Both the position numbers and the translations under genes were made by a program. The notes beneath the pieces are model-generated. The model searched no databases. It was given only the letters and a program-made list of their open reading frames with translations, and had not been told where the DNA came from. This document shows positions 1 to 64,000 of a DNA stretch of 64,000 nucleotides, in pieces. Position 1 is the stretch's first letter, and the number at the start of each line of letters is the position of its first letter. Source of the DNA: an uncultured Candidatus Actinomarina sp. (lineage in GTDB: Bacteria; Actinomycetota; Acidimicrobiia; Actinomarinales; Actinomarinaceae). The DNA is taken from positions 3,638 through 67,637 of the forward strand of contig CACGBK010000004.1 in the NCBI GenBank assembly GCA_902571385.1, given 5' to 3'.

Positions 1-317
1 CTAAATGGAAGACCCCAATGCTCTAATTCAATAACAGCATCAATTGCTTCTTTACAAAGAATATCAACTGCAGGTTGATCAGCAAGATAATCGGATCCCT
101 TAACTGTGTCAAAAGCGTGCCAGTTCCAATTATCTTCTTCTACGTTTGCGAGAGCAGCACTCATGCCACCTTGGGCAGCACCGGTATGTGATCTTGTTGG
201 ATAGAGTTTTGTTATTACCGCAAGTTTCATATGCGGAGCTGCTTCAATAGCAGCTCTGAGACCAGCGCCACCTGCTCCGACTATTACTCCATCAAATGAA
301 TGTTTAATTACTTTCAT
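1..317 (-). CDS. sdhA: succinate dehydrogenase flavoprotein subunit, N-terminal fragment (gene continues past window start)
   Basis: Own minus-strand translation from ATG at 317: [27 protein letters not shown]...[17 protein letters not shown]. It has the GAGGAG FAD-binding fold motif and the RSHT covalent-FAD histidine motif. The ATG overlaps the sdhD stop (ATGA). Confidence 0.85.
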
Positions 318-709
318 ACTTGCCTTACAAATGCAACAATTGCATAAGTTCCTATTATAAAGAAAATTAAAGAAGTTCCATACAATGCACTATGAGCTAG
401 CTTTTTTATTGTTTTATCAGCAATATTGTCATGAATTACAACTCTTACACCATTTGTACCATGCAATAAACTTAGTGCTAAAAGAAGCCAATCAAATGCT
501 CTCCAGTATGGAGTTTCCCACCTTGCAGCCACAAACTCATAATCTAAGTTAAGTGTGTCATTAAAGACGTGCATTATAAACATGTGCCAAACTGCAAGAA
601 AAACTAATACAAGTCCACTTACTCTCATAAAAAACCATGCTTGAAGTTCAAAGCTTGATCCACCAATAGGAGGTTGACGCCTTCCCCAATCTGTTCTAGT
701 AGTTTGCAT
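314..709 (-). CDS. sdhD: succinate dehydrogenase hydrophobic membrane anchor subunit
   Basis: 131-aa protein with three hydrophobic helices, located between sdhC and sdhA and overlapping the sdhA start. Confidence 0.7.
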
Positions 710-713
710 TATT

Positions 714-1169
714 TTATTTCCAATCCGGTATAGGTCTTATAATACAATCAACAACTGTCGTCTCACTTGAACTTTTTTCAAGACACAAGTCAAAGTAAGA
801 AGTAGTCATTTTATAAGTTGTTGGAATAAAAATTACGAGGAAAACAAATAATGAAACGAAATTTAGCTGTTTTTGATAGTCTGATCCTTTACTCCATAAA
901 TCTACTGTAATTATTCTTAACCCGTTGATTGCATGCCCTAAAACAGCAGCCATAAGTCCAATCTCAGCAACCCGAAAATAAAAATTTTTGTATACTGCTT
1001 CGGCACCCTCATATATCTCTGGTCCTAAAAGAATCAATGCAGTTGAGATAATATGAAGAAGCAAATATCCAAAAAGTCCAACCCCAGTAACCCTATGAAA
1101 AACATATAGCCACATTCCAGTTTTTCCTTTATAAACAGAACCAGTTGATACAATTTTTTGATATGCCAT
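714..1169 (-). CDS. sdhC: succinate dehydrogenase cytochrome b subunit
   Basis: 151-aa membrane protein with an HRVTG-type motif (FHRVTGVGL) and a second conserved His (LGHAINGLR). It is the first gene of the sdhCDA order. Confidence 0.7.
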   Translation of the reverse strand: MAYQKIVSTGSVYKGKTGMWLYVFHRVTGVGLFGYLLLHIISTALILLGPEIYEGAEAVYKNFYFRVAEIGLMAAVLGHAINGLRIITVDLWSKGSDYQKQLNFVSLFVFLVIFIPTTYKMTTSYFDLCLEKSSSETTVVDCIIRPIPDWK

Positions 1170-1225
1170 TAATTAATTATCCTATAAAAGCAATATTACA
1201 TATAATTATTTAGGATATAAGCCTC

Positions 1226-1254
1226 TTGACATTACGACTTTACAATAATAAATT
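1226..1254 (+). promoter_or_regulatory. candidate sigma70-type promoter for whiB (TTGACA-N17-TAAATT)
   Basis: Perfect -35 hexamer at 1226-1231, 17-nt spacer, and an A/T-rich -10 at 1249-1254, about 40 nt upstream of the whiB start. AT-rich background makes chance matches likely. Confidence 0.35.
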
Positions 1255-1294
1255 ACACTTATGTAATTTAGTTTTTCAATATAAAAGGGGTGGT

Positions 1295-1576
1295 ATGGAA
1301 AAATCAATAATCGAGGAACTTATAGGCGGAATGCCTTCCTGGACCGAAGAAGCAAATTGTAAAGGAGCTGACGCGGACATTTTTTTCCCTGAAAGGGGAG
1401 CATCTACAAGAAAAGCTAAATCTATTTGTAGGGCATGCTCTGTACAAGAAGATTGTCTTGAATTTGCAATCGAAAACTCAGAAAAGTTTGGTATTTGGGG
1501 TGGTTTATCTGAAAGAGAAAGAAGACGAATCAAACGCCAAAGAATTCATGACAGTGATATCAGAGAAGTTGGCTAA
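1295..1576 (+). CDS. whiB: WhiB-family Fe-S cluster transcription factor
   Basis: Four Cys in the WhiB pattern (ANC...C-x2-C-x5-C: CRACSVQEDC), the GIWGG turn, and a basic tail (ERERRRIKRQR). I chose the internal ATG at 1295, preceded by AAAGGGGTGG, rather than the track's 1226 alternative start. Confidence 0.9.
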   Translation: MEKSIIEELIGGMPSWTEEANCKGADADIFFPERGASTRKAKSICRACSVQEDCLEFAIENSEKFGIWGGLSERERRRIKRQRIHDSDIREVG

Positions 1577-2031
1577 GAAATACTAAATTTTTCTTTATAA
1601 GCCTGAAAATCTCTTTCTACTCCAATCTCATCACTTTTAATAATTTCAGTAATAACATTATTTTCGTCAGTTATGTATGTATAACGTAATGATATTCCAG
1701 CACCTTCATTAAAACATCCAAACATTTTTGAGACTTCACCATGTGGCCAAAAATCTGCAAGAATTGGAAACTCTATCTGATTATGTTTTGCCCAAGCTTC
1801 ATTCGTTGGACGGGCAGCAACTGTTATCATCACTGTGTCAGTTTCTGCAGATTTAAAAGAATCCAAATTATCTCGTAGTTCACAAATTTCTCCATCACAG
1901 ACACTGCTAAATGGGAAAGGCATAAAAACGAACATGGTTTTTCTTCCTAAAGAATCTTTAGATTCATATTTTTCTTTATCATAATTTATTAATGAAAATT
2001 CAGGTATGGAATCACCAATATTTAAGCTCAT
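1573..2031 (-). CDS. ahpE: AhpE-like peroxiredoxin (AhpC/TSA family)
   Basis: Colinear with my recollection of mycobacterial AhpE: FPFSSVC peroxidatic site, LRD, FPILADFWPHGEVS, and a length of about 150 aa. Confidence 0.8.
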   Translation of the reverse strand: MSLNIGDSIPEFSLINYDKEKYESKDSLGRKTMFVFMPFPFSSVCDGEICELRDNLDSFKSAETDTVMITVAARPTNEAWAKHNQIEFPILADFWPHGEVSKMFGCFNEGAGISLRYTYITDENNVITEIIKSDEIGVERDFQAYKEKFSIS

Positions 2032-2067
2032 TTTTTCTCCTTTTTTAAAATATTTTAATAATGTTGA

Positions 2068-3120
2068 TTATATAGGAGGCATTGACGTACGTGTTGCCCA
2101 ATTAATCGGGTCATACAATTCATCAATAGTTGGAATTAAATCTGAATCACTTAAAATTTTTTCTAAGCTGAAGGTACTCTTTGAATCAACGAGATAATTT
2201 AAGAAACTATCAGAATAATTATCTAATTCAGAAATTTTTGTTTCAATGTCCTTAGTTGGGCTTTCATAATTAGAAAAAGATAAATCCATCAATAAATCAA
2301 AGATGCTTTCATCTTGAAGAATTCCTAGATCTTTAGATTTCTGTTTTATCACTGATCTATAAAAACTTAGTGGGGCAGCAATATTTTCAAATACTTTACT
2401 AGGATCAATACCCTCTACTCCAGAAATATTAGTAAACATGTCTTGAGGGTTATTGATTGTTTCAGGATTCATATCAAGATTAAGATCTTTAAGATTTTCA
2501 ATCATCTCTTCGGAACTTTTTGTAAGTGTGTTCATTATATTTTTAAATGGTTCCGTATAAACACCAAGACATAATGTTGTATATTCAATTGCAAACAATC
2601 CTAATGTAAGGTCATTTTCATCTGCTTCGAAACTCGTAATTTTTGCATTGAAGTTCTTTTGGTTTATCCCAAGTGTTGAAGATTGTGGGAGTATTAGACC
2701 AAACTGGCTCAAACCCCATGAAAATTTACCTAGTAGGCCGGCTAGATTACCAAATTGCATTCCAAAAATAGATGATTTGATATTATTGCCCCCCATTCCT
2801 CCAAATAAAGATAATTCTGGTGAGTCGATATTTTCAAAATTAAAGTGTTTAATGGATTTAATAAACCACTGGCCATATTCTTTTGGAGTTAAAAAAGTAA
2901 TTTCTCTAGGTCTAGGTTCATTTTTGCTTATTTCTTCGGAATTAAGTTCAATTACCCTAAAAATTTGTTCATAATTTATTTCATTATTTGAGAGTTCGAA
3001 AGGAATATTTTCCTCATCTTTTGTTATGTGGTTATTAATTTGATTTGCCAATTCCCAATTTACGTCTGACTCTTCATTATTGAAAAGATTAAAGAATTGG
3101 GAAAAAATATCTTCAGACAT
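2068..3120 (-). CDS. conserved hypothetical protein, tentatively DUF2342 (Rv3195-like) family without the HExxH motif
   Basis: N-terminal VNWELA motif and a Gly-rich FG...LGKFSWGLSQFGL segment resemble the actinobacterial DUF2342 family as I remember it. The protein has only two His. The start overlaps the htrA stop by 1 nt. Confidence 0.45.
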   Translation of the reverse strand: MSEDIFSQFFNLFNNEESDVNWELANQINNHITKDEENIPFELSNNEINYEQIFRVIELNSEEISKNEPRPREITFLTPKEYGQWFIKSIKHFNFENIDSPELSLFGGMGGNNIKSSIFGMQFGNLAGLLGKFSWGLSQFGLILPQSSTLGINQKNFNAKITSFEADENDLTLGLFAIEYTTLCLGVYTEPFKNIMNTLTKSSEEMIENLKDLNLDMNPETINNPQDMFTNISGVEGIDPSKVFENIAAPLSFYRSVIKQKSKDLGILQDESIFDLLMDLSFSNYESPTKDIETKISELDNYSDSFLNYLVDSKSTFSLEKILSDSDLIPTIDELYDPINWATRTSMPPI

Positions 3121-4334
3121 TAAACATCAGAAGGTCGTAAATCAAGAGTGAAATCTAATGTAATTATATTTTGATTTCTGAGTATTTCTACAGTGATTTC
3201 ATCTCCTGCTCTTTTATTTCGGAGAATAGTTATTAATTGATCTAGAGTAGATATTTTTTCATCATTAATTTTTTTTATTACATCACCAGGTAAAGCACCG
3301 GCCTTACCGATTGCATATATGTCGTTTGCTGGACCATAAAGTTCTTCAATCAAGACTCCTGAAAATATGCGTGCTCCATCATCTGCAACTTCAAAATATT
3401 GAGCACCTAAGATACCTAAGAAAGCATGAAGAACCTTTCCATCATCAAGAATGTCTTCAACAATACCCAATGCAAGATTGATTGGAACAGCGAAGCCTAA
3501 TCCCTCAGCCCCAACATCTGCTGTAGCGATTGCAGTTGTAATTCCAATCAACTCTCCATTATTATTCAACAAAGCTCCTCCACTAGATCCTCTTGTTATA
3601 GGCGCATCAGTTTGAATTAAACCAAAAAGCGTAACTGGATTATTCATATTTTCACTTCCAACATCTAACCTTCTATCAAGGGCAGAAATAACACCTGTTG
3701 TCACTGTTGGAGCCGCACCTAATGTTAATGGGTGTCCTATTGCAACTGCTAAGTCACCAACGAATACACCTTCACTGTTACCAATGGAAATTGGAGTAAG
3801 ATTTTCATTTTCAATTTTTATTACACCAATATCTGTTAACCTATCTGACCCAATAATTTTTGCTTCATACATTCTTCCATCTTCAAAAATAACTCTTACA
3901 TCAGTAGCTTCATCAATTACATGATGGTTAGTTATGATCAAACCTCTTTCATTTATGACGACACCAGATCCACCACCTATAGAAATAAAATCATCCTCAC
4001 TATTCCTCTCTCCAACTTGCAGTTGGACAATAGTTTTTGTGGCGATCTCAGCTATTGAAACAACTTTTGAAGAATCCACCCTTGGTACAACAAGTTCTTT
4101 TTCTTTAATTGTTTCTGTAATTGTTACAGGATCAGGAAGGACAATTTCTTCTTCTTCAAAAATGCCAAAAAAGAATAAAAAAGATAAAACAATAATGCTT
4201 GTAAAAAAAGATGATAGAAAAACTAAATTTAATGATGATCCTCTTTTTTTTGTTTTCTCTTCAACCAGATCAGATATATATTTTTCTGTTTTAAATAATT
4301 CTTGTTGTTGAAATTCTTCTTCTTCCATAAACAT
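3120..4334 (-). CDS. htrA: HtrA/DegP-family trypsin-like serine protease with N-terminal membrane anchor and C-terminal PDZ domain
   Basis: Catalytic triad contexts TNHHVI, DIGVIKI and GSSGGALLN. A TM segment lies near the N-terminus and a PDZ-like GDVIKKINDEKI segment near the C-terminus. Confidence 0.9.
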   Translation of the reverse strand: MFMEEEEFQQQELFKTEKYISDLVEEKTKKRGSSLNLVFLSSFFTSIIVLSFLFFFGIFEEEEIVLPDPVTITETIKEKELVVPRVDSSKVVSIAEIATKTIVQLQVGERNSEDDFISIGGGSGVVINERGLIITNHHVIDEATDVRVIFEDGRMYEAKIIGSDRLTDIGVIKIENENLTPISIGNSEGVFVGDLAVAIGHPLTLGAAPTVTTGVISALDRRLDVGSENMNNPVTLFGLIQTDAPITRGSSGGALLNNNGELIGITTAIATADVGAEGLGFAVPINLALGIVEDILDDGKVLHAFLGILGAQYFEVADDGARIFSGVLIEELYGPANDIYAIGKAGALPGDVIKKINDEKISTLDQLITILRNKRAGDEITVEILRNQNIITLDFTLDLRPSDV

Positions 4335-4425
4335 ATGTTAAATGCATTCTAGTTGTACTTGATTTTTCAAATCCTATCTCTTATTTTTAGTAAAATTGCA
4401 CCAGATAAGTTAAAGTAAATACATA

Positions 4426-5214
4426 ATGCTTTCTGTACAAAATTTAGAAGTTGTTTATCAAGATGTAATTTTAGTTCTCAGAGGTGTTTCTTTCGATATT
4501 CCAAAAGGTCAAATTGTTTCTCTTCTTGGTAGCAACGGTTCCGGCAAAACAACTGCTCTTAGGGCAATTACTGGTTTGTTAGATACGCAAAATGGTGACA
4601 TCACCAAAGGTAAAATATTTATTGAAGATGAAGAAATTACAAATGCGCAGCCCTCAAAAATTGTTCAACTAGGGATTGCCCAAGTTTTGGAAGGGAGAAG
4701 AATTTTCTCAGAGTTAACAGTTAGAGAAAATTTAAGATTAGGTGGTTTTACTGCCAATGATTCGATTGACGAAAATATCGAGAGAGTATTTACCTTATTT
4801 CCAATTTTAAAAGATAGAGATAAAAATACTGCTGGCTATTTGTCAGGTGGCGAACAACAAATGCTAGCTATTGGAAGGGCTTTAATGTCAAACCCAAAAT
4901 ACCTGTTATTAGATGAACCTAGTCTTGGCTTGGCTCCGAAATTAGTACAACAGATTTCTGAATTGATTCTTGAAATTAATAGCCAAGGTGTAACAGTTTT
5001 ATTAGTTGAGCAAAATGCAAATATGGCTCTCAAGATATCATCTCATGGTTACATAATGGAGACTGGCAATATTGTAATGGATAACCCCAGCTCAAAGTTA
5101 TTACAAGATCAAGATGTTCAAGAGTTTTATCTAGGTCTAAATGCAGAAGGAACTGAGAGAAAATCTTTTAAAGACGTAAAACACTACAAACGTAAAAAGA
5201 GATGGTTGTCATGA
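4426..5214 (+). CDS. livF: branched-chain-amino-acid-type (HAAT family) ABC transporter ATP-binding protein, LivF-like
   Basis: Walker A GSNGSGKTT, signature LSGGEQQ, Walker B LLLDEPS, and a basic C-terminal tail. Confidence 0.9.
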   Translation: MLSVQNLEVVYQDVILVLRGVSFDIPKGQIVSLLGSNGSGKTTALRAITGLLDTQNGDITKGKIFIEDEEITNAQPSKIVQLGIAQVLEGRRIFSELTVRENLRLGGFTANDSIDENIERVFTLFPILKDRDKNTAGYLSGGEQQMLAIGRALMSNPKYLLLDEPSLGLAPKLVQQISELILEINSQGVTVLLVEQNANMALKISSHGYIMETGNIVMDNPSSKLLQDQDVQEFYLGLNAEGTERKSFKDVKHYKRKKRWLS

Positions 5215-5978
5215 AAAATGCAGTTGAATTTGTTAATGTAAGTTTAAATTTTGGAGGCGTCAAAGCATTGGATGATATCTCGTTTGAGGTGAAAGAGGGT
5301 TCTTTATTTTCAATCATAGGTCCAAATGGAGCAGGAAAGACATCAGTATTTAACTGTGTTAACGGAATTTATAGGCCGACTTCAGGGGAAATAAAAATTT
5401 ATGATCAAGAAATAGCAGATTTGAAACCTGATAAGATTGCAAATTTGGGTGTCTCACGTACTTTTCAAAATATAGAATTATTTGAAAACATGACTACATT
5501 AGACAATATTTTAATTGGTGCACATAAGCATATAAATTATGGTCCAGTGACAAGTATGCTTCGAACAAAAAAAGTTAAAAATCAAGAAGATGAGGCAAGA
5601 GATATTGCAGAGGATGTTATTGATTTTTTAGAAATAGAAGAACACCGATTTTCTTATATATTATCTTTACCTTACGGAATTCAAAAAAGAATTGAACTAG
5701 GAAGAGCACTAGCAATGAAGCCAAAAGTTCTTTTATTAGACGAGCCAGCAGCAGGAATGAACAATGAAGAAACAGAAGACATTGCAAGATTTATACTAGA
5801 TATACACGAAGAATTAGGAGTAACAATAATATTGGTTGACCATGATATGAACATGGTAATGGACATAGCAACAGATGTAATAGTTATGGATTTTGGTAAA
5901 AAATTATTTTCCGGCTCACCATCTGATGCTGCAAAAGACCAATCAGTTATAGAAGCCTATTTAGGAGTAAGTGATTAA
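5211..5978 (+). CDS. livG: HAAT-family ABC transporter ATP-binding protein, LivG-like
   Basis: Walker A GPNGAGKTS, LPYGIQKRIEL, and Walker B LLLDEPAAGM. I prefer the ATG at 5211 (ATGA overlap with the livF stop, GAGATGG upstream); 5202 is the alternative. Confidence 0.85.
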   Translation: MKNAVEFVNVSLNFGGVKALDDISFEVKEGSLFSIIGPNGAGKTSVFNCVNGIYRPTSGEIKIYDQEIADLKPDKIANLGVSRTFQNIELFENMTTLDNILIGAHKHINYGPVTSMLRTKKVKNQEDEARDIAEDVIDFLEIEEHRFSYILSLPYGIQKRIELGRALAMKPKVLLLDEPAAGMNNEETEDIARFILDIHEELGVTIILVDHDMNMVMDIATDVIVMDFGKKLFSGSPSDAAKDQSVIEAYLGVSD

Positions 5979-5980
5979 AT

Positions 5981-7822
5981 ATGTTGACGATGGAAAATAT
6001 TTTTAGTGAAATAAGTGAAAATGGAGGAAGCACTCCATGTAGGAAAGTGAATGAGATTGCTTCACGATTCCCTGAAAAAGTAGCATTTAGAGATAAAAGA
6101 TTTGGGATTTGGAGTGAAATTTCATATCAAAGTTTTTGGGAACAAGCACAATGGGTTGGTTGTGCTTTGAATTATTTTGGAGTAGATAGATTTGATAAAG
6201 CAGCAGTTCATTCAGAAAATAGACCTGAATGGATAATTGCGGATATTGGGATTCAATCTATACGTGCAATTACTGTTGGACTTTATCCAACGAATCCTCC
6301 ATCAGAAGTAAAATATTTACTTGGACATTCAGAATCAAAAATACTATTTGCAGAGGATCAAGAGCAAGTTGATAAAGCTTTAGAAGTTAAGGATGAATTA
6401 CCAAATCTTCAAAAAATTATATATTTTGAAGATAGAGGAGTAGTTGGCTACAAAGATGAAATCCTCATGTCTTGGGAAGAATTCTTATCTATTGGAAAAG
6501 AAGAGCTAGAAAAAAATAACAGTTTTGTTACTTCGAGGATGGAAGAAATTGAGACAAGCGATGTTGCTTGCTTAATTTATACATCAGGAACAACGGGTGC
6601 CCCTAAAGGTTCCATGATTTCTCATGGAAATTTAGAGTGGTGTGGATCAATTATTCCAAAACTATCTTTTACTCCCGGAATAAGCAATCCTGAATTTCTT
6701 TCTTATTTGCCAATATGTCACATATTTGGAAGATTAATAGATATTATTGTGGCTATTCATGTTATGGGAACAATCAACTTTGCAGAATCAATTGATACTG
6801 TTCAAAGAGATTTAGCAGAGGTTCAACCTTCAATGTTCCCAGCAGTTCCAAGAATTCTTGAACGCATGCATGCTGGTACTTTGGTAAGGATGAAGGATGC
6901 ATCAAGATTGAAAAAAGCTCTCTTCGGCTTAGCTTCTAAATTAGGGAACTTTTCAGCAAATAGAAGACTTGAATTTGGGGATAACGACTTATTAGCCAAA
7001 GTTACAAATTTTGTTGCACAAGTGATATGTTTTAGAGCTTTAAAAAAGAAATTAGGTCTTCTAAATGTAGATAATGCTGTATCAGGGGCCGCTCCAATAT
7101 CACCTGAAATTTTGAAATTCTTTATGAACATGGGAGTCCCTATATATGAAGGCTATGGGATGACTGAGAATAGTGCTGTAGCCACTGGGAACAAACCAGG
7201 TAGCGTTAAATTAGGAACAGTAGGTGTCCCACAGCCAGATGTTGAGATCAAACTTGCCGATGATGGTGAAATACTTGTAAGGCATCCTGGAGTTTTTCTT
7301 GGATATTATAAAAATGAAGAAGCAACTAAAGAGACAATTGATAAAGATGGATGGCTCTATACCGGCGATGTAGGTGAGTATGATGGTGAATTCTTAAAAA
7401 TTATTGATCGAAAAAAAGATATTATTATTACAAGTGGTGGAAAAAATGTTTCTCCATCTGAAATTGAAAATAATTTAAAAACTTCTCCCTATATTAAAGA
7501 GGCAATTGTAATTGGTGATGATAGAAAATTCTTGGCTTGTTTAATTGGTATTGAATATGATATTGTATCCAATTGGGCGCTCAGAAAAAATATACCTCAC
7601 ACAACATATAGAAACTTATCTGAAAACGAAGAAGTTCAAAAACTTATATGGAATGAAATTTTAAAAGCAAACAAACTTACATCAACACTTGAGATAAGAA
7701 AATTTCGAATGATCACAAAAGAACTAGATCATGAAGATGGAGATTTAACCGCTACTCAAAAAGCTAAGCGAAATGTAATTATGGAAAAATTTAGTGACTT
7801 AATCGAAGAAATGTATAAATGA
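5981..7822 (+). CDS. long-chain fatty-acid--CoA ligase (AMP-forming, ACSL/FadD15-like)
   Basis: AMP-binding motifs YTSGTTGAPKG, EGYGMTE, YTGDVG and IIDRKKDIIITSGGKNVSPSEIE. Length 613 aa. Confidence 0.85.
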   Translation: MLTMENIFSEISENGGSTPCRKVNEIASRFPEKVAFRDKRFGIWSEISYQSFWEQAQWVGCALNYFGVDRFDKAAVHSENRPEWIIADIGIQSIRAITVGLYPTNPPSEVKYLLGHSESKILFAEDQEQVDKALEVKDELPNLQKIIYFEDRGVVGYKDEILMSWEEFLSIGKEELEKNNSFVTSRMEEIETSDVACLIYTSGTTGAPKGSMISHGNLEWCGSIIPKLSFTPGISNPEFLSYLPICHIFGRLIDIIVAIHVMGTINFAESIDTVQRDLAEVQPSMFPAVPRILERMHAGTLVRMKDASRLKKALFGLASKLGNFSANRRLEFGDNDLLAKVTNFVAQVICFRALKKKLGLLNVDNAVSGAAPISPEILKFFMNMGVPIYEGYGMTENSAVATGNKPGSVKLGTVGVPQPDVEIKLADDGEILVRHPGVFLGYYKNEEATKETIDKDGWLYTGDVGEYDGEFLKIIDRKKDIIITSGGKNVSPSEIENNLKTSPYIKEAIVIGDDRKFLACLIGIEYDIVSNWALRKNIPHTTYRNLSENEEVQKLIWNEILKANKLTSTLEIRKFRMITKELDHEDGDLTATQKAKRNVIMEKFSDLIEEMYK

Positions 7823-8739
7823 ATATTTTTCTTCAAGCAACATTCGAAGGACTTTCACTAGGTGCCGTTTATTCTCTAGTTGCAATTGGTTTTGTTTTAA
7901 TATTTAGAGCAACAGATGTGCTTAGTTTTGCACAGCCTGCAATGGTTGTTGTCGGTGCAGGTATTATAAGTTATTTTTCTACTCAAATTGGTATACCCTT
8001 TCTATTTGCTTTTTTTCTAGGTATTATTTTGACAGGTGTTCTAGGTCTTATTTTAGAAAGAACTTTTTTAAGACCAATGGTTGGTGAGCCAGTTTTTTCC
8101 GTTGCAGTTCTGACCATAGGAATTGATATATTGCTTCGTGTTGTTTTGGACAATTGGATAGGTATTAATCCTAAATACATGGGGGATCCCTTTCCAAGTT
8201 ATGGAAATTTTGGTTCCGTTAACATAGCGGGATTAACAGTAAAGTACCTAGAAGTAACCGCATTAATTACTGCTTTAATGTTAATATTCGTCCTTTCCGT
8301 CTTCTTTAAAAAATCAAAATATGGTGTTGCTATGAGGGCAACATCCCTTGACCAAGAAGCAGCTCTAGCACAAGGAATAAATGTAGGTAGAGTTTTTGGA
8401 TTAGTCTGGTTTATTGCTGGATTGTTGGCAGCCTTTGCTGGCTTTTTCATTACTGGAGGATTCAATACTTTAACAAATACCAGTTTCATCTCTGCATTAA
8501 GAGCGCTTCCAGCAGTTGTAATTGGAGGTCTTGATTCCATAACAGGTGCAGTTGTAGGTTCGCTTATTATTGGCCTAACTCAAGCATATGTTGGTTATTA
8601 TCAATTTGATATAGAAAGTGCATACAACATTAAATTAGGAAATGGATTTTCAATTGTTGCTCCTTATGTAATTATGTTCGTAATTTTAATTGTTAAACCT
8701 GATGGATTATTTGGGACAGAAGAAGTGGAAAGAGTATGA
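7819..8739 (+). CDS. livH: HAAT-family ABC transporter permease, LivH-like
   Basis: Multi-TM protein with a typical LivH N-terminus (QATFEGLSLGAVYSLVAIGFVLIF). ATGA overlap with the upstream gene. Confidence 0.9.
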   Translation: MNIFLQATFEGLSLGAVYSLVAIGFVLIFRATDVLSFAQPAMVVVGAGIISYFSTQIGIPFLFAFFLGIILTGVLGLILERTFLRPMVGEPVFSVAVLTIGIDILLRVVLDNWIGINPKYMGDPFPSYGNFGSVNIAGLTVKYLEVTALITALMLIFVLSVFFKKSKYGVAMRATSLDQEAALAQGINVGRVFGLVWFIAGLLAAFAGFFITGGFNTLTNTSFISALRALPAVVIGGLDSITGAVVGSLIIGLTQAYVGYYQFDIESAYNIKLGNGFSIVAPYVIMFVILIVKPDGLFGTEEVERV

Positions 8740-9839
8740 GTAAGCGTCCAGATTTATTTACTTCTTACCAAAAAGAAATTTCAATATTCCCAAACAATAC
8801 ACAAAAGTTTTGGTTTGTAACACTATTGTTATCTTCGATATATATTTGCTTTATAGCTTCCGACTATTGGATAATCTTGATTACAAATGCACTGCTTGTA
8901 TCTATTGCAGCTTGGGGCTTAAACATAGTTTCAGGTCTTGCAGGTCAGATTAATTTAGCTCATGGTGTATTCGTTGGAATTGGAACATATACATCTGCAG
9001 TATTAGGCGGAGTTGCAACAAGAAGTGTAATTGGGTTTGAGATGGATTTACTAATATGGCTTCCACTTTCAGGAATTGTTGCAGCTTTAATTGGTGTGCT
9101 TATTTCCCCAATCGCTGTGCGATTGAAAGGCCTAAACTTAGGTCTTGTTACTTTAGCTTTTGTGTTTATTGGATCACACTTTTTTTCAAACTTGACTTTT
9201 ATTACAGGAGGTTCTGGACTCGGGAGAAAATCAGCAAAACTAAATATTCTTGGAATTGATTTCAATTCAGGATATGAGATAGGAAATTTTTTAATTCAGA
9301 AAAATCAAATTTTATATTTGATATCTCTACTAGTGACAGTTTTATTAGGGTTAGGTGTCAAAAATCTAGTTAGGTCAAAAACAGGACGAGCTTTTGCAGC
9401 AATAAGGGATCGAGATATCGCTGCTGAGGCATTAGGTATAAATTTGTTCAAATATAAAGCTACAGCTCTTGCAATCTCATGCTTTTATGGAGGTGTAGCA
9501 GGTGCCTTGTTAACTACTACATTTGGTGGTGTTGAGCCAGGTACGTTTAACTTACTTTATTCAATTCTCTTTATTGCGATAGTGATTATTGGTGGAGCTG
9601 GCACAGTTCTTGGACCCCTATTTGGTGCTTTTTTCTATGTACTTTTTCCGGCAATAATTCAGTATGTGGTGTTATCGTCAAACTTGAGTGAACAGGATCT
9701 TTTAATAACGCCTCAGCAAATTGAACGTATAATTTTTGGTCTTTTTATCATATTATTTTTAATATTCGAACCCAGGGGATTATGGGGAATATGGTTTAGG
9801 TTACGAAATTATTTTAAAGCCTGGCCTTTTTCCTACTAA
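8736..9839 (+). CDS. livM: HAAT-family ABC transporter permease, LivM-like
   Basis: Multi-TM protein with LNIVSGLAGQINLAHGVF and RAFAAIRDRDIAAEALGIN motifs. ATGA overlap with livH. Confidence 0.9.
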   Translation: MSKRPDLFTSYQKEISIFPNNTQKFWFVTLLLSSIYICFIASDYWIILITNALLVSIAAWGLNIVSGLAGQINLAHGVFVGIGTYTSAVLGGVATRSVIGFEMDLLIWLPLSGIVAALIGVLISPIAVRLKGLNLGLVTLAFVFIGSHFFSNLTFITGGSGLGRKSAKLNILGIDFNSGYEIGNFLIQKNQILYLISLLVTVLLGLGVKNLVRSKTGRAFAAIRDRDIAAEALGINLFKYKATALAISCFYGGVAGALLTTTFGGVEPGTFNLLYSILFIAIVIIGGAGTVLGPLFGAFFYVLFPAIIQYVVLSSNLSEQDLLITPQQIERIIFGLFIILFLIFEPRGLWGIWFRLRNYFKAWPFSY

Positions 9840-9893
9840 ATTCAAAAACATATAGTAACCTACTTATATTAGTACTAATGATAAGGGGGAAAA

Positions 9894-11294
9894 ATGAAAC
9901 CATTGCGTAAGCAAGGAATCATAATTTTTTCAATTCTAGCCTTAGTTCTTGTTGCTTGTGGTGGAGCTACCGAAGAAACTTCTGAGGAAGAGGTAGTTGC
10001 AGAAGAAGTAACAGAAGCACTTGACTCACCAGCTGTAACAACAGCCGGCACAGTAAAAACAGGTGTTGGAATTACAGAAGAGGCTTGTCCCGAAGTTATA
10101 TCCAACATTCCAACTGGAGCAGATCCAACCAAAGGTTGTATTTATCTAGGAATGTTAAATGACTATTCAGGACCTTTCGGAGCTGCTGGGCCAGCTCTTG
10201 ATATTGGACAAAGAGCATTTTGGCTCTGGGCTAATTCAACTGGTGGAATTGGAGATTATAGTGTGGCAATTCGAGAAGGATTCGATGCGTCATACAATCC
10301 ACAAAAACATTTAGAAGGTTATAACTCATTAAAAGATTCAGTTGCAGCTTTCTCAATGTCACTTGGAACACCGCAGACATTATTTATTTTAGATAATTTA
10401 AATGAAGATGACATGGTAGCAGTACCAATGAGCTGGTGGTCAGGTTGGGCCTATAAGGGCGTAGATGCCTCTACAGTAATTGAATTCGGAACACAATATT
10501 GTGCAGACGGAATGAATGCTATGGATTGGGCATCTGCAAATGCGGGACCTCTAACAGGTGGTTTAGTTGATATAAACACTGTTGGAATTATCGGTTACGA
10601 AAGTGACTACGGTAAGGATTTCGCATTTGGAATCAAAGCAGCAGCAGCAAATGCAGGCGTTGAAGTTGCATGGGAATATTTAGCACCTCCAACAGAGTTT
10701 GATGTAACTCAAGCCGTTGGTTTACTGGTTACAAAACCAGTTGATGCTTATTTCTTAGCAACTGGATTAGCCGTAGCACCTCAAGTTGCTGGTGGAGCAG
10801 CACAACAAGGAGTCACTCCTTTTGCAATGTTCCTCGGAACATCTTACAACGATGCTTTTGTGGCTGAAGGATCAGCTGTAAAAGGTCTATTTGAATCAGG
10901 ACTCATATATGCAATGTCTTTTGGTATTGCACCTTATGAGGCTGACACTGTTGGTCACGCAACAATGAGACAAACATTGGGTCAAATAACCGATAGTGCA
11001 AGCACATTCTTCGTTGGAGGATGGGGTTCACAATATCATCTTAAAGGTGTACTTGAAGGTGCATTAAAAGGTGGAGATCTTACTAGAGCAGGTATTAGAA
11101 GAGCAGCAACAAACGTTACAGTTAGTTCTGACGGTATGATGCCTGAAAAGAAACTAGGATCTGGCTTACCTGATGTTGCAAGTACCATTACAAAACCAGA
11201 CGGAAGTGTTGGTAGTGGAGCTGTCGTAGTTAAAAAAGACTATGTAGGTCCATCCGCTGGCGCTTATGATTGGTCTGTAGGGCCTTGTTCATAA
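9894..11294 (+). CDS. ABC transporter substrate-binding lipoprotein (type I periplasmic binding fold, Liv-like)
   Basis: Signal peptide with lipobox LVAC-GG, an acidic Thr/Glu linker, and a body of about 400 aa. It is the last gene of the transporter operon and is followed by a strong terminator. Confidence 0.8.
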   Translation: MKPLRKQGIIIFSILALVLVACGGATEETSEEEVVAEEVTEALDSPAVTTAGTVKTGVGITEEACPEVISNIPTGADPTKGCIYLGMLNDYSGPFGAAGPALDIGQRAFWLWANSTGGIGDYSVAIREGFDASYNPQKHLEGYNSLKDSVAAFSMSLGTPQTLFILDNLNEDDMVAVPMSWWSGWAYKGVDASTVIEFGTQYCADGMNAMDWASANAGPLTGGLVDINTVGIIGYESDYGKDFAFGIKAAAANAGVEVAWEYLAPPTEFDVTQAVGLLVTKPVDAYFLATGLAVAPQVAGGAAQQGVTPFAMFLGTSYNDAFVAEGSAVKGLFESGLIYAMSFGIAPYEADTVGHATMRQTLGQITDSASTFFVGGWGSQYHLKGVLEGALKGGDLTRAGIRRAATNVTVSSDGMMPEKKLGSGLPDVASTITKPDGSVGSGAVVVKKDYVGPSAGAYDWSVGPCS

Positions 11295-11310
11295 TATAAT
11301 TTGAATAAGT

Positions 11311-11342
11311 AAAAAGAGCCGGTTTATCCGGCTCTTTTTTTA
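11311..11342 (+). terminator. rho-independent terminator after the transporter operon
   Basis: AAAAAGAGCCGG-TTTAT-CCGGCTCTTTTTTT: an 8-bp GC-rich stem (11315-11322 / 11328-11335) followed by a T-run. The flanking A-run makes it potentially bidirectional. Confidence 0.8.
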
Positions 11343-11371
11343 TATATATTGAAATAAATTATCATCAATAT

Positions 11372-12382
11372 ATGAATAAATTTTTCCAAAAAAATAAACT
11401 TTTAAAAATTACTTTTATCACTTATCTAGTTGTTATTTTTCCATTCGGTTTTGCTAAATCAGAATATTATTTTATGTCACCTGGGCCACCATATCAATGG
11501 GATATTGAAATCGAAAATGCCCAAACTTATGAATATGATGGGAATCTTTATCAATTAACTGTTCGAAGAGATGAAGCTAATTATTTTGTATATGTATGGG
11601 CTAGATTAAACAGCCAAATCGATTTATATCCAAGAGAAGTGATTTTACCTGATGGTGTGACACCACAAGAATTATCTGAAATAAGTATGCAAAATATGAT
11701 GACGTCTGAAAATGTTGCAATCGCTGTAGCACTTAATTCTTTAGATTATGACGTACAATCAGAGGGTGACGGAGTTTTGGTTGTAGGCCTACTTGATGAC
11801 TCTCCAGTAAAAGACAAACTTATTAAAGATGATTTAATTGTTTCTATAAACAATCAACTTGTTAGATCAACTACTGAATTCATATCAAAGTTAAGAACTT
11901 ATGAAATAGGTGACTTAGTAAATATTGGGTTAATTAGAAACAATCAAGAAATAACTATCGAAACAAATCTCATAGAACATGTAGAGTACAAAAATGAACC
12001 AATGGTTGGATTTTTAGCTTCCACACCAAATCAACAATTTACTTTTCCTTTTGACGTAGATATTCAGACTGGAAATGTTGGAGGTCCTTCTGCCGGTATG
12101 ATGATGGCTTTAAATGTTTACAACTTACTAACTGAAAATGATATAACTAAAGGAAAAAAAATTGCTGGAACTGGCACAATTGAAATTAATGGATCAATTG
12201 GGCCTGTTGGAGGAGTAAAACAAAAAGTTATTGCAGCAAAAAGAGCTAATGCCGGTTTAATTCTGGTGCCAACTGCTAACTATGAAGAAGCTAGTGTTTT
12301 TTCAGATGAAAATACTGAAATTGTTGCTGTTGATTCTTTTGATAATGCATTAAATGTAATTTTTGACTTTAGTTCACGTTAA
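11372..12382 (+). CDS. PDZ domain-containing Lon-like (S16) serine peptidase, Rv3194c/YlbL-like
   Basis: N-terminal TM segment, a central PDZ segment, and a Lon C-terminal catalytic Ser-Lys dyad (GPSAGMMMAL ... GGVKQKVIAAKRA). Confidence 0.85.
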   Translation: MNKFFQKNKLLKITFITYLVVIFPFGFAKSEYYFMSPGPPYQWDIEIENAQTYEYDGNLYQLTVRRDEANYFVYVWARLNSQIDLYPREVILPDGVTPQELSEISMQNMMTSENVAIAVALNSLDYDVQSEGDGVLVVGLLDDSPVKDKLIKDDLIVSINNQLVRSTTEFISKLRTYEIGDLVNIGLIRNNQEITIETNLIEHVEYKNEPMVGFLASTPNQQFTFPFDVDIQTGNVGGPSAGMMMALNVYNLLTENDITKGKKIAGTGTIEINGSIGPVGGVKQKVIAAKRANAGLILVPTANYEEASVFSDENTEIVAVDSFDNALNVIFDFSSR

Positions 12383-12410
12383 AGACGAAACATAAATACA
12401 ATTAATTGTC

Positions 12411-15230
12411 ATGGTAAATATAGGAAATCTAAATACTAATTCTGAAAGAAGAGGTCTTTCTTTTATTGTCTTTATAGCAATTATTGGATTTTCACTCGCC
12501 AGAGCTATTGCTAATTTTTATACAAACTACTTATGGTTTGATTCGGTAAATTTAGAAAGTGTCTGGGTTAAAATTCTCTTTACAAGATCAGCACTTGTTG
12601 GAGCAACCTCTCTAGTTGCTTTTATATTCATATTTTCAAACTTAAGACTTGCAACAAGAGCGACTCCAGTTATGGATATATTTGAAGCATTTGATTCAGA
12701 AGACCCATTGGCTAGGTTTAGAAATTTTGTAAGTGAAAGATTTGCAAGGTTTAGATTAACTGGGGCTATAGCTCTATCTTTATTTTTAGGAGCAGGTGCA
12801 TCTTCACTATGGGAACAAGTTTTATTATTTTTAAACAGGGAGGGATTTGGCGTTAATGATCCTGTATTTAACTTTGATGTTGCAAGTTACGTATATGGCC
12901 TTCCACTTTATAGACTATTTGTTTCATGGGGATTTCAGTTAGTTACAATAACTTCTTTAGTAGTTGTTTTATATTTTATTGCAACAGGAGCTCTTCAATT
13001 AAGACCTGGAAGATTACCTGAAGTTAGTAGTGGAGCCAAGGCTCATTTATCAGTTTTACTTGCTTTCATCGCCCTTTTAAAAGCTGTAGCTTACAGACTT
13101 GATTCTTTAGAACTTCTTTATTCTCCTAGAGGGAAAGTTTTTGGTGCAAGTTACACTGACGTAGTAGCTCACCTACCCGCACTGAATTTATTAATTCTCA
13201 TTTCATTATTTGGTGCAATACTATTACTTGTAAATATTAGAAGAAGAGGCTGGCTTCTTCCTTCAACAGCAATTGGCTTGTGGTTGGCTGTATCAATTAT
13301 TGTTGGCGGGATTGTTCCAGCAGCAATTCAGAGGTTTAGAGTCGTACCTGATGAGTTGAACAAAGAATTACCTTATGTTGAGGAGCACATTAATTACACA
13401 CGACTTGCATATGGACTTGATTCCATCGAAGAAAGACAATTTCAAGCGTCACCAGATTTATCACAAAATGATATAAACGTTAACACTCAAACAGTTGACA
13501 ATATCCGACTTTGGGATCCAACCGTTTTGGCAGAAACTTATAGTCAGCTCCAAGAAATAAGAGCTTATTATGCTCTTGATGAAGTAGATGTTGACAGATA
13601 CGTGATCGATGGGGAGTTAACTCAGGTCATGGTCTCTGCTAGAGAATTAGATCAAACTAATTTACCTGCACAAGGTTGGGTCAATCAAAAATTGCAGTAC
13701 ACCCATGGATTTGGTGTCGTATTTAGTCCTGCAAATAATGTTGCAAGTCAAGGACAACCAGATTTTTATGTCAAAGGCGTTCCCGCAAATACTAGTGTCC
13801 CAGAGCTTGAAGTTGATCAACCAAGAATATACTTTGGTGAATCAGCTGACTCAGATGACTATGTTGTGGTCAATTCTCTTCAAGATGAAGTCGATTATCC
13901 ACTCTCGACAGAAGGCCAATCTGTTGCTTATACAAATTACTCTGGAGAAGGTGGGGTAAGTATTGGCTCTTTCTTTAAAAGGCTTGGATTTGCACTTCGT
14001 TACAGTGAATTAAACCTTTTGATTTCTAATCAGCTTGGAGATGGCTCGAAACTAATTATGGAACGAAATATCATTAGTAGGGTTAAAAAGGCAGCGCCGT
14101 TTTTATATTCTGACAACGACCCATACCTTGCACTAGTTGATGGCAATCTTTTTTGGATAATTGATCTTTACACATTAAGTGATAGATATCCATATGCTCA
14201 ACCTGCAGATACAACCAGAATAAATGATAGATCTGGACTTCCTATAAATTTCAACTACATTCGAAATTCAGTAAAGGCTGTAGTTAACGCATATGATGGC
14301 ACAATGAAGTTCTATGTATTTGATGAGGACGATCCTTTAATTAAATCTTATTCATCAATATTCCCATCACTTTTTGATAAAAAATCTGATATGTCGGAAG
14401 ATCTACTTAATCACATTAGATATCCGGAAGATCTTTTTACTATCCAGTCAGATATGTATAGAGACTACCACATGAAAGATCCAAGAGTATTTTATGCAGA
14501 TGAAGACCCTTGGGAGATACCTACTGATTCATCTACGACTCCAAGGCTTGCTACTTTAAGAGGTGAGTTCAGTCAGATTGGATTTAAACCAATGCTTCCT
14601 TACTATTTATTGATGTCTTTACCTGGAGAGAGTGATTTAAGCTATTTAATTTTCCAACCATTTAATCCTGAAAACAGACCAAATATGCAATCATTTTTGG
14701 TTGCCGATGCTGACCCAGAAAATTATGGTCAAATTATTGATTTCAAACTACCAAAAGGCGAGTTTGTTGATGGACCATCACAGGTCTCAACGAGAATAAA
14801 TCAAGATCCAGATATATCTCAGATTTTTACTTTATTGGATCAACAAGGATCAAGTGTTATAAAAGGAAATCTTTTTGTAGTACCAATCAATCAATCAGTC
14901 CTTTATTATCAGCCAATTTATCTTCAGGGAGAGCAAAATCCACTCCCAGAATTTAAATTTGTTGTAGTTGTATTCCAAGACCGAATCATCATGGCTGAAT
15001 CTTTAAGTCTTGCTCTAGAGGGAGTGTTTGGTGATCTTGATATAGACATAGATGTAGATTCTGATGACTCAGAAGAGACAAGTGCTATTGACTTATTAAA
15101 CAGAGCAAATCAATTATTTGATCAAGCACAAAAAGCATTAACTGATGGAAATCTTGGTAGATATCAAGATTTGATTATTCAAGTAGAAGAGTTGGTCAAT
15201 AGAGCTATTGAAAGCTTAAATCAAAAATAA
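12411..15230 (+). CDS. UPF0182 family large membrane protein (Rv3193c-like)
   Basis: 939 aa with about 7 N-terminal TM helices and a YTNYLWFDSVN motif, followed by a large soluble domain. Adjacent to the PDZ-Lon gene, as in other Actinobacteria. Confidence 0.8.
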   Translation: MVNIGNLNTNSERRGLSFIVFIAIIGFSLARAIANFYTNYLWFDSVNLESVWVKILFTRSALVGATSLVAFIFIFSNLRLATRATPVMDIFEAFDSEDPLARFRNFVSERFARFRLTGAIALSLFLGAGASSLWEQVLLFLNREGFGVNDPVFNFDVASYVYGLPLYRLFVSWGFQLVTITSLVVVLYFIATGALQLRPGRLPEVSSGAKAHLSVLLAFIALLKAVAYRLDSLELLYSPRGKVFGASYTDVVAHLPALNLLILISLFGAILLLVNIRRRGWLLPSTAIGLWLAVSIIVGGIVPAAIQRFRVVPDELNKELPYVEEHINYTRLAYGLDSIEERQFQASPDLSQNDINVNTQTVDNIRLWDPTVLAETYSQLQEIRAYYALDEVDVDRYVIDGELTQVMVSARELDQTNLPAQGWVNQKLQYTHGFGVVFSPANNVASQGQPDFYVKGVPANTSVPELEVDQPRIYFGESADSDDYVVVNSLQDEVDYPLSTEGQSVAYTNYSGEGGVSIGSFFKRLGFALRYSELNLLISNQLGDGSKLIMERNIISRVKKAAPFLYSDNDPYLALVDGNLFWIIDLYTLSDRYPYAQPADTTRINDRSGLPINFNYIRNSVKAVVNAYDGTMKFYVFDEDDPLIKSYSSIFPSLFDKKSDMSEDLLNHIRYPEDLFTIQSDMYRDYHMKDPRVFYADEDPWEIPTDSSTTPRLATLRGEFSQIGFKPMLPYYLLMSLPGESDLSYLIFQPFNPENRPNMQSFLVADADPENYGQIIDFKLPKGEFVDGPSQVSTRINQDPDISQIFTLLDQQGSSVIKGNLFVVPINQSVLYYQPIYLQGEQNPLPEFKFVVVVFQDRIIMAESLSLALEGVFGDLDIDIDVDSDDSEETSAIDLLNRANQLFDQAQKALTDGNLGRYQDLIIQVEELVNRAIESLNQK

Positions 15231-15274
15231 AAAAGCTTGAGTTAAATAATTTCTTAATTACTATTGATATTCAG

Positions 15275-15351
15275 CGCGGGGTGGAGCAGTTTGGTAGCTC
15301 GCTGGGCTCATAACCCAGAGGTCGTAGGTTCAAATCCTACCCCCGCTACCA
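15275..15351 (+). tRNA. initiator tRNA-fMet (anticodon CAT), CCA encoded
   Basis: Cloverleaf folded by hand. It shows a C1:U72 mismatch, three G:C pairs closing the anticodon stem (CTGGG/CCCAG) and a CTCATAA loop. It is near-identical in layout to E. coli tRNA-fMet. Confidence 0.9.
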
Positions 15352-15353
15352 AG

Positions 15354-15491
15354 CTATCTTATAAACAGATCTATTAAACGCTTTCTACCGGTTGTGGCTG
15401 CAATTAATTTTAAAGTGAATATTCCCATTATCCCTAGAAAGCCAAAGAATCCTAAAAGCAAAATTATTCGCCAAATTATTATTACATCCAT
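15354..15491 (-). CDS. possible small membrane protein (45 aa), unannotated in the ORF track
   Basis: Own translation: MDVIIIWRIILLLGFFGFLGIMGIFTLKLIAATTGRKRLIDLFIR. One clear TM helix and a basic tail. It starts 32 nt downstream of the tlpA-like gene on the same strand. No clear SD. Confidence 0.3.
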   Translation of the reverse strand: MDVIIIWRIILLLGFFGFLGIMGIFTLKLIAATTGRKRLIDLFIR

Positions 15492-15522
15492 AAGTTAATT
15501 ATACGCAGAAACTATTTTTGTA

Positions 15523-16014
15523 TTAACTTACGTAATCAAGAATCATTTCGTATGTCACTGGACCATTAAATGTATGCAATACTTCAAAATTTGGATCTAA
15601 CAAAAGGGTGGTAGGTATGCCGCTCCAAAAAAATTGAGTAATAAATGATTCAATTTTATCCTGTGATAATACATTCTGATAAGTTAGATTTTGTTCAAGG
15701 ATAAACTCCTTGGCATTAGTTTCTGAATCGTCAACTAATAAACCTATGACATAGAAGTTCCCAGTATCGTGTAATTCTTGGAGGTATCCTACTTCTTCTA
15801 TACATGGAGTACACCACGTAGCCCAGAGATTAATAATCACATACGACTCTTCGGCAATTTGAAAATTAGTATCTAAAACTTCATTAATATTCGATAAATC
15901 AATTTTTTGATTGCTTGGGAGAATCTCCTCATCGACAGTTTCATTATCAAAAAATACTGAAACAACTCCAACCAGGACTATCAATGCAATTAAGATAAAA
16001 TTTCTTTTCAACAT
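15523..16014 (-). CDS. TlpA/ResA-like membrane-anchored thiol:disulfide oxidoreductase
   Basis: N-terminal signal anchor and the thioredoxin-fold active site WATWCTPC. Confidence 0.85.
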   Translation of the reverse strand: MLKRNFILIALIVLVGVVSVFFDNETVDEEILPSNQKIDLSNINEVLDTNFQIAEESYVIINLWATWCTPCIEEVGYLQELHDTGNFYVIGLLVDDSETNAKEFILEQNLTYQNVLSQDKIESFITQFFWSGIPTTLLLDPNFEVLHTFNGPVTYEMILDYVS

Positions 16015-16034
16015 AATTTCAATTTAATAAAGAA

Positions 16035-17084
16035 TTGAACATAAAATACATAAGTATGAAATTTGAGAATGTTATTTATCCAGGATTCAATAAAACCTTT
16101 GAGGAACTTGGATGTTTCAATTTAAACAAGAATAAAGAGTTAGAGGTTTTTGATTATTTCAATATTGATTGGGTCCAATCTGCTGTTACTGAAATGATTA
16201 AAGAGATAGATAGCTCTGTTACTTTGAAATTTATAGAGCCAACAACTGATGATATGGCTTCAGCAAGCAAATTGGTCAATGCAGATCTATCTATCGAAGA
16301 TGTAAAGAAAAACTTCAATGTAGGAAAACGAATAATTGGTATTTCCTCTGGAAAAGGTGGAGTAGGGAAGTCAACAATCTCATCATTGGTTGGCATGGGT
16401 TTCGCAAAGCAAGGAAAGAAAGTAGGTATATTAGATGCTGATATTTGGGGATATTCAATACCCAAAATGCTTGGTGCTAAATTTCCACCAATTCCTTTTA
16501 ACAATAGAATTTTTCCATCAAAAATAAATGGCTTAAATGTAATTTCAATGGAATATTTTGTTAAACAGGATGAAGCTGTAATTTGGAGAGGACCAATGCT
16601 CCACAAAGCAATAGAACAGTTTTTGTATGAAGTCTTATGGCAAGATATTGATATATTATTAATTGATATGCCGCCTGGAACAGGGGATGTTTCAATATCA
16701 TTATCTCAATTTTTAAATTTCTATGAAACAATTATTGTTACTACACCTCAAAGTAATGCAACTGCAGTAGCCGAGAGAGCTGGAATCATGTCACAAAAAG
16801 TTAATTCAAGCATTATTGGAGTTATTGAAAATATGTCATATTTAGAAAATGGCAAAGAAAAATTATTTCCTTTTGGACAAGGAGGGGGAGAAGAGCTTTC
16901 CAAAAGACTGAATGTAGATTTTATAGGATCTCTTCCTCTCTACAACAACGTATCTAAATATTCGGAAAGTGGCAATTTGGCTGAATTTGCGTCTGATGAG
17001 AATTTTTCAATCATTGAAAATATGGTGAATGCAATTAACAATATAGCTCCGAAGAAAAAACCTATAAATTTAAAAATTAATTAA
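16035..17084 (+). CDS. apbC: Mrp/ApbC/NBP35-family Fe-S cluster carrier ATPase
   Basis: Deviant Walker A SGKGGVGKST, DMPPGTGD, and an N-terminal DUF59-like region. The track start is TTG at 16035; the ATG at 16056 is an equally plausible start. Confidence 0.9.
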   Translation: MNIKYISMKFENVIYPGFNKTFEELGCFNLNKNKELEVFDYFNIDWVQSAVTEMIKEIDSSVTLKFIEPTTDDMASASKLVNADLSIEDVKKNFNVGKRIIGISSGKGGVGKSTISSLVGMGFAKQGKKVGILDADIWGYSIPKMLGAKFPPIPFNNRIFPSKINGLNVISMEYFVKQDEAVIWRGPMLHKAIEQFLYEVLWQDIDILLIDMPPGTGDVSISLSQFLNFYETIIVTTPQSNATAVAERAGIMSQKVNSSIIGVIENMSYLENGKEKLFPFGQGGGEELSKRLNVDFIGSLPLYNNVSKYSESGNLAEFASDENFSIIENMVNAINNIAPKKKPINLKIN

Positions 17085-17832
17085 TTACTAAACAAATAAT
17101 TCCGAGTAAAAGACAGTAGTATCCAAAATATTGAAGTTTAGAATTTGTTGTGAAATCCACAAGGAGTTTTATTGCAACTAGTCCAGTTATCATTGCAACC
17201 ATTGTTGGAAATATAATTCCTGAATTAAGTTCATAAGACTGAGTCACAAACGTAAGGCCCCAAGCACCAAAAATTGTTGGAATGCCAAGAAGTAAAGAAA
17301 AGTAAATCGCATCTGCTTTCTTCATCCCAAGATACATTGCAGTAATTAATGTGACACCTGAACGGGATACTCCTGGTAGTAAAGCAAACGATTGAGCCAA
17401 TCCAATTAGAAATGCATTATTTACGGTCAAATCTGTAATTGAAAACGATTCTTTGTTATTAATTTTTTCTGAGAATATTAAAAGTATTGAGAATAGGAGG
17501 TAAGAGATTCCTGTTACTAAAAGAATCTGGGGACTTTCATCTATGGTGTTTTGGATTGGAGTAAAGAAACCAACTAAAGCTACTGGTATCACACCTACAA
17601 CTACTACTTTTAGAAAAAATAAAAAAGTTTCAGTACTTTCAAATATTTTTCTTATTCTTATTCTATAAAATATCAAAATTGAAAATAGTGTTCCAATATG
17701 TAGAAAAGCAATATCATTTGTATTTAAATTTATATCTTGGCTTAAAGACGACAATATTACTAAATGACCGCTTGAAGAAATTGGTAAGAATTCTGTTATC
17801 CCCTGTAATACGCCAGTAAAAAATTCAAGCAT
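17077..17832 (-). CDS. uppP: undecaprenyl-diphosphate phosphatase
   Basis: N-terminal GITEFLPISSSGHL motif, the SRSG motif (PGVSRSGVT), and about 8 TM helices. Confidence 0.9.
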   Translation of the reverse strand: MLEFFTGVLQGITEFLPISSSGHLVILSSLSQDINLNTNDIAFLHIGTLFSILIFYRIRIRKIFESTETFLFFLKVVVVGVIPVALVGFFTPIQNTIDESPQILLVTGISYLLFSILLIFSEKINNKESFSITDLTVNNAFLIGLAQSFALLPGVSRSGVTLITAMYLGMKKADAIYFSLLLGIPTIFGAWGLTFVTQSYELNSGIIFPTMVAMITGLVAIKLLVDFTTNSKLQYFGYYCLLLGIICLVIN

Positions 17833-17982
17833 CTATTTTATACTAGCTAAATGCCAGTCGTTGCAATCACTACATTTATAAATATTGAATCGTTGATTAT
17901 ATTCTGATTCAGCCCACCCACGCTCTTTTCTAGCCTCGTTTTCAGACTTAAATCTCTTTTTAGTACAGTTATCAATGATCAT
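17833..17982 (-). CDS. small Cys/His zinc-ribbon-like protein (49 aa), unannotated in the ORF track
   Basis: Own translation: MIIDNCTKKRFKSENEARKERGWAESEYNQRFNIYKCSDCNDWHLASIK, with a C-x30-CxxC-x3-H pattern. Its TAG stop (17835-17833) directly abuts the uppP ATG (17832). Confidence 0.5.
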   Translation of the reverse strand: MIIDNCTKKRFKSENEARKERGWAESEYNQRFNIYKCSDCNDWHLASIK

Positions 17983-18062
17983 TTATCTCAAATACCACAA
18001 TAAATTAAAAATACCTTAATGGAATAAAAACTTAATTTAATTTAAATCGGTAGAATCTAATC

Positions 18063-18662
18063 ATGAATATTGTTGCAGTGATTGTTTGTTATTTGATTGG
18101 TTCAATCAATTTTGCATACCTTGTTGCAAAATACAAAAAAATCAATATTCAAGAAATAGGTAGTGGTAATCCTGGCTCATCCAATGTTTTACGCGCACTT
18201 GGTAAAAATTATGCAATTGTTGTTTTATTAGGAGATTTATTTAAGGGAGTAGTGCCATTTCTCCTTTTTGGAATACAAACAGAGAGTATTATTTATGGCG
18301 TTATGGCTGTGGTAGGTCATTGTTTTCCCATTTTTTATAAATTTAAAGGTGGAAAAGGAGTTGCTACTTATTTAGGGACTGTTGTAGGTTATATAATTTT
18401 TCTTGCACCAGATTTAGATATCTTATTTTGGCAGTTTTTCTTTATTCTTGGATTTGTTGTGCTTTATTTCGGAATATTTTATATTTTTAGAATTTCTGCA
18501 ATATCTAGTCTGATTACTTGTACAATTGGTGCACTTTATATCATTTCTCAAGAAAGTACAGTGTTAATCACAGCGTCACAGATTCTAATTGTCGTTTTGA
18601 TTTTCTATCAACATCGGGAAAATCTCTCAAGACTATCAAAAGGTGACGAGAATAAATTTTAG
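18063..18662 (+). CDS. plsY: glycerol-3-phosphate acyltransferase PlsY
   Basis: GSINFAYL, the GSGNPGSSNVLR motif, HCFPIFYKFKGGKGVAT, and a multi-TM topology. Confidence 0.9.
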   Translation: MNIVAVIVCYLIGSINFAYLVAKYKKINIQEIGSGNPGSSNVLRALGKNYAIVVLLGDLFKGVVPFLLFGIQTESIIYGVMAVVGHCFPIFYKFKGGKGVATYLGTVVGYIIFLAPDLDILFWQFFFILGFVVLYFGIFYIFRISAISSLITCTIGALYIISQESTVLITASQILIVVLIFYQHRENLSRLSKGDENKF

Positions 18663-18723
18663 ATTTTAAGAATAATAATTTATTTTGTTGTAATATATTT
18701 TTAAGAAGAGTTGAGGCAGGGCT

Positions 18724-19101
18724 ATGAGTTCAACATTAGTTTTAATAGGATTATTATTATCGCTTTCGATGGCGGTTATACTTCCTGAAGTACAAATTTC
18801 AAAAAATCAAAGCAACTACTCCTTTATGATCTCTCGTGAGTATGATTTTATGGTCAATAAGCAAAGAAGAGGTTATTTGGTTCTAGGTTTGATAGCAATT
18901 TCAACTTTTTTCGTATCAATTCAAACCATGTCTGTTCCAATTTTTATAGCTCACCTCGTATTTGATGTTATCTTCGGCGTTTATGCATTTCTCTCGTTTC
19001 AAGTAAGAAGATCTATGCAAATGCAAAACGACCTAAGTCTTGGAAATCAACAAGAAATGAAAAAGGTAGAGGAAGAAAGCTACTTCAAAGAAGCTGTTTA
19101 A
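18724..19101 (+). CDS. hypothetical membrane protein
   Basis: 125 aa with three hydrophobic segments and GAGGCAGGG upstream of the ATG. No recognisable motif. Confidence 0.5.
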   Translation: MSSTLVLIGLLLSLSMAVILPEVQISKNQSNYSFMISREYDFMVNKQRRGYLVLGLIAISTFFVSIQTMSVPIFIAHLVFDVIFGVYAFLSFQVRRSMQMQNDLSLGNQQEMKKVEEESYFKEAV

Positions 19102-19104
19102 AAC

Positions 19105-19722
19105 TTGAAATCACCTGAGCAGATTACAAATAGTCTCGTTAAAGAATTTGATAAATTAAACGAGATTAGAGAACAGTCCTTAAAACTCTCTAGGGAAATA
19201 ATAAAATCTTGTTCTAAATCTATACGAAATGTTCATAGAAATGATTTAGCTGAGGCTAAAACGCATTTAGATGAAGCAAATAATAACTATAAAAAATTAC
19301 AAACTTCACTCAAAGATATTCCTGAGTTACGTTTTGCAGGATATGTAAATGATTCTGAGAGAGAACTAATTGAAGCATTTTTAGTCTATGAGTTTGAAAA
19401 AAATAATATACTTCTCGAATTTTCTACAATGAATGTTTCAGCTTCAAATTATATACAAGGACTTGGCGATGCCATTGGAGAGTGGAGAAGAAAAGTACTT
19501 GATAAATTAAGAAAACTTGAAATTGAAGAAGGGGAGAAGTATTTGGATGTAATGGAGTCCTCAATGGAGATATTTAATGAACTTGATTATCCAGATGCTC
19601 TTACTGGAGGTTTAAGACGCTACGCTGACACAGCAAGAGCGATCATTGAGCGAACTCGCTCAGATCTCACAAATGCTATAGTAAGTGAATCATTACGTAA
19701 GGAATTAAAAAATAACGAATGA
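19105..19722 (+). CDS. translin/TRAX-family protein (all-helical, putative nucleic-acid binding/nuclease)
   Basis: TTG start. Helical pattern EIREQSLKLSREIIK...IRNVH, a SERELIEAF segment resembling the TRAX QEYVEA acidic motif, and YIQGLGDAIGEWRR resembling the translin DYL-G--DL-GEL-R motif. About 205 aa, as in archaeal homologs. Confidence 0.55.
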   Translation: MKSPEQITNSLVKEFDKLNEIREQSLKLSREIIKSCSKSIRNVHRNDLAEAKTHLDEANNNYKKLQTSLKDIPELRFAGYVNDSERELIEAFLVYEFEKNNILLEFSTMNVSASNYIQGLGDAIGEWRRKVLDKLRKLEIEEGEKYLDVMESSMEIFNELDYPDALTGGLRRYADTARAIIERTRSDLTNAIVSESLRKELKNNE

Positions 19723-20222
19723 ACTACAAATACATTACTGGAGACAATTTAGAAATTACAAGTTCGGGGTGGTCTGAAGGCACTGTCTTGCAAGACATAT
19801 ATCCAGACTCATCTTTTGTAAGCGGAGTAGAAAATCCACAAAGCATGAAGATGGTTCCAATTATCAGAGATCAAAAAATATATGCTAAATATACATTTGA
19901 GAAAAGATTCGAGGGAGGACCAGGTCTTGTTCATGGAGGTATATTATCAACTGTCCTAGATGAGATGATGGGGTACTCTACCGTTACCCATAATCTATGG
20001 TGTGTTACTGCCAATCTTGAAGTTAACTATAGATCACCATGTCCAGTGGAAGAAGAGTTTGAGCTAAGTGCCTGGGTTACGAGGATCGAAGATAAAAAGA
20101 TTTATACCGAGTCAACAATATTTTCTGGAGAAAACATACATGTTGAATCTTCGGGATTATTTATAAATTTAGGTCAAGACCGCGCACAGACATTCTTTAT
20201 AGCTGATAAGAACTATCCGTAA
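19719..20222 (+). CDS. PaaI/4HBT-family hotdog-fold thioesterase
   Basis: GGPGLVHGGILSTVLDEMMG motif typical of PaaI-type thioesterases. ATGA overlap with the upstream gene. Confidence 0.8.
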   Translation: MNYKYITGDNLEITSSGWSEGTVLQDIYPDSSFVSGVENPQSMKMVPIIRDQKIYAKYTFEKRFEGGPGLVHGGILSTVLDEMMGYSTVTHNLWCVTANLEVNYRSPCPVEEEFELSAWVTRIEDKKIYTESTIFSGENIHVESSGLFINLGQDRAQTFFIADKNYP

Positions 20223-20223
20223 T

Positions 20224-22065
20224 TTATATCTTCGAAGTCAAAAAGTGGCTTGTTGATTGAATAGTTATCATTGGATTCACTCCAGAACATCTTGGAAATA
20301 CCGACGAATCAACAATATAGACATTATCTAATCCATGAACTTTTCCATTTAAGTCTGTGACACCTAAATTTGGATCAGGGTTCATTCTTGCTGTACCCAT
20401 TTGATGTGCTGATCCAAGTAGCATTCGGAAAGGTTGATTTTTAATAGCTTTCACCTTATTCAAGAATTCTTCAATATCTTCATTTGATGATCTTTTCCAA
20501 TGCATTGTTGGTGAAGTTGCAACCATAATCTCTTCTGCACCCGCTAAATAATTTGCTCTGACAAGGCTCTCCATTCCATGCATCAAATTATTATGATCAA
20601 AATCGTTTAAATTGTAGTCCCATAAGTGTTGAGGGTTTTTATTAATTATCGAACCAGAACTTGTATCTGAGGTAAGAACAATTCCTCCAGACCAATACTT
20701 ATAACTTTCAACAAAATCCTCAAATTTATCGTTATTGTTTGGAAAAAACGGAAAGAAAAGACTTGGATGCATTGGCAACCCTTCCAAAAGGTATCCATAA
20801 TTGTCTTTCCTAAACAAATTGTCATCTGAATAGATTCCCTGCATTGTTCCTGCCCATGGTTTTTGTTCTTCTGAGAATTTACCTGCAACACCTGAAACAG
20901 GATGAAGTTTTAAATTGTGACCAAGTTGTTTATTTTTATATCCACTATCAAGAAGAATTTTAGGAGTGTTTAGGGAACCAGCTGCAAGTATGACTTTATC
21001 AACCGACACTTTATGTACTGTGCCATTATTTTCAACATTAATGTGTGTTGCTTTTCCATTTGTTATATCAAGGCTTTTGATATTGGTATCACTGTATACA
21101 TTTTCAGGTTTAAATTTATCTTCTGAGAACCAAATTTTATTTGTCGAGTTGATGCTTTCGTCATAACGACCAAATGTACTAAAACCAGATTCTGTACAAT
21201 CTGCATTACTTGTATTCCTTGGAATAATCTTATAACTTAAATCATTGAGCTCTATTCCCTCTGCCAATTTAACTTCTTTTTGTGGTACTCGATTATTTTC
21301 TACATCAACGTTTAATTCTTTGCATATATAGTCCATACTGCTCTTAAACTGACTCGAGTTGAAATAGTTATTTTGTCCTGTAAGGGAATCCCATTCATCT
21401 AGTATCTTGTCTGGAGTTCTTAAAGAAGTTGTCCAATTTACACTAGTTCCTCCTCCAATTCCCATCCCAGCTAAAAGCAAGACTTTATATCCTCTAGTTT
21501 GTTGAATTCCATTCGTGTCATAAAAGTTGTGATACCCAAATGTTTCATTATTTGTCTCACCGTTTCCATAGCTACCTTTTTCGAATATACCTACTTCATA
21601 TTTTTCTTGGAGTATATTAGCTGCGACACCTCCACCTGAGCCACTACCAATTACTGCTACTTCTATACTTTTTGGAATAGATACGTCTTTTTTATTAATT
21701 GTTGTATTTTTATAGATTGGGTAATCAAGGTATTTATATACTGAACCCTCACCATCAAGAGATCTTGCAGTACTTAAACCAAATAATGCAGTGATTCCAG
21801 AACCTAGCTTTCTTAATATTGATAAATTAGAACTTTGTAAATTTTTTACAAATTCTGGAATATTTGAGTCCTTTATGAAAAGCTTTCTTAATCCAAAAGA
21901 AAATATAAAGAAGAAGCCTTTCAATTGAATAATTTCAGATCTGTCTGGAAAATTTTCAATGATAAAATCAAAATACTTTTTTGAGTTTTTTATCTCTTCC
22001 TGGTCAAAATTTGGATACAAACTAGAAAATATTGTATTAAACGATTTATCTATTCTTTTCCCCAC
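20224..22065 (-). CDS. GMC-family FAD oxidoreductase with N-terminal extension (long-chain alcohol oxidase-like)
   Basis: Rossmann motif VIGSGSGGGVAA at about residue 140 and a C-terminal GMC signature (GTARMNPDPNLGVTDLNGKVHGLDNVYIVDSSVFP). About 130 extra N-terminal residues. Confidence 0.8.
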   Translation of the reverse strand: MGKRIDKSFNTIFSSLYPNFDQEEIKNSKKYFDFIIENFPDRSEIIQLKGFFFIFSFGLRKLFIKDSNIPEFVKNLQSSNLSILRKLGSGITALFGLSTARSLDGEGSVYKYLDYPIYKNTTINKKDVSIPKSIEVAVIGSGSGGGVAANILQEKYEVGIFEKGSYGNGETNNETFGYHNFYDTNGIQQTRGYKVLLLAGMGIGGGTSVNWTTSLRTPDKILDEWDSLTGQNNYFNSSQFKSSMDYICKELNVDVENNRVPQKEVKLAEGIELNDLSYKIIPRNTSNADCTESGFSTFGRYDESINSTNKIWFSEDKFKPENVYSDTNIKSLDITNGKATHINVENNGTVHKVSVDKVILAAGSLNTPKILLDSGYKNKQLGHNLKLHPVSGVAGKFSEEQKPWAGTMQGIYSDDNLFRKDNYGYLLEGLPMHPSLFFPFFPNNNDKFEDFVESYKYWSGGIVLTSDTSSGSIINKNPQHLWDYNLNDFDHNNLMHGMESLVRANYLAGAEEIMVATSPTMHWKRSSNEDIEEFLNKVKAIKNQPFRMLLGSAHQMGTARMNPDPNLGVTDLNGKVHGLDNVYIVDSSVFPRCSGVNPMITIQSTSHFLTSKI

Positions 22066-22123
22066 CTTACAATTTTACACTCTCAATTATGGATATGACA
22101 CATAAACTGTACTGTTATATTTC

Positions 22124-22549
22124 ATGAATCTGTCAAAGTTAAACTTTAAAAAAATAATTTATATGATTTTAGGAATTATAAGTTTTTCCCTGGGTGCAAT
22201 TGGAATTATCATACCTGGCCTACCTACAACACCTTTTATGATCCTCTCATCAATACTTTTTTTACGATCTTCTGACAGGATGTACAAATGGTTAATCAAC
22301 CATCCAAGATTTGGTAAGTATGTACTTGATTTTAAAAAAGGTAAAGGAATAACTTTCAAAACAAAGATTTATGCACAAACAATGATGTTAGTTACCGTAA
22401 CACTCTCCCTTATTCCTATCTCACCAATGTTTATAGATAATCCAGCTATTCGAATTGTATTGTTTGCTTCTGGGATTTTTAGTTTTTGGTTGGTTGGTTT
22501 TAAAATTCCAACAAATAAGTCACATGTGAATGAACCTAATAAAAAATAA
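22124..22549 (+). CDS. DUF454 (YbaN-like) inner membrane protein
   Basis: PGLPTTPFMILSSILFLRSSDRMYKWLINHPRFG motif characteristic of YbaN/DUF454. Confidence 0.8.
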   Translation: MNLSKLNFKKIIYMILGIISFSLGAIGIIIPGLPTTPFMILSSILFLRSSDRMYKWLINHPRFGKYVLDFKKGKGITFKTKIYAQTMMLVTVTLSLIPISPMFIDNPAIRIVLFASGIFSFWLVGFKIPTNKSHVNEPNKK

Positions 22550-23432
22550 AAAGATTTTCATCTTTCTTTTTGTAATCGTTTTTCTATATTTTTTTCTATC
22601 ATTTTTTGTGGCTTTTTCAGCATTTAGTATTGGAGATGAAGTCTATGAATCAACACCTGAAAGTCTTGGTTTAATTTATGAGGAGAATGATATCTTGACT
22701 TCTCAAAGCTCACTTTCTACGTGGTGGATACCAAATAATTCTGATATCACAATAATTATGTTGCATGGGCTGAGAAGTCAAAAAGCTGATCAGGAAATAT
22801 TGGATAAAATCGCAGAGTTTAACAATCTTGGTTATTCAATTATTGCAGTTGATTTCCGTAATCATGGAAAATCTGGGGAAGGTGATTTTACTTTTGGAGT
22901 AGACGAAGTAAATGACGTATTTAATACGATTGCATATTACAGAGATGCCAAAGATTTAACTAGGTTTGGCATTTGGGGGTTTAGTTATGGCGCAACAACT
23001 GCATTACTTACAGGATTAGATTTTGATCAGCAGAACTTAGGTGTTGAGATTGTTGGAATCTTTGCAGAAAGTCCCTATATGGACCTTTTAGCTGTTTTTA
23101 CCGACCAAGTTGCTTATAGGACGCCTCTTAATACTGCAATGGCAAATCTGCTTAAACCAGGGACAGTTTTGTTAAGTAATCTCATTTATAATTTTGAATT
23201 TAATTCTGTTCAAGAAAAGTTTGATTCAAGTAGTGGAATAGGGATTCCCACAATTTTAATTTCTTGTGGTAATGACGAAATCATCCCTGAAGGACAAATA
23301 CAAGATTTGAGGGATTTATTGGGTGTAAATTCTTCTATTGAAGATTTTATTGACTGTCGTAACCATGGAGATGCCCTTAAAAGTGATACTGATAAATATA
23401 GGAGTCTATTTTTAAATCTTTTTAAATCTTAA
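22530..23432 (+). CDS. membrane-anchored alpha/beta hydrolase
   Basis: N-terminal TM segment, HG oxyanion-type motif (MLHGLRS), nucleophile elbow GFSYGA, and a late D...H (CGNDE ... NHGD). Confidence 0.75.
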   Translation: MNLIKNKKIFIFLFVIVFLYFFLSFFVAFSAFSIGDEVYESTPESLGLIYEENDILTSQSSLSTWWIPNNSDITIIMLHGLRSQKADQEILDKIAEFNNLGYSIIAVDFRNHGKSGEGDFTFGVDEVNDVFNTIAYYRDAKDLTRFGIWGFSYGATTALLTGLDFDQQNLGVEIVGIFAESPYMDLLAVFTDQVAYRTPLNTAMANLLKPGTVLLSNLIYNFEFNSVQEKFDSSSGIGIPTILISCGNDEIIPEGQIQDLRDLLGVNSSIEDFIDCRNHGDALKSDTDKYRSLFLNLFKS

Positions 23433-23570
23433 CGTAATAATGACTTTTGGCAGTTTTGGCAGTCATAAAGGCCTTTTGAAGCCTTAGATTTGCAATATAA
23501 ATCATAAGCCTGTAAATAAATTCATTTTGAAATACCTAATCTTAAGAAAATTTGAATTATCTTTAGAAGT

Positions 23571-25028
23571 ATGAAACAGGGTATCAAATTTTATAAAACA
23601 TATGATGTAAAAAAAATATCACAGTGTCATGAATCTATTGGTCCAAAAACATTAACACCTAATTCACGATTAGATAGATGGAGTGGTATTAACAACGCAA
23701 TATCTGATTGGCTAATCAATGATGCTAATGATGAGGTTGCAATTAAAGTTGCAGAAGAAAATTTTCAATTTTATGATCCACTTCAAAGAAAAATAATGTC
23801 AGATCTTTTTGAACGATTTAGGACATTAGTACCTAAGCCATTACCTCAAGTAAATATCGATTTTTTTAGACAAGAAGTTATAAAAGAAATTGATGGTGAA
23901 CAAAAAGGTATGTATACGTCATTTCAATATCAGCTTCAGGACGAAGATAATTCAGAATATATAAAACTTAAAGCAGGAGTATCAGATTTAGAAGATATAG
24001 ATAGAGCTATTGTTGCAGATACAAAACTTGATGGAGAAACATTTTTAACTGCTCAATTAATTAAAGATGATTTTGATGAAATAAAAGAACCATCAAATTC
24101 AAAAGAAATTATTGAAAGCTACTTTCAAATAATTAGAGAATTTGAAGAGAATAGAAAAAAAGCAACGCCTGGATTGCATTGTTATATGTGCGATAGACCA
24201 TCGAGATGTGGTCAATATCCTGTGGTGGACGGTCAAGAACCAAAGTCAAACTTTAGAGGGATATTAATAAGCAAATCAAATTTGTTGAATCTTGAAACAT
24301 GTGAACGTTGGACATCATGGCGGGCTCAATACGCAATTCCTAAAGATGTTGAAAATGAATCATTTGAGGCTGAACTTGGTCAAAAATTTCATTCTTACTC
24401 CCAAAAAATGCTTGAGAAAAATAAAAACATTTTTGGAGATAAAGAAATTGAGAGATTGAAAGAGATGCTGGTGGATGAAGAGGAAAAATTTTCAATACAA
24501 ATTCTCAAGAAATATGAAGAATTAATAAATGCTTTGGATAATGAAGTAGAAGATCAAAAGGAATTAGAAATAAAATTATCCGAGTACGGTCTAGGATTTT
24601 CGATTGTAAAAGATGGAATAGTTTCAAATTCAAAAATGGAATTAAGAGATGATAAAGTTGCTGTCACATTTATGGGTCAGGCAGATTTAGTTGGAAGATA
24701 TAAAGGAAAAGGGTTAGTTATTGAGCTCAAAACAGGTCAGGAAAGTAATGATGATCTTACTGAAGCAGAGTTATATGCTTTAGGTGCAAAATTATTGCTG
24801 AAAGAAGACGAAGTGTATGTTTTTCATATTTATACAAATAAAGATGGTGGAAAGTTAAAAAAGAGAAAATTTGGTGAAAGTGAGTTTGATTCTATAATTA
24901 AAAAATTCGAGGACAAGGCACAAAGAGTTGCTAATTGGAATCCTAATGATTCGCTATCACCTTCTTTTAATGTTGGTGATTGGTGTGCTAATTGTGACTA
25001 CCAAACAACATGTACTGAATATAGATAA
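23571..25028 (+). CDS. PD-(D/E)XK nuclease superfamily protein, Cas4/AddB-like with Fe-S cysteine motifs
   Basis: Nuclease core GQADLVG ... VIELKTG ... ELYALG (D, ExK, Q/E-x-x-Y). C-terminal CANCDYQTTC (C-x2-C-x5-C) plus a second identical-spacing triad CYMCDRPSRC mid-protein. Confidence 0.65.
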   Translation: MKQGIKFYKTYDVKKISQCHESIGPKTLTPNSRLDRWSGINNAISDWLINDANDEVAIKVAEENFQFYDPLQRKIMSDLFERFRTLVPKPLPQVNIDFFRQEVIKEIDGEQKGMYTSFQYQLQDEDNSEYIKLKAGVSDLEDIDRAIVADTKLDGETFLTAQLIKDDFDEIKEPSNSKEIIESYFQIIREFEENRKKATPGLHCYMCDRPSRCGQYPVVDGQEPKSNFRGILISKSNLLNLETCERWTSWRAQYAIPKDVENESFEAELGQKFHSYSQKMLEKNKNIFGDKEIERLKEMLVDEEEKFSIQILKKYEELINALDNEVEDQKELEIKLSEYGLGFSIVKDGIVSNSKMELRDDKVAVTFMGQADLVGRYKGKGLVIELKTGQESNDDLTEAELYALGAKLLLKEDEVYVFHIYTNKDGGKLKKRKFGESEFDSIIKKFEDKAQRVANWNPNDSLSPSFNVGDWCANCDYQTTCTEYR

Positions 25029-25063
25029 GGTTTTAGTAAGAACTATATGAGAATATAATTAAA

Positions 25064-27328
25064 ATGATGGATTTATCAGTAACACCAGCAAGTTTAGTTT
25101 CCTCGGTTTATGAAAAGTTAACAGAGAATATAAACAGTTTGAGGGCAAGAAAAGACGCCCCTCTTACACTTGCTGAAAAACTTCTTTTTGGCCATGCAAC
25201 AGACATTTCATCAGTTTCTTTGAATAAAGGTGAAGATTATGGAGATTTTGCACCAGACAGAGTAGCTATGCAAGATGCAACAGCTCAGATGGCTTTATTA
25301 CAGTTCATGCAAGCAGATTTACCTGAAACAGCAGTGCCAACGACTGTGCACTGTGACCATTTAATTCAAGCATATGAGGGTGCAAGTACAGACCTTCAAG
25401 TTGCAAACAAAACACATAAAGAGGTTTTCGATTTTCTAAGAACTGCTTCAGAAAAATATGAAATAGGATTTTGGGGACCGGGAGCTGGAATTATTCACCA
25501 GGTTGTTCTCGAACAATATGCATTTCCTGGAGGAATGATGATTGGTACTGACAGTCATACACCTAATGCTGGTGGATTATCCATGATTGCCATTGGAGTT
25601 GGAGGTGCAGACGCTGTTGATGTCATGGCTGGTATGCCATTCAATACAAAGATTCCAAGTTTGATTGGTGTTAAATTAACAGGATCATTGAGCGGCTGGA
25701 CGTCACCAAAAGATATTATTTTGAAAGTAGCAGAAATTCTTACAGTCAAGGGAGCTACAAATGCAATAGTTGAATACTTTGGCGAAGGAACTCAAACTAT
25801 TTCAACTACTGGTAAAGCAACCATTACAAACATGGGTGCCGAAATTGGTGCAACATGCTCAATCTTTCCATACGATGAAAAGGGTAGTGATTATCTAAAA
25901 GCTACAGGTAGAGAAGAGATAGCTGAATTAGCAAACTCTAGAATGGATTTACTTACTGCTGATGAGGAAGTTTTAAAAAATCCAGAAAACTATTTCAATC
26001 AAGTTATTGAAATTAATCTTGATGAATTAGAGCCACATATTGTTGGACCACATACTCCAGATCTAGCACGCCCAATCTCTGGATTAAAAGAAGATGCAAA
26101 CGCAAACGACTATCCACTTAAGATTTCTAGTGCATTGATTGGATCATGTACAAACTCCTCTTATGAAGATATTGGAAGAGCTGCATTTATTGCTAGAGAA
26201 GCAGCAAAGCATGGTTTAAAAGCAAAAGTTCCTTTAATGGTTACTCCTGGATCTGAACAAACTAGAGCCACGATTGAGCGTGATGGCTATCTTAAAGACT
26301 TAGAGGCAATTGGTGCAACAGTCCTTGCCAACGCATGCGGCCCTTGTATTGGCCAATGGAAAAGAGATGACATAAAAGAAGGGGAGAGTAATTCAATTGT
26401 TTCATCCTTTAATAGAAACTTCCCAGCAAGAAATGATGGAAACGCAGAAACATTATCATTTATCGGATCTCCCGAAACAGTTATTGGACTAGCTCTTGGT
26501 GGAACGCTAGATTTCAACTTTCTTGATGATACATTAACAAGTAAAGATGGTGAAGAGATAACCCTCAACCCACCAATTGCAGATGAATTACCTGATAAAG
26601 GATTTGAAGAGACTTTAGAGGGATTTATTCAACCTACACCAGGTGATGATGTAGAGGTGGTAATTGACCCCGAATCAAATAGATTACAAAGACTAACTCC
26701 TTTTGAAGCACCTAATGAGAGTGAATATTCATCAATGAGTGTATTAATGAAAGCAGAAGGAAAATGTACAACTGATCATATATCACCAGCCGGTAAGTGG
26801 TTGCAATTTCGAGGTCACCTAGAGAATATTTCTCAAAACTTATTTAATGGAGTGAATAATGCTTTCGCAGAAAATGCTGGAGATGGAGTAAATGTTTTGA
26901 CAAAAGAAGTTGATACGTTACCAAATATTGCAAAAAATTATCATGCTGAGAATGTTAGCTGGGTTGCAGTCGGTGATGAAAACTACGGAGAGGGATCTTC
27001 AAGAGAGCATGCAGCAATGGAGCCAAGATTTAGAGGATGCAAAGTAGTTCTGGTAAAAAGCTTTGCAAGGATTCACGAAGCAAACTTAAAAAAACAAGGT
27101 ATCTTGCCTTTAATCTTTGATGATAAAAATGATTATGAAAAAATTGAACAATTCGACAAAATGACAATAAAGAGTCTTAGCGATATAAAAGTAGATACAC
27201 CAATAGAGATTGTCTTAGAGAAAGAAAACGGAGAGCAGGAAACTATTAAAGCCAATCACTCTTTATCTTCAGATCAGATATCCTGGTTTTTTGCTGGTTC
27301 TGCATTAAATTACATCAAATCTAAATAA
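25064..27328 (+). CDS. acn: aconitate hydratase, mitochondrial-type (about 754 aa form)
   Basis: Colinear end to end with my recollection of mammalian mitochondrial aconitase: PLTLAEK, DRVAMQDATAQMALLQF, GTDSHTPNAGGL, GVGGADAVDVMAG, KLTGSLSGWTSPKD, IGSCTNSSYED, ANACGPCIGQW, GEGSSREHAA, SFARIHEANLKKQG, WFFAGSALN. Confidence 0.95.
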   Translation: MMDLSVTPASLVSSVYEKLTENINSLRARKDAPLTLAEKLLFGHATDISSVSLNKGEDYGDFAPDRVAMQDATAQMALLQFMQADLPETAVPTTVHCDHLIQAYEGASTDLQVANKTHKEVFDFLRTASEKYEIGFWGPGAGIIHQVVLEQYAFPGGMMIGTDSHTPNAGGLSMIAIGVGGADAVDVMAGMPFNTKIPSLIGVKLTGSLSGWTSPKDIILKVAEILTVKGATNAIVEYFGEGTQTISTTGKATITNMGAEIGATCSIFPYDEKGSDYLKATGREEIAELANSRMDLLTADEEVLKNPENYFNQVIEINLDELEPHIVGPHTPDLARPISGLKEDANANDYPLKISSALIGSCTNSSYEDIGRAAFIAREAAKHGLKAKVPLMVTPGSEQTRATIERDGYLKDLEAIGATVLANACGPCIGQWKRDDIKEGESNSIVSSFNRNFPARNDGNAETLSFIGSPETVIGLALGGTLDFNFLDDTLTSKDGEEITLNPPIADELPDKGFEETLEGFIQPTPGDDVEVVIDPESNRLQRLTPFEAPNESEYSSMSVLMKAEGKCTTDHISPAGKWLQFRGHLENISQNLFNGVNNAFAENAGDGVNVLTKEVDTLPNIAKNYHAENVSWVAVGDENYGEGSSREHAAMEPRFRGCKVVLVKSFARIHEANLKKQGILPLIFDDKNDYEKIEQFDKMTIKSLSDIKVDTPIEIVLEKENGEQETIKANHSLSSDQISWFFAGSALNYIKSK

Positions 27329-27979
27329 ATGGATAGCATCTCTGACAAAGTTAAAAAAATAAGAGTTGAGTACGAAGACAAGCCGCTCAATGTAGAAGAC
27401 CTCAATCAAGATCCATTAGAACAATTCAATACATGGTTTCAAATTGCCATCGATGCTGAGGTAAATGAGGCAAACGCTATGGCTATTTCGACTATAACTC
27501 AAGAAGGAACACCAAGGTCTCGCTATGTACTGTTTAAAGATATTGTCGATGACAAACTAGTTTTTTACTCAGATTATCAAAGCAGTAAGGGTAAAGAGAT
27601 GGATAACAATCCAAATATTTCTGGATTATTCTTCTGGCCTGAACTCCATCGTCAAATAAGGCTTGAAGGTATTATCTCGAAGACTTCAGATGAAGTTTCT
27701 GACAATTACTTTGCCTCTAGGCCAAGAGGTGCACAATTGAGTGCAATAGCTTCCAGTCAAAGTTCTGAAATAAAAGGAAGAGAAACAGTTGAAGAGAAAA
27801 TTCAAGAATTAGAAAAAGAATTTGAAGGAAAAGATATACCAAGACCTGATAACTGGGGCGGATATGCCATTGATATAAGCTTCTGGGAGTTTTGGCAGGG
27901 AAGAAGAAGCAGAACCCATGATCGCTTTATTTACGTTAAAAATGATAATTCATGGGAAATAACTAGACTATCACCTTAA
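27329..27979 (+). CDS. pdxH: pyridoxamine/pyridoxine 5'-phosphate oxidase
   Basis: RQIRLEG, YFASRPRGAQLSA.AS.QS, and WGGY...EFWQGR.SR.HDR motifs. Confidence 0.9.
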   Translation: MDSISDKVKKIRVEYEDKPLNVEDLNQDPLEQFNTWFQIAIDAEVNEANAMAISTITQEGTPRSRYVLFKDIVDDKLVFYSDYQSSKGKEMDNNPNISGLFFWPELHRQIRLEGIISKTSDEVSDNYFASRPRGAQLSAIASSQSSEIKGRETVEEKIQELEKEFEGKDIPRPDNWGGYAIDISFWEFWQGRRSRTHDRFIYVKNDNSWEITRLSP

Positions 27980-27990
27980 GAAAAAGTTTT

Positions 27991-28659
27991 ATGAGAGATA
28001 TCAAAGTAACCAAGAATTTTATTAACTCTGAAAATACATCAGTTCTCTATGAGTCTGGAAATACAAAAGTATTAATAACAGTCTCTATCTCAGATAGAGT
28101 TCCAAGGTGGCTTGAAAACTCAGACAAGGGTTGGCTAACAGCTGAATACAACATGTTGCCTGGCTCATCTGATCAAAGAGTTTCACGAAAATCTTTTGAA
28201 GGAGGAAGGTCAAAGGAAATATCAAGACTAATTGGAAGATCACTTCGATCTGTATGTGACCTTGGAATATTAAATGGATACTCAATCACAGTCGACTGCG
28301 ATGTTCTTGATGCAGATGGAGGAACAAGAACAGCATCAATCAATGGTGCATGGATTGCACTTAATGAGACTTTCAATAACCTTGTTGATCAAAAAAAATT
28401 AGTTCAAAACCCCCTAACAAACCAAATTGCTGCATTGTCAGTTGGAATAGTTGATGGAGATTTTATTGCTGATTTAGATTATGAAAAAGATTCAAGTGCC
28501 CAAGTAGATTTAAATCTTGTACTAAATGACAACTATGAGATATTAGAAATTCAAGGGACTGCTGAGCAAAAACCATTTTCTAAAGAAGACTTAGATAAAC
28601 TTTTTGAAATGACCAAAGAAGAGGTCAATAAAGTCTTTGATGTACAAAAGAATGTATGA
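27991..28659 (+). CDS. rph: ribonuclease PH
   Basis: GWLTAEYNMLPGSS, DCDVLDADGGTRTASINGAW and EIQGTAE motifs, colinear with E. coli Rph. Confidence 0.9.
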   Translation: MRDIKVTKNFINSENTSVLYESGNTKVLITVSISDRVPRWLENSDKGWLTAEYNMLPGSSDQRVSRKSFEGGRSKEISRLIGRSLRSVCDLGILNGYSITVDCDVLDADGGTRTASINGAWIALNETFNNLVDQKKLVQNPLTNQIAALSVGIVDGDFIADLDYEKDSSAQVDLNLVLNDNYEILEIQGTAEQKPFSKEDLDKLFEMTKEEVNKVFDVQKNV

Positions 28660-29228
28660 AAATCTTATTTGCGAGTAAAAATAAGAACAAGTTCAAAGAA
28701 ATAAAAGAGATTTTTAAAGATTCAAAATTTGAAATAATATTCGATGATGTCCTTGAAGATGTTGTTGAAGATAAAGATACTATCTTAGGGAACGCTCAAA
28801 AAAAATCAGAAGAAATTTTTCTCAAGCATAACATTCCTGTCCTCTCAGATGACTCAGGACTATTTGTAGAAGCATTAGGAAATCTACCTGGAGTCTCAAC
28901 TGCTCGATATGCAGGGGAGAATGCTTCAGACCAAGAAAACATCGAAAAGATGTTAAAAAGTTTATCAAATGAAGAAAATAGAAAGGCTTTTTTTAAAACG
29001 GTCATATATTTTTTTGATGGAGAAATCAGGTTAGATACCGAAGGAACATTAAACGGTCAAATAACTACGTCTCCCCGAGGAAACAATGGTTTTGGATACG
29101 ATCCTATTTTCGAAATAGACGGATCAACCCTTGCAGAGTTAAGTTTTGAAGAAAAGACTGACATAAGTCACAGAAAAATTGCTGCTAAAAAAATGTGTGA
29201 TTTGTTAACAGATACTTTTACAGAATAA
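28656..29228 (+). CDS. rdgB: non-canonical purine NTP pyrophosphatase (RdgB/HAM1)
   Basis: SKNKNKFKE N-terminus, the GFGYDPIF motif and SHR. Follows rph in the conserved pairing, with an ATGA overlap. Confidence 0.9.
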   Translation: MKILFASKNKNKFKEIKEIFKDSKFEIIFDDVLEDVVEDKDTILGNAQKKSEEIFLKHNIPVLSDDSGLFVEALGNLPGVSTARYAGENASDQENIEKMLKSLSNEENRKAFFKTVIYFFDGEIRLDTEGTLNGQITTSPRGNNGFGYDPIFEIDGSTLAELSFEEKTDISHRKIAAKKMCDLLTDTFTE

Positions 29229-29240
29229 ATATTTTTTGTG

Positions 29241-29268
29241 TAGACAAGCTAATAAACGAAACTATTAT
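29241..29268 (+). promoter_or_regulatory. candidate promoter of the cimA leader (TAGACA-N16-TATTAT)
   Basis: The -35-like hexamer lies at 29241-29246 and the -10-like hexamer at 29263-29268. The expected TSS, about 7 nt later, coincides with the ATG at 29275. Confidence 0.35.
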
Positions 29269-29274
29269 GAATTC

Positions 29275-29301
29275 ATGATTAATTTCATAATTATTATTTA
29301 A
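29275..29301 (+). CDS. candidate leader peptide MINFIIII (Ile-rich, probably leaderless)
   Basis: ATG ATT AAT TTC ATA ATT ATT ATT TAA, read directly. It has four consecutive Ile codons before the stop and sits immediately upstream of hairpins and a terminator in front of an Ile-pathway gene. Confidence 0.5.
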   Translation: MINFIIII

Positions 29302-29324
29302 GGACAACGAACTTTTCGTTGTTA

Positions 29325-29350
29325 CCCTTGCGTTGCAGGGGTTTTTTTTT
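29325..29350 (+). terminator. intrinsic terminator inside the cimA 5' leader (attenuator terminator)
   Basis: CCCTTGC-GTT-GCAGGGG: a 7-bp stem with one G-U pair, followed by nine T (29342-29350). It lies 12 nt upstream of the cimA ATG. Confidence 0.7.
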
Positions 29351-29362
29351 GGAAGAAGAAGA

Positions 29363-30925
29363 ATGAAGATAGACATATTTGATACGACTCTAAGAGATGG
29401 CTTTCAGCAAGAAGGCATATCACCGTCTGTAAAAGATAAATTAGCTATTGCAAAGCTAATTGATGAACTAGGCGTTGATTTTATCGAAGGAGGTTGGCCT
29501 GGAGCATCACCAAAAGAGAAAGAGTTTTTTGATACTGCAAAGAAAGATTTGAATTTAAACAATGCAAAATTGGTTAGTTTTGGATCTACACGTAAATTAA
29601 ATACCAAAGTTGAAGAAGATCCCCAAGTTCAAGCATTAATTGACTCAGAAACTGAATATGTTTGTATTGTAGGAAAATCCTCAAATCTGCACATCACTAA
29701 AGCTTTAGAGACAGATGTTGACAATGCTATCTCAATGGCAGTAGACACTGTGAGATTCTTGAAGGAAAATAATCGAAAAGTATTTTTTGATGCAGAACAT
29801 TTTTTTGATGGATTAAAAGAGAATGCGGAAGTAACTCTAAAGATTCTTGATTCAGTTTTAAATGAAGGTGTTGAGTGCTTCATCTTTTGTGATACAAACG
29901 GAGGAACTCTTCCACATGAAGTTACCGAACTTTTAAATCCAATAATTGAAAAATATCCAGATCAAGAATTTGGTGTCCATTTTCAAAATGACAATGGCTG
30001 TGCTGTCACCAATTCTTTGGCAGCAGTAAATTTAGGTGTAAAGCACGTACAAGGAACAATGAACGGTTACGGGGAGAGAACAGGAAATGCTGATTTATGT
30101 ACTTTGTTACCAAACCTATCTCTCAAGATGAACCTAGAAACAGTTCCTGAAAAGTCTCTAGAAAAATTAACTCCTATTGCTAATCACATTGCTGAACTCG
30201 TAAATATCGCAATAGATTCAAGACATCCATATGTTGGGTCATCTGCATTTACTCATAAGGCTGGATTGCACGCATCAGGTATGTCAAAAGACAACACATT
30301 ATATGAGCATATCAATGCAAGCCAGGTAGGAAACTACACAAGAACTACAGTTTCAGAGTTAGCAGGCAGAGCAAGCGTCATTACAAAAGCAAAAGAGTTT
30401 AATATTGAGTTTTCAAACGATGAAGCAAAAAATTTGATTGAACAAGTACAAAACTTAGAATACGAAGGTTTTCAATATGAGGCTGCAGATGCATCTTTAT
30501 ATTTATTGATGAAAAAAATAAAAGGTGAAGAACCAGAATTTTTTTCTTTTGAGAGTTTTCGAGTTTATTCCGAAAGAAGAAATTCACAGAATGTAGTTTC
30601 TGAGGCAGTTTGCAAGATTACTGTTGAAGAAAATAGATTTGTAACAACTGGTGAGGGAGTAGGACCTGTTGATGCATTGAATAAAGCATTGAAATCTGCC
30701 TTAAAAAATAACTATCCCGATGTAGATAAAATTAAATTAACTGATTATAAAGTAAGAATTATTGATTCATCGGATGGAACAGAGGCAAAAACAAGAGTAC
30801 TTGTTGAGTTTACAGATGGAGAGATGATTTGGAGCACAATCGGTGTGCATGAAAATATTATCAATGCATCTTGGAATGCTTTGTGTGATGGTTTTAATTA
30901 TTATTTTATGGAAAGTTCATCGTAA
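29363..30925 (+). CDS. cimA: (R)-citramalate synthase (LeuA-related, Geobacter CimA type)
   Basis: MKIDIFDTTLRDGFQQEGIS...IEGGWPGASPKE...FGSTR pattern of the about 530-aa LeuA_rel/CimA family, with a C-terminal regulatory domain. The start is trimmed from the track's 29333 because that extension runs through the terminator. Confidence 0.8.
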   Translation: MKIDIFDTTLRDGFQQEGISPSVKDKLAIAKLIDELGVDFIEGGWPGASPKEKEFFDTAKKDLNLNNAKLVSFGSTRKLNTKVEEDPQVQALIDSETEYVCIVGKSSNLHITKALETDVDNAISMAVDTVRFLKENNRKVFFDAEHFFDGLKENAEVTLKILDSVLNEGVECFIFCDTNGGTLPHEVTELLNPIIEKYPDQEFGVHFQNDNGCAVTNSLAAVNLGVKHVQGTMNGYGERTGNADLCTLLPNLSLKMNLETVPEKSLEKLTPIANHIAELVNIAIDSRHPYVGSSAFTHKAGLHASGMSKDNTLYEHINASQVGNYTRTTVSELAGRASVITKAKEFNIEFSNDEAKNLIEQVQNLEYEGFQYEAADASLYLLMKKIKGEEPEFFSFESFRVYSERRNSQNVVSEAVCKITVEENRFVTTGEGVGPVDALNKALKSALKNNYPDVDKIKLTDYKVRIIDSSDGTEAKTRVLVEFTDGEMIWSTIGVHENIINASWNALCDGFNYYFMESSS

Positions 30926-30955
30926 AATTTTTATAATTACTTTAGGTAATTAAAT

Positions 30956-32902
30956 ATGTCAGAAAAAATTGAAAATCTACTTGGGGAAGATAGAACTTTT
31001 GATCCTCCTTTAAGTATCGTTGAAAATGCAAACGCTACTAAAGAATGGTTTGATTTAGCAGAAGAAGATAGATTAGCCTACTGGCAAAAACAGGCCCTTG
31101 AGAGAATTACTTGGTATAAAGAGCCAACCGAAATTTTAGATGATTCCAATGCACCTTTTTATAAATGGTTTAAAGATGGAGAATTAAATCTTTCTTACAA
31201 CTGTCTGGATCGTCATTTAGAAACAGACGGAGACAGAGTTGCATTTTACTGGGAGGGAGAACCTGGAGACACTCAAGAGATTACCTATCAGGATCTTTAT
31301 GAGAGAGTTTGTAAGTTATCCAATGGCTTAAAAGAATTAGGAGTCAAAAAAGGGGATAGAATAGCAATTTATCTCGGCATGACTCCAGAGATCGTAATTT
31401 CAATGTTGGCATGCGCAAGAATAGGTGCCGTTCATTCAGTTGTTTTTGGTGGTTTCTCCGCTGAAGCATTAGCTGATCGTATAAATGATGCAGAAGCAAA
31501 AGTAGTTATTACCGCTGATGGTGCCTGGAGAAGGGGAGATATTGTCCCTTTAAAAAAGAATGTAGATGATTCCTTGAAACTAACAGACCATATTGAAAGT
31601 GTTGTAGTCGTAAAAAGAACTAACAATGACGTAGATATGGTTGAGGGATTAGATTATTGGTACCACGATTTAGTAGACAAACAAGATGCAACATGTGAAC
31701 CAGAGGTCATGAATGCAGAAGATATGCTTTACATACTCTACACATCTGGCACTACCGCAAAACCAAAGGGAATAGTCCACACACAGGCCGGATACCTTAC
31801 CGGAGTAACAACTACACATTCAGCAGTTTTTGATGTAAAAGAGGATGATATTTACTGGTGTGCTGCTGATTGTGGATGGGTAACTGGTCATAGCTATATT
31901 GTCTATGGTCCTCTTGCTAATAAGACAACGAGTGTTATGTATGAGGGAGCACCAAACGCTCCAGATGAAAAAAGATTGTGGAGTATTGTTGAAAAATATA
32001 AAGTCAATATTTTTTACACAGCCCCAACTGCAATAAGAGCATTCATGAAGTGGGGAGTAGAACACCCTCAAGCACATGATTTATCATCTCTAAGGTTATT
32101 AGGAACAGTTGGAGAGCCAATCAATCCAGAAGCTTGGATGTGGTACCACGAAAATATTGGAAGCGAATCGTGTGCGATTGTTGATACATGGTGGCAAACT
32201 GAGACAGGATCAATCATGATCACTCCACTGCCAGGTATCACTAGTACAAAACCAGGATCTGCTTGTGGGCCTATGCCAGGAATTGACGCAATTGTTGTAG
32301 ACGAAAAAGGAAACGAAGTTTCAAAAGGAGAAGGTGGCTACCTAGCAATTAAAACACCATGGCCTTCAATGTTGAGAACAGTTTTTGGAGATGAAAAAAG
32401 ATATATCGATACCTACTGGTCAAAATATGATGGAATGTATTTTGCTGGGGATGGTGCAAAATATGACGATGACGGATATTTCTGGTTACTTGGAAGAGTT
32501 GATGACGTAATGAATATATCGGGTCATAGGATATCTACAGCTGAGGTCGAGAGCGCCCTTGTTGCACATGAGTCTGTGGCAGAAGCTGCAGTAATTGGAA
32601 GAGCAGATGAAATTTCTGGTGAGGCTATTGCTGCTTTCGTAACCTTGATTGGTGGCTTTGAAGGAAATGATGAACTGATTACAACTCTACGACAACATGT
32701 AAGTGATAAGATAGGACCTATCGCAAAACCAAAAAGTATTGTGATAACAAATGACCTTCCAAAAACAAGAAGTGGAAAAATAATGAGAAGACTACTTAAA
32801 GATATTTCAGAGGAAAGAAAACTCGGAGACGTCACAACGCTTGCAAATGCAGACATCGTTTCAGAATTACAAACCAGATCGTCAGAGTCAGCTGATGAAT
32901 GA
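30956..32902 (+). CDS. acs: acetyl-CoA synthetase (AMP-forming)
   Basis: 648 aa with [18 protein letters not shown], the conserved C-terminal [11 protein letters not shown] motif, and N-terminal [10 protein letters not shown]. Confidence 0.95.
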
Positions 32903-33383
32903 AAGAACTCACTCATGGGAAACACCAAAGGATGTTGCTGAAACATTATTAAATTTAGATAAGGAAGACCGTCGAAAATTCTTGAGAGAGTACCCACCTG
33001 GTTCAACTGGTATTGGCTCATTAATGGGATTCACAAAAATTGAAATAGATGATGATGGCCACACTTCTTTTTATTGCAAGGCTGAGGAATTTCACTATAA
33101 CCCTATTGGTAGTGTGCATGGTGGTCTTGCAGCAACGCTTTTAGATTCCTGCAATAGTATCTCAGCACAATGCAATTTAGATAAAGGATTTATAGCTTTA
33201 ACAACAGATATCAAAGTAAATTATTTGAGCCAGATCACAGTTGATACTGGTGAGATTGTAGCTACGGGAAAGATCGATAAATTAGGTAGAAAAGTCATTT
33301 TTGTATCTGGAGAACTTAAAGATATGAACGGTAAACTTTTGGCTACAGCATCCTCTACTGAACTCGTTGTTCAAATTTTCTAA
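32895..33383 (+). CDS. PaaI-family hotdog-fold thioesterase
   Basis: [14 protein letters not shown] motif. I chose the ATG at 32895 (8-nt overlap with the acs stop) rather than the track's 32841, which lies inside acs. Confidence 0.8.
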
Positions 33384-33390
33384 TTAATAG

Positions 33391-33473
33391 TGCGGATGAG
33401 AGGACTCGAACCTCCACGAGCAAAGCTCACTAGATCCTAAATCTAGCGCGTCTACCAGTTCCGCCACATCCGC
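33391..33473 (-). tRNA. tRNA-Leu (anticodon TAG), long variable arm, no encoded CCA
   Basis: Hand-folded reverse complement: GCGGATG acceptor, anticodon arm CTAGA-TTTAGGA-TCTAG, and a class II variable arm. Confidence 0.9.
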
Positions 33474-33484
33474 TAAATGTCGCG

Positions 33485-33557
33485 TGGGTCGCCGGGGACT
33501 TGAACCCCGAACCTGCGGATTAAGAGTCCGTTGCTCTGCCAATTGAGCTAGCGACCC
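33485..33557 (-). tRNA. tRNA-Lys (anticodon CTT), no encoded CCA
   Basis: Hand-folded reverse complement: GGGTCGC acceptor, anticodon loop CTCTTAA, T-arm CGGGG-TTCAAGT-CCCCG. Confidence 0.88.
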
Positions 33558-33652
33558 TTTTTACAGATTAACTTAACTAATAATACTTAACTATAAATTT
33601 TTTGATTTATTGTTTCCATAAAAGCGTTATCATGGAACAATAATTAGACGTG

Positions 33653-33727
33653 CGGGCTGTGGCTCAGCTTGGCTAGAGCGCCTGCTTTGGGAGCAGGAGG
33701 TCGTGAGTTCGAATCTCACCAGCCCGA
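33653..33727 (+). tRNA. tRNA-Pro (anticodon TGG)
   Basis: CGGGCTG acceptor, anticodon arm CCTGC-TTTGGGA-GCAGG, T-arm GTGAG-TTCGAAT-CTCAC. Confidence 0.9.
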
Positions 33728-33732
33728 CTAGC

Positions 33733-33803
33733 GCGGGTGTAGCTTAATGGCAAAGCTCCAGCCTTCCAAGCTGGCTATGAGGGTTCGATTCCCTTCACCC
33801 GCT
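33733..33803 (+). tRNA. tRNA-Gly (anticodon TCC)
   Basis: GCGGGTG acceptor, anticodon arm CCAGC-CTTCCAA-GCTGG, 71 nt. Confidence 0.9.
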
Positions 33804-33809
33804 CGAGAG

Positions 33810-33883
33810 GCTCTCGTAGCTCAAATGGATAGAGCAACAGACTTCTAATCTGTAGGTTATAGGTTCGAGTCCTATCGAGAGCG
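33810..33883 (+). tRNA. tRNA-Arg (anticodon TCT)
   Basis: GCTCTCG acceptor, anticodon arm ACAGA-CTTCTAA-TCTGT, T-arm ATAGG-TTCGAGT-CCTAT. Confidence 0.9.
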
Positions 33884-33887
33884 CCGA

Positions 33888-33966
33888 GGTGATCGTAGCT
33901 CAGTTTGGTTAGAGCGCCTGGTTGTGGTCCAGGAGGTCGCGGGTTCAAATCCCGTCGGTCACCCCA
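33888..33966 (+). tRNA. tRNA-His (anticodon GTG) with encoded G-1 and CCA
   Basis: An extra 5' G pairs with discriminator C. Anticodon arm CCTGG-TTGTGGT-CCAGG, with terminal CCA present. Confidence 0.9.
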
Positions 33967-33984
33967 CCTTATTTAGGAGAAAAG

Positions 33985-35301
33985 TTGAAATATAAAGTAA
34001 AGAATGCAGGTGATTTTGAAAAGCAGCTCGATTTAAAAGTTGATTTTCAAGATCTTGATGAATATAAGAATGAAGCTATAAATAAAATATCTAAAAATTT
34101 GAATATAAAGGGTTTTAGGCCTGGAAAAATACCAGCAAATATAGTCACAAGAGAAGTTGGAGAAGATGCAATAAATGAAGAAGCAATTGAAATGTATCTT
34201 CCAGAAAATCTTTTCACAATTCTTAAAGATGAAGAATTAAATCCTGCTACTAGGCCAGTCATAAAGAAGATTGAGAAGAAAGATAAAAATTATGATATTG
34301 AGGTTTTAATTACTTTATGGCCTACGTTATCAAAACTTCCAAAGCTAGAGCAAGAAGTTGAAGTTGAATCAATTAAGCCAACAGATGAAGAAATGGATGA
34401 TCAGATAGATAGAGTAAGAACTCAATTTGCTGAAGTTTCAAAAGTAGAAAGATCACTTGATAGTGGAGATTATGCCTTGATTAATGTCTCTGCAAAGAAA
34501 AATAATGAAGAACTTAAAGATTTTGCATACAGCGATTATTTATATGAGGTAGGAACGAATATGTTAACACCCCAACTTGATTCTAAATTGATAGGAGTTT
34601 CGCCTGGTGCAATCGTAAAACTAAACGATAACATTCCACAATTACAGATAGAAGATGCTGAGATAACTGTTTTGGTAAAAGAAGTTAGAGAAAAAATACT
34701 TCCAGACTTTACTGACGAGTGGGTATCAGACACTACAGAATTCGATGATATAAAAAACTTAAGAGAGGAACTCGAAAAAAATATTGAGATGATTAAAAAA
34801 AGACAAGTAGCTTCTCAATACCAGGGTGAACTAACGAATAAATTAATTGAAGAGGCAAAGATTGAACTACCAGAGCAATTAGTTATTGCTGAGATGGACA
34901 GTATTCTTCAAAATTTTATAAATGAATTGGCTCAAAATAATATAAAAATGGAGGACTACTTTCAAGTTACTGGATTAACGGAAGAAGCTTTAAGAGATGA
35001 CTTAAATAAGCAGGCTACAAGAAATTTAACCATGGTAGTAATTCTGGATAAAGTAATTGAAGAACTAGATATCAAACTAGAAGAAGAAGATACTGCACTT
35101 ATTGAAGAACATATGAAGTCACATGAAAGTCAAGATGAAGTTGAAAGTACTACTCATAGATTAAATCTTGAAGCTGAATCACTTAGAAATAAAGCTATGT
35201 TGCATGTTTTAAAGTCAGGAAGCTCAGTGGACAAAAATGGTGAAAAAGTATATCTTCAAGATGTGTACAATCAAGATACAGATACAAGAGAGGAAGAATA
35301 A
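33985..35301 (+). CDS. tig: trigger factor
   Basis: TTG start preceded by AGGAGAAAAG. N-terminal ...KGFRPGKIP ribosome-binding signature. The track's longer ORF (33922) overlaps tRNA-His and was trimmed. Confidence 0.85.
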
Positions 35302-35302
35302 C

Positions 35303-35920
35303 ATGAAAAAAGAGCCTTCAAATTATGTTGTACCTACAGTTATTGAGAATACAAATAGAGGCGAGAGAGCTTTTGATATATATTCAAGGCTTTTAAAAGA
35401 TAGAATTATATTTCTTGGCACACCAATTGATGATGGTGTAGCAAACCTTATAATGGCACAATTATTACATCTAGAATCTGAAGATCCAGAAAAAGATATT
35501 TATATTTATATCAATTCACCTGGTGGCTCAATTACATCATTATTTGCAATCTATGACACAATGAAATACATCAAACCAGATGTAGCAACAGTGTGTATGG
35601 GACTTGCAGCTTCTGCCGGTGCAGTAATATTAGCCGGTGGAACACCTGGAAAAAGATACTCTCTTCCACATGCAAGGATAATGTTACATCAACCAGCTGG
35701 TGGTGCTGAAGGTACTTCAAAAGACATCGAAATTCAAGCAAAATTGATTACAGATATGAGAAATCAAATAAATGGTCTTTTGGCTGATTTTACTGATAAA
35801 GACGTAGAACAAATCGCTGTTGATACTGACAGAGATTTTTGGATGACCGCGCAAGAAGCATTGGAATACGGTATAGTGGATGAAGTACTAACTCAAAGGG
35901 AGTTAGCAGACAAAAAATAA
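35303..35920 (+). CDS. clpP: ATP-dependent Clp protease proteolytic subunit
   Basis: [18 protein letters not shown], catalytic Ser context GLAASAGA, and MLHQP. Start at ATG 35303 after GAGAGGAAG. Confidence 0.92.
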
Positions 35921-35936
35921 CGACAGGGTAGGTTTT

Positions 35937-37205
35937 ATGGCTAATAAAGAATCGTCTACTGATCCGTTAAAATGTAGTTTTTGTGGCAAGTCACAAAAAC
36001 AAGTAATCAAGCTCATCGCTGGTCCTGGCGTTTACATCTGTGACGAGTGTATTGAACTTTGTGTTGAGATCGTTGAAGAAGAGAAAATTGAGACACTCGA
36101 ATCAACTAGTGAGACACATTTACCACTACCAAAAGAAATTAACCATGCTTTGAATGAGTTCGTAATTGGACAATCTGAAGCAAAGAAAACACTTTCAGTC
36201 GCAGTTTACAATCACTACAAAAGAATATATAAAGATGATGCAAAAAGTGATGAACTTGAAATTCAAAAATCTAATGTCTTGATTCTTGGCCCTACAGGAA
36301 GTGGAAAAACTCTACTGGCTCAAACTTTAGCAAAAATTCTACAAGTACCTTTTGCAATAGCTGATGCAACAACTCTAACCGAAGCAGGTTATGTTGGAGA
36401 AGATGTAGAAAACATTTTACTCACACTTATCCAAGCTGCTGATTTTGATATTGGTAAGGCTGAAAAAGGAATTATCTATATTGATGAAATCGATAAAATT
36501 ACTAGGAAATCTGACAACCCATCAATCACTAGAGACGTGTCAGGAGAAGGTGTACAGCAAGCTTTATTAAAAATCTTAGAGGGCACAACTGCTCAAGTGC
36601 CTCCACAGGGAGGTAGAAAGCACCCTCAACAAGAATATTTACAAATTGATACCTCAAACATTTTGTTTATTGTTGGAGGGGCTTTTGATGGCCTAGATCA
36701 AATTATTGGTAAAAGACTTGGTGACAACTCAATTGGTTTTAACACTAGTTTGAGCACTAAAGATGATGTAAATTTAAGTACAATTTATGACAATGTCGAG
36801 CCAAAAGACCTGAGACGATATGGCTTAATTCCAGAGTTCATTGGAAGGTTACCTGTTGTTACTAGTGTTAATGAATTAGATAAAGACGCTTTAATAAAGA
36901 TTCTTGTTGAACCAAAAAACGCAATAACAAAGCAATTTAAGAAAATCTTCGAGTTAGATGATGTTGAGCTTAGCTTTACTGACGGAGCTTTAGATGCAAT
37001 GGCAGAATTAGCCCTTGAAAGAAAAACTGGTGCAAGAGGTCTTAGATCAATAATCGAAAAATTACTTCTTGATGAAATGTTCGAAGCTCCCTCAAGAAAA
37101 GACATTGAAAAAATTATTATTGATAAAGAAAATGTGGTTGACGATATTCAACCTAAGATGGTTTTAAGACAGAGCAAAGATAAAAAAGACTCTAAACCAG
37201 CCTAA
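35937..37205 (+). CDS. clpX: ATP-dependent Clp protease ATP-binding subunit ClpX
   Basis: Zinc-binding domain CSFCGK...CDEC, Walker [17 protein letters not shown], and GARGLR. Confidence 0.95.
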
Positions 37206-37209
37206 ATCT

Positions 37210-39807
37210 ATGCTTGATGATTCATACGAACCACTAAGTATTGAAAAGAAATGGCAATCAGAGTGGGAATTAAAAAATCAATTTAAACCAGTTGAGTCTG
37301 ATAAACAATTTTCGATCGTTATACCACCGCCCAATGTAACTGGTTCATTACACATGGGTCATGCTTTAGAACATTCAATCATTGACGTAATAGTAAGAAT
37401 AAAACGACTACAAGGCTTTGAAACATTATGGGTGCCTGGTACAGATCATGCAGGCATTATTACTCAATTACTTGTTGAAAATGAATTATCTGAAAAAGGT
37501 CTTACAAAAGAAGATGTTGGTCGAGAAAATTTTATATCGAAAGTATGGGAATGGAAAGAGGCATCGGGAGAAAATATTTCGAGCCAAATGAAAAAACTTG
37601 GTATGAGTTGTGATTGGTCTCGTGAAAGATTCACAATGGATGAAGGACTATCTAATGCTGTACGAGAAGTTTTCGTAGGACTTTATGATTCTGGTCTAAT
37701 TTATAAAGGTTCCCGAATGGTTAATTGGGATACAAAATTAATGTCAGCAGTATCTGATTTGGAAGTAAATCTTGATGAAGAAATGGGTAAGTTGTGGAGT
37801 GTTAAATATCAGTGTGGAGATGACTTCATTACAATAGCGACAACAAGACCTGAAACAATACTTGCTGATACGGCAGTTGCTGTAAATCCAGATGATGAGA
37901 GATATAAAAAATTTATAGGTAAAAAAGCAATAATTCCAATTGTTAATAGAGAAGTCCCAATAATTGCAGATGACTATGTAGATCAAGATTTTGGTTCTGG
38001 ATGTGTAAAAATTACCCCTGCCCATGATTTCAATGATTATGAAATAGGTGTAAACCATGATCTAGAAATAATTTCTTGTATGAAATTAGATGGAACAATG
38101 TCAGATGACGAATTCATGCCTGAGTCATACAGAAGTTTAGATAGGTTTGTTGCAAGGGAAAAAATAGTTCAAGAATTAGAAGAACTAGGGCAATTAGTAG
38201 GGATTGACGAACACACTATTCAACTTCCAAAAGGGGATAGATCAAAAAGCATTCTAGAGCCAATGATTACTGATCAATGGTTTGTAAAGACCAAAGAGCT
38301 TGCTGATAGAGGAATAGCAGAAGTTGAAAATGACAATATGAAGTTTATTCCTAAGAACTGGGAGAAAACTTACTTTGAATGGATGTACAACATTCAAGAT
38401 TGGTGCATATCAAGACAGATTTGGTGGGGGCATCAAATACCTGCTTGGTATGATGATGAGGGTAAAATTTATGTTGCCTCAACAGAAGAAGAGGCAAGAA
38501 CAAAATATAATCTTTCAGAAACAATACAACTTACTCAAGACAAAGATGTCTTAGACACTTGGTTTTCATCTGCTCTATGGCCATTTTCTACTCTTGGATG
38601 GCCTGAAGATAGTAATGATATGAGCAAATATTATCCAACATCACTTCTTGTAACAGGATTCGACATTATCTTTTTTTGGGTAGCAAGGATGATCATGATG
38701 GGACTTAATTTCAATGATGATGTGCCCTTTAAAGATATATTGATTCATGGATTAGTCAGGGACTCAAAAGGAAGAAAAATGTCAAAAAGTCTCAAAAACA
38801 CAATTGACCCTCTTGAGCTTTCTGAAAAACATGGAGCAGATGCTCTGAGGTTTTCTTTAATAGAAAAAGCAGCACCAGGACAGGATGTTCCTTTTGATGA
38901 AGAGTGGACAATTGCCGCAAAGAAATTTGCAAACAAGCTTTGGAACGGTGCAAAGTTTGTACATATGTACTCTCCTAATGATTTACAAGACGAAGAAATA
39001 GAAGAGATCTATTGTCCAGAAAATAAATGGATAATCAATAAATTTAACGCAGTGTTAATTGAATTTAATGAACTCTTTGAAAAATATAAAATTTCTGATG
39101 CTTATAAATTGGTTTATAACTTTGTTTGGTCAGATTTATTTGATTGGTATTTTGAATTTTCTAAAAATTTAATTAATGACGATGAGACAAAAAAAGAAAC
39201 AATGTTTGTATTGAGATCTGTATTTCTTAAAAGTATAAAGATATTAAATCCTGCCATGCCTCATGTGACTGAAGAGATTTGGTCAACATTTGATGATAGT
39301 TTGTTAATCAACAATTCATGGCCTGAAACCTACAAAGAAAGTAATGATGAAAAAAGTGATATTGTTGAAAATTTGAAAGAGATTATTTCACAAATCAGAA
39401 ATTTTAAAGCAACTTATCAATTTAAAAACAAAGATATTTTAAAAATCAATGCTAAAAAAGAAGTTGAAGATTGGTTCTGTAATCAACTAGAAAAAATTGG
39501 AAATATTGAATTCAGTCAGGCTGTTGATGATGGCAATAGTCAAAAACAAATAATATTTCAGTCGGGTGATTTAGAATTCTTCCTTTTTGCTGATGACTAT
39601 ATTGATATTGATATAGAGATTAAAAAATTAAATAAAAAAATTGATAATCTAGAAAAAACTCTCTCCGTCTCAAAATCTCGTTTAGAAAATGATAAGTTTG
39701 TTCAGAATGCTAAAGAAGAGCTTATTCTAAAAGAAAAGCAAAATATTCTAGATGTAGAAAACGAAATTAAACTTCTGAAAGAGACACGGGATCAATTCAG
39801 TGTCTGA
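37210..39807 (+). CDS. valS: valine--tRNA ligase
   Basis: PPPNVTGSLHMGHA (HIGH), KMSKS, and a C-terminal coiled coil. 865 aa. Confidence 0.95.
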   Translation: MLDDSYEPLSIEKKWQSEWELKNQFKPVESDKQFSIVIPPPNVTGSLHMGHALEHSIIDVIVRIKRLQGFETLWVPGTDHAGIITQLLVENELSEKGLTKEDVGRENFISKVWEWKEASGENISSQMKKLGMSCDWSRERFTMDEGLSNAVREVFVGLYDSGLIYKGSRMVNWDTKLMSAVSDLEVNLDEEMGKLWSVKYQCGDDFITIATTRPETILADTAVAVNPDDERYKKFIGKKAIIPIVNREVPIIADDYVDQDFGSGCVKITPAHDFNDYEIGVNHDLEIISCMKLDGTMSDDEFMPESYRSLDRFVAREKIVQELEELGQLVGIDEHTIQLPKGDRSKSILEPMITDQWFVKTKELADRGIAEVENDNMKFIPKNWEKTYFEWMYNIQDWCISRQIWWGHQIPAWYDDEGKIYVASTEEEARTKYNLSETIQLTQDKDVLDTWFSSALWPFSTLGWPEDSNDMSKYYPTSLLVTGFDIIFFWVARMIMMGLNFNDDVPFKDILIHGLVRDSKGRKMSKSLKNTIDPLELSEKHGADALRFSLIEKAAPGQDVPFDEEWTIAAKKFANKLWNGAKFVHMYSPNDLQDEEIEEIYCPENKWIINKFNAVLIEFNELFEKYKISDAYKLVYNFVWSDLFDWYFEFSKNLINDDETKKETMFVLRSVFLKSIKILNPAMPHVTEEIWSTFDDSLLINNSWPETYKESNDEKSDIVENLKEIISQIRNFKATYQFKNKDILKINAKKEVEDWFCNQLEKIGNIEFSQAVDDGNSQKQIIFQSGDLEFFLFADDYIDIDIEIKKLNKKIDNLEKTLSVSKSRLENDKFVQNAKEELILKEKQNILDVENEIKLLKETRDQFSV

Positions 39808-40978
39808 TGAATTTGATAAATATTTAAACTCAAAAATAGGTAAAAAAAATAAAAATTTAGATATTCTTCACAAATTTTTTGAAAAAAATCAATTAAAAAC
39901 TCTTCGAGAAAGATCAGTTTCCATTGTTGGTACTAATGGAAAAACATCATGTTCCTTTTTTTTAAATGAATTATTAATAAGAAATAATGTTGCAACATGT
40001 ATGTTTACCTCACCCCATTTGATAAAGGTCAACGAGCGAATAAAAATTAATAATATTGACATTTCAGATAAAGAACTATCTTTTTATTTAGATCAGTTAA
40101 TTAAATTTGAAGAAGATAACATTATCGAACTCGCATATTTTGAAGTAATCTTTCTTATTGCTTGTCTCCATTTTATTCGACTAGATCTTGATATTTTTAT
40201 TGTTGAGGCAGGTATTGGGGGTATGTACGATACAACGTCATTTATTAATGCTGACACCGTTTGTATGACAAATGTTGGTCTTGACCATACTGAATTGCTT
40301 GGAAATTCGTTAGATGAAATTTTTATTCAAAAAATTAACATATCAGAAAAACCTAAACAAATAATTTTTGGAGAACTTGATATATACGAAAGACACAAAG
40401 ATTATCTACATAAAAAGTTTGAAATCGATGAAAAAGCTATTTACCTTTATGATCAACAAGCTTTAAGTAACGCATCAATTGACTATGAAATGATTAATTT
40501 TTCTACATCACTTCAAGTGCTAGATGCTATTTCATACCTTTTAGACACAAAAAATGAAACAAATAATTACTCATTAAATGATTTCAAAAAGGTACCGGGA
40601 AGATTTGAAATAGTATCAATAGAACCATTAAAAATTATTGATGGTGCTCATAATGTTGAAAGCTTGAATGCTTTACTTAGTTTTTGTAGTTCTAATTCTG
40701 AAATACATGGGTTAGATATTTACATCGGCATGAAAAAGGATAAAAATACGATTGAATTTATAAAAAGGATTGTAAAAGAAAAATTCTTAAATATTTTTCT
40801 TATTGAAGATAACTCATTTTTTGCTCAAGAAAACAAAAAAGTTTTTGAAGATTTTCTGAATTCAAACGATATTTCATTCAGTACTCGCACAATTAAAGAT
40901 TTTAATCTATCAAAGAATCCATCTATATTAACGGGTAGTTTATATTTAGTTGGAGAGTACAAAAAGGAATACACATGA
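39800..40978 (+). CDS. folC: folylpolyglutamate synthase/dihydrofolate synthase (Mur ligase family)
   Basis: VGTNGKTS P-loop and DGAHN motif. The GTG start overlaps the valS stop. valS-folC-ndk synteny. Confidence 0.8.
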   Translation: MSDEFDKYLNSKIGKKNKNLDILHKFFEKNQLKTLRERSVSIVGTNGKTSCSFFLNELLIRNNVATCMFTSPHLIKVNERIKINNIDISDKELSFYLDQLIKFEEDNIIELAYFEVIFLIACLHFIRLDLDIFIVEAGIGGMYDTTSFINADTVCMTNVGLDHTELLGNSLDEIFIQKINISEKPKQIIFGELDIYERHKDYLHKKFEIDEKAIYLYDQQALSNASIDYEMINFSTSLQVLDAISYLLDTKNETNNYSLNDFKKVPGRFEIVSIEPLKIIDGAHNVESLNALLSFCSSNSEIHGLDIYIGMKKDKNTIEFIKRIVKEKFLNIFLIEDNSFFAQENKKVFEDFLNSNDISFSTRTIKDFNLSKNPSILTGSLYLVGEYKKEYT

Positions 40979-41373
40979 AAACTTTTTTTATGGTTAAGCC
41001 AGACGGAGTAAAAAGAAATATTGTAGGTCAAGTCATTGATAGAGTTGAGCAAGAAGGTTTTAAAATCTCAAAGATGAAAATGATGACTATAAGTAGTGAA
41101 TTAGCTGAAGAACATTATGGAGAGCATAAAGACAAACCTTTCTTTCAAGATTTAGTGTCATTTATTACTAGTGGTCCTGTAGTAGCAATGGAGGTTGAAG
41201 GGGAAGATGTAGTTAGTGAAGTAAGAAGGATTATGGGTGCAACAAATCCTTCAGATGCAGACCCTGGAACAATTAGAGCAGATTTTGCTACTAAATTAGA
41301 AGAAAATGTTGTCCATGGTTCAGATTCAGAAGAAAGTGCTGAAAGAGAATTAGGCCTTTTCTTCAACAATTAA
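40975..41373 (+). CDS. ndk: nucleoside-diphosphate kinase
   Basis: FFMVKPDGV, GATNP and NVVHGSDS (active-site His) motifs. Confidence 0.93.
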   Translation: MKTFFMVKPDGVKRNIVGQVIDRVEQEGFKISKMKMMTISSELAEEHYGEHKDKPFFQDLVSFITSGPVVAMEVEGEDVVSEVRRIMGATNPSDADPGTIRADFATKLEENVVHGSDSEESAERELGLFFNN

Positions 41374-41417
41374 ATTTTTATTTTACTTGATTATTGAGTC
41401 TATTAGTCTAGATATAC

Positions 41418-42461
41418 ATGGCTGGTTTTAATTTAAGACGTTCACTTTTTGGCGGTAATGATATTGCTATCGATTTAGGTACCGCAAATACTCTCATTTA
41501 CGTAAAAGGTGTCGGAGTAATGGTTGATGAACCTACTCTTATTGCAGTGAATAAAGAAGATGGATCTATCCTGACAGTTGGTGAGGAAGCAAAAAATCTC
41601 GTAGGAAGGGTCCCTGACTCAATCCAACTTATCAAACCTCTAAGAGATGGAGTTATTTCTGAAATCGAGATGGCAGAAGAGTTAGTAAAGACATTATTAA
41701 CTCGTGCAATAGGGAGGTCTTACACTAGTCCGAGAATTGTTATGTGTGTACCAAATGGTGTTACTAGCGTTGAGCAAAGATCAATTGAAACAGCTGCTCA
41801 TGCGACTGGTGCCTCTGAAGTATTTACAGTAGAAGAACCTATGGCTGCAGCCATAGGGGCTGGATTACAAATATATGAACCTTTCGGAAATATGGTAATT
41901 GATATAGGTGGAGGAACTACTGAAATTGCTGTTATCTCCATGGGCGATATTGTAAACGCCAATTCAGTACGAGTAGGTGGAGAAGATATGACGGACCGAT
42001 TAATTGAATGGTTAAGAGCCGAACATTCTATGTTAGTTGATGAAGGGATTGCAGAGTCCTTAAAACATGCAGTAGGTTCTGCTTATCAATTTGATAAAGA
42101 ACCACAAGTAACTGTTACTGGCCGTGATATAGTCAAAGGTGTACCTAAGCAAGTGCTTTTAGAAGCTTCTGATGTCAGGCAAGCTTTAAGTCCTGTTGTT
42201 CAAGAAATAATTGAAGCTGTAAGAGTTTCTTTATCTCAAACACCACCAGCTTTAGTCTCTGATATTGATAAATATGGAGCATGGCTTACAGGTGGTGGAT
42301 CGTTACTTAAACAAATAGATAGAAAAATTGCTGAGGACCTTGGTATACCTATAAACATGACAGAGGATCCCTTAAGTACTGTCGTTGTAGGCTCAGGAAT
42401 TTGTCTTGAGAGATTCGCTGATTATAAGTCAGTATTAAAATCATCTCCAAAACCTAATTAA
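41418..42461 (+). CDS. mreB: rod shape-determining actin homolog MreB
   Basis: IAIDLGTANT, DIGGGTTE and LTGGGSLL actin-fold motifs. Confidence 0.93.
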   Translation: MAGFNLRRSLFGGNDIAIDLGTANTLIYVKGVGVMVDEPTLIAVNKEDGSILTVGEEAKNLVGRVPDSIQLIKPLRDGVISEIEMAEELVKTLLTRAIGRSYTSPRIVMCVPNGVTSVEQRSIETAAHATGASEVFTVEEPMAAAIGAGLQIYEPFGNMVIDIGGGTTEIAVISMGDIVNANSVRVGGEDMTDRLIEWLRAEHSMLVDEGIAESLKHAVGSAYQFDKEPQVTVTGRDIVKGVPKQVLLEASDVRQALSPVVQEIIEAVRVSLSQTPPALVSDIDKYGAWLTGGGSLLKQIDRKIAEDLGIPINMTEDPLSTVVVGSGICLERFADYKSVLKSSPKPN

Positions 42462-42463
42462 AG

Positions 42464-43267
42464 ATGAGGGATGCTAATTTAACAGTTAGAAATTACATAA
42501 TTTATATTATTTTTGTATTTTTTTCTTTTTCATTAATGGTTTTAGATTTTTTTTCAAATCAAGAAATTTCTACAACAATATCGAAAAGAATAAACTTCTT
42601 AGTTCCTTCTGATATAAATTTTAATGAATATTTTGAATTTTTTAATTCCGATTTATTTCAAACGAGAAATAATTTAATTAATGAAAATGTCCGTTTAAAA
42701 AATGAAATTTTAGAACTAAGAGAATTAAGAGTTGAAAATGATTTGTTAAAAGAAGAATTAGAATCAAACCAAAATCTGATTGAGTCAGTTGATGTTTTTA
42801 ATTACTTTTACATCAAAACATCACCATTTATGAGAAATCAAGAAAACCATTACCTTGTTTCAGGTGGCTATGATAAAAATTTTGTTAAAAATGATATCGT
42901 TATTAATGAAGAGGGATTTGTTATTGGATTTGTCGATAAAATTTTTCAAAATCATTCAGAAGTTATTTTTATATATGATAGTGAATTTTCGATGCCCGCA
43001 ATTGATAAGTTTGGAAATGAGTATCTAGTAGAAAATAATGGACAGGAGTTATTGGTCTACACAACATCTGTAAATGAATTAACCTCAAATATTGACTTTA
43101 TATTTACAGATTCCAAATTTGGCCAACCATCGAGGTTTCCAATACTTTCATTAAACGAGATAAATGTTACAGTTGATGAAAACAAAATATCTACATCTCT
43201 TGAAATAGAAGATGTTAACTTTTCCTTTACTGATATCTATGTAGTTAAAGCAAATGATTTACCTTAG
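42464..43267 (+). CDS. mreC: rod shape-determining protein MreC
   Basis: N-terminal TM segment, a coiled-coil region (NENVRLKNEILELRELRVENDLLKEELE) and a beta-rich C-terminus. Lies between mreB and mreD. Confidence 0.7.
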   Translation: MRDANLTVRNYIIYIIFVFFSFSLMVLDFFSNQEISTTISKRINFLVPSDINFNEYFEFFNSDLFQTRNNLINENVRLKNEILELRELRVENDLLKEELESNQNLIESVDVFNYFYIKTSPFMRNQENHYLVSGGYDKNFVKNDIVINEEGFVIGFVDKIFQNHSEVIFIYDSEFSMPAIDKFGNEYLVENNGQELLVYTTSVNELTSNIDFIFTDSKFGQPSRFPILSLNEINVTVDENKISTSLEIEDVNFSFTDIYVVKANDLP

Positions 43268-43724
43268 AAATATATTAAATATCTTATTTTTTGTTCTTTT
43301 ACTTTTTTCTGAACTATTAATTAATACGATATTTGTGTTTGAATATATTCTATTTCTGCCCTTTTACATTGGACTTTTCTATATATCAACAAGACGGTTT
43401 TCAAATTTTTATATATCGATTTTTTTGGTTGCAGGAATTTACTATGATTCATTATTTTCATCAAATATTTTAGGTTTCACTAGTGCAAAATTTTTGATAA
43501 CGTGTGTCATATTAAATTTTTTAACAAACAACCAAATCAAAAATACTTTTCAGGACTTAGCCGCTTTTGTAGCAGGAGTATTCTTGTATAGTTTCACTTA
43601 CTCTTTTGATTTCCTTCAACCCCAGTTTTTGTACCTTCTTTTAGTATCATCATTAGTCAATTACTTTTTATTTAGAATTTTGAACATTACCATAGAGAAA
43701 AATGTTCTTAAACAAAAGATATAA
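43254..43724 (+). CDS. mreD: rod shape-determining protein MreD (polytopic membrane protein)
   Basis: 156-aa, very hydrophobic protein. The call rests on position in the mreBCD-mrdA-rodA order. Confidence 0.6.
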   Translation: MIYLRNILNILFFVLLLFSELLINTIFVFEYILFLPFYIGLFYISTRRFSNFYISIFLVAGIYYDSLFSSNILGFTSAKFLITCVILNFLTNNQIKNTFQDLAAFVAGVFLYSFTYSFDFLQPQFLYLLLVSSLVNYFLFRILNITIEKNVLKQKI

Positions 43725-45540
43725 TGTATATGCTTTATTTTTAGTCGGATTATTTATATACATAATTTCATTTCTATTTGATTTACAAGTTTTATCAAGA
43801 GAAACGGCTTTAAGTGATATTGATAACCAAACACTGGATACTTTCTATATAACTCCGCCCAGGGGAGACATACTTGATATCAACAGTGAACGGCTCGCTA
43901 CCTCCACTATGGAACCACATTTATTTTTGAACCTAAGAAAAATAAATGATGAAAATTTAGAATTTTATGAACAATTTATTAAATACAATTTTCCTGAACT
44001 TGATGAAGATGATCTAGTAAATCTCTTTCTAGATAGAAGAAAAATTCAAATAATTGAAAATATTAGTGATTTTTCTGCGACAGAAAGGCAGAAACTTCTT
44101 GAATTAGATGCATTTGAAATATTTGACTTTCCAATAAGAATATATAATTATGACAACCTCACTTCTCATGTCATTGGATACGTTGGTAGGCCAACTTCAG
44201 ATGATTTTCAGGAATTTCCACATACAAAACAAACATTGCAAGTAGGCAAGAATGGACTTGAAAAATATTATGAAGATACTCTAACTGGAACACCTGGGGA
44301 AATAACATTTAGAGGAAGTGACATTATTGAATATATCCCTCCTACAAAAGGTCAAAACATTAATATTTCTCTAAATATAGATACACAGCGGGTTGTTAAA
44401 GAATCGTTATTGCAGGGCATTGAACTAGCAAACGAAAACGAAGACACACTGGATGAAGTAATAAGGAGTGCTTCTATCGTTTTAGATGTAAATACTGGTG
44501 AAATTGTTTCAATGGTTTCGATTCCTGACTTTGATCCCAATCAATTTATAGATGGAATATCTAATCAAGAATATGAAAAATTAAACAGGATACAAGCGTT
44601 TAATAACTTTGCAATACAAGGACTTTACCCTCCCGGTTCAGTATTTAAGGTTGTTTCATATTGGCTCGCAGAAAATGAAGGTCTTTTTCCAGAAGGTTTA
44701 AATTCTAGGAGGGGTCGTATAGATTGTGAAGGAAGTTTGTCATTTGGGTTCGATGATGGATCTCAACAAGTTTATCAAGATTGGAAAGAAGATGGACATG
44801 GAAGGGTAAATCTAAGCTCTGCAATGCAACAATCATGCAATGTATATTTTTGGGATATAGCTCTAAAAATTTGGAGAACGTATGAGGGAACTGAAAATGA
44901 GTCAATACTTCAAGACTATGCCCGAAATTTAGGTTTCGGTGAATTAACAAATATAGATTTACCATTTGAAAGAAATGGAATTATTCCTGATAGAGAAGTT
45001 TTTGAAGAATGGACTATAACCCGACCAGATTTAGTCAGACCTGAAGGATGGTTAGGCGGAGATTTGATGAATTTAATTATAGGACAAGGTGCAATTACAG
45101 TAACACCAATACAAGTGGCAAATGCATATAAAACTCTTTTAACATCAACTTCTTCAAGTCCTTATTTAAATATTGCTGTTTCTGATAACCTCAAACTAAA
45201 AAAATATAATATCTCAAATGAGTTAGTCACCTTTCTAAAAGATGATTTAAATCTTGTAACAAACAAAAATGGTACAGCATATGCAGCTTTTGAAATTATG
45301 GGTAGAAAAGCAAACGATATAGGAGGAAAGACAGGAACTGCGCAAAACCCTGGTGAAAAAAATAATACATCTTGGTTCGTAGGAATTGACTCTGTTAAAA
45401 ATCCAAATCATGTAATAGTAACTGTTGTCGAAGAAGGCGGATCAGGTAGTGCAATCGCAGCACCTATTAGTAGGAGAATTATTCAACATCTAATTGGCTC
45501 TGATTTAACTCCTGTAAAGTATGGAGAGATTACAGAATGA
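43702..45540 (+). CDS. mrdA: penicillin-binding protein 2 (elongasome transpeptidase)
   Basis: Active-site motifs SVFK (PPGSVFKV), SCN and KTGTA, with an N-terminal TM anchor. Confidence 0.88.
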   Translation: MFLNKRYNVYALFLVGLFIYIISFLFDLQVLSRETALSDIDNQTLDTFYITPPRGDILDINSERLATSTMEPHLFLNLRKINDENLEFYEQFIKYNFPELDEDDLVNLFLDRRKIQIIENISDFSATERQKLLELDAFEIFDFPIRIYNYDNLTSHVIGYVGRPTSDDFQEFPHTKQTLQVGKNGLEKYYEDTLTGTPGEITFRGSDIIEYIPPTKGQNINISLNIDTQRVVKESLLQGIELANENEDTLDEVIRSASIVLDVNTGEIVSMVSIPDFDPNQFIDGISNQEYEKLNRIQAFNNFAIQGLYPPGSVFKVVSYWLAENEGLFPEGLNSRRGRIDCEGSLSFGFDDGSQQVYQDWKEDGHGRVNLSSAMQQSCNVYFWDIALKIWRTYEGTENESILQDYARNLGFGELTNIDLPFERNGIIPDREVFEEWTITRPDLVRPEGWLGGDLMNLIIGQGAITVTPIQVANAYKTLLTSTSSSPYLNIAVSDNLKLKKYNISNELVTFLKDDLNLVTNKNGTAYAAFEIMGRKANDIGGKTGTAQNPGEKNNTSWFVGIDSVKNPNHVIVTVVEEGGSGSAIAAPISRRIIQHLIGSDLTPVKYGEITE

Positions 45541-46637
45541 ACAATAGGCAAATTACTCTTTTAGGACCCCAGGGAACCAATTTATTTATTTTTCTGATAT
45601 TTCTTATTTTTATTTTTATTTCTTGGTTTACTCTTTATACTCTTACAGAATTTGAGGGATTAGAGTTTGATGTCAACAACATACTGACCCGCCAGGTTGT
45701 ATTTTCTGTAGCATCGGTAATAGTGTTTTTCTTGCTTACATATTTATCTATTGAAAATCTCCAAAATTATTCAAATATTCTATTTTTTCTTGCCTTTTCA
45801 TCTTTGACTGTATTACTTACTACCCAGCCTAGATTGGGAGTTAGAAGATGGTTTGATTTGGGTCCAATCGATATACAGCCTTCAGAGTTTGCAAAAGTAA
45901 TTATTGTGATATTTATCGCAAATTATCTTTCGAAAAACTTCAATAAAGTTTTATTAATTTTTCTAATTTTAGGGATTGTACTTACTATATTATTTCAACC
46001 AGATTTAGGAACAGCTTTAATAATTTCATTTGTGTTTTTATCAATGTTGCTACTCTCAGATTTGAAGATACGCTATTTTTTGTTAATTATTCTTATCAGT
46101 TTATTCTTGTTTTTTCTATTTCTCGAATTAGGGTCACGGTTTGATAATGTAAATATTGTTACTCAATATCAAATTGATAGAATAAATGAATTCTTTTCAA
46201 CTGATTTAGATTTCTCTCAAGCGCAAAGTAGATTGCTAATTTCTAGTGGGGGTTTATTTGGACAATATTTCTCAACAGAAAACATTCAAAAAGTTTTTGT
46301 ACCCGTTGAGACAACAGATTTCATTTTTGCTGCGTTTGCATATAACTTCGGTTTTTTTGGAATCTTATTTCTACTTGGTTTGTGGGGCCTTTTAATAAGC
46401 AGGCTGAGGAGGATTTTAATAGTTTCAAATTCTGATTTTGATAAATTTGTAATAGCTGGCTTCATTTCATTACTTTTATTTCAAATATTTATAAATATAT
46501 CAACTGTTGTTGGAATAATACCTGTGACTGGTTTGCCTTTTCCACTTTTAAGTTTAGGAGGTTCTTCAATGGTCTCTATTGCTGTAATTTTTGGAATAAC
46601 CAATAGAATATTTATAGAAAATAACATCACGATTTAA
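45537..46637 (+). CDS. rodA: SEDS-family peptidoglycan glycosyltransferase RodA
   Basis: About 10 TM helices, QPSEFAK and TDFIFA motifs, and a C-terminal GLPFPLLSLGGSS. Confidence 0.88.
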   Translation: MNNRQITLLGPQGTNLFIFLIFLIFIFISWFTLYTLTEFEGLEFDVNNILTRQVVFSVASVIVFFLLTYLSIENLQNYSNILFFLAFSSLTVLLTTQPRLGVRRWFDLGPIDIQPSEFAKVIIVIFIANYLSKNFNKVLLIFLILGIVLTILFQPDLGTALIISFVFLSMLLLSDLKIRYFLLIILISLFLFFLFLELGSRFDNVNIVTQYQIDRINEFFSTDLDFSQAQSRLLISSGGLFGQYFSTENIQKVFVPVETTDFIFAAFAYNFGFFGILFLLGLWGLLISRLRRILIVSNSDFDKFVIAGFISLLLFQIFINISTVVGIIPVTGLPFPLLSLGGSSMVSIAVIFGITNRIFIENNITI

Positions 46638-46697
46638 TATTTAAAGCCTATTAACCTAAGAATATGAAGTTTTTAAATATATATTCACATCATAAAT

Positions 46698-48179
46698 ATG
46701 GAGGTTTTAATGTTTGGTATTTTCAAAAAGTCGAAAGTAGTAAGAAAAAGCGAAGATAAGTACAGTAGTACTGAGACTAAGCGGTACAACGGGCAAAAAG
46801 TAAAAATAAAGTCAGGTACTTCTAGATCAAGAACTAGAAAAGAAGACTACAAAAAAGCCAACCGCCAAACCTGGTTTAGAGAAACTCCATTACCAGTTCC
46901 TTTTGTTGATAGAAAACAGATGTTAATTAGCTTCAAGGGAGGATCATCTAAAATTGCAATATTAGAAGGAGCAACTTTAGTTGAATATTACACCGCAGAA
47001 GCTAAATCTAAATCTCTTGTAGGAAATATATATCTTGGAAAAGTAAAAAATATTTTACCTGGAATGGAAGCAGCATTTGTATCTATAGGCGAAGAAAAGA
47101 ATGGTGTCTTATATGTTGCAGATGTTTCAAATTCTAAACGTAATTCGAAAATTGAAAACCTACTTAAACAAGAACAGGAAATTTTGGTTCAGGTTGTTAA
47201 AGATGCAATGGGAGAAAAAGGTGCAAGACTTACAGGTCAAATATCATTCCCTGGAAGGTATCTTGTATTAATTCCAAATTCAAGCACAAAAGGAATCTCA
47301 CGAAGGCTACCTGATGAAGAAAGGAGCCGTCTTGATAAAATCATTAGAAAAATTAAGCCAGATGGATTTGGAGTTATTGTTAGAACAGCTGCAGAAGGTG
47401 TAAGTGAGGAGTCACTTAAAAATGATATTGATAAGTTAATTAGTGAGTGGGAAGCTACAACAAGTAAAGATTCTGGAAGCGCCCCTGTTCTTATTCACGA
47501 AGAACCAGATATCTCAATAAAAGTCATAAGAGAACATTTAAATTCAGGCTTTAAAAAATTATTAATCGAAAATAATAAACAATTTGATAATGTCAAGCAG
47601 TATATATCTGATACTTCACCTGAACTAAGTGGGATTGTTGAAAAGTATGAAGATAGCTTAGATTTATTTGAGAGATATCACATTGAAGATCAAATTAAAA
47701 AAGCTTTAGATAGAAAAGTATGGTTACCATCTGGTGGACATTTAATTATTGACAGAACAGAAGCTTTGACAGTTATAGATGTAAATACTGGAAAGTTTGT
47801 TGGTAAAGACAGTCTTGAACAGACTGTATTTGAAAATAATCTTGAAGCTGCTGAAGAAATTGCAAGACAATTACGTTTAAGAGATATAGGTGGAATAATT
47901 GTTATTGATTTCATTGATATGGAAACTCAAAGAAGACAACAAGAATTATTAAATAAATTTAAACAAGAATTAGCAAAGGACAAAACACGAACGCAAGTTT
48001 TTGAAATTTCAAGATTAGGACTTGTTGAAATGACAAGAAAAAATGTTTCTGCTGGACTTATTGAAAGTTTTTCAGATGAATGTGAAGAATGTAATGGTAG
48101 AGGCTTAATCATTGGTGATATTTTTTCTAATAATTCAGTTGATACTGATTTACTTGAAACAGATGTCGTAGTAGAGTAG
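46698..48179 (+). CDS. rne: ribonuclease E/G family endoribonuclease (short form)
   Basis: S1 domain GNIYLGKVKNILPGMEAAFVSIG, the catalytic region IDVNTGKF / IVIDFIDM, and a Zn-link CEEC. Carries a basic N-terminal extension. Confidence 0.88.
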   Translation: MEVLMFGIFKKSKVVRKSEDKYSSTETKRYNGQKVKIKSGTSRSRTRKEDYKKANRQTWFRETPLPVPFVDRKQMLISFKGGSSKIAILEGATLVEYYTAEAKSKSLVGNIYLGKVKNILPGMEAAFVSIGEEKNGVLYVADVSNSKRNSKIENLLKQEQEILVQVVKDAMGEKGARLTGQISFPGRYLVLIPNSSTKGISRRLPDEERSRLDKIIRKIKPDGFGVIVRTAAEGVSEESLKNDIDKLISEWEATTSKDSGSAPVLIHEEPDISIKVIREHLNSGFKKLLIENNKQFDNVKQYISDTSPELSGIVEKYEDSLDLFERYHIEDQIKKALDRKVWLPSGGHLIIDRTEALTVIDVNTGKFVGKDSLEQTVFENNLEAAEEIARQLRLRDIGGIIVIDFIDMETQRRQQELLNKFKQELAKDKTRTQVFEISRLGLVEMTRKNVSAGLIESFSDECEECNGRGLIIGDIFSNNSVDTDLLETDVVVE

Positions 48180-48186
48180 TTGAGTT

Positions 48187-48513
48187 ATGAGTAAATACGC
48201 TGTTATAAAAGTCGGTGCTTCTCAAGAAAAAGTAAGTGTAGGTGATATTTTATCTGTGCCTGCAAATTTCGTGATTGAATCAAAGACTCCAATCTTAATG
48301 AGTGCAAGAAAAGGCTCAATGATAACTGATGAAAAAAAATTATCAGGTTATTCAGTAGATTTTGAACTAGTAGACGAAAAAAAATCAAAAAAACTTAATA
48401 TTTTTACTTACAAAAACAAATCAGGTATTAGAAGAAAATTAGGTTATCGAGAAGATATTAAAATTGTTAAAGTAAAATCTATTTCATCAGGCAAATCGGG
48501 AGAAGAAGAGTAA
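48187..48513 (+). CDS. rplU: 50S ribosomal protein L21
   Basis: MSKYAVIKVGASQEKV N-terminus. Adjacent to rpmA. Confidence 0.9.
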   Translation: MSKYAVIKVGASQEKVSVGDILSVPANFVIESKTPILMSARKGSMITDEKKLSGYSVDFELVDEKKSKKLNIFTYKNKSGIRRKLGYREDIKIVKVKSISSGKSGEEE

Positions 48514-48762
48514 ATGTCAAAAACAAAAGCCGGCGGCTCAACCCGTAATGGTAGAGATTCAGAGTCTAAACGGCTCGGGACTAAAGTTTTTGATGGTCAA
48601 AAAATCTCAGCAGGCTCCATCGTTGTAAGACAAAGAGGAACAAAAATTCATCCTGGCAACAATGTTCAAAAGGGTGGAGATGATACTCTTTATGCCAAAG
48701 TGAATGGAACTGTGAAATATTCAACTAGAAATGGAAGAAAACTAGTAAACATAATCCCTTAA
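48514..48762 (+). CDS. rpmA: 50S ribosomal protein L27
   Basis: [19 protein letters not shown]...G..V.AG.I.VRQRGTK.HPG motif. Confidence 0.95.
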
Positions 48763-48766
48763 TGTC

Positions 48767-49960
48767 ATGTTTGTTGACAATATTGAAATCGATCTTTTAT
48801 CAGGTGCTGGCGGTTCTGGTTCTGTAAGTTTTAACTCTAAGAGTTCTCAAACTTCCCCTAATGGTGCAAATGGGGGAAACGGGGGTTCTATAACATTTAA
48901 AACTGATTCTAAACTTTTCGACTTTTCAAACTTAAAATCTAAAGGTTCATTTAAAGCTGATAATGGAGAAGATGCTCAAAAAAATCTTCAAAATGGTAAA
49001 AATGGACAAGATTTAGAGTTGAAAATACCTTTAGGGACTTCAATATTTTATGAAGGTGAACTGATAGCAGAACTAATTGAAGAAAATGTAGAATATCTTA
49101 TTTGCAAAGGAGGACAGGGAGGTAGAGGAAATAAGGATATGCTATCTAAACGAAATCCTAATCCAGAAATATGTGAGTCGGGTGAAAAAAGAAAAAAAAT
49201 GAAAATCAATCTTCAATTAAGTTTGATTACTGACTTAGCTTTAGTTGGATTGCCAAATGCAGGAAAAAGTTCATTGATCCAAACAATTACAAACTCAAAC
49301 TCAAAAATTGACAGTTACCCCTTTACAACTATAAGCCCAAGCTTAGGAGCCTATACAAACGATTATGGGATGGTAACAATATGCGATTTACCAGGACTCA
49401 TTAGCGGAGCAGCAGAAGGAACTGGACTTGGTAAATCTGTACTTAGACATCTTAAGAATACAAAATATATTATCTATCTACTCGATCCGGACAACTCTGA
49501 ATATGATGTAAACCAACAAATTGATTTACTTGAAAATGAGGTTAAAAAATTCGATCCAAGATACAAAGATATACAGGTTCTAAAAGTTGTCAATAAATCA
49601 GACCTAAACAAAAAGGTTCTAGACTTTATAAATATTTCAACCCTAACAAATGAAGGTATTGATGAACTCGTAAAAGAGTTAAATAGAGTTAATTTTCAGG
49701 AATTAAAAAGAGTAAATAAAAGTTTTGAAAAAATATTTATTGAATCAGATAATTTTATTATTGATCAATATGAAGATAACTGGATTGTTTCAGGACCAAA
49801 AGTAGATAAAATCACTAACCTAAAGGGCAATTCCCATGAAGTCTTAAATGAAATCTCTTATAGATTTGAAAAATCATCAATTTCTAATGAGTTAAAAAAT
49901 AGAGGAATTGAAAAGGGTGATATAGTAGATTTAAACGGACACGAGTTTTCATATGAGTAA
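48767..49960 (+). CDS. obg: GTPase Obg/CgtA
   Basis: MFVD start, a Gly-rich Obg fold, G1 GLPNAGKSS, G3 DLPG, G4 NKSD, and a C-terminal OCT-like domain. Confidence 0.9.
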   Translation: MFVDNIEIDLLSGAGGSGSVSFNSKSSQTSPNGANGGNGGSITFKTDSKLFDFSNLKSKGSFKADNGEDAQKNLQNGKNGQDLELKIPLGTSIFYEGELIAELIEENVEYLICKGGQGGRGNKDMLSKRNPNPEICESGEKRKKMKINLQLSLITDLALVGLPNAGKSSLIQTITNSNSKIDSYPFTTISPSLGAYTNDYGMVTICDLPGLISGAAEGTGLGKSVLRHLKNTKYIIYLLDPDNSEYDVNQQIDLLENEVKKFDPRYKDIQVLKVVNKSDLNKKVLDFINISTLTNEGIDELVKELNRVNFQELKRVNKSFEKIFIESDNFIIDQYEDNWIVSGPKVDKITNLKGNSHEVLNEISYRFEKSSISNELKNRGIEKGDIVDLNGHEFSYE

Positions 49961-51011
49961 CAAATTAATTGTTTTAAAAATTGGAACAAATACATTGTTT
50001 GATAATGCTGAAATTAATTTTGATATGTTGAATACTCTTGCGAGCTCTATTAAAAAGTATAGAAAACAAAATATTAACTTTGTGATTGTTACATCAGGTG
50101 CTGTTCAATCTGGGGCTAATGAATTGAACTTATCAGAAAGACCAAAAAATTTAAAAGAATTACAAGTTGCATCTGCAGTAGGACAGGTAAGTCTAATAAA
50201 TACTTATAAAGAGATATTTAATAAACACGATATAAACATTGCTCAAATACTTATATCTAAAAATGTTTTGGAAGATAGAAGTCAGTTTATAAACACCACT
50301 GAAGCATTAAATGGCCTAATTTCTAAAAATATATTGCCGATAATTAATGAAAATGATGTCGTTGCAACTGAAGAATTAAAGTTTGGTGACAATGATAGGC
50401 TCTCAGCAATAGTTTCTATCATATTGAAAGCAGATAAGTTAGTTTTAATTACAGATAAAGAGGGTTTATATGATTCGGATCCAGAAATAAGTGAAGAAGC
50501 TCAGAAAATAGAAAATATTGAGTACAACTCCGAAGAACTTAATGAATTGATCCCTAAATCTGTTTCAGGAAAAGGCATAGGAGGATTTTCCACAAAAATT
50601 ATGGCTGCACAAATGGCCGGATTTTCAGGAATTGAAACCCAAATAATTTCCTGGTCTCCAAATTGTGTAGATGAAGTAATTGATGATGTAAAAATTGGAA
50701 CAATTATTAAACCTTCAAATAAGAATATTAAGCTTAAAAAAATCTGGATTGGATTTGGAATGACAATTGATGGTGAAATTATTATTGATGAAGGCGCAGA
50801 GGATGCACTAGTTAAAGACGCTTCACTCCTTTCAAAAGGTGTATTAAAGGTTAATCAAACTTTTGAAGAAAATAGCGGTGTAGAGATAAAAAACACAAAA
50901 AACACTCTAATTGGTAGGGGAGTTGTAAATTTATCAAGTAAAGAAATTGAAGATTCAAAAAATAGTGAAAACACTGTAGTAATTCATAAAGACAACTTAT
51001 TAATTCTTTAA
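49953..51011 (+). CDS. proB: glutamate 5-kinase (with PUA domain)
   Basis: KIGTN, VTSGAV, and FGDNDRLSA motifs, with a C-terminal PUA-like segment. Confidence 0.9.
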   Translation: MSNKLIVLKIGTNTLFDNAEINFDMLNTLASSIKKYRKQNINFVIVTSGAVQSGANELNLSERPKNLKELQVASAVGQVSLINTYKEIFNKHDINIAQILISKNVLEDRSQFINTTEALNGLISKNILPIINENDVVATEELKFGDNDRLSAIVSIILKADKLVLITDKEGLYDSDPEISEEAQKIENIEYNSEELNELIPKSVSGKGIGGFSTKIMAAQMAGFSGIETQIISWSPNCVDEVIDDVKIGTIIKPSNKNIKLKKIWIGFGMTIDGEIIIDEGAEDALVKDASLLSKGVLKVNQTFEENSGVEIKNTKNTLIGRGVVNLSSKEIEDSKNSENTVVIHKDNLLIL

Positions 51012-51050
51012 AAAATTTTACTTTCTAACAAATCAAATTATTCTTGTTAT

Positions 51051-52292
51051 GTGCTTAAAGAAATCGGTAAAAATGCTGTTATGGCTGCAGAACAGCTTAA
51101 AACAGTAAATACAGAAACAAAGAATCAAATTTTAGACCATATGGCATCTGAACTAGTAAAAGATGTTGATGAGATTATTGATGCTAATAAAGTTGATTTA
51201 GAAAACGCAAAACAACTTGAATTAACAGCTGCACTCACAGACAGATTGACTCTAAACAAAGAAAGAATTCAAGGTATGTCCGATGGACTTAAAAAGATTA
51301 TCCCACTGGATGATCCTGTAGGACAAGTTACACAATCTTGGAAATCAGATGATGGACTTGATATTAGTAAAATTCGTTCACCATTTGGTGTAATAGGAAT
51401 AATTTATGAAGCAAGGCCAAATGTTACTAGTGATGTTTCTGGTTTATGTCTCAAGTCAGGAAATGCATCTATTCTCCGTGGCTCCAGTTATTGCTTAGAT
51501 TCAAATTTAATGATTTTAAAAACTTTACAAAAATCACTAGAACAAAATGATTTACCAAAAGAATGCATTCAGATTATTGAAAGTAAGGACAGAGAAGACA
51601 CTATTGAATTTATGAATATGACAGATTATATTGATTTAATTGTACCCCGAGGTGGAAAAGGATTAATCCAAACTCTTGTTGATAATTCGAAAGTCCCTTT
51701 TATTTTGGACGGTGATGGCAATGTTCATCTCTATATTCATAGTGATGCAAAAGAAGAATATATAATTCCAATTGTGATCAACTCAAAAGTACAACGTCCA
51801 GGTGTATGTAATGCATTAGAAACTCTTATTCTTCACAAAGATACATACGATAAATATGGGTCAAAAATTATTGATGCATTAAAAGAAAATGATGTAGAAA
51901 TAGTTATTGACGAACAAATGAAAGATGACTTTCCTGAGTTAGAGGTTGCAAATGATGAGCATTATGCAACAGAATTCTTAGATTTAAAAATTGCAATTAA
52001 AATTGTTCATAATGAAAATGAAGCAATTCAGCATATAAATCTTTTTTCTTCCGGACACACTGAAGGAATACTTACAGAGTCTGATAAAGTTGCAGAAAAA
52101 TTTTCAAGTTCAATTGATTCTTCAGTAATATTTATTAATGCTTCAACTCGATTTACTGATGGAGAAAAGTTTGGTTTCGGTGCAGAGATCGGTATTAGCA
52201 CACAAAAACTTCACGTCAGAGGTCCCATGGGGTTAGAAGCATTAACCACAGAACGATATGTAATTAGCGGTAAAGGAACTGTAAGAGGATGA
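51051..52292 (+). CDS. proA: glutamate-5-semialdehyde dehydrogenase
   Basis: GTG start. Motifs IYEARPNVT, PRGGKGLI, the catalytic Cys context RPGVCNALETL, and NASTRFTDG. Confidence 0.9.
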   Translation: MLKEIGKNAVMAAEQLKTVNTETKNQILDHMASELVKDVDEIIDANKVDLENAKQLELTAALTDRLTLNKERIQGMSDGLKKIIPLDDPVGQVTQSWKSDDGLDISKIRSPFGVIGIIYEARPNVTSDVSGLCLKSGNASILRGSSYCLDSNLMILKTLQKSLEQNDLPKECIQIIESKDREDTIEFMNMTDYIDLIVPRGGKGLIQTLVDNSKVPFILDGDGNVHLYIHSDAKEEYIIPIVINSKVQRPGVCNALETLILHKDTYDKYGSKIIDALKENDVEIVIDEQMKDDFPELEVANDEHYATEFLDLKIAIKIVHNENEAIQHINLFSSGHTEGILTESDKVAEKFSSSIDSSVIFINASTRFTDGEKFGFGAEIGISTQKLHVRGPMGLEALTTERYVISGKGTVRG

Positions 52293-53119
52293 ATAAAGAC
52301 TTATCTGTAAAAGATTTAGAATCGGTAAATTATTTTTCAAATGAAAATTTAGTTGATGTTATAAACGCAGCAATTTTTTTAAAAAAACCATTACTCATCG
52401 AGGGTCCTGCCGGAACGGGTAAAACTTTTTTGGCAAAGGCTATTTCATCTTTTTTTAATCTAGAACTTATTAGGCTTCAGTGTCACGAGGGCATTGATGA
52501 AGATAAGGCAGTCTACGAATGGAATTATAAAAAACAACTATTAAGCATTCAGCAAGATAAGAATGCTGAAAATCTCTTTGATGAAAGTTACCTTATCAAA
52601 AGACCAATACTTAATGCATTAACCTCTGAAAAAGAAAGCTTATTTTTAATAGATGAAATAGATCGTTCTGATGAAGAATTTGAAGCTTTGCTTCTTGAGA
52701 TTCTTGCTGAAAATCAAGTTACAATTCCTGAATTCGGAACAATAAATGGAAGTGATAATAGAATTACTATCCTCACATCTAATGGCACTAGAGAACTTTC
52801 AGACGCTCTAAAAAGAAGATGCCTTTATTTTTATTTAGACTTTCCTTCAGTAGAAATTGAATCAAAAGTATTGATGAATAGTATTTCTGAAATTTCAGAA
52901 GAACAAGCAAGGACATACGCATCTTTTATTTCATATGTTAGAAATTTAAACCTTAATAAGATACCTTCTCTAATCGAATCTGTAGAGTGGGTTAAGTATA
53001 ATTTAATTAATAAAAATAAATCTAACACCGACAATCTTGGAATACTTTTGAAAGACAAATCTGATCAAGAAAAATATAAAGAACAAATTGAAAATACCAA
53101 TGAGCTCATTCAAGAATGA
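52289..53119 (+). CDS. MoxR/CoxD-like AAA+ ATPase (AAA_5 type)
   Basis: Walker A EGPAGTGKT, Walker B LFLIDEIDR, and sensor region LTSN. 276 aa. ATGA overlap with proA. Confidence 0.8.
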   Translation: MNKDLSVKDLESVNYFSNENLVDVINAAIFLKKPLLIEGPAGTGKTFLAKAISSFFNLELIRLQCHEGIDEDKAVYEWNYKKQLLSIQQDKNAENLFDESYLIKRPILNALTSEKESLFLIDEIDRSDEEFEALLLEILAENQVTIPEFGTINGSDNRITILTSNGTRELSDALKRRCLYFYLDFPSVEIESKVLMNSISEISEEQARTYASFISYVRNLNLNKIPSLIESVEWVKYNLINKNKSNTDNLGILLKDKSDQEKYKEQIENTNELIQE

Positions 53120-54461
53120 CATAATTGATTTTTCACAATTTTGTAAAGAAAATCAGTTTTTTATATCAATAGATAAACTTGAAACTTATTTCAAATATAT
53201 TGAATCAAAACAAATTGAATCTAAAGAAGATAAATTAAAATATCTGTTTTTGCTAATACCCAAAGATAAAGATGAGAAAGATCAACTTCAGTTCCTTATT
53301 AAAGAATTTTTTAATTTTAGTACTGCAGAAACACCAGATTTTAATTTTAATTATCTTGATGAATATGAATTAAACGATAACTTTGAAGATGTATTTATCG
53401 ATCAAAATAATATCAATATTGATTTTTCTTCAATAGCTATTGATATAATTCAAGATTTTGAGAATTTAGATTTTACCCGCCCAGTTTCTAATGCATATTG
53501 GCTAAATCAATTAAAAAAAACCAAAGCTTATAAAGAGATAATGAGTTTATTCGATATTCAATTTGAGGATTCCTTTGAAAATATTATGAACGAGTTAAAT
53601 ATGGAGAATTTTTCAAACTACCTAGATATGAAATTATTGGAATTATTAAAAGATGAAAGAAATAAAACAAGAGATGCTTATCAGCCATCGGAATTAAATG
53701 ATAAAGATCAATTAAATGAACTAGATTATCTTTATACAAACAAAGATGAAAGAAAAAAACTTCTTGAACAAACTTATGCGTTGGGGAATAAACTTGCTCT
53801 AAAGTTTAAAAAACAAATCAAATACTCAAATAAAGGGAATCTAAATTTAAGAAAAACAATCAGAAAATCTATACAGTCTGGTGGAGTGCTTCAAAATATC
53901 ATTTTTAAACCAAAAAACAAGAAAAAACCCAAATTAGTAATTCTATGTGATATCAGTGGTTCAATGGCTTTATATTCTCTTTTTGGTCTTACATTATTGT
54001 ATGGCATGGTAAGTAGGTTTAATTCAATCAAGTCTTTTGTATTTATTGATGGAATAACAGAAGTTACAAAAGACATTAAAAAGCTTAAAAAAAATGAAAT
54101 TGAATCCTTTCTAAAAAACTGGAATAACTACGTAAAACATGATGGTCATTCAGATTATTCAAGAACTTTTGAAGAACTAGTTGAAGAAATAAAAAAAAGT
54201 AATTCTAACTATAAATGTTTGATAGTAATTGGGGATGCTAGAAATAACTATAGGGATATAGATGATAGATTAGTTAATGAGGTTGGAAGATTATTCAAGA
54301 ACATATATTGGCTTAATCCCGAAAGATTAAAGTATTGGAATACTGGTGATAGCTTGATAAGAAAATTTGATAAAGTATCTAACAATACATCAGAAGTTAG
54401 AAACTATACTCAAATGAAAAATTTCGTAAATTCAATTGATTTTAAACGAGACCTCAAGTGA
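53088..54461 (+). CDS. VWA domain protein, CoxE-like
   Basis: LRKTIRKSIQSGG...KPKLVILCDISGSM (MIDAS DxSGS) ...FVFIDGITEVT pattern typical of VWA_CoxE proteins, preceded by a low-complexity N-terminal half. The start is uncertain (53088 or 53100). Confidence 0.75.
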   Translation: MKIPMSSFKNDIIDFSQFCKENQFFISIDKLETYFKYIESKQIESKEDKLKYLFLLIPKDKDEKDQLQFLIKEFFNFSTAETPDFNFNYLDEYELNDNFEDVFIDQNNINIDFSSIAIDIIQDFENLDFTRPVSNAYWLNQLKKTKAYKEIMSLFDIQFEDSFENIMNELNMENFSNYLDMKLLELLKDERNKTRDAYQPSELNDKDQLNELDYLYTNKDERKKLLEQTYALGNKLALKFKKQIKYSNKGNLNLRKTIRKSIQSGGVLQNIIFKPKNKKKPKLVILCDISGSMALYSLFGLTLLYGMVSRFNSIKSFVFIDGITEVTKDIKKLKKNEIESFLKNWNNYVKHDGHSDYSRTFEELVEEIKKSNSNYKCLIVIGDARNNYRDIDDRLVNEVGRLFKNIYWLNPERLKYWNTGDSLIRKFDKVSNNTSEVRNYTQMKNFVNSIDFKRDLK

Positions 54462-55024
54462 AAAATATTGGTGTATTGGGTGGAACTTTTGATCCTCCAC
54501 ATGAAGCACATCTTAAAATTGCAGAAAGATCTTTAAATCAATTTAAACTAGATAAAATTATTTTTATTCCATCTGGTAATCCATGGCAAAAAAAAGATTC
54601 GACGCCGTATAGTCACAGATTTGAAATGACAAAAATCTTAATTAAAAATTCTGATTCATTTGCACTAAGCGACCTTGAAAGTTCAGAACAAAATCCTTCT
54701 TATACATATGAAACACTTGAAAAGCTACAGCACCCAAAAGAAAATTTGTACTTCATACTTGGTTCAGATACCGCAATGAATATAAAAACATGGAAAAACT
54801 ATGATCAATTATCAAATTTAACGCAATTCTTAATTGCTCTTAGAAGAGAAGATAGTTCTGAGACGCTTTCTAAAAATTTTCCGTTTGATTATAAATTAAT
54901 AGAAGGTGAAAAATTAGATTTAAGTTCAACTGGATTACGAGAAAGATTGGAGCAAAATAGAATGAATAATATTGAATTACCTTCAGAAATTTTTAACTAT
55001 ATAAAGGAAAATAAAATTTATTGA
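54458..55024 (+). CDS. nadD: nicotinate-nucleotide adenylyltransferase
   Basis: GGTFDPPHEAH motif and ISST-like LSSTGLR. The GTG start overlaps the stop of the VWA gene. Confidence 0.9.
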   Translation: MKNIGVLGGTFDPPHEAHLKIAERSLNQFKLDKIIFIPSGNPWQKKDSTPYSHRFEMTKILIKNSDSFALSDLESSEQNPSYTYETLEKLQHPKENLYFILGSDTAMNIKTWKNYDQLSNLTQFLIALRREDSSETLSKNFPFDYKLIEGEKLDLSSTGLRERLEQNRMNNIELPSEIFNYIKENKIY

Positions 55025-55491
55025 ATTTTTTTGTTGAGTTTATCAACATCTGTTTCTAATTCTTTAAGCTTTCCTAAAACATTATCTTCTAATTCTTCAA
55101 TTTTTTCTATTTCTGTTTCTAATTCTTGGAGCTTTTCTAAAACATCATCGTTTGTATGACTATCTACATAATTTGTAATAAATTTTGCTGAAACAATTGC
55201 CGTTATGGTTGCAACCAATCCAAGTCCCGATAACATTAAAGCACTTGCTATAACTCTTCCAATAGTCGTGGTTAATTCTATGTCACCATAACCCACTGTT
55301 GTAATAGTAACCAAAGCAAACCATAGACCATCACCGTAGTTTTTTATATCTGGTTCAAAAAGATAAAATAAGTAACCAAAGAAACCTACTACAAAAAATA
55401 GAGCTGCAAGAATAGTTCGTAAGCGTCTGCTGTTGAAAATGGTCTCTACTAAAGAAAAAAAGTTTTTAACTCTATTCAAATCTCTCCTCAA
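55018..55491 (-). CDS. two-TM potassium channel (KcsA-like pore) with C-terminal coiled coil
   Basis: Selectivity filter TTVGYGD flanked by two TM helices, with a heptad-repeat tail. TTG start at 55491; a strong AGGAGA just inside makes the TTG at 55479 an alternative. Confidence 0.85.
   Translation of the reverse strand: MRRDLNRVKNFFSLVETIFNSRRLRTILAALFFVVGFFGYLFYLFEPDIKNYGDGLWFALVTITTVGYGDIELTTTIGRVIASALMLSGLGLVATITAIVSAKFITNYVDSHTNDDVLEKLQELETEIEKIEELEDNVLGKLKELETDVDKLNKKIQ
55049..55149 (-). repeat. 63-nt-period imperfect tandem duplication inside the channel coiled-coil tail
   Basis: TCTGTTTCTAATTCTTTAAGCTTTCCTAAAACATTATC (55049-55086) matches TCTGTTTCTAATTCTTGGAGCTTTTCTAAAACATCATC (55112-55149). 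The copies encode LGKLKELETDVDKL and LEKLQELETEIEKI. Confidence 0.8.
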
Positions 55492-55518
55492 TATAAGAAT
55501 AGTGTCTTTATTTTTTAC

Positions 55519-55893
55519 ATGGTAACATATTTAATAATGGCAGAAGAAAAAATAAAAAATTTACATAACTTTTTCTTTGAAAGCGTAATCGATATACTTC
55601 TGGTTCAAAAATGTACAAACATTAAAGCATTTGAAATTGAAAATAATAGCTACTTTGATGTAATTATTATGTGCAATGTTAATTCAAATACCCAAATGGT
55701 CTCTTCTATAAAAAAGCTTAAGAAATTAGTTAAATCTAAAAATAAAAACTTCTTTTCTGAGGGTTTAGATTCTTCTTGGGCACTAGTTGAGTTTGAAGGT
55801 GTAGGCATCCATTTCTTCACGGAAGAAGCAAGAGAATACTATAACTTAGATGATTTATTTTTTGATAGCAATCTAATGCTTCAGTACGGGTAA
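55519..55893 (+). CDS. rsfS: ribosomal silencing factor RsfS (Iojap)
   Basis: WALVEFEGVGIHFFTEEAREYYNLDDLF matches the RsfS W.L.D...V.VH.F....R..Y.LE.LW signature. The usual partner, nadD, is nearby. Confidence 0.85.
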   Translation: MVTYLIMAEEKIKNLHNFFFESVIDILLVQKCTNIKAFEIENNSYFDVIIMCNVNSNTQMVSSIKKLKKLVKSKNKNFFSEGLDSSWALVEFEGVGIHFFTEEAREYYNLDDLFFDSNLMLQYG

Positions 55894-55906
55894 TCTTAAT
55901 TGTATT

Positions 55907-55979
55907 GGGGCTGTAGCTCAGTTGGCAGAGCACGTGCATGGCATGCACGGGGTCAGGGGTTCAAATCCCCTCAGCTCCA
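55907..55979 (+). tRNA. tRNA-Ala (anticodon GGC)
   Basis: GGGGCTG acceptor with the G3:U70 identity pair, anticodon arm CGTGC-ATGGCAT-GCACG. Confidence 0.9.
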
Positions 55980-55988
55980 CATACAAAT

Positions 55989-57239
55989 ATGAACTTAAAA
56001 TATATTAAAGAGATATTTAGTCAAACAAAAGATTTGATAGGTTCTCAATCGGGAATCGCAGTTATATCAATTATTCAAGTTTCATTTGTGGTAAATCAAC
56101 TCGGACCTGCTAAATATGGCGCAGTAGTACTTTTAATTGCAGTACCAAGTCTTATCTTTCGTGCTTCACATGCAAGAAATAGTGATGTAAATCTTCTTGT
56201 TCTTAAGGATGGAAAAAACTTTTATTTTGAATCTATCTTTTTCAACTTCATAACCGGAATCGGTAGTTTTTTACTTTGTCTTGTAGTTTTTACAAATCCA
56301 ATAATTATTAATTCATCTTTAGGTAATTATTTTGGGATTGAAACACTATCAAATGTTCTATTAATTTATTTACTTACAAGAATTATTCAAACTTTTTCAG
56401 AAACAAGTAAATCTATACTAATTTTTAATAATGATTTGAGAAGATACTCAATACTAGAAATTAGCAGTGTAGTAGTTAGGTTTATTGCATTAGTATTTTT
56501 ACTTTTAAATGATCCAAGTGTAGAAAATTATCTAATTGCACAATCAATCTATGGAATTACATTTGGGCTTTTTGGTCTATATCTATCAAATAAATATAGA
56601 GATTCCTCAGGTTTTAAGATTCTACATTTCAAAGCATATGCAAAAGCCATCAGATCTTTTTATGGAAAAATTAGATATGACCAAATTATTGGGCTTATAC
56701 CACAACATTTTGATGTAATTTTACTGGCTGTTATCGTTGATATTCAGACTGTTGGAATCTATCAATTTGCAAAAAGATTAGTTGAACCTATAAATTATCT
56801 TGTTGTTACATTTAATCCTTGGCTACAAAACAAATTAAAGTCTGAGGACAAAGATTTCAATATAACTTCTTTCTTTAATCGAATTTTGTTACCAATTTCA
56901 ATATTGTTATTTGGAATTTATTTCATTTTTGGACGAAATCTTATTTTATTTATTGGTAACGAGGAATTTATTAATTCATTTGAGCCAATGATGGTGTTAT
57001 TAATAGGATTCACTACTTATTTGTTAAGTTTCTGGATTAGACAGTACCTATTATTTTCTGATTTAATCCAGTTTCATGCTTATGGACGAATTATTTACTC
57101 CTTTGTATTTCTCGTTTTAGCAGTCTTATTATCTGATTCTTTTTCTTCCCTAGGAATTGCTATTGCTTTAAGCTCTGCAATGGTTTTACAAAAATTATTT
57201 GAATACACCATATATTTGATAAAAATAAAATTAAATTGA
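55989..57239 (+). CDS. polysaccharide/oligosaccharide flippase-like membrane protein (Wzx/MOP superfamily)
   Basis: About 12 predicted TM segments and an N-terminal pattern typical of Wzx-like proteins. The start is trimmed to ATG 55989 because the track ORF overlaps tRNA-Ala. Confidence 0.55.
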   Translation: MNLKYIKEIFSQTKDLIGSQSGIAVISIIQVSFVVNQLGPAKYGAVVLLIAVPSLIFRASHARNSDVNLLVLKDGKNFYFESIFFNFITGIGSFLLCLVVFTNPIIINSSLGNYFGIETLSNVLLIYLLTRIIQTFSETSKSILIFNNDLRRYSILEISSVVVRFIALVFLLLNDPSVENYLIAQSIYGITFGLFGLYLSNKYRDSSGFKILHFKAYAKAIRSFYGKIRYDQIIGLIPQHFDVILLAVIVDIQTVGIYQFAKRLVEPINYLVVTFNPWLQNKLKSEDKDFNITSFFNRILLPISILLFGIYFIFGRNLILFIGNEEFINSFEPMMVLLIGFTTYLLSFWIRQYLLFSDLIQFHAYGRIIYSFVFLVLAVLLSDSFSSLGIAIALSSAMVLQKLFEYTIYLIKIKLN

Positions 57240-57263
57240 ATAAATCTGAACATTAACATAAGA

Positions 57264-58649
57264 ATGATGCAGATAAATAAACAATCAAGCCAAAACACTT
57301 ACGAAACTATATTTCTTATGGTTTCTGTTTTGCTCGTTTTTCTGGATGCTTATCAAATTTTTGGCATACCAATTCCATGGTTAGGTATGACCCTATTGTT
57401 TTTGTTTGCATTAACTAAATACAAATTGTTCTATAACTCAAAAAATCTTGTAATTGTTTCAATATTGATTGCAATCGTCATGATTCCACAGATAATCTAT
57501 ATTTTCTTCAATGATGTCTCACAAGGAGAAACACAATACCTCTTTCTACGATTACTTAACATATTCTCATTTGTTATAGTTCTTTTATTTTCAGTAACTT
57601 ACTTTAGAAATGAAAAAATTATGTCCTTTTATGACACTTGGAAATATCTAATTGGAGTAATCTCAGCTTTGACAATTTATATATTTATTGCCCAAATCTA
57701 TGACTTAGGTGAATTTACAAGAAATAGGTCAAATACCAATCTTTTTGGAGACTCAGATCAATCTACTTTTTGGTTATCAGAACCACACAGAGCAATGGGT
57801 ACATTTAGAGAACCAGTTTTATTAATATCTTTTTTAATGCCGCTCGTTGTGTTGTATCTTTACAAAAATAAAAGTAATAATTATTTGTTATCCATAACTT
57901 CTGGAGTTGCATTAGGTTTATCAAGAAGTAATTATTTGAGGTTATTTTGTGTGCTTTTTCTTACGTTCATCTTATTTAACTATCTAAAAACAAAAGAGCT
58001 AAATAAATCGCTTTTATTGTTTTTGGTTATTTCACTTGTAATGTCTAATTTTGGAGTTTTTGAATGTAATTTAAATCCAGAGAGTAATCAATGTATTGAA
58101 TATGAAGAAGATGTTCAAAAAATGAATGCCTCTGGTGAAATAAAAATTGATGTAAATTCAGACACTGAAGAATTGGGCCTAGGTAGTGATAGATTAAATG
58201 TATTGAATTTTTTTATTAACTCATTGAGAGACATTACACCTAAAAGCATTATCAATATAAATTCTGATTATCAAGATTATTCTTCAGTAAGAGTTAATGA
58301 AGAAATGTATTTTACAAATAGAACATTACCTAAATATCTTCTCCAAAGATACAGTACCCAAAATTTTGGCACTGGTAATTATTCACTAATTAAATATGAC
58401 CTAAATGTTCAGAATTTGTTTGTGTTTTATACTCAAGCTTTCGGAATTATTTTTCCTCTTATATTGTTTTTAATATTCCTGAACATTATTGTTCAAAAAA
58501 AAGAATTACTAAAATTGTTTTTCTTCTCTAGTTTTATTTTATTTTTCTTTGTTAGTCCAGTTGAAGAAGTTAATGCATTCTATGGCTTAATCATTGGTGC
58601 TGCATATAATTTGATTTTTATGAAAGAAGATATAAATGCAAATACATAA
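57264..58649 (+). CDS. O-antigen polymerase/ligase-like polytopic membrane protein
   Basis: Many TM helices with one large hydrophilic loop (about residues 270-370). Sits next to a flippase and a glycosyltransferase. Confidence 0.4.
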   Translation: MMQINKQSSQNTYETIFLMVSVLLVFLDAYQIFGIPIPWLGMTLLFLFALTKYKLFYNSKNLVIVSILIAIVMIPQIIYIFFNDVSQGETQYLFLRLLNIFSFVIVLLFSVTYFRNEKIMSFYDTWKYLIGVISALTIYIFIAQIYDLGEFTRNRSNTNLFGDSDQSTFWLSEPHRAMGTFREPVLLISFLMPLVVLYLYKNKSNNYLLSITSGVALGLSRSNYLRLFCVLFLTFILFNYLKTKELNKSLLLFLVISLVMSNFGVFECNLNPESNQCIEYEEDVQKMNASGEIKIDVNSDTEELGLGSDRLNVLNFFINSLRDITPKSIININSDYQDYSSVRVNEEMYFTNRTLPKYLLQRYSTQNFGTGNYSLIKYDLNVQNLFVFYTQAFGIIFPLILFLIFLNIIVQKKELLKLFFFSSFILFFFVSPVEEVNAFYGLIIGAAYNLIFMKEDINANT

Positions 58650-59706
58650 TTTTTCGCCGGGTCCAGCAAGATTAGATCCTTCAATTATTAGCAAGTCCCA
58701 AGAGGCAATAGCCAATTATCAAAAAACTGGTTTATCAATTCTAGAGATTGGTCACAGATCTAAAGATTTTGAAACATTAATAAACTCTCTTCAAGAAAAT
58801 ATGATAGATATTTTTAATATTCCATCCAATTATTTCACTCTTCTCTTGCAAGGAGGAGCAACATATCAGAATACATTTATCGCTAATAACTTTGACAAAG
58901 AAAATAAACTTTTAGGATGCCTAGTCACAGGAACATGGGGGAGTTACTCAGTTGAAGATTTTTCTAAAATTAGAGATACAAAAATAATTGAAGTAAGCGA
59001 GAATGAAATTGAAAATTATATTAAATCACCATGGGATCTTGAAGGTGTTGATTATTTGCACCTAACGTCAAACGAGACAATAAATGGAGTTCAATTAAGG
59101 GAATTCAATAAAATTCAGCATGATTCATTAATCATTGATATGTCCTCAGATATTGGCTCTTATAGTTTTGAATGGGACAATTTAGCTTATATTTATGCTG
59201 GAGCTCAAAAAAATATGGGCATTCCAGGTGTCTCGATATGTATTGGAGATGAAAAGTATTTAAATTCAGAAGATAATTCTAGATACCTCAATCTTGGACA
59301 ATTGGTAGAAAAGAAGTCTTTGTTGAACACACCCCCTACTTTTTCGATATACGTCCTAAAGCTTGTAACCGATTGGATGATTACAATGGGAGGTATAAAA
59401 CATTTTGAAGAGAAATCAATTAAACAATCATCAAGACTATATGAACAGTTAGAGAGCTATGGGGATTTTATAAACTTACCTGTCAGTGACTATTCAAAAA
59501 GTAGATCCAATATTATTTTTAAATTTAAAAATGAGGATTTGGAAAAGAAATTTCTTATAGAAGCAACTGAAAAAGGAATACTTGGTTTGAATGGACATAG
59601 AAGCGAGGGGGGAATAAGAATTAGTCTTTACAATTCAATTACAGATGAGATGGTCGATTACTTATCAGAATTTATAGATAAATTTTTTGCAGATAATGGA
59701 AAATAA
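58636..59706 (+). CDS. serC: phosphoserine aminotransferase
   Basis: NFSPGPARL, LEIGHRSKDF, YAGAQKNMG (PLP Lys), NTPPTF, and GHRSEGGIRISLYN, colinear with E. coli SerC. Confidence 0.9.
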   Translation: MQIHNFSPGPARLDPSIISKSQEAIANYQKTGLSILEIGHRSKDFETLINSLQENMIDIFNIPSNYFTLLLQGGATYQNTFIANNFDKENKLLGCLVTGTWGSYSVEDFSKIRDTKIIEVSENEIENYIKSPWDLEGVDYLHLTSNETINGVQLREFNKIQHDSLIIDMSSDIGSYSFEWDNLAYIYAGAQKNMGIPGVSICIGDEKYLNSEDNSRYLNLGQLVEKKSLLNTPPTFSIYVLKLVTDWMITMGGIKHFEEKSIKQSSRLYEQLESYGDFINLPVSDYSKSRSNIIFKFKNEDLEKKFLIEATEKGILGLNGHRSEGGIRISLYNSITDEMVDYLSEFIDKFFADNGK

Positions 59707-60343
59707 TAACTTCACAGCTTATCAATTTGAAAACTACGATGTTGAAGGTCTAAAACTTGAAATTAATTTTTCAAATACTGACTTTATCGAGATAAAGACC
59801 CATGAAGAAATAAATTCCCCAATTGAAAACATCGAAGAATCTTTTGAACCACTTTTATTTGGAATTGATATGAATATAACAAATATCAGAAATGTAAATG
59901 ATTTAAGAGGCAAGAAAATGATTCTTCTAGACGGGCATCATCGATATGAATACTTGAAAAGAAACGATATTGAAAAATCAATTGAAATAGTTCTTATTTC
60001 AATTGATGATGTAGAAATTCTCTCTTACCCATCACGTTTAACAATTAGAAAAAAAGAATTTGAGGATATTCTTGAAAACTATAATTTTTCAAACAATGTC
60101 TCTTCAAAATTCTTTGTTTCATTAGATGATGTTAAATTTTTCAACGAGGAAATCGAGGACATTTATCAACTTTATGAATTTAAAAATTTCTGTTATGTTA
60201 ACAAGTATATAACTTCAGCAGTCGATGAACATCAAGCTAAGGATGAAGTAATTGTAAATTTTACTCCGATAGAGGTACCTGAAATTGTCGAAAACGACTC
60301 TCTTTTTCCTCCAAAATCTACATGGATAACTCCAAGATTATGA
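59687..60343 (+). CDS. short DUF1015-like protein (DGHHR motif)
   Basis: LLDGHHRYEYL and C-terminal [12 protein letters not shown] resemble the ADGHHR and PPKSTYFYPK motifs I associate with DUF1015. At 218 aa it is about half the usual length. Confidence 0.5.
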   Translation: MQIMENNNFTAYQFENYDVEGLKLEINFSNTDFIEIKTHEEINSPIENIEESFEPLLFGIDMNITNIRNVNDLRGKKMILLDGHHRYEYLKRNDIEKSIEIVLISIDDVEILSYPSRLTIRKKEFEDILENYNFSNNVSSKFFVSLDDVKFFNEEIEDIYQLYEFKNFCYVNKYITSAVDEHQAKDEVIVNFTPIEVPEIVENDSLFPPKSTWITPRL

Positions 60344-61446
60344 AAATCTGTCATGTTATAAATTCTTTAAACAGGGGAGGTGCCGAATCGCATTTGTTGG
60401 ACTTAATTAATGCACAGCTAAATGATGGGATGGATGTTCATGTAACTGTAATTGGTGAAGATAGAACTGAATCATATTCAATAGAGAGCGAGCTACTTAA
60501 AAATGGCATTAATATTACAAGACTTAATGGTCCGAGAATGTTCAATTTATTTTCATATTTTTCAATGTATTCAAAATTCAGAAATGAAAAATTTGATATT
60601 ATCCACTCACATCAACCTCGTAGCGATTTTATGGTTTTTAGAATAAATAAATATTTATCAAAAAAAAGTAAATGGATAGTAAGTGTTCATGGAAAATATG
60701 ATACATATCTAGAAAAAGGTAATTTAAGTAACAACTTAAGAAAATACTTTATGAAGAGACTCTCTAAACATTGGCAATCTGCTTCTTCGATAATTGCAAT
60801 TTCTGAGGAAGTAAAAAGTTGGATTGAAAATCTTAATCATGAATTGAATGTTGAGGTCATACCATATTGGATAGATATTAAAAATTCTGAAACTTTTGAA
60901 AAAAAAGGTACCGTAACACTTGGATTTCTAGGAAGACTAAATGCGAATAAAGGGATAGAAGACTTACTTAATGCACTTAATTCAGACCAGCTTAAATCAC
61001 TTGATTTTAAATTAATGATTGGTGGAAGTGGGACCGAAGAGTATCTACAAAAATTAAGAAATATGATCGAACAAGACAAAACTGAAAAAGTAAATTTTCT
61101 TGGATATATAGAAAATAGAGAAGAATTCTTTAACAATATAGATATTTTTGTATTTCCATCTTTTTCAGAAGGTTTAGGTTTGGTACTTCTTGAAGCTATG
61201 AGTTTTTCAAAGATTTGCTTAACAAGAAATATTTTGCCAATGACAAATTATATAGATGAAGACTCAGGTTATTTGTTTGACGATGTTGATGGATTATCAA
61301 ATTCAATAGTTTCATCTATTCAAGATTTAGAAAACAATATTGAGTTAATACAAAAAAAATTGTTTAATATTGAAAAGAAATTAGAAAAATCAAGTAAGGA
61401 AAATATATTTCCAAAATTAGTAAAAGTATATGAACAGTCAATTTGA
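60322..61446 (+). CDS. glycosyltransferase family 4 (GT-B fold)
   Basis: N-terminal NRGGAESH motif and the C-terminal EX7E region [17 protein letters not shown]. Confidence 0.85.
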
Positions 61447-63868
61447 ATATAAAAAAATAGAAAAGAAATGGCAAGATCACTGGGAAAATAGTGAAACTGT
61501 TAAGTGTGACTTAAAATCTGAAAAACCAAAATTTTACAACCTTTGTATGTACCCATACCCCTCAGGCGATTTGCATATGGGACATATAAGGAATTATACG
61601 ATCGGTGATGTTATTACAAGGTATAAACAAATGAATGGCTTTAATGTTTTATCTCCTATGGGCTGGGATTCATTTGGTCTTCCTGCCGAAAATGCAGCAA
61701 TCAAAACTGGTATTCATCCAAGAGAATTTACGGAAGAAAGAATTGCAAATATGAAATCTCAAATTATCAGATTAGGTTCTTTATATGATTGGGATAGAGA
61801 AGTTGCAGCCCACTCTGTTGATTATTACAAATGGACTCAGTATCTATTTATAAAGTTGTTTGAAAATGATTTGGCTTACAAGGAGGACGCACCAGTAAAT
61901 TGGTGTAATTCGTGCAGAACAGTTCTAGCTAATGAACAAGTCATAGAAGGCTCATGTGAGAGATGTGATACAGCAGTTGAGCCAAAAAATTTAAACCAAT
62001 GGTTTCTGAAAATATCCGAATATTCTGAAGAATTATTACAAGGCCTTGATGAGATTGGTGATTGGCCAGAAAACGTGAAGACAATGCAAAGAAACTGGAT
62101 TGGAAAATCTGAAGGCTCTCAGTTTGAGTTAAACATAATTGGAACAGACCTTACTTTTGATGTTTTTACAACAAGACCTGATACATTGTTTGGGATGACT
62201 TTTGCTGTTATATCTCCAGAGCATGAATTAATCAATCAAATTATGGAACATTCCGATAACAAAGATGAGATACAAAATTATTTAGACTCGATTGTAAATA
62301 AGTCAGAATTCGAAAGAATGTCTATTACAAAAGAAAAAACTGGAGTGGATACTATTTTGAAAGTTACGAATCCAATCACAAATGAGGAAGTACCTTTATG
62401 GATAGCAGACTACGTTCTTGTGAACTATGGAACCGGTGCGATTATGGCTGTCCCAGCTCACGATGAAAGAGATTATGAATTCGCAAAAAAATACGATATT
62501 GAAATTAGGCAGGTAATTATAGATAAAGAAAAAACAATAAATGTAGACAAAGAGGCCTTTACTGGTAATGGAGTCCTTATCAATTCTGGAAAGTTCAATG
62601 ACTTGAGCTCTCACCAAGAAGCAAGTAAAAAGATAAATGAATTTTTATTAAAAAATAAGATTGGCGATGAAAAAACAACATATCGTTTGAGAGATTGGTT
62701 AATCAGCAGACAAAGGTATTGGGGCTGTCCAATTCCATTAATCAATTGTGAAGACTGCGGATTATTACCAGAAAAATATGAAAATTTACCAGTATTACTT
62801 CCAGAAATTAAAGATTATATAAATACAGATGGATCTCCTCTGTCCAAGAGCAAAGACTTTGTTGAAACTGATTGTCCAAAATGTTCTAAGAAAGCTCTTC
62901 GTGAAACTGACACTATGGATACTTTTGTAGATTCATCCTGGTATTACATGAGGTTTTTAGATCCTAAGAATGAAAAAGAACCTTTTAATTCTAACTTTAT
63001 TAATGAATGGTTACCGGTTGATCAATATATTGGCGGAGTAGAGCATGCAATTTTACATTTATTGTATTCTCGCTTTTTTGTCAAAGCCCTTCGTGATCTT
63101 GGCCTAATGACTATTGACGAACCTTTTCACAATTTATTTTCTCAAGGCATGATAAATTTTGGAGGGGCAAAAATGTCAAAATCTAAAGGTAATATCGTAG
63201 ACCCCGAAGAATATTTTGCAACACATGGAGCAGACGCTCTACGATTATATATTTTGTTTATGGCGCCTCCCAGCGATGGGGTTGAATGGAATGATGGAGG
63301 CATCGAGGGTACTAAACGATTTTTAAATAAACTATGGGACAACTTGTTAAAAATCATAAATCAAGAAGATACAGAAAAAGAATTAAGTGAGGAGGACAAG
63401 TCCTTAGAAAGAAAAATAAATCAGACTATTAAATCAGTTACCCAACATTTTGAAAAGTTCGAATTTAATACTGCTGTATCTGATTTGATGAAATTTAATA
63501 ATGACCTCAGTGAATATTTAAAACATGGCTCTATTTTGCCAAAAGAATTAAAAGATATACTCATAAAAAATATACTTATACTTTTATATCCTATGTCTCC
63601 GCATATGGCATCTGAAATTTATGAAAGTTATTTTAAAAGTGATATAAGTACTGAGAAATGGGCAAATTTTGATGATTCAAAATTAGAGAACCCTATGTAT
63701 GAATTAGTTGTACAAATAAATGGTAAAAAAAAGCATGCAATTATGGTTGAAACAGGAATTGAAGAAGACGATGCAATTACGTTGTGTGAAAGTAATTTCA
63801 ATATAAACTTTAAAGAAGCAAAAAAAATAATTTTTATAAAAGACAAAATAATTAATATAGTGCAATAA
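61430..63868 (+). CDS. leuS: leucine--tRNA ligase
   Basis: [10 protein letters not shown] (HIGH), the CP1 editing region, KMSKSKGN. 812 aa. Confidence 0.95.
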
Positions 63869-64000
63869 GTGACAAAATTAATAATAGCCGAAGCCTTGAT
63901 TTCAGATATAAATGAAATTAAGTCAGAGATAGATAGTGATGAAAACATTATTTCAATATCTAAGAATGAATTTATTGAAAGTAATAATGCAGCACTTTTT
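63869..64000 (+). CDS. 5' end of an unidentified ORF (runs off window end)
   Basis: GTG directly after the leuS TAA. The frame stays open to the window end (VTKLIIAEALISDINEIKSEIDSDENIISISKNEFIESNNAALF). No motif recognised. Confidence 0.3.
   Translation, partial: MTKLIIAEALISDINEIKSEIDSDENIISISKNEFIESNNAALF

Follow-up and report, generated by a model that had tools for sequence, protein, structure and literature searches.

The 134-nt spacer between the rdgB stop codon (29228) and the cimA start codon (ATG, 29363) carries a compact RNA element that is probably a ribosome-mediated (leader-peptide) transcription attenuator. Judged from its sequence, this element would tune the expression of cimA, and possibly of cimA-acs, to how much charged tRNA-Ile is available. 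CimA catalyses the committed step of the threonine-independent (pyruvate) route to isoleucine. All coordinates refer to the whole stretch of Candidatus Actinomarina DNA that was analysed (64 kb, hereafter called the window), and the features needed to follow the argument are the following:

5' neighbour of the element: rdgB (TIGR00042, 164.8 bits vs. a cutoff of 145)
29241-29268, + strand: promoter, -35 box TAGACA (29241-29246), 16-nt spacer, -10 box TATTAT (29263-29268), 10/12 consensus match
29275-29301, + strand: leader ORF MINFIIII plus TAA (ATG ATT AAT TTC ATA ATT ATT ATT TAA), read from the sequence
29287-29298, + strand: run of four Ile codons (ATA ATT ATT ATT) extending up to the stop codon
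29303-29323, + strand: hairpin H1, GACAACGAA-CTT-TTCGTTGTT, 9 bp including the G29303-U29323 wobble
29324-29350, + strand: intrinsic terminator T, stem ACCCTTGC-GTT-GCAGGGGT (29324-29342) and T9 (29342-29350), from a terminator scan
29351-29362, + strand: purine-rich spacer GGAAGAAGAAGA with the likely cimA ribosome-binding site, read from the sequence
29363-30925, + strand: cimA, (R)-citramalate synthase, the regulated gene in our proposal (TIGR00977, 626.7 bits vs. a cutoff of 450)
30956-32902, + strand: acs, acetate--CoA ligase (NF001208, 1019.8 bits)

Three properties by which attenuators are recognized were found here. A leader rich in cognate codons precedes a gene of the corresponding pathway (MINFIIII and cimA), an intrinsic terminator separates the leader ORF from the structural gene, and the reading frame and the regulatory codons are conserved rather than the nucleotides. 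The original prediction had proposed a leaderless, Ile-codon-sensing attenuator with mutually exclusive folds for this spacer. Its coordinates for the promoter, the mini-ORF, the hairpin, the terminator, the T9 tract and the spacer proved to be correct on the sequence, and direct reading confirmed that five of the eight leader codons encode Ile, four of them consecutively just before the stop codon. The Ile-run leader, the hairpin and the terminator turned out to be conserved, but mutually exclusive folds were not found.

The promoter is the joint best match between 27 and 33 kb of the window. The A of the leader ATG (29275) is the seventh base past the -10 box, which thus ends 6 nt before the start codon, and no Shine-Dalgarno sequence precedes this ATG. 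The conserved distance between promoter and ATG fits a leaderless start. When both strands of the window (128 kb) were searched, only four (ATH)4 sites were detected in total, and exactly one ATG-initiated mini-ORF of up to 15 codons contained four consecutive Ile codons, which is MINFIIII. At the 3' side of the element, the alignment of cimA homologues begins at residue 1 of the ATG-29363 start. The purine-rich spacer in front of this start codon varies among Actinomarina sequences, and high-GC relatives carry GGAG at the same place.

The region 29270-29362 folds at -24.6 kcal/mol, which corresponds to a z-score of -3.7 against dinucleotide shuffles. Hairpin H1 (-9.1 kcal/mol) has the core arms ACAACGAA (29304-29311) and TTCGTTGT (29315-29322), which are extended to 9 bp by the G29303-U29323 wobble, and it begins 4 nt past the first base of the leader stop codon. 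Terminator T (-11.6 kcal/mol) has the core CCCTTGC-GTT-GCAGGGG (29325-29341) with one U-G pair in its 8-bp stem, and just one other convincing intrinsic terminator was found in 60 kb. A function of H1 as DNA operator palindrome is unlikely. The U-G wobbles leave the inverted repeat imperfect at the DNA level and make the hairpins strand-specific, which argues for an RNA element rather than a DNA operator.

Alignment of the cimA upstream regions of relatives, a check suggested together with the original prediction, showed that the Ile run, hairpin covariation and the T-tract are all conserved. Other Actinomarina species show the same order 5' of cimA, from the promoter through the ATG, the Ile run and the stop codon to H1 and T. 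The homologous leaders read MKKIIIII, MMNIIIII, MKIIGIIIM and MQKIIIIV. The leader ATG is invariant, TAGACA together with a TAnTAT-type -10 box is present in 9 of the 12 Actinomarina sequences, and the T stem and T9 do not vary among these 12 sequences except for U-A to U-G changes. The Ile-run leader, the hairpin and the terminator are kept even when the upstream gene is a different one. The leader remains next to cimA where a further gene has been inserted behind rdgB, and in L001, L002 and L003 the element goes with cimA and not with rdgB.

The element also occurs in Acidimicrobiia with a GC content of 60-72%, in which Ile codons are rare and for which the leaders MTTNPTWTIIIIE and MNGPATSIIIII are examples. 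About a hundred related sequences of this class share the layout, and 62 distinct leader regions were collected from genomes and metagenomes, about 49 of the leader versions being high-GC. In the 75 high-GC loci, the density of (ATH)3 was 2.49/kb in the 200 nt upstream of cimA and 0.017/kb elsewhere. This corresponds to an approximately 146-fold enrichment of Ile triplets in genomes of 60-72% GC, and 31 of these loci carry (ATH)3 upstream of cimA. The Ile run of the relatives comprises three to five codons and ends 0-2 codons before the stop; in 45 of the 49 high-GC leaders this gap is exactly one codon. Inside the runs, only third codon positions vary. Between 33% and 72% GC, the leaders retain their start codon, Ile run and stop position, and their remaining residues are not conserved. 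The promoter behaves similarly, with the onset of the -35 box located 34-41 nt 5' of the leader ATG in 50 of 61 leaders. High-GC relatives have TTGAC-N17/18-CATACT at the same distance from the ATG, the -10 box ending about 8-11 nt before it.

These data bear on the caveat raised originally that chance is not negligible. ATH codons are common because the GC content of the window is about 33%, and T is located about 96 nt downstream of the rdgB stop codon, so that an AT-rich spacer might simply yield Ile codons and the terminator might merely end the acn-pdxH-rph-rdgB operon that lies 5' of the element. We consider this explanation hardly credible. MINFIIII is the sole mini-ORF of its kind in the window, the 146-fold enrichment of Ile triplets was observed in genomes of 60-72% GC, the element follows cimA and not rdgB in L001, L002 and L003, and a promoter separates rdgB from the leader. 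The Ile-triplet enrichment, the 62 leader regions and the matches of the structure model described below effectively refute the caveat.

The geometry of the two hairpins is equally constant. In all 61 leaders, no more than 0-5 nt separate the start of a hairpin from the first stop-codon base, and the linker between H1 and T measures 0-7 nt (mostly 0-3 nt). The two hairpins share no nucleotides, and a U-rich tract follows T. H1 covaries across the class, with modest covariation within Actinomarina, and T is kept and covarying in the high-GC relatives. A MAFFT alignment of 61 leaders for RNAalifold recovered only T and left H1 unaligned, and it was therefore replaced by an alignment of 25 sequences that begins at the stop codon (A2), together with a covariance model. 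In A2, 95.7% of the cells are paired and 9 of the 14 pairs show compensatory changes, values which none of 500 shuffles reached. The covariance model of the H1-T structure (R1), trained on high-GC sequences and containing no Ile codons, matched upstream of cimA on the cimA strand in 58 of 76 high-GC genome loci (E<1e-3). Most of the short ORFs preceding the new matches end in Ile or Val/Ile runs; a few, among them those of L046 and L054, are degenerate. At about 20 of the 58 loci, the element is placed behind a Val/Ile-rich leader and ahead of a leuB-ilvE-cimA operon. These targets, cimA alone or leuB-ilvE-cimA, fit the attenuator reading, all of them serving the pyruvate route to Ile. The window element itself scored only 12.4 bits (E = 0.28) with R1 because the model was trained on high-GC sequences. 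Low-GC and high-GC elements are therefore connected by their shared architecture and similar T arm (CCCTTGC vs. CCCTTCGC) rather than by the score of the covariance model.

Two conserved stem-loops without an alternative fold might also be bound by a protein or another trans-acting factor, with the mini-ORF being incidental. This scenario appears highly improbable. The structure of H1 is kept across clades but its sequence and its loop vary, a matching Rfam family was not found, and the start, the frame, the Ile run and the stop position of the ORF are conserved with changes only at third codon positions. The leader peptide might, on the other hand, act as nascent-peptide sensor of the TnaC/SpeFL kind, in which a peptide ending in III-X senses free Ile in the ribosomal tunnel and arrests the ribosome at the stop codon. 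The Ile run is always C-terminal, beside the stop codon. TAG serves as stop in 40 of the 49 high-GC leaders, with D, P, T or E as the most frequent last residue, which hints at slow release. However, the peptides have just 8-14 residues, of which the Ile run alone is conserved, the residues before it are wholly clade-dependent (K/N-rich vs. T-rich), and runs of cognate codons are the hallmark of tRNA-charging sensors. Thus, nascent-peptide sensing is very unlikely.

For the attenuator, which we prefer, we infer that H1 reads the position of the ribosome, that folded H1 opposes T and that the signal is the charging of tRNA-Ile. Transcription would start at the leader ATG (29275) or a few bases away from it, and the first ribosome to reach the emerging 5' end would then translate the eight-codon leader as a leaderless mRNA. 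When Ile-tRNA is plentiful, the ribosome should cross the four Ile codons and reach the stop codon. That it may dwell there is suggested by the prevalent TAG stops and last residues of the leaders mentioned above and by rare ATT codons, which make up 29% of the runs. Since the stop codon is located at the foot of H1, the ribosome footprint would unwind the 5' arm of H1; T would form behind the RNA polymerase and the transcript would end in T9 before cimA. When Ile-tRNA is scarce, the ribosome would stall in the Ile run, just short of H1. Under these conditions H1 would remain folded and termination at T would be relieved.

How a folded H1 might oppose T was explored by searching for competing structures. 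An antiterminator that shares nucleotides with T and is mutually exclusive with it was not found by any of the fold or pairing tests. When 35 leaders were refolded with the nucleotides under a ribosome masked, the ribosome being placed on the first Ile codon, on the last one or on the stop codon, as had been recommended originally, mutually exclusive antiterminator and terminator folds did not emerge. T was still part of the minimum-energy fold in nearly all of them, and only L052 was seen to deviate when its last Ile codon was masked. RNAduplex analysis of every arm combination yielded mean z-scores between -0.25 and +0.87 and no pairing beyond shuffled controls. The classical 2:3 pairing of the H1 3' arm with the T 5' arm was less complementary than expected by chance (mean z +0.87). 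Pairing of the leader with either T arm or with H1, of the H1 5' arm with either T arm and of the H1 3' arm with the T 3' arm is not general (mean z -0.25 to +0.4). Isolated cases of strong pairing were seen in L023/L026, L048/49/52 and L016/L017. An ilvB-II-style interaction between the H1 loop and the T 3' arm (-1.39 kcal/mol) was no better than with shuffled loops (-1.56 kcal/mol). At the co-transcriptional stage at which the T 3' arm has not yet emerged, the T 5' arm is free and the median pairing gain is 0 kcal/mol.

Two specific pairings had been put forward for the window. The AAGG:CCTT extension of H1, which would invade T, gains only about 1-1.7 kcal/mol and is lost in the closest relatives L081 (AAGA) and L083 (AATG); as conserved antiterminator it was rejected because it is absent from L081, L083, L084 and most of the family. 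The two copies of CGTTG are indeed present (29317 and 29331), but the idea that CAACG has two exclusive partners does not hold. The helix with the T loop contributes -2.7 kcal/mol vs. -9.1 kcal/mol for H1 and is not conserved, the second copy missing in seven Actinomarina variants (L001, L002, L003, L084, L086, L087, L142). Bypassing over H1 in the style of T4 gene 60 was also considered, and inspection by eye revealed no take-off and landing codons that match. A search for a hairpin-pause consensus 10-12 nt after H1 yielded a pyrimidine-rich stretch and nothing more, 48% of the sequences having G at +12.

Among the ways in which the attenuator could work with non-overlapping hairpins, we tentatively prefer a steric model, in which H1 abuts the foot of T so that the last T pairs are unable to close in the polymerase exit channel until H1 is unwound. 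In Actinomarina the foot of H1 consists of A-U and G-U pairs. Fraying is cheap there, and this makes the steric model weaker for the window itself. More generally, and rather doubtfully, H1 might be an antiterminator that acts by adjacency, without competing base pairing, and blocks completion of T sterically or via the exit channel. It is likewise only a possibility that the ribosome's sole task in such an arrangement is to unwind H1 at the stop codon embedded in its foot. If an adjacency antiterminator of this kind exists, an entire class of bacteria would employ it for its Ile pathway.

The presence of T in nearly every modelled ribosome state and the lack of a competing structure would also be compatible with a control that does not involve termination. 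In such a scenario the leader senses Ile-tRNA, T is a fixed leaky terminator that also ends rph-rdgB, and H1 and the position of the ribosome on the leader control stability, processing or translation of the cimA mRNA. The leaderless polycysteine short ORFs of mycobacteria, which act on translation (10.1101/834739), lend this some credit. Nevertheless, we regard it as unlikely. Conserved pairing of the leader or of H1 with downstream partners including the cimA Shine-Dalgarno region was not detected, the cimA ribosome-binding site is located beyond T and outside H1, and the 0-7 nt linker between H1 and T as well as the conserved U tract are hard to account for unless T is where regulation takes place.

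When we compared the element with known systems, the closest parallels included the enterobacterial leaders ilvL (ilvGMEDA), ivbL (ilvBN), thrL (thrABC), trpL and hisL. They share with it a short ORF rich in codons for the pathway product, which is followed by an intrinsic terminator, and in these attenuators the ribosome position decides on termination, as proposed here for cimA. ThrL mixes Thr and Ile codons, and the high-GC cimA leaders do so in much the same way. Classical attenuators have a Shine-Dalgarno-led ORF and overlapping 1:2, 2:3 and 3:4 structures. In contrast, the cimA element has a predicted leaderless ORF of 8-14 codons, non-overlapping hairpins and no detectable antiterminator of the 2:3 type. 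The pyrBI leader of E. coli works without an RNA antiterminator; its leader ORF extends across the terminator, the hairpin of which is blocked by the ribosome itself. Leader-peptide attenuation by physical interference with a terminator hairpin is common to pyrBI and our proposal. Since the cimA leader ORF ends about 25-30 nt before T and H1 lies between them, such interference would here have to be relayed by H1. Neither in sequence nor by covariance model does the element resemble the leader families of Rfam (Thr_leader, Leu_leader, His_leader, Trp_leader, T-box, ilvB-associated motifs and others were in question). Searches of window positions 28000-31000, of L022 (2700-3100) and of L045 (600-1000) gave no relevant match even at E-values up to 10, and 19 whole loci contained nothing at gathering score.

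Within the phylum, candidate leader peptides with terminators have been described upstream of actinobacterial ilvB (Seliverstov et al. 2005, PMC1262725). They have in common with the cimA element a uORF with Ile/Val/Leu codons, a hairpin and a U-tract terminator, and the Acidimicrobiia leuB-ilvE-cimA leaders with their VIIIx endings resemble relatives of this kind. M. tuberculosis ilvB1 is described as having a uORF on whose stop codon the arriving ribosome covers an anti-terminator hairpin, which allows formation of the terminator (PMC13236596), and this model is a precedent for the logic of the cimA element. In the Corynebacterium ilvB-II motif, the P1 loop pairs with the 3' shoulder of P2a (PMC10272879). 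According to their descriptions, ilvB leaders control ilvB(N)C, have mixed branched-chain amino acid codons and are not reported to be leaderless, the 5' leader of M. tuberculosis being long, whereas the element described here precedes cimA or leuB-ilvE-cimA and the cimA-only leaders have no Val or Leu in their runs. Moreover, ilvB leaders are drawn with mutually exclusive structures (overlapping antiterminator and terminator in M. tuberculosis), but the cimA element fails such pairing tests. The S. coelicolor ilvB leader, in which changing the candidate regulatory codons left regulation unaffected (reported in PMC1262725), calls for caution with the attenuator reading.

Two further actinobacterial systems share the cognate-codon run. 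The mycobacterial polycysteine ORFs are short ORFs at the 5'-end of a biosynthetic transcript with the run, a sensor of charged tRNA, near their 3' end; the Cys tract pairs with the Shine-Dalgarno sequence of the next gene and control is translational without terminator (Canestrari et al., 10.1101/834739). The cimA element differs by its canonical terminator, which is placed between the leader and the cimA ribosome-binding site, and by the lack of leader:Shine-Dalgarno pairing. The LEU element, which precedes leuA and hence like our element a gene of the LeuA/CimA family in Actinobacteria, has its run in a leader ORF too. It forms a pseudoknot, the basal stem of which pairs Leu codons with the leuA Shine-Dalgarno sequence, and it has no terminator (PMC1262725). 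The cimA element has instead an Ile run, two simple hairpins with a terminator and no Shine-Dalgarno pairing.

A full-text literature search retrieved no paper describing this element or an RNA-level control of cimA, and the proposed Ile leader attenuator would be new for cimA and for this lineage and otherwise of the classical kind. The known control of citramalate synthase is feedback inhibition of the enzyme. If our reading is correct, control of cimA at the level of gene expression would be conserved across the Acidimicrobiia including Candidatus Actinomarina, a marine lineage that is uncultured and has a small genome of low GC content. Few protein regulators are expected in small genomes like this one, and a switch that acts in cis and measures about 90 nt can do without them. 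The approximately one hundred natural variants represent a minimal attenuator (an ORF of 8-14 codons plus two hairpins), and the usual antiterminator was not found in any of them, which makes the element a clean test case for signalling from ribosome position to RNA polymerase. It also bears on the long-standing ambiguity of actinobacterial leader peptides 'with terminators but missing components' (PMC1262725). For annotation, an Ile run followed by H1-T could serve as a marker that separates cimA from leuA in metagenomes.

Elsewhere in the window, a second attenuator candidate (ILLLN at 41255) was identified as an artefact, being out of frame in an ndk-like gene upstream of mreB. The acs gene follows cimA after a gap of 30 nt, and this adjacency is kept in all Actinomarina loci long enough to show acs. 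It may be co-transcribed with cimA and hence be subject to the same control. A promoter-like site is located at 30909-30937, near the 3' end of cimA and ahead of acs.

The original prediction placed a candidate isoleucine attenuator, made up of a mini-ORF (MINFIIII), alternative hairpins and a T9 terminator, in front of the citramalate synthase gene cimA. Inspection of the sequence confirmed that all of its listed elements are present at the positions assigned to them. The flanking genes had also been named correctly: the upstream ORF encodes RdgB/HAM1 (TIGR00042) and the downstream ORF citramalate synthase (TIGR00977, 626.7 bits vs. a cutoff of 450). Below, H1 denotes the hairpin right after the leader ORF and T the intrinsic terminator between H1 and cimA.

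Elements of the cimA leader in the window
29241-29246, + strand: -35 box TAGACA, read from the sequence
29263-29268, + strand: -10 box TATTAT, after a 16-nt spacer from the -35 box
29275-29301, + strand: leader ORF ATG ATT AAT TTC ATA ATT ATT ATT TAA (MINFIIII*)
29304-29322, + strand: H1, ACAACGAA-CTT-TTCGTTGT, 9 bp if G29303-U29323 is counted
29324-29342, + strand: T, ACCCTTGC-GTT-GCAGGGGT, with T9 at 29342-29350
29363, + strand: cimA start codon ATG

The leader ATG (29275) is located six bases past the -10 box and lacks a Shine-Dalgarno sequence. The region 29270-29362 folds with an energy of -24.6 kcal/mol (z = -3.7), and in its minimum-energy fold H1 and T are adjacent, side by side.

The caveat attached to the prediction, that Ile codons are common in AT-rich DNA, is fair since the window has a GC content of about 33%, but chance does not account for the leader: on both strands of the 64-kb window MINFIIII is the sole ATG-initiated ORF of up to 15 codons that carries I4. 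Runs of four consecutive Ile codons, (ATH)4, occur at only four sites across both strands. The leader promoter is the joint best match in the surrounding 6 kb. In 60 kb there is, besides T, just one other convincing intrinsic terminator. It sits at a gene end (11311-11339), 17 nt past the stop codon of the ORF 9894-11294, and with its 12-bp stem (AAAAAGAGCCGG...CCGGCTCTTTTT) it is the window's strongest canonical intrinsic terminator. A mini-ORF ending ILLLN at 41255, considered as a possible Leu leader, was rejected as an artefact, as it lies out of frame within an ndk-like ORF (MKTFFMVKPDGVKRN..., 40976-41373), which occupies the apparent gap between folC and mreB.

Relatives were collected by a CimA protein scan with one genome per species, and a metagenome scan was added later. 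CimA identity to the window amounted to 99% for one Actinomarina locus (L004), by which the organism was recognised as Candidatus Actinomarina, and to 76-79% for three other Actinomarina species, followed by Acidimicrobiia at about 50-55%. The other Actinomarina species carry the element with the leaders MKKIIIII* or MKIIGIIIM*, a CAACG/CGTTG hairpin and CCCTTGC-NNN-GCAAGGG plus T9; the metagenome scan added the leaders MMNIIIII and MQKIIIIV as well as 91%-identity relatives of the window. An alignment of 12 Actinomarina sequences indicated that the ATG, the Ile codons, the H1 core, the T stem and the T9 tract are invariant or nearly so, while the promoter spacer, both loops and the stretch preceding the cimA ATG vary. 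Changes in the T stem convert U-A to U-G, and the top H1 pair changes from A-U to U-A or U-G. In the other Actinomarina species an extra gene separates rdgB from the leader, so that the element accompanies cimA rather than rdgB. This ORF (L001, about 2230-2930; L003, about 2233-2930; L002, about 1896-2640) encodes about 230 amino acids with a hydrophobic C-terminal end, consistent with a membrane protein, and its stop codon overlaps the leader promoter.

Ile codons are scarce in Acidimicrobiia of 60-72% GC. Of 75 high-GC loci, 31 nevertheless have a mini-ORF 100-160 nt ahead of cimA whose Ile run (III, IIII or IIIII) is followed by 0-2 codons before the stop (e.g., MFMPVAIIIIV, MTTNPTWTIIIIE, MNGPATSIIIII, MKATSTAIIIID). 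Over the 200 nt preceding cimA, (ATH)3 reached a density of 2.49 per kb vs. 0.017 per kb elsewhere in these loci, an enrichment of about 146-fold with the rest of the loci counted on both strands. Including the metagenome loci, 62 distinct leader regions were obtained, and all of them share the same order of elements. The promoter TTGAC-N17/18-CATACT has a -10 box ending about 8-11 nt before the leader ATG, and its -35 box starts 34-41 nt before this ATG in 50 of 61 leaders. The leader usually comprises 10-14 codons (a few reach 16-20), and the Ile run is followed by one more codon and the stop in 45 of 49 high-GC leaders. A GC-rich H1 begins 0-5 nt from the first stop-codon base; then come a linker of 0-7 nt (mode 2-3 nt in high-GC sequences, 0 nt in Actinomarina), the T hairpin with its U-rich tract, GGAG and the cimA start. 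The leader was also seen in MAGs labelled Acidobacteriota, Armatimonadetes or Verrucomicrobiales (L048, L049, L052, L027, L032); mis-binning of contigs could account for this, or the element may also occur outside Actinomycetota.

In a 25-sequence alignment of H1 and T, 95.7% of the cells were paired and 9 of 14 pairs had compensatory changes, values reached by none of 500 shuffles. Frequent U-G wobbles make both hairpins strand-specific, which favours RNA structures over a DNA operator. A covariance model (R1), trained on high-GC sequences, was built from the stop codon through T, so that it contains no Ile codons, and was searched against the window and 160 loci. On the cimA strand, it gave matches ahead of this gene in 58 of 76 high-GC genome loci (E<1e-3). 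About 20 of the matches sit roughly 2 kb upstream of cimA, in loci without an Ile run adjoining this gene. They are preceded by short ORFs, most of which end in Val/Ile runs (MRPQTAAVIIIE, MGQHHRVIIIS, MSMTAQAVIIIV, MAKTQFVIII); a few leaders are degenerate, such as those of L046 and L054. In the two loci in which the intervening genes were identified (L045, L068) these are leuB and ilvE.

Sister element before leuB-ilvE-cimA, about 2 kb upstream of cimA
L045, 726-825
L068, 873-965
L029, 833-930
about 17 further loci

The sister element has the same H1 as the cimA element but a different terminator arm (GACCGTCCAC...GTGGGCGGTTTT). The design of putatively leaderless leader, H1 and T thus heads either cimA alone or a leuB-ilvE-cimA operon. 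On comparative grounds, the window's Ile-only cimA leader represents a single branch within a putative Acidimicrobiia-wide family. The window itself scored only 12.4 bits because R1 was built from high-GC sequences; its proposed membership rests on the architecture, on the near-identical T arm (CCCTTGC vs. CCCTTCGC in high-GC sequences) and on stepwise Actinomarina variants. Locus L059 carries a second leader and H1-T element downstream of cimA (6469-6573; mixed leader MTNTPLTTVLLIT), which precedes a 316-aa ORF without NCBIfam match. In L030 (7276-7394, - strand) an ALIL pseudoknot, an insertion-sequence frameshift element, was detected with 83.5 bits.

The Ile run, its place by the stop codon and the terminator point to ribosome-mediated attenuation sensing the charging of Ile-tRNA. 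This core of the original prediction is strongly supported by the comparative evidence, and we consider it probable that the leader functions as an Ile-responsive leader-peptide attenuator acting at T. A less likely alternative is that the regulated step is something other than termination.

The alternative hairpins proposed for such an attenuator were not supported. In the cimA leader family H1 and T share no nucleotides. Folding of 35 leaders with a ribosome mask over the first or the last Ile codon or over the stop did not yield the exclusive folds anticipated: T stayed in the minimum-energy structure in nearly every case, the one exception noted being L052 with its last Ile codon masked. 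Across all eight pairings among the leader, the H1 arms and the T arms, duplex energies were no better than in shuffled controls, classical 2:3 pairing was worse than chance, and pairing of the H1 loop with the T 3' arm was not found. When the transcript was truncated short of the T 3' arm, most sequences left the T 5' arm unpaired (median gain 0 kcal/mol). The predicted AAGG:CCTT extension is worth only about 1-1.7 kcal/mol in the window and is lost in its nearest relatives; pairing of CAACG with CGTTG in the T loop yields -2.7 vs. -9.1 kcal/mol for H1, and seven variants lack the second CGTTG.

From the geometry, we infer that H1 is the reader of ribosome position. With the first Ile codon in the A site, the leading edge of the ribosome would lie about at the stop codon, leaving H1 intact, whereas a ribosome on the stop codon would cover the H1 5' arm. 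Folded H1 would then correspond to the ON state and H1 unwound by the stop-codon ribosome to the OFF state. Features that fit this model include the tightly fixed position of the stop codon within the H1 foot and the very short H1-T linker. Although TGA is usually the most frequent stop codon in high-GC genomes, 40 of 49 high-GC leaders end in TAG; their final residue tends to be D, P, T or E, and ATT, a rare codon, accounts for 29% of the Ile runs. These biases suggest that slow decoding and slow release have been selected for at the H1 foot, and TAG with the D/P/T/E preference fits the model in that it may prolong ribosome dwell at the stop. The abundant Thr codons before the Ile run are a further fit. 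Thr accounts for 28% of these residues in high-GC leaders (e.g., MTGSGTTTTTIIIT, MARTTTTIIIIE; loci L005-L128, for example L012 2889-2930 and L103 about 1077-1121), a Thr and Ile codon mix resembling E. coli thrL; Actinomarina leaders are K/N-rich instead. As a stall anywhere before the last two codons would leave H1 folded, Thr codons could also register threonine shortage, which may likewise derepress this threonine-independent Ile route.

For the way in which folded H1 interferes with T, we tentatively favour steric exclusion, an account that we regard as possible rather than probable. The last pairs of the terminator stem would form inside the RNA exit channel, where a rigid helix 0-3 nt away could not follow, so that either H1 would fray or T would remain incomplete. 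This account is weaker for Actinomarina because the H1 foot consists there of A-U and G-U pairs. Alternatively, an effect that depends on NusA or NusG could operate at the U tracts of the high-GC versions, which are often interrupted, or H1 might mainly be a pause hairpin synchronising ribosome and polymerase.

Leader-peptide attenuation is a classical mode of control for branched-chain amino acid genes, and the cimA element is unsurprising in principle. Full-text literature searching turned up no leader peptide or attenuator described for cimA, and Rfam 15 families did not match the window, the high-GC cimA leaders or the leuB-ilvE-cimA leaders. A similar layout is described for the M. tuberculosis ilvB1 attenuator: there, a ribosome at the stop codon masks an anti-terminator and the terminator forms (PMC13236596). 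The Corynebacterium ilvB-II model involves loop-arm pairing, whereas the cimA element lacks pairing of the H1 loop with the T 3' arm. Mycobacteria have leaderless short-ORF attenuators whose output is translational (10.1101/834739). Among ilvB leaders of Actinobacteria, cases "with terminators but missing components" have been on record since 2005 (PMC1262725). Judged by sequence, the cimA element has the defining features of a leader-peptide attenuator except a shared-nucleotide antiterminator, which was tested for and not found; we therefore describe it as working like a leader-peptide attenuator, outside any named family. It would add to the citramalate pathway a form of control that has not been described before and that a whole bacterial class conserves, and its architecture could expose a mode of antitermination without base-pairing competition.

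In the window an acetate--CoA ligase gene (acs, 30956-32902; 30926-32902 with the spacer) begins 30 nt past the citramalate synthase ORF. It follows cimA by about 30-80 nt in every Actinomarina locus that is long enough (L001-L004, L081-L088) and was absent from this position in three of three high-GC relatives checked. Since acetyl-CoA is a substrate of CimA, cimA and acs may be transcribed together under the predicted Ile attenuator. Ahead of acs, at 30909-30937, there is a promoter-like site, TGGAAA-N17-TATAAT. Downstream of acs, clusters of five tRNA genes were observed in L001 and L003 (7055-7553).
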